From NCBI GenBank assembly GCA_043750125.1, contig JAYVCD010000210.1, forward strand, positions 1 through 11,146: a stretch of DNA of 11,146 bases. Direction: 5' to 3'. The notes under the pieces were generated by a model that did no database searches, was not told where the DNA came from, and saw only the letters and a program-made list of their open reading frames with translations. This DNA is from Archangiaceae bacterium (GTDB taxonomy: Bacteria > Myxococcota > Myxococcia > Myxococcales > Myxococcaceae). The translations under genes and the position numbers were made by a program. Positions 1 to 11,146 of the stretch are shown here, piece after piece (positions within the stretch are counted from its first letter, which is position 1; each line of letters opens with the position of its first letter).

Positions 1-940
1 GGCAGGTGGCGCGAACCAGTGAGCTCTGAAACCCGGCGTCCTCGGTGCGCAGGATCCACTGCTGTCCGATCGCGTTCGGGTTGGGCACCGGGCTGTAGAT
101 CTGATTGCCGACGGTCAGCATCCCAAAGCCCATTCCATTGGCGCTGCCGCCGGCCGCAGTGAAGCTGACGGTCGAAAAGACATTGCGGGGAACGTTGACT
201 GGGGTGAAGGCCCCGTTGAGCAGATCGAGATTGATCTGGACGAAGCCTCCATCGACGACCATCAGCGCGGCGGGTCCTCCGTCGCGGTCGAACAACACGA
301 CATCGTTTATTTCACCGGTCGGAAAGGTGCGAAACGCCGGGCCGCCATCGACGTTCAGCGCGAGCGTCGAGCTGCCGCCGCTGGTCACATACCCCCACGC
401 AAAATAGTCGGCGCCGCTCGGGACGTTGAGCACCGAAAGGGGCGAGGCCGCCTCGAAAAAATCCGTCAGCGGCAAGTTGAGGACGTTCCAATCGGTCGTC
501 AACAGACCGGCGGTTGGAGCCGCGCGCTGAAGGCGAACCTGCCCTCCTCCGCTGCGCCAGACGTAGGCATAGAGGGCCCCATTGGCCAGGCGCCGCAGCC
601 GGCCGGTGACCCCCGCGCCGCCCGAAAGAAAGACCTGGCTGGCCCCGCAGCTGCCGGAAAATTGCACGGCGGAGGTCCCGTCCAGCAGGCCGACCAGACA
701 GCCCGGGGCCCTCCAGGCCGCACTGGTGAAACTGCCGATCGCGAATTGTTGAAGCGAGATTCCGGCCGCGCTGCTTCCCGCGAACAGCCCCATCTGTCCG
801 TTCGGGTTGATCGACGAGACCACCGCGAGGCCGGCATCGAGCGTGTCCACATCGGTGGGCGTTCCGGGAATCAGCGAAGACTTCCAGGTCGCGCTCGCGG
901 GCAGCGCAAGCAAGATCGCTGCGGTGATCAGGGCGCGCAT
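1..940 (-). CDS. Secreted beta-rich protein (propeller-like N-terminus), 3'-truncated by the window edge; not in the ORF track
   Basis: Translated by hand from ATG at 940-938: 313 codons with no stop to the window edge (MRALITAAILLALPASA|TWKSSLIPGTPTDVDTLDAG...GMGFGMLTVGNQIYSPVPNPNAIGQQWILRTEDAGFQSSLVRATC). Clear Sec signal peptide ending A-S-A. The ATG overlaps the upstream TGA stop (TGATG). Five DGG/DAG motifs. Confidence 0.9.
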   Translation of the reverse strand, partial: MRALITAAILLALPASATWKSSLIPGTPTDVDTLDAGLAVVSSINPNGQMGLFAGSSAAGISLQQFAIGSFTSAAWRAPGCLVGLLDGTSAVQFSGSCGASQVFLSGGAGVTGRLRRLANGALYAYVWRSGGGQVRLQRAAPTAGLLTTDWNVLNLPLTDFFEAASPLSVLNVPSGADYFAWGYVTSGGSSTLALNVDGGPAFRTFPTGEINDVVLFDRDGGPAALMVVDGGFVQINLDLLNGAFTPVNVPRNVFSTVSFTAAGGSANGMGFGMLTVGNQIYSPVPNPNAIGQQWILRTEDAGFQSSLVRATC

Positions 941-3900
941 CAGTAGGCGGCCTCGGCGCGCAGGTAGGCCCGGTTTCGTTCATCGGGCTGCCCGTCATTG
1001 AGGCCCAGGCCACTGAAGCCCAGCGCGGTGAAGCCTGCGGCGAGCAGGAAGTTCTCGTTGAAGCGATAGCCGACCTCGCCCCGAATCGCGGTGAGCTGCC
1101 CGTCGGAAGCCTGGGATCGCCGCGCGACTTCAGCGGCCAGCTCGAGGCCGGCGATCACCCGCACCGCCGGACGCAGCGACGCAGACAACAACAGGGTGCG
1201 CGAAGACTCGAGGCCGGACCAGGCGGCGTGAAGCCCGGCTCCGAGGGTAAAGCGCGACCCCCATCGAACGGCCGGCATCAGGGACACCAGATCGAGGCTC
1301 CGCTCGGCAAAGCCGCCCTGCGAGGGAGGAGCCAGCTCACGCTGCAGAGTGTACCGCGCCACCACCGCGCCCCAGGAAGGTCGCCACGCCACCGACACTG
1401 TGCCCTCGAGTAGGCGGGCGATCGTCGTCGCGCCCTGGGCGGTGTGCGCGAACTGAAACCGGGCGGCGCCACTGAGCTGCTCGAAAAATCGGACTTCGCC
1501 CCCCGCGGCCGCGACCCACTGCACGAGCGGACCATCGGCGCGCACCTCGCCCCGTCCGAACACCCGGGCGGACGGGCGCACCAGCGAAGCGGTGATTCCT
1601 CCGGCGTCGCGGGTGATCGTCGGCGCATCGTCGAGCACCCGTCGCAAGCCGCGCTCGTAGCGGGCGGAGACTGAGAATCCGGAACCGAGCTCCTGGGTCA
1701 ACCCCACCGCGCGCGACAGCTTGAGCGAGGTCGCGTCATGCGCGGCGAGGTCTTCGACGAACACGGCCGCGGTGGGACCCACCTGCTGGCGAGCGCCGGT
1801 GAACGTGCGGGACTCGCCGAGCGAAGGCGAATCGGCGTCGAAGGCGTGACCGCCGTAGTGGGTCACCTCTCCGTCTTTCCAGCTGGCGTGGCCCCAGACC
1901 TGAGGACCGATGACCGGCCCCCAGCCGCCGCGCACGCCCAGGTCCACCGTTGAGCTCAGGTGCAGATCCACGCCGGCTGAGCTGAACGAGTCGTCCCATT
2001 TTCCGGGCCCGCTTCCCCGCTCGAGGACGCGCTGCTTGTGCCCGGCGATCAGCGTCACCCGATCGCTGACGCGCAAGCGGGCGGACACGCCCACCGAGGT
2101 CCGAGCTCCGGTTCCTTCGACGACGGAAAGCTCGGTGTCGCGCGCTTCGAGCCGAATGCCCCAGCGCTCGGTCTCCCACCCTGCCCCGCCGCCCACCACC
2201 CGGGCGTGGGCGTTGAGGTTGTCGAAGGGCCGGCGCGGGTCCGAGCCGAGCCGGTCGTCGAACAGGCCGGTCACGATGATCGGCCCCAGCGGCTGATTGA
2301 AGCGCGCAGAGATCTGCCGAAACAAGACCGGGTCGAAGTGGGACGAATCTGAAAAGCCCTGGGTGCGCTGCCGGTACGAGGCGTCGAAGAACCCTTTCCC
2401 GAACAGCCCGCTGCTTCGGGCCCGAAGCGTCAGGGCCCAACCATTGGTCGCGGGCCCCTGCGGCCGAATGAACGACAGGCCCCCGTCATCGCTGAACGCC
2501 AGGCCTTCGAAGATGCCTTCCGAGCGCGCCACTTCAGCCCAGAGCGACACCGGCCCCAGCGGAGCGAAAGCCCTCGCATGCAGCAACGAGTAGCCGGCCC
2601 CCCGTTCGGCCACGCCTCCCGCGGCGAGGGTCACCGGGCCTAACTTCCCCGACAGCTCTCCGCCCAGCGCCGCGCCCCGCGAGGCAGCCAGCTCGGTGTG
2701 CTCGTAGTCCACCCACAGCACCGCCGCGCCTCCCGAGGTGAGCGGGTCGAAACCGAGCAGCGGCTGCGAGCCCATCAACGACAGCGGCTGGGTGAGCAGG
2801 ATCCGTCCCGAGAGGTAGTCGATGGTGTAGTCCCGCCCGCGCACCAGGTGGCGTTCCTCGAGGGGAAGGCCGGTGCTGCCGTCGGAAATTTCGACCCGAA
2901 CCAGCTCGCTGCCCTGAACGATCGCAAAGTTCGACAGGTAGTAGAGGCTGCCGCCGGTCGACTCGAAGCGCTCGTGCGCTGCGCGTCGCGACAGGCCCGA
3001 AGTGGGATCTCCTTCGGTCGGCGCGGCGAAGCCCCGAGCCCGAACCTGCACCCACTTCTCGTCGGGACTTCTCACGTCGAGGAAGCCGCCGAACAACGCG
3101 CGGTGGTAGCGGCCGACCTCGGTGTCGCCGACCCAGGCGCGGGTGGTCCCGTAGCCGACGCTGCCGACGCCCTCTTTCGACAGCTCGACCCGGACTCTTC
3201 CGCCGGCCGGGTTGGACGCTTCGATCGCCGCGTCGTCCCCGAAGACCAGCGGGGTGCGAAGCCAGTCGAGGCTGCGCTCGAAGACGCCGACCTCGCGGGT
3301 CCCGACCAGCGCCATCGGTCCTTGCGTTCGCACCCCTTCGACATCGGTGTCGCGCAAATCAATTTCTGCGGCGAGGTCGACCTGGCCAAACAGCCGAGCG
3401 CGCGCCAGGCCCGCTCCTCGTCCGGTCAGCCTGACCCCGGTTCCCAATCGCCCGACGTCCAGCGAGCCTTCGAGATCCAGCATTCCGACGAGCAAGGGCG
3501 CGTTCGACGTCTCGACCGAGAGTGTTGCCGTGACGGCGGGCCGGCCCGGCACTTCCCACTGCACCACCATCGCCTTCGGGGTGGCGGACTTCACCTGCGC
3601 CGAAGCCCGGCCGCTGGGGCCGACCAGGACGCTGTACCCCTCGAAGCTGACTTTCGTGCCGGGAGCAGCCTCGACCGACACCACCGCCCCGGTGGCGATC
3701 GCCGGAGGAATCGACAGCGACCCCAGCGGCTGGGGAAGCATCGGAGCAATCAGCACTCCGCTCGCGCGGCGCACGACTTCCACCCGTTGAGTAAATAACG
3801 CCACCCGACCATCGGCCGACTGCACCACGAGGGGAACTTCATGGGTCCCGGGGCTCAACGAGAGCCACGCCGTCCAGACCCCGGTGGCGGTGACCTCGGC

Positions 3901-4431
3901 GCGGACCTCGGACACCTTGACCGAGCTGCCTTCGGCGACTTTTCCAGTCAATTGAAGTCGCACCCCATCGCCTTCGAGCACTGCGCGGGGAGGCACCTCG
4001 AGCGAAGGCCCCAGGCTCTGCGCGGTCGGGGTCGGCCGACGCACCGCAAAGTCGATGGTTTCCAGCGCTCCCATCGAGATCTCCACCGTCGCGCTTTCGG
4101 GAGTCACCTCCGCTCCGGGGAAAAGCGCGCGGGGGTCGACCTTCAATCGATGGCGACCCTGGGTGAGGCGACCGAAGGTCAGGGCATCGGGCCGGCGGGC
4201 GTCGAGCGCCGCGAAATGAAATCGCCCAGCAGAATCGGTCAGGGCCATGAGCCCGGTCTCCATCACCACCTTCGCCCCGATCAGGCCCGGCTCGTCTGCG
4301 CTGCAGCGGCCGTTGCCGTCGAGGTCCTCGCAGACGCGTCCAACCAGCGCTCCGTCGGTCGTGTATCCGACCGAGCGCACCTGCGCCCACGCGAATGCCG
4401 GCACCACGGCCAGCAACCACGCAGCCCTCAA
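940..4431 (-). CDS. Large outer-membrane protein (1163 aa): signal peptide, SdrD B-like domain, Ig-like segments, very large C-terminal beta-barrel
   Basis: Start reassigned from 4521 to TTG at 4431, which overlaps the upstream stop (TTGA) and gives the signal peptide MRAAWLLAVVPAFAWA|QV. GRVCEDLDGNGRCSADEPGLIGAKV...TDSAGRFHF...LKVDPRAL fits the SdrD B-like pattern. Many amphipathic alternating strands from about residue 310 onward. It ends RAYLRAEAAY, with a terminal aromatic typical of a BAM beta-signal. Confidence 0.88.
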   Translation of the reverse strand: MRAAWLLAVVPAFAWAQVRSVGYTTDGALVGRVCEDLDGNGRCSADEPGLIGAKVVMETGLMALTDSAGRFHFAALDARRPDALTFGRLTQGRHRLKVDPRALFPGAEVTPESATVEISMGALETIDFAVRRPTPTAQSLGPSLEVPPRAVLEGDGVRLQLTGKVAEGSSVKVSEVRAEVTATGVWTAWLSLSPGTHEVPLVVQSADGRVALFTQRVEVVRRASGVLIAPMLPQPLGSLSIPPAIATGAVVSVEAAPGTKVSFEGYSVLVGPSGRASAQVKSATPKAMVVQWEVPGRPAVTATLSVETSNAPLLVGMLDLEGSLDVGRLGTGVRLTGRGAGLARARLFGQVDLAAEIDLRDTDVEGVRTQGPMALVGTREVGVFERSLDWLRTPLVFGDDAAIEASNPAGGRVRVELSKEGVGSVGYGTTRAWVGDTEVGRYHRALFGGFLDVRSPDEKWVQVRARGFAAPTEGDPTSGLSRRAAHERFESTGGSLYYLSNFAIVQGSELVRVEISDGSTGLPLEERHLVRGRDYTIDYLSGRILLTQPLSLMGSQPLLGFDPLTSGGAAVLWVDYEHTELAASRGAALGGELSGKLGPVTLAAGGVAERGAGYSLLHARAFAPLGPVSLWAEVARSEGIFEGLAFSDDGGLSFIRPQGPATNGWALTLRARSSGLFGKGFFDASYRQRTQGFSDSSHFDPVLFRQISARFNQPLGPIIVTGLFDDRLGSDPRRPFDNLNAHARVVGGGAGWETERWGIRLEARDTELSVVEGTGARTSVGVSARLRVSDRVTLIAGHKQRVLERGSGPGKWDDSFSSAGVDLHLSSTVDLGVRGGWGPVIGPQVWGHASWKDGEVTHYGGHAFDADSPSLGESRTFTGARQQVGPTAAVFVEDLAAHDATSLKLSRAVGLTQELGSGFSVSARYERGLRRVLDDAPTITRDAGGITASLVRPSARVFGRGEVRADGPLVQWVAAAGGEVRFFEQLSGAARFQFAHTAQGATTIARLLEGTVSVAWRPSWGAVVARYTLQRELAPPSQGGFAERSLDLVSLMPAVRWGSRFTLGAGLHAAWSGLESSRTLLLSASLRPAVRVIAGLELAAEVARRSQASDGQLTAIRGEVGYRFNENFLLAAGFTALGFSGLGLNDGQPDERNRAYLRAEAAY

Positions 4432-6323
4432 GGCTTGACCTTGGCCAAGCCGATCACCTGGGTCTCGAGGTCGACGACCGAGATCGTGGCGGGTCCTTTC
4501 AATTCGCTCACCCGCACCCACGCCCGACCGTTTTTCATTTCCGGTGAGCTCACCACCCCCGACGACACGCTCACCGCCACCTTGCGCTCAGGCAACAATT
4601 CACCCTGCGCAGACTCGACCCAGTACTGCGCTTCGCTGCCCGAAGCTTCGACCCGGACATTGACCGGAACCGCCGGAGCCACGGTCAGCTCGAGGTTCTG
4701 GGGAGCACTGCCCGGCCGAGATCCTTCCGGGAACACCCATCGGCCCCCGTCGCGAACGTGAACGGTGATCGACAGTCCCGGCCATTCGCTGTGGCCCACT
4801 TCGACTTCGCCATCGACCAGCGGCCCGAGCCGGGCGACCCCGTCGGCCTCGGTCATGATCGTCTGCGTTCCCACCTTCAGCGCCTGGGCAGGAACGGGCA
4901 ACCCGGCAAGGTCCGTCACCGCGGCATGAAGTGACCCGCTCTCGGCCCAGACGACCAGGCGCGCGGGCTCAGTTCCCGCCGGCCCCCAGGCCCGAACGGT
5001 CAGTGTCCGTTTCCCGACCGGCGCCGCAGGTTGCCAATCGACCTTCAACTTCCCAGGAACGCTCTCGAGGGTCGCTGCGAGCTGTCCGGAACCCGCGGTC
5101 ACAGTCAGCAGCGCCCCAGGACGCGGACGCCCCAACGCATCGGCGACTTCCACTCTGAGCGCTGCGCGCCCCCCCAGGTGCACCAGCGGCTCATCGATCG
5201 CGACGCGGGCTTGAACCGCGGGCCCCTGCAGCAATTGAAGGCTCAGATTCTCGTGCGCACTGATGGTCCCCTGGCGCCAGCTGGCGGCCAACGCGTCGGG
5301 CTTGTCGGAAAGCTCTCGCGGAGCCACGTACGTCCATTCGACGACGCCATTCTCGAGCGGTCGCGCGGAAGACAGCGTTCCCTTCGTGGCCACCAGCTGG
5401 ACCTTGGCGCCGGTGGCCACGTTGCCGAACGGGTCCGAGGTCGCGCACATCACCCGCGCCCGCGACACTCCGTCGGCGGGAAGGCGGGTCGGGCTGATCA
5501 CGCAGGCCAGCTGATCCGTCGCGGGCACCTGGAGATCAAACGCAGTCACCCGGCGGTTGCCGAGGCGATCAATCGCGGTGGCCTGACCACTTCCGTACCC
5601 GGGCGGCACCACCACCGGCACTTTGAACCGGCCATCGGGCCCCGCCTGCACGGGTCCGAACTTTTGACCCGCGATCAAGATTGAGAAGTCGGCGTTGGGC
5701 TCGGTCTGCCCCGGCAGCTCGACTGCGCTCGCGAGCGGAACGCGAAGAGCACCGAAGGCGCCGTGCACCGCCTGCGGGTGGGGCCAGGCGGAGAAGGCCA
5801 CCACCACTGCCACTTCGGGGTACCGCGTGGTGGGCAAGACGTAGAGCGCGCGATACCGCCCCGGAGCGACGCGGGCGAGCCCTTCAATCGACCCCACATT
5901 GGCCCGCAGCACGGGAGGGGCCGATTGAGGGTCTGGCTTTCCCTCGGCGCCGAGCACTTCGACTGAGAGCTCCACCGCCGTGTCGCGGTTCTTCACCGGG
6001 GGCGCGCCCACCCACCGCAATGAAATTCGCGAGGCAGGCGGGCCGACTTCGTAGGTGGCCTCTGCGATCAGCCCCTGCGCTTCGGCTTTGAGCTTCAGCT
6101 GCCGAGCGCCAGGTCGGGGCACGACGAGGAAGCCGCGATCGCTGCGGCGAGCGTCCCCGCCTTCGACCCCGAGCTTTGCGTCTCGAGCGGCCTGCGATGG
6201 ACCGCCTTCGCCCACGCGACGAACCGCCACTTCAAACCCATCGGGAGAAACGAAGCCCGCGGGCCCGAGCAATTCGAGGCGGTCGGCAAACGCGGCGCTG
6301 GCAACCAGCAGCGCAACGAGCAT
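4428..6323 (-). CDS. Secreted/periplasmic protein with tandem bacterial Ig-like (invasin/Big_1-type) domains (~631 aa)
   Basis: Long ORF with signal peptide MLVALLVASAAFA|DRL. The segment PTRLPADGVSRARVMCATSDPFGNVATGAKVQLVATKGTLSSARPLENGVVEWTYVAP is a typical invasin/Big_1 module, with similar modules at VEVLGAEGKP...GSI...GRYRALYVLP and VEVADALGRPRPGA. The start is ambiguous: ATG 6323, or TTG 6338 which has AAGG upstream. Confidence 0.85.
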   Translation of the reverse strand: MLVALLVASAAFADRLELLGPAGFVSPDGFEVAVRRVGEGGPSQAARDAKLGVEGGDARRSDRGFLVVPRPGARQLKLKAEAQGLIAEATYEVGPPASRISLRWVGAPPVKNRDTAVELSVEVLGAEGKPDPQSAPPVLRANVGSIEGLARVAPGRYRALYVLPTTRYPEVAVVVAFSAWPHPQAVHGAFGALRVPLASAVELPGQTEPNADFSILIAGQKFGPVQAGPDGRFKVPVVVPPGYGSGQATAIDRLGNRRVTAFDLQVPATDQLACVISPTRLPADGVSRARVMCATSDPFGNVATGAKVQLVATKGTLSSARPLENGVVEWTYVAPRELSDKPDALAASWRQGTISAHENLSLQLLQGPAVQARVAIDEPLVHLGGRAALRVEVADALGRPRPGALLTVTAGSGQLAATLESVPGKLKVDWQPAAPVGKRTLTVRAWGPAGTEPARLVVWAESGSLHAAVTDLAGLPVPAQALKVGTQTIMTEADGVARLGPLVDGEVEVGHSEWPGLSITVHVRDGGRWVFPEGSRPGSAPQNLELTVAPAVPVNVRVEASGSEAQYWVESAQGELLPERKVAVSVSSGVVSSPEMKNGRAWVRVSELKGPATISVVDLETQVIGLAKVKP

Positions 6324-6383
6324 TGCCGAGTTCGCCAAGGCCCGAACCTTAGCTGAGCTGATCAGCCACTCGTGACCGGAAAG

Positions 6384-8096
6384 TTACTTCCGGCCGCGGG
6401 CACGGGCACGGGCGCGAACTGCCTTCGCGGCGCGGCGGTGCATCAACAGCCACGCGGCGACGCCCAGGATGATCAGCACCGTCGGAGCCCCGCCTGCGGC
6501 CGAGCATCCCATTGCAGGGTCCGCCGCGTTCGGCGCAGCGGTCAGGTCATCTTCGTGGTGTCCCGAGGAATCGTCGTCGTGTTCGCCGTCGTCATCATCC
6601 CCGTCGTCGTCTCCATGGTGGTGGATCGAGCCCGGAGGAGGCGTGCCGGCAGCCGTACAAGACTCAGTCAGCGTCGCGACGACGGTCGTGATGCTGTTGT
6701 GGGTGTCTCCATTGTTGACGTGGAGCGTGACGTGATTGGCGGTGACGAGATCGCCGGCTTCGGGGTGATCTCCACAGCCCTGGGTGCTGCACGAGTGGAA
6801 GACGTACTGGCTTGCCTTGGCCAAATCATAGGCAGTCGTGGGATGCGGGCCGCCGAAGCCGCCGCGGTATTTGCAGGTGGTGATCGCGCCCGAGTTCAGC
6901 TGGTAGGTGAAAGTCACCCAGTCGTTCGCGGAATTGCCCGCGGTGACCGCGAGCGTCGCGGGAATCGCGAACTTCATCGCCGGGGTCATCGCCGCCGAGG
7001 CGTCGAGGTAGAGAGTGGGGCTGTATTTCTTGCTCGCAGTGAGAGTGACCGTTCGAGCAAGGCACGCGTTGGGGTTCGGGAGCATGAAGGTGGCGCCCTT
7101 GACGTTGCGCGCCGAGTTGCCGTCTTCGTTGCTCGCCCAGACCACCCGCACCGAACCGTCCGCCAGCACCGTGATGTCGTTGAGCTGCTCGGTAACCGTG
7201 GGAGTGTTGGTGATCTGGTAGAGCCGATTGCCAACGATGTCGTAGACGAAGAGGTCCGTCGTCGAGCCGATCGTCGGCCGGCTTTCGAAGGCGATGAAGT
7301 TTCCGGCGATGCTCGGGTTCCCTTCGAAGCCGGGCAGCTGCAGCTGAGCTTCGGGCCCACCGGCGACCGGGCGCCAGAAGACATCTGAGTTCCCAGCGCG
7401 GAAGGAGTCATAGACGACCAGGGTCCCGTTGGTGTCTGGGTTGCCCTCGGCATTGAGCGAGGCAGAGACGACACCCACAGTCCAGGCAGCGCCGCTCTTC
7501 TTCGCCTGCCAGATGTCGCAGTTGCTCACCGAAGAATTGCAGTGTTCCCAGGTGACGACGTTGCCGTCGGGAGACACCGAAGGGCTCTGATCCGGGTTGG
7601 TGTCGGTGGTGATCCGCTGACGGGTTGCGGTCAACAGATCGTGGATGACGAGCTCTCCGTTGGCTTCGAGATCAAAGTCGATGTACGCGACGGTGTTGCC
7701 GCCGATCGCAGAGCCCAGTCGGGTGGTCGAAGGCGCAGGGTCGATCTCGATCGCGGGCGCGGCCGTCGCAGCGTCGAACACCATCACTGCCGTCGTCAGT
7801 CCACTGATCACGCGCGAGAAGACCACCTTGCTGCCGCTGATGTCTGAGAGCAGGTCCCGGGAGGACGCGCCCATCGGGATCTGGGTGTCGACCCCTGTCG
7901 AGAAGCGGTAGTAGCGAATGCTGAGGTCCGAGCTGTACGCCGCCCAGTCGCCGCTCACGTGGGGGTCGTTCTGATCTCCCGCGCCGGCGTTGATGGTGAC
8001 CGGAAGCAACGTCGGCAGTGCGCCATTTACCGGCACGACAGCCAGTGCCACCGCAGGAAAGATCACCACCGCCATCGCCAACAGAAGCCGGTTCAT
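6384..8096 (-). CDS. MYXO-CTERM-sorted cell-surface protein (570 aa): TolB/PD40-like beta-propeller, Cys-containing beta domain, His/Asp-rich linker
   Basis: Start reassigned to ATG 8096 (SD AAGGGGA upstream; signal peptide MNRLLLAMAVVIFPAVALA). About seven blade repeats (DQNDPHVSGDWAAYS, DLLSDISGSKVVFS, RLGSAIGGNTVAYI, DQSPSVSPDGNVVTWE, EGNPDTNGTLVVYDS, EGNPSIAGNFIAFES, EQLNDIT...VRVVWAS). The C-terminus GCSAAGG + hydrophobic helix + RRAAKAVRARARARGRK is a MYXO-CTERM pattern. Confidence 0.9.
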   Translation of the reverse strand: MNRLLLAMAVVIFPAVALAVVPVNGALPTLLPVTINAGAGDQNDPHVSGDWAAYSSDLSIRYYRFSTGVDTQIPMGASSRDLLSDISGSKVVFSRVISGLTTAVMVFDAATAAPAIEIDPAPSTTRLGSAIGGNTVAYIDFDLEANGELVIHDLLTATRQRITTDTNPDQSPSVSPDGNVVTWEHCNSSVSNCDIWQAKKSGAAWTVGVVSASLNAEGNPDTNGTLVVYDSFRAGNSDVFWRPVAGGPEAQLQLPGFEGNPSIAGNFIAFESRPTIGSTTDLFVYDIVGNRLYQITNTPTVTEQLNDITVLADGSVRVVWASNEDGNSARNVKGATFMLPNPNACLARTVTLTASKKYSPTLYLDASAAMTPAMKFAIPATLAVTAGNSANDWVTFTYQLNSGAITTCKYRGGFGGPHPTTAYDLAKASQYVFHSCSTQGCGDHPEAGDLVTANHVTLHVNNGDTHNSITTVVATLTESCTAAGTPPPGSIHHHGDDDGDDDDGEHDDDSSGHHEDDLTAAPNAADPAMGCSAAGGAPTVLIILGVAAWLLMHRRAAKAVRARARARGRK

Positions 8097-8133
8097 CCGT
8101 TTCCCCTTCTCTGGGGTGCAGGCCCCAGAAACT

Positions 8134-8174
8134 AAAAAGTCCCAGCTTCCTGCGAGAGCAAGGAACCTTGGGAC
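8134..8174 (-). terminator. Intrinsic terminator in the 5' leader (riboswitch expression platform)
   Basis: Minus strand GTCCCA-AGG-TTCC-T-TGC-TCTC-GCA-GGAA-GC-TGGGAC followed directly by TTTTT. It lies between the aptamer and the ATG at 8096. Confidence 0.75.
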
Positions 8175-8190
8175 CGACGAACGAAAACTT

Positions 8191-8274
8191 CCCACGGCGA
8201 CCACGGCCGGCCGAACTTCAGGCCCCGCGATTTTGCGCACCTGGCCTTTCGGCCGGGATTGCCCTTGTACAGGG
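8191..8274 (-). promoter_or_regulatory. c-di-GMP-I (GEMM-I) riboswitch aptamer
   Basis: Minus strand CCCTGTACAAGGGCAATCCCGGCC-GAAA-GGCCAGGTGCGCAAAATCGCGGGGCCTGAAGTTCGGCCGGCCGTGGTCGCCGTGGG matches the class layout GGCAAA-stem-GAAA-stem-GRCGCAAA-P3-GUYRCCG. P2 is CCCGGCC/GGCCAGG with a GAAA tetraloop, P3 is ATCGCGG/CCGTGGT, and P1 is CCCTG/CG(T)GGG. It sits between a promoter and a terminator in the correct orientation. Confidence 0.88.
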
Positions 8275-8290
8275 TCGACTTTGAACCTCG

Positions 8291-8320
8291 ATGATACGAG
8301 CGCGTTTGTCCAAGCGTCAA
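8291..8320 (-). promoter_or_regulatory. Sigma70-type promoter for the riboswitch leader
   Basis: -35 TTGACG (8320-8315), 18-nt spacer, -10 TATCAT (8296-8291). The predicted start near 8284 is about 10 nt before the aptamer P1. Confidence 0.7.
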
Positions 8321-8344
8321 CGGGACCTGCGCGCGCGCGTCAAC
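8314..8344. repeat. 8-bp direct repeat GTTGACGC (minus strand) with 23-bp period, flanking an alternating GC run
   Basis: gcgtcaac at 8314-8321 and 8337-8344; tgcgcgcgcgcgt at 8328-8340. The promoter-proximal copy contains the -35 hexamer. Confidence 0.5.
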
Positions 8345-8384
8345 AAGTCCGATGGGTAGACGTGCGGCGTTCGACTACTCCCGC

Positions 8385-8924
8385 CTACTCGATCACCCGG
8401 AACTCGACCCGTCGGTTTCTCGCGCGGCCTGCTTCGGTGTCGTTGCTTCCCAGCGGCGCAGATCGCCCCTTGCCCCGGGTGATCAGCCGCTCGCTCTTGA
8501 CCCCGCGCTGAATCAGCGCCTGCCCCACCGTCTGCGCGCGCTGCAGCGACAACTGCTGGTTGAACGCTTCGTCGCCGGTGGCATCGGTGTGACCTTCGAT
8601 CTGCACCCGCTTGATCTGGTCATTCTCATTGAGCAGCTTCGCGAGCAGCTCGAGCAGCTTTGCGTTCTTCGGCAACAGCTCGGCCGAGGCGACGTTGAAG
8701 ACGATTTTCCCGCGGATGTTGATCATTCCGCTTTCGATCTTGATCTGTGGAACGTCGGGACAGCCATCGCCATCGCCCCCGGGCTCTTCGGCCACATCGG
8801 GGCATTCGTCCTTGCTGTCGGCGATCCCATCCCCGTCGGTGTCTTTGCCGCCCAGATTTCGGCTGCTCGCCGCGCAGCCAACGCCGAGGGCAGCGATCAC
8901 CACGAGGAGGGCCCGAAGGTGCAT
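8385..8924 (-). CDS. OmpA-family peptidoglycan-binding lipoprotein with thrombospondin type-3-like Ca-binding repeat (179 aa)
   Basis: Start reassigned to ATG 8924: MHLRALLVVIAALGVG-C lipobox; DTDGDGIADSKDECPDVAEEPGGDGDGCPD (TSP3-like); OmpA_C motifs IEGHTDATG..FNQQLSLQRA and GRARNRRVEF. Confidence 0.93.
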   Translation of the reverse strand: MHLRALLVVIAALGVGCAASSRNLGGKDTDGDGIADSKDECPDVAEEPGGDGDGCPDVPQIKIESGMINIRGKIVFNVASAELLPKNAKLLELLAKLLNENDQIKRVQIEGHTDATGDEAFNQQLSLQRAQTVGQALIQRGVKSERLITRGKGRSAPLGSNDTEAGRARNRRVEFRVIE

Positions 8925-8952
8925 AGGCCGCAGTGTTAGCTCATCCTCAAGG

Positions 8953-8975
8953 GGCTCCCAATATTCTGGAGAGCC
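8953..8975 (-). terminator. Stem-loop after the methyltransferase remnant; possible terminator or mRNA 3' stabiliser
   Basis: Minus strand GGCTC-T-CCA-GAATAT-TGG-GAGCC, 4 nt after the TGA at 8980. There is no convincing U-tract. Confidence 0.35.
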
Positions 8976-8979
8976 GACT

Positions 8980-9123
8980 TCAATTTTCAAGCATCCGGCA
9001 GTAGCAGTAGACGAATTGCTGTGGAGCCGCGCCCGGCGTGGCGTGAACCTCGATCGTGCTCTCAACCTTCCGGAAGTCACGCCCGAACTCGCCGTGCAGC
9101 CCGCCAGCCGAGTGCGTCGGGCC
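8980..9123 (-). pseudogene. 3' remnant of a class I SAM-dependent methyltransferase gene
   Basis: The frame reads GPTHSAGGLHGEFGRDFRKVESTIEVHATPGAAPQQFVYCYCRMLEN*. This resembles the C-terminus of a widespread ~200-aa methyltransferase family (recalled pattern YS.E.LH.EFG..F..VES..E.H.TP.G..QQF.YC..R). An in-frame TGA lies at 9171-9169 and there is no usable start codon. Confidence 0.65.
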
Positions 9124-9143
9124 AATGACAGTGGAGCTCTGCG

Positions 9144-10451
9144 TTAGCCGTTTCTTACCAGTCGCCGCTCACCAGGCGCCTCGTGCCAAGCCAGCCCACG
9201 GCGTTGGAGCTCGGTCTCATAGAGCGAGCTGGAATGCAGGCGCTCAGACACCCAGACAGCGCACGCGGACGACAGCACCAGAGGAAGGACGATCGCGTAG
9301 TCACCCGAGAGCTCGAAGCCGAGAACTGCCGCCATGATCGGAGCGTGCGTCGTCGCAGCGCAAAGAGCGGCAAGACCCACCAGCGCGTACGCCGTCGCGG
9401 GAGCGACGTGACCTTCAGCAAACAAGTTGAGCGCGTTTCCATAAAGCGCCCCCAGACACGCACCCACCAACAGGGTGGGTGTGAAGACGCCGCCCGGAAG
9501 CCCGGATGAGACCGAGAGTGTGGTGGCCAGCGGTTTTGCCAGAAGCAGGGCCACCACTACCGTCAGAGGCATCTTTCCCGACAACAATTCAGACAGCGGC
9601 TCGAAGCCGTTACCGGCGACTTCAGGGAGCGCGATCGCGATCAACCCGACCCCCAGTGCTCCCAAAAGAATTTTCGGCAACAGGCTCAGGGAGCTGCCCC
9701 CGGCCGTCTGCTCGCCCTTGTTCAACAGCTTGATGAATCCGGCACCCACGACTCCGGCCAGAAGCCCCAATACTGCAAATGCCAACAGCTCGCCGTCGTT
9801 GACCAGCCTGAAGGCGCGCGCGCCGTAGATGGGCCCTTCCCCGATGGCCCAGCGCGTGAGCGTGCTCGCCAGCGCGGTCGCTACTGCCGCCGGCACGAGC
9901 ACATCGAGGGTGATGACACCGGCAACGACCTCAACCATGAACAACATCGCCGCCAACGGCGTGTTGTACGCCGCGGCGAACCCTGCCGCCGTTCCAGCTG
10001 CGACCAACGCGCGGTGTTGCTTGCCATCAAGTGAAAACCATCGGCTCAAGGAACTGCCGAGCGCGCCGCCAAATTGAATGAGAGGGCCTTCGCGACCGAT
10101 CGAGGCGCCGCCCCCCATCGCGATCCAGCTCGCCAGCGCCTTGAAGGCCGTCGCTGGCGCCGACATTGTTCCGCGGCCGATTGCGACCGCCTCCATCACC
10201 TTGCCCACCGAAGCGCTCTGCTTGAAGCGCGCAGAAAGTCCCAGCACGCCCCACGCAAGCACGCCGCTGCTCAGCGACAACAGCAGGCACTCCCACCAGT
10301 GCAGCCGGCGCAAGACATCGAGCAAGTTGCCCGTCCCAAATAGCAACTGCGAGGCGCTGTGAACGGAGGCACGAAATGCGATCGCGAAGGCAGCCGAGCC
10401 GAGCGCCACCAGCAGCAATGCCACAAAACCACGCAGGCGAGCATCACTCAT
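9144..10451 (-). CDS. ClC-family chloride channel / H+:anion transporter, no CBS domains (ClcB-like), 435 aa
   Basis: Multi-pass hydrophobic protein with ClC signatures GASIGREGPLIQFG, AGFAAAYNTPLAAMLFMVE, SGLPGGVFTPTL, AATTHAPI...FELSGDY and terminal SLYE. AGGGA lies upstream of ATG 10451. Confidence 0.95.
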   Translation of the reverse strand: MSDARLRGFVALLLVALGSAAFAIAFRASVHSASQLLFGTGNLLDVLRRLHWWECLLLSLSSGVLAWGVLGLSARFKQSASVGKVMEAVAIGRGTMSAPATAFKALASWIAMGGGASIGREGPLIQFGGALGSSLSRWFSLDGKQHRALVAAGTAAGFAAAYNTPLAAMLFMVEVVAGVITLDVLVPAAVATALASTLTRWAIGEGPIYGARAFRLVNDGELLAFAVLGLLAGVVGAGFIKLLNKGEQTAGGSSLSLLPKILLGALGVGLIAIALPEVAGNGFEPLSELLSGKMPLTVVVALLLAKPLATTLSVSSGLPGGVFTPTLLVGACLGALYGNALNLFAEGHVAPATAYALVGLAALCAATTHAPIMAAVLGFELSGDYAIVLPLVLSSACAVWVSERLHSSSLYETELQRRGLAWHEAPGERRLVRNG

Positions 10452-10518
10452 TCGTCGTCCCTACCGCGTCGCGTGTTGTCCCCATCCCCGCCCACTCAAC
10501 GCAGCACAACCCTCAGAG

Positions 10519-10647
10519 TCAACCCGGTGGCAAGGCCCTTGGATGCAGCCCTTTGTGCCCACCTCGAAGGAGATGGCCCGCGACGAGGTACAGCATCGCC
10601 TTCGAGAAATTGGTATCGAACACGAACTTGTAGATGACGCGCAACAT
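10519..10647 (-). CDS. Small hypothetical protein, 42 aa (MLRVIYKFVFDTNFSKAMLYLVAGHLLRGGHKGLHPRALPPG)
   Basis: ATG at 10647 with SD GAGGA 7 nt upstream, overlapping the TGA stop of the preceding gene. It fills the gap before the ClC gene and has GC-rich third positions. It is the 3' part of track ORF 10519..10995. Confidence 0.6.
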   Translation of the reverse strand: MLRVIYKFVFDTNFSKAMLYLVAGHLLRGGHKGLHPRALPPG

Positions 10648-10657
10648 CGGGGCTTCC

Positions 10658-11029
10658 TCAGGCCGGTTTTTGCTTTTCTTTTTCGGGCCAGGCGCCGTCT
10701 GGAACCATTCCGAGAAGCGTTGCGCGAAGGGTTTGAAGTGATCCATCCAGCGGCCAGCAGAACTGCGCCCCGGCGACAAGCGCTCGACGAGAGAGCCGCT
10801 CATCGGCGATCGGAAGAATGGCGATGATCGGCGTTCGAGGACCCCCAGCCGCCTGCGCGGACGCAAGGGTGCGGAATGGATCTCTGAGTGCGATGACGGC
10901 AAACACCAGGTCGGGCGCCTGATCCGGCTCGACGAGCTCGATGTCGAGCGCATCCTTGAACAGCGAGCGGAGCTCTTCATCCACCCAGCCGACAAGGACC
11001 ACCCGAATTTTCGACAGGTTCGAAGTCAT
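10658..11029 (-). CDS. Stand-alone atypical (pseudo-)receiver, CheY-like domain protein, 123 aa
   Basis: From ATG 11029: IRVVLVGWVDEELRSLF / PDLVFAVI / TPIIAILPIADERLSRRALVAGAQFCWPLDGSLQTLRATL follows the REC beta/alpha pattern. The acidic pocket, phospho-Asp, Thr/Ser and Lys are all substituted. Confidence 0.75.
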   Translation of the reverse strand: MTSNLSKIRVVLVGWVDEELRSLFKDALDIELVEPDQAPDLVFAVIALRDPFRTLASAQAAGGPRTPIIAILPIADERLSRRALVAGAQFCWPLDGSLQTLRATLLGMVPDGAWPEKEKQKPA

Positions 11030-11043
11030 GGTGGCGGTAGTCG

Positions 11044-11059
11044 AGCAAGTCCTGCGCCA
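11044..11059 (-). promoter_or_regulatory. Sigma54 (-24/-12) promoter
   Basis: Minus strand TGGCGCAGGACTTGCT versus consensus TGGCACG-N4-TTGCW, with exact GG-N10-GC spacing, just upstream of ATG 11029. Confidence 0.65.
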
Positions 11060-11116
11060 TGGCGGCAAAGGCGCGTCGCGAAGGACGTGCATCGCTTCAC
11101 GCCGTCAAGTGCGAGA

Positions 11117-11146
11117 GCGGCAGATGAATGACGAACTGACTGCCGC
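11117..11146. repeat. Inverted repeat GCGGCAG-N16-CTGCCGC (possible enhancer-binding-protein site or hairpin)
   Basis: Arms at 11117-11123 and 11140-11146, roughly 85-113 nt upstream of the predicted sigma54 start. It touches the window edge. Confidence 0.3.

Follow-up and report, generated by a model that had tools for sequence, protein, structure and literature searches.

A small SprA-like domain inserted in a predicted giant outer-membrane barrel of Myxococcota

Introduction

The type 9 secretion system exports its cargo through SprA (Sov), an outer-membrane translocon with a barrel of 36 strands, and giant barrels are regarded as a speciality of the Bacteroidota. In an Archangiaceae bacterium (Myxococcota; contig JAYVCD010000210.1, of which we analysed a stretch of 11,146 nucleotides, here called the window), an earlier note had likened a short segment of a putative barrel protein to SprA, and had suggested that the protein might be a smaller relative of that translocon. 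The locus raises the question of whether the segment betrays a SprA homolog in this phylum or a small domain shared by otherwise separate barrels. We find that the likeness to SprA is real but limited to one small domain, and that the barrel protein is probably no member of the SprA family or of a type 9 system but represents a separate family of predicted giant barrels.

Results

The flagged segment belongs to a conserved insert domain

The minus-strand translation of positions 2782-2970 is RFESTGGSLYYLSNFAIVQGSELVRVEISDGSTGLPLEERHLVRGRDYTIDYLSGRILLTQPL, identical to the text quoted in the earlier note, and corresponds to residues 518-580 of the open reading frame 940..4521(-) and to residues 483-545 of P0003, the 1158-aa database form of the barrel protein (Table 1); the plus-strand reading gave an unrelated translation and was rejected. 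That the segment interrupts the strand pattern as an insert was borne out by the AlphaFold model, in which strand 475-485 and the next long strand (564-576) are separated by five short strands and a helix (491-548), so that predicted strands 8 and 9 are joined by a 78-residue connection. No other connection on the short-turn side is long, and this one is predicted to carry a beta-sandwich of about 75 residues (pLDDT 86.8 when modelled alone). In the 45-sequence family alignment, residues 487-545, about 5% of the length, hold 18 of the 85 invariant columns, a degree of conservation that excludes a chance feature; the invariant motifs of the domain are TGGS, GSE, R.DY and GR.L, and its invariant residues include D529, Y530, G537 and R538. 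The domain was present in 120 of the 141 distant representatives among the matches listed, and it is a signature of the barrel family.

Table 1. Features of the locus, in window coordinates
Feature	Positions	Strand	Remarks
Downstream secreted protein, no known family, cut by contig end	2..940	-	ATG overlaps barrel stop (TGATG)
Giant barrel protein gene (MXAN_4440 family)	940..4431	-	likely TTG start 4431; stop TGA 942-940
Predicted transmembrane beta-sheet, ~42 long strands	946..3495	-	P0003 308-1157, insert included; DSSP of AlphaFold model
Small beta-sandwich insert domain (predicted)	2728..2961	-	P0003 486-563; between predicted strands 8 and 9; short-turn side
Flagged segment	2782..2970	-	end of predicted barrel strand 8 and most of small insert domain; P0003 483-545
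Three predicted N-terminal beta-sandwich domains: SdrD_B-like, Glucodextran_B-like, Ig-like	3517..4353	-	P0003 22-300; AlphaFold model
Secreted invasin-like Ig-repeat protein, 636-aa ORF, conserved partner	4428..6338	-	Invasin_D3 2.2e-11, Big_1 3.8e-09
TolB/PD40-type beta-propeller protein	6384..8096	-	TIGR02800 9.8e-10, NF041894 4.5e-4; start nt 8096

The host protein is predicted to form a barrel of about 42 strands

The barrel protein is the ortholog of Myxococcus xanthus MXAN_4440, a family for which the NCBI name 'flagellar motor protein' is probably a misnomer and due for correction. The likely TTG start overlaps the stop of the upstream gene (TTGA); alternative starts lie at 4416 (the database call, P0003) and at a GTG at 4521 (the longest ORF). 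The earlier assignment of the protein to the outer-membrane barrels proved sound, and the protein has the marks of a BAM substrate: as read from the sequence, it has a signal-peptide-like N-terminus (...LLAVVPAFAWA/Q) and an aromatic end as in a beta-signal (...YLRAEAAY), the AlphaFold model agrees, and all top fold matches are outer-membrane barrels. Pfam gave nothing useful for the whole protein (OMP_b-brl, E 0.13; Glucodextran_B, E 0.17), and autotransporter and intimin barrel families had no Pfam or NCBIfam match to it even at E<=10. Besides the weak Glucodextran_B match, the assignment of the three N-terminal domains draws on an SdrD B-repeat found in the PDB with the family profile (E 0.049) and on structural matches (VIA rows) to 1ulv_A, 4ief_B and 7dm0_B.

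The model of the 1158-aa protein (pLDDT 83.4, pTM 0.80) displays connections of 2-52 residues (median 6; longest 52, 24, 14 and 13) from odd to even strands and of 2-7 residues, bar the 78-residue insert, from even to odd strands, and this loop-length parity is regular across all 42 strands. Since short turns are by convention periplasmic in outer-membrane proteins, the parity suggests that the insert sits on the periplasmic rim, beside the three N-terminal domains. In the fold search, small porins align across model residues 304..1158, so the first (308-321) and last (1149-1157) strands are probably neighbours; the lumen of such a barrel, if round, would measure roughly 8 nm when scaled from SprA (36 strands, 7 nm). 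A hydrophobic-alternation test of the strands was dropped because it did not separate barrel strands (31 of 42) from soluble sandwich strands (10 of 12).

Strand number, single-barrel closure and the side of the insert are predictions read from DSSP, loop lengths and alignment ranges, and they might reflect a modelling artefact, the protein in reality folding into two barrels, or into one of smaller size that has a plug or a folded-in sheet, with the insert as an ordinary inter-domain linker module. The alignment comprises just 45 fairly close sequences, several connections of the model have a pLDDT <50, and an AlphaFold-barrel survey set aside 38- and 40-strand counts as likely errors (bioRxiv 10.64898/2026.03.07.710327). 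We nevertheless consider an artefact very improbable, because in addition to the pTM and the regular parity, 995 of the 1158 residues have a pLDDT of at least 70, all five models scored 78-83, the SprA chain 6h3i_A aligns over 601 residues spanning 305-1158, and three 38-strand barrels are predicted in Deinococcus radiodurans (PMC9388160).

Similarity to SprA is confined to the small domain

TIGR04189 (SprA/Sov) was the sole NCBIfam family matched by the barrel protein, which scored 15.3 bits (E 0.002) at full length and 20.8 bits (E 4.4e-5) when the 106-aa domain was searched by itself, the latter match covering HMM positions 601-642 of 2319. The barrel protein is the only match to the SprA model in the 6.17-Mb genome, and the match to the domain was seen in 14 of 26 relatives; among distant members it was found for the domain in 1 of 14 and at full length in 0 of 31 (E<=0.1). 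The score of the whole protein lies far below the curated cut-off of 200 bits, with 42 of the 2319 HMM positions covered, and SprA above cut-off occurred in none of 151 Myxococcota genomes. Searches of the PDB with the barrel protein sequence, the family profile or the domain profile retrieved no SprA chain; apart from chance rows, their matches were limited to an SdrD B-repeat and repeats resembling PLL lectins. The SprA-model segment 589-654 also matches a second Myxococcota family (up to 27 bits), which consists of open frames of 1340-1740 aa with a barrel-type C-terminal Phe, Met or Leu.

Structural comparison agreed with the segment match. The modelled domain superposes on the three SprA chains 6h3i_A, 8gl6_A and 8gl8_A with Z 6.7-7.1, and no other entry in its fold-match lists equals their sequence identity of 25-27%; 71-73 residues align on the first two (Z 7.0-7.1, rmsd 1.8-1.9 Å), and the rmsd on 8gl8_A is 3.2 Å. 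A counterpart of the small domain that spans positions ~600-650 of the SprA model, and reaches SprA residue 748, is present in the barrel protein. The SprA alignment ends at this residue in all three chains but begins at 200, 240 or 262, which makes any assignment of the domain to equivalent strands of the two barrels unreliable. The resemblance to SprA proposed in the earlier note is thus confirmed for the segment, and the insert is distantly related to one small SprA domain. With the whole model as query, SprA topped the fold search (6h3i_A, Z 13.5; 8gl6_A, 13.2; 8gl8_A, 11.0) and had the most residues aligned of any match (593-641), at an rmsd of 12.5-12.7 Å; FimD reached Z 12.7 and porins 10.3-12. 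Foldseek with the whole model returned generic barrels at TM <0.3, SprA being absent from the best 50 matches listed, and with the insert domain it gave nothing at E<=0.001. Look-alikes in the ESM Atlas fell into unnamed or SdrD/CarboxypepD_reg clusters, none of them a SprA cluster.

These data bear on the idea of a true, stripped-down SprA homolog, a minimal type-9-like translocon without the motor and carrier proteins of Bacteroidota, in which the motif would be a relic of common descent. Such a homolog would account for SprA being both the only NCBIfam match and the best whole-model match, and for the close superposition of the small domain, and the SprA segment in the second Myxococcota family would fit domain inheritance among giant barrels. 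We judge it unlikely, however, because the sequence match amounts to 15-21 bits against 200, no SprA chain emerged through the family profile or among the Atlas look-alikes, and the whole-model Z lies less than 1 above that of FimD and only about 1.5-2 above those of porins, at an rmsd of 12.6 Å. The size also argues against a smaller relative of SprA, since a chain of half the length (1158 aa, against about 2400 for SprA) is nevertheless predicted to contain ~42 rather than 36 strands; this count puts the model in the size class of SprA without reproducing its strand number. There would moreover be no room for a cap like the large extracellular one that closes the SprA barrel, which also has a lateral opening, because the longest connections on the long-loop side have just the 52, 24, 14 and 13 residues given above. 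Homology to SprA, as first proposed, is supported for the small domain but not for the whole protein. We detected no PorV, CTD or GldLM context; in the genome (89.4% complete), Por_Secre_tail, GldM and GldL were without match, but the control genomes were equally silent, which limits what these searches can say.

The insert has a fold common in phage tails and necks

As modelled, the insert has the fold of the Ig-like domains of phage tails and necks. Phage neck, tail-tube and tail-fibre proteins (DT57C neck 8HQO_R, Carin-1 8CK1_B, the T7 gp17 N-terminus 7BOZ and the YSD1 tail tube 6XGR) matched it with Z 6.7-8.1 and rmsd 2.3-4.4 Å over 70-84 residues, at identities of 10-19%, below that of SprA. 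The model NF052337 (tail_tube_6XGR) gave weak HMM matches in 4 of the 26 close members and in 6 of the 14 distant ones, the best of them with 19.9 bits against a cut-off of 60 and hence short of membership. Among the same 14 distant members the SprA model matched one, and this preference for the tail-tube model further weakens the case for a SprA homolog. The concern that the motif might be a promiscuous small domain is partly justified, as proteins of the phage neck, tail tube and tail fibre commonly share its fold (Z 7-8.1). PHROGs yielded nothing below E 0.1 for the insert domain and Pfam nothing useful, RES appearing in 1 of 26 members. In contrast to its phage counterparts, the domain is here spliced into a membrane barrel and is not part of a virion.

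A secreted Ig-repeat protein is the constant partner

The gene of the invasin-like Ig-repeat protein lies directly upstream of the barrel gene in all 30 loci examined (18 of 18 close and 12 of 12 distant). A complex model covering parts of the two proteins scored 0.69 (best of three controls, 0.00), a value reached by 116 of 157 solved complexes and by 2 of 215 mismatched pairs, counts that hold roughly because own alignments were used here. The runs agree in 100% of contacts, the pLDDT of the partner is at least 87, and the predicted interface joins the last Ig domain of the partner to the second N-terminal domain of the barrel protein by edge-strand pairing. The model supports docking of the Ig-repeat protein on the barrel protein. 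Edge-strand pairing between Ig-like domains is a contact type that models readily draw; all three controls nonetheless scored 0.00.

The beta-propeller protein, whose linker is acidic (His/Asp) and whose tail is of the MYXO-CTERM type, with a Cys motif, a hydrophobic helix and an Arg-rich end, is a frequent but inconstant neighbour: its gene lies upstream in 15 of the 18 close loci and in 6 of the 12 distant ones. For the downstream secreted protein conservation is weak, tblastn matching it in 6 of the 18 close loci and in none of the 12 distant ones.

The barrel family is widespread and is fused to adhesin-like repeats

The giant-barrel family was found in 171 of 301 sampled Myxococcota genomes. 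The family profile gave 7210 matches, many of them proteins of 1700-7400 aa in which the C-terminal ~1000 residues match. In 13 such fused relatives that were scanned, the domains N-terminal of the barrel match were DUF11 (8), OmpA (6), Invasin_D3 (2) and Chlam_PMP repeats (1), and in fused relatives repeats of the cadherin, Calx-beta, DUF11 and Chlam_PMP types run to thousands of residues. Repeats of these kinds are typical of surface adhesins. When our set of fused relatives was searched by phmmer for a Rosetta-stone relation, only the OmpA lipoprotein matched (35 proteins), through its generic OmpA domain. The idea that the locus is a split form of the fusion is accordingly drawn from architecture, because neither the Ig partner nor the propeller had a phmmer match. 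Our literature search returned no paper or experiment on any family member, and for MXAN_4438-4441 it returned MXAN_4438 alone, in the available part of a review.

The OmpA domains of the fused relatives show that the part adjoining the barrel is periplasmic, which suits a tether as well as a conduit. The barrel might be an envelope connector and no channel, anchoring a periplasmic Ig-like rod, made up of its own three domains and the docked partner, by which the outer membrane would be tied to the peptidoglycan or the inner membrane, as in SlpA and OmpM. In 6 of the 13 fused relatives the peptidoglycan-binding OmpA domain lies just N-terminal of the barrel-proximal sandwich domains, the order of N-terminal wall-binding module, spacer and large C-terminal barrel is that of SlpA (PMC9388160), SlpA chains are among the fold matches (8agd_A, 7zgx_A and 8ae1_A; 7zgx_A with Z 8.8 over 472 residues), and the window contains, 3 kb upstream, a gene for an OmpA-type lipoprotein. 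The barrel protein and its 45 aligned relatives are, however, without a wall-binding domain, the lipoprotein gene is a neighbour in 0 of 18 close loci, the repeats of the fused relatives are of the adhesin type named above, and a tether would have no need of a ~42-strand barrel, so that a connector appears rather unlikely to us. In SlpA and OmpM the tie is formed by a barrel together with a coiled coil and an SLH domain. SlpA of D. radiodurans (30 strands, outer membrane-peptidoglycan connector; PDB 7ZGX, 8AE1) resembles the present protein in its very large C-terminal barrel and N-terminal periplasmic extension, and it shares a wall-binding domain with the fused relatives; it differs in that the barrel protein has neither SLH domain nor coiled coil, and in a fold match of just Z 8.8.

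Discussion

The reading that we prefer, and to which we assign a probability of roughly 50%, is that the insert belongs to a giant barrel of ~42 strands from a family separate from SprA, which together with its Ig-repeat partner serves as a conduit or in surface display. The barrel and the co-translated partner would form a fixed complex, held together by strand pairing between the last Ig domain of the partner and the second N-terminal domain of the barrel protein, and the wide pore might be the conduit or housing for adhesin-like Ig repeats that reach the cell surface. In relatives such repeats are fused to the N-terminus of the same barrel, in proteins of up to 7000 aa. The complex may thus work in the manner of a split, oversized autotransporter or of a SprA-like pore, with the insert and the N-terminal domains guarding or organising the periplasmic mouth.

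Type V barrels have 12 or 16 strands. The autotransporters and intimin/invasin resemble the preferred reading in that adhesin-type repeats are joined to an outer-membrane barrel, covalently in the fused relatives and here, as modelled, through the docked partner with its Big_1/Invasin_D3 domains; they differ in strand number (~42 predicted here) and in their families, to which the barrel protein has no match, and export through the pore is in our case conjectural. SprA/Sov (PDB 6H3I, 8GL6, 8GL8) is likewise a giant single-chain outer-membrane barrel and shares the small beta-sandwich domain, whereas the partner is here an invasin-like Ig-repeat protein and the phylum is Myxococcota.

Two sources name SprA as the largest membrane barrel known (bioRxiv 10.64898/2026.03.07.710327, PMC7463736), and an unnamed family with a still larger predicted barrel is present in more than half of the sampled Myxococcota. 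A bolder reading joins these results: proteins of the MXAN_4440 type would be the largest single-chain membrane barrels yet seen (~42 strands against 36 in SprA) and, with the docked partner, would constitute a new motor-less export or surface-display machine across Myxococcota and neighbouring 'delta' lineages, while the conserved periplasmic-rim domain that they have in common with SprA and the second myxobacterial family would be a trace of an ancient origin shared by giant protein-conducting barrels; taken as a whole, we hold this to be doubtful. The small SprA-like domain offers a residue-level handle on a possible shared assembly or gating module of giant barrels. Because the partner gene is fixed and the barrel is in relatives fused to giant adhesin-like proteins, the family may account for the passage through the outer membrane, or the anchorage in it, of some very large surface proteins for which no secretion system is known. 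Since M. xanthus, a genetic model, possesses MXAN_4440, deletion, tagging and cryo-EM are directly possible.

A large barrel that is encoded with a partner and works only with it is also found in the plug-and-barrel systems LptD-LptE and MtrB-MtrA (26 strands), although their partners, a lipoprotein and a decahaem cytochrome, are unrelated to the Ig-repeat protein, and the window contains no Lpt or cytochrome genes. LptD chains were among the top Foldseek matches of the whole model, within the TM range given above.

Gene and predicted fold

The 63 residues quoted in the earlier note are the exact translation of window 2782-2970 on the minus strand, with correct coordinates, and the plus strand over the same positions gives a different translation. 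They belong to a frame whose form in the public protein collection is P0003 (1158 aa); residues are numbered throughout on P0003, in which the segment covers 483-545. The upstream gene's stop codon shares bases with a TTG at 4431, a start that gives a better signal peptide; the stop of the barrel gene overlaps the ATG of the downstream gene. Both overlapping junctions suggest that partner, barrel and downstream gene may be translationally coupled.

Features of the window and open frames of other Myxococcota loci (L numbers are fetched loci)
Feature	Position	Strand	Description
Barrel-protein frame	940..4521	-	contains the segment
Downstream junction	938-942		TGATG
Upstream junction	4428-4431		TTGA, if TTG is the start
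Partner gene	4428..6338	-	secreted protein, Invasin_D3/Big_1 Ig domains
PD40 propeller gene	6384-8096	-	MYXO-CTERM-type tail
OmpA lipoprotein gene	8385-8924	-	LGVGC lipobox, thrombospondin type-3 calcium-binding repeats, C-terminal PF00691 (E 5.9e-23)
ClC-type chloride channel or H+/Cl- exchanger gene	9144-10451	-	Voltage_CLC (E 1.5e-81); unrelated to the segment
Distant-locus frames after the barrel gene	L087:11692-15615, L093:11777-15148, L090:11535-14672		1046-1308 aa, YCF48/BNR-type propeller
Second-set open frames	L094:5441-9463, L095:5385-9629, L096:4813-8922, L097:4410-9446, L098:4726-9957

A Pfam scan of the barrel protein found no family. The AlphaFold model, based on an alignment of 45 relatives (mean pLDDT 83.4, pTM 0.80; all five models 78-83), contains a signal helix, three beta-sandwich domains at 22-300 and, according to its DSSP strand list, 42 long strands from 308 to 1157; the C-terminus, ...LRAEAAY, is a typical barrel end. 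Connection lengths alternate very regularly in this 42-strand model: on one side they measure 2-52 residues (median 6), on the opposite side 2-7 residues throughout, with a connection of 78 residues as the sole exception. Small porins and SprA (the outer-membrane translocon of Bacteroidota type 9 secretion) align over the model range 304/305..1158, which suggests that the first strand of the sheet lies next to its last. From the strand list, the alternation and this alignment range we infer one closed barrel of 42 strands. Short turns of outer-membrane proteins face the periplasm, and by this usual rule the N-terminal domains and the 78-residue connection would lie on the periplasmic side. The segment is that connection, which leads from strand 8 (475-485) to strand 9 (564-576), and it does interrupt the strand pattern as had been proposed, with five short strands and one helix in the model.

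The protein is thus predicted to be a giant single-chain outer-membrane barrel, a known kind, here with a distinct partner. The literature searched yielded no description of a 40- or 42-strand outer-membrane barrel; a passage of PMC9388160 reports three predicted 38-strand barrels in D. radiodurans, and SprA is still named the largest known barrel in a passage of a 2026 preprint (bioRxiv 10.64898/2026.03.07.710327).

Relatives, partner and proposed role

A word-indexed search returned 243 relatives at E<=0.001, the best 120 of which (44-79% identity) are nearly all from Myxococcaceae or Archangiaceae. One relative cluster contains MXAN_4440 of M. xanthus DK1622, for which no mention was found in the literature searched, and the family has a testable model organism. 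Where the family is named in NCBI and UniRef (P0011, P0012, P0055, P0099 and other database relatives), the name is 'flagellar motor protein'; a MotB/OmpA domain is absent from these members of about 1200 aa, and the name may derive from the OmpA/MotB-like domain of fused relatives. A profile search extended the family to 7210 representatives at E<=0.001 (809 at E<=1e-30), and of the 301 Myxococcota genomes sampled, 171 carry it, among them 91 of the 115 from the window's own family; both tallies count one genome marked as unpublished (G196). Many relatives are 1700-7400 aa long, with the match in the last ~1000 residues; the named ones come from Desulfuromonas and 'Deltaproteobacteria' genomes. 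The upstream parts of 13 scanned long relatives carry DUF11 (8/13), OmpA (6/13), Invasin_D3 (2/13) and Chlam_PMP (1/13), together with Calx-beta, cadherin-type and other adhesin repeats.

The partner gene lies directly upstream of the barrel gene in all 18 close loci and in all 12 loci from other Myxococcota families (25-35% identity). Complex prediction of barrel-protein residues 20-305 with 618 residues of the partner scored 0.69 against 0.00 for the best of three controls. Of 157 solved complexes 116 attained this mark, as did 2 of 215 mismatched pairs; because our own alignments were used, these counts are a rough guide only. All contacts (100%) agree between runs, partner pLDDT is at least 87, and the partner's last strand (608-615 of the 618 residues) is predicted to pair with edge strand 220-225 in the second N-terminal domain of the barrel protein. 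The prediction supports binding between the two proteins.

The barrel protein and the Ig-repeat partner, translated together, would assemble into a single complex in the outer membrane. Relatives carry adhesin-like repeats as an N-terminal fusion to the barrel protein, and here a separate chain would dock at that end. Scaled from SprA (36 strands, 7.0 nm; PMC7463736), a round barrel with about 42 strands would have a pore ~8 nm in width, through which folded Ig domains could pass; this favours a role as conduit or in surface display. The main rival, a SlpA-like envelope connector, is suggested by the OmpA domains of the fused relatives. The window also has a lipoprotein gene whose product ends in a peptidoglycan-binding OmpA domain; in none of 18 loci does this gene accompany the barrel operon. 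As the favoured conduit, the complex might resemble a split autotransporter of outsize dimensions or a SprA working without a motor, with the insert and the N-terminal sandwiches gating or organising the periplasmic mouth.

Of the 18 close loci 15 have the PD40 propeller gene farther upstream, as do 6 of the 12 distant ones. Within the last ~100 codons of this gene, a strongly acidic, His/Asp-rich linker (HHHGDDDGDDDDGEHDDD...) directly precedes the tail; the linker may be metal-binding. The downstream gene is weakly kept (6/18 close loci); in three of five scanned distant loci the next frame encodes a BNR-type propeller of ~1000-1300 aa instead (PSII_BNR, E 1e-17 to 6e-6; Dictyostelium-type Cys repeats in two of the three).

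The inserted domain and SprA

Modelled alone, the insert is a compact beta-sandwich (pLDDT 86.8). It is the family's most conserved part, residues 487-545 holding 18 of the 85 invariant columns of the family alignment, and its TGGS, GSE, R.DY and GR.L motifs recur in 120 of 141 distant representatives, drawn from the exhaustive profile search, some of them as long as about 6900 aa. The only NCBIfam match of the barrel protein is TIGR04189, the SprA/Sov model. The full-length protein reaches E 0.002 and the insert alone E 4.4e-5 (20.8 bits, HMM positions 601-642 of 2319); among 26 close relatives, the domains of 14 match as well. When the structure of the insert was searched against 48,161 representative chains, SprA 6h3i_A ranked seventh (25% identity over 71 residues, Z 7.0, rmsd 1.8 A), and a second structure search gave 8gl6_A (Z 7.1, 27% identity) and 8gl8_A (Z 6.7, 25% identity, rmsd 3.2 A); identities to SprA chains are the highest in both lists. 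The resemblance to SprA that had been noted for the segment is therefore borne out by the profile match and by the SprA chains at Z 6.7-7.1. At the top of both lists stand domains from phage necks, tail tubes and tail fibres (8hqo_R, Z 8.1; 8ck1_B, 8.0; also the T7 gp17 N-terminus, 7.9, and the YSD1 tail tube, 6.7), tail_tube_6XGR matches 6 of 14 distant family members (best E 4e-4) against one for SprA (E 0.0016), and PHROGs and Pfam searches of the domain found nothing. On these grounds the insert is a member of a widespread small fold, of which SprA's copy is the nearest by sequence for this subfamily.

The whole protein is not a member of the SprA family, since the SprA model matched it at no more than these 42 HMM positions and the family profile retrieved no SprA chain from the PDB; the two barrels may still have a common ancestor. 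The model matched none of 31 distant full-length members, and neither of two Atlas searches listed a SprA cluster. In the whole-model fold search SprA chains ranked highest, with Z 13.5 and 13.2 over 593-601 aligned residues at an rmsd of about 12.6 A, ahead of FimD (12.7) and ordinary porins (10.3-12); with rows within 1 Z counted as tied, SprA differs from the other matches only in residues aligned, that is, in barrel size. SprA has 36 strands and an extracellular cap, whereas more strands are predicted here and the predicted barrel leaves no chain for a cap. No SprA was detected in the source genome (89.4% complete) or, over the cut-off, in 151 sampled Myxococcota genomes; the cargo tail, GldM and GldL also had no match in the source genome, which is weak evidence because the controls were silent too. 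A weak match of the SprA model (E<=1, below the cut-off) also occurred in Thermus thermophilus, one of 14 control genomes.

At E<=0.01 the SprA model matched in 23 of the 151 Myxococcota genomes, always at positions 589-654, and the stronger matches (up to 27 bits) lie outside the window protein's family. Five of these, when fetched, proved to be a second set of Myxococcota open frames of 1340-1740 aa, whose matches to this part of the SprA model are stronger than that of the window's protein. All five end in a C-terminal Phe, Met or Leu of barrel type, and two have a repeat-rich N-terminal region. Between the second set and the protein of the window, only the small domain is shared (82 residues at 33% identity, E 0.002). 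This sharing hints at a deeper link, and the small domain may be a recurrent fitting of giant barrels.
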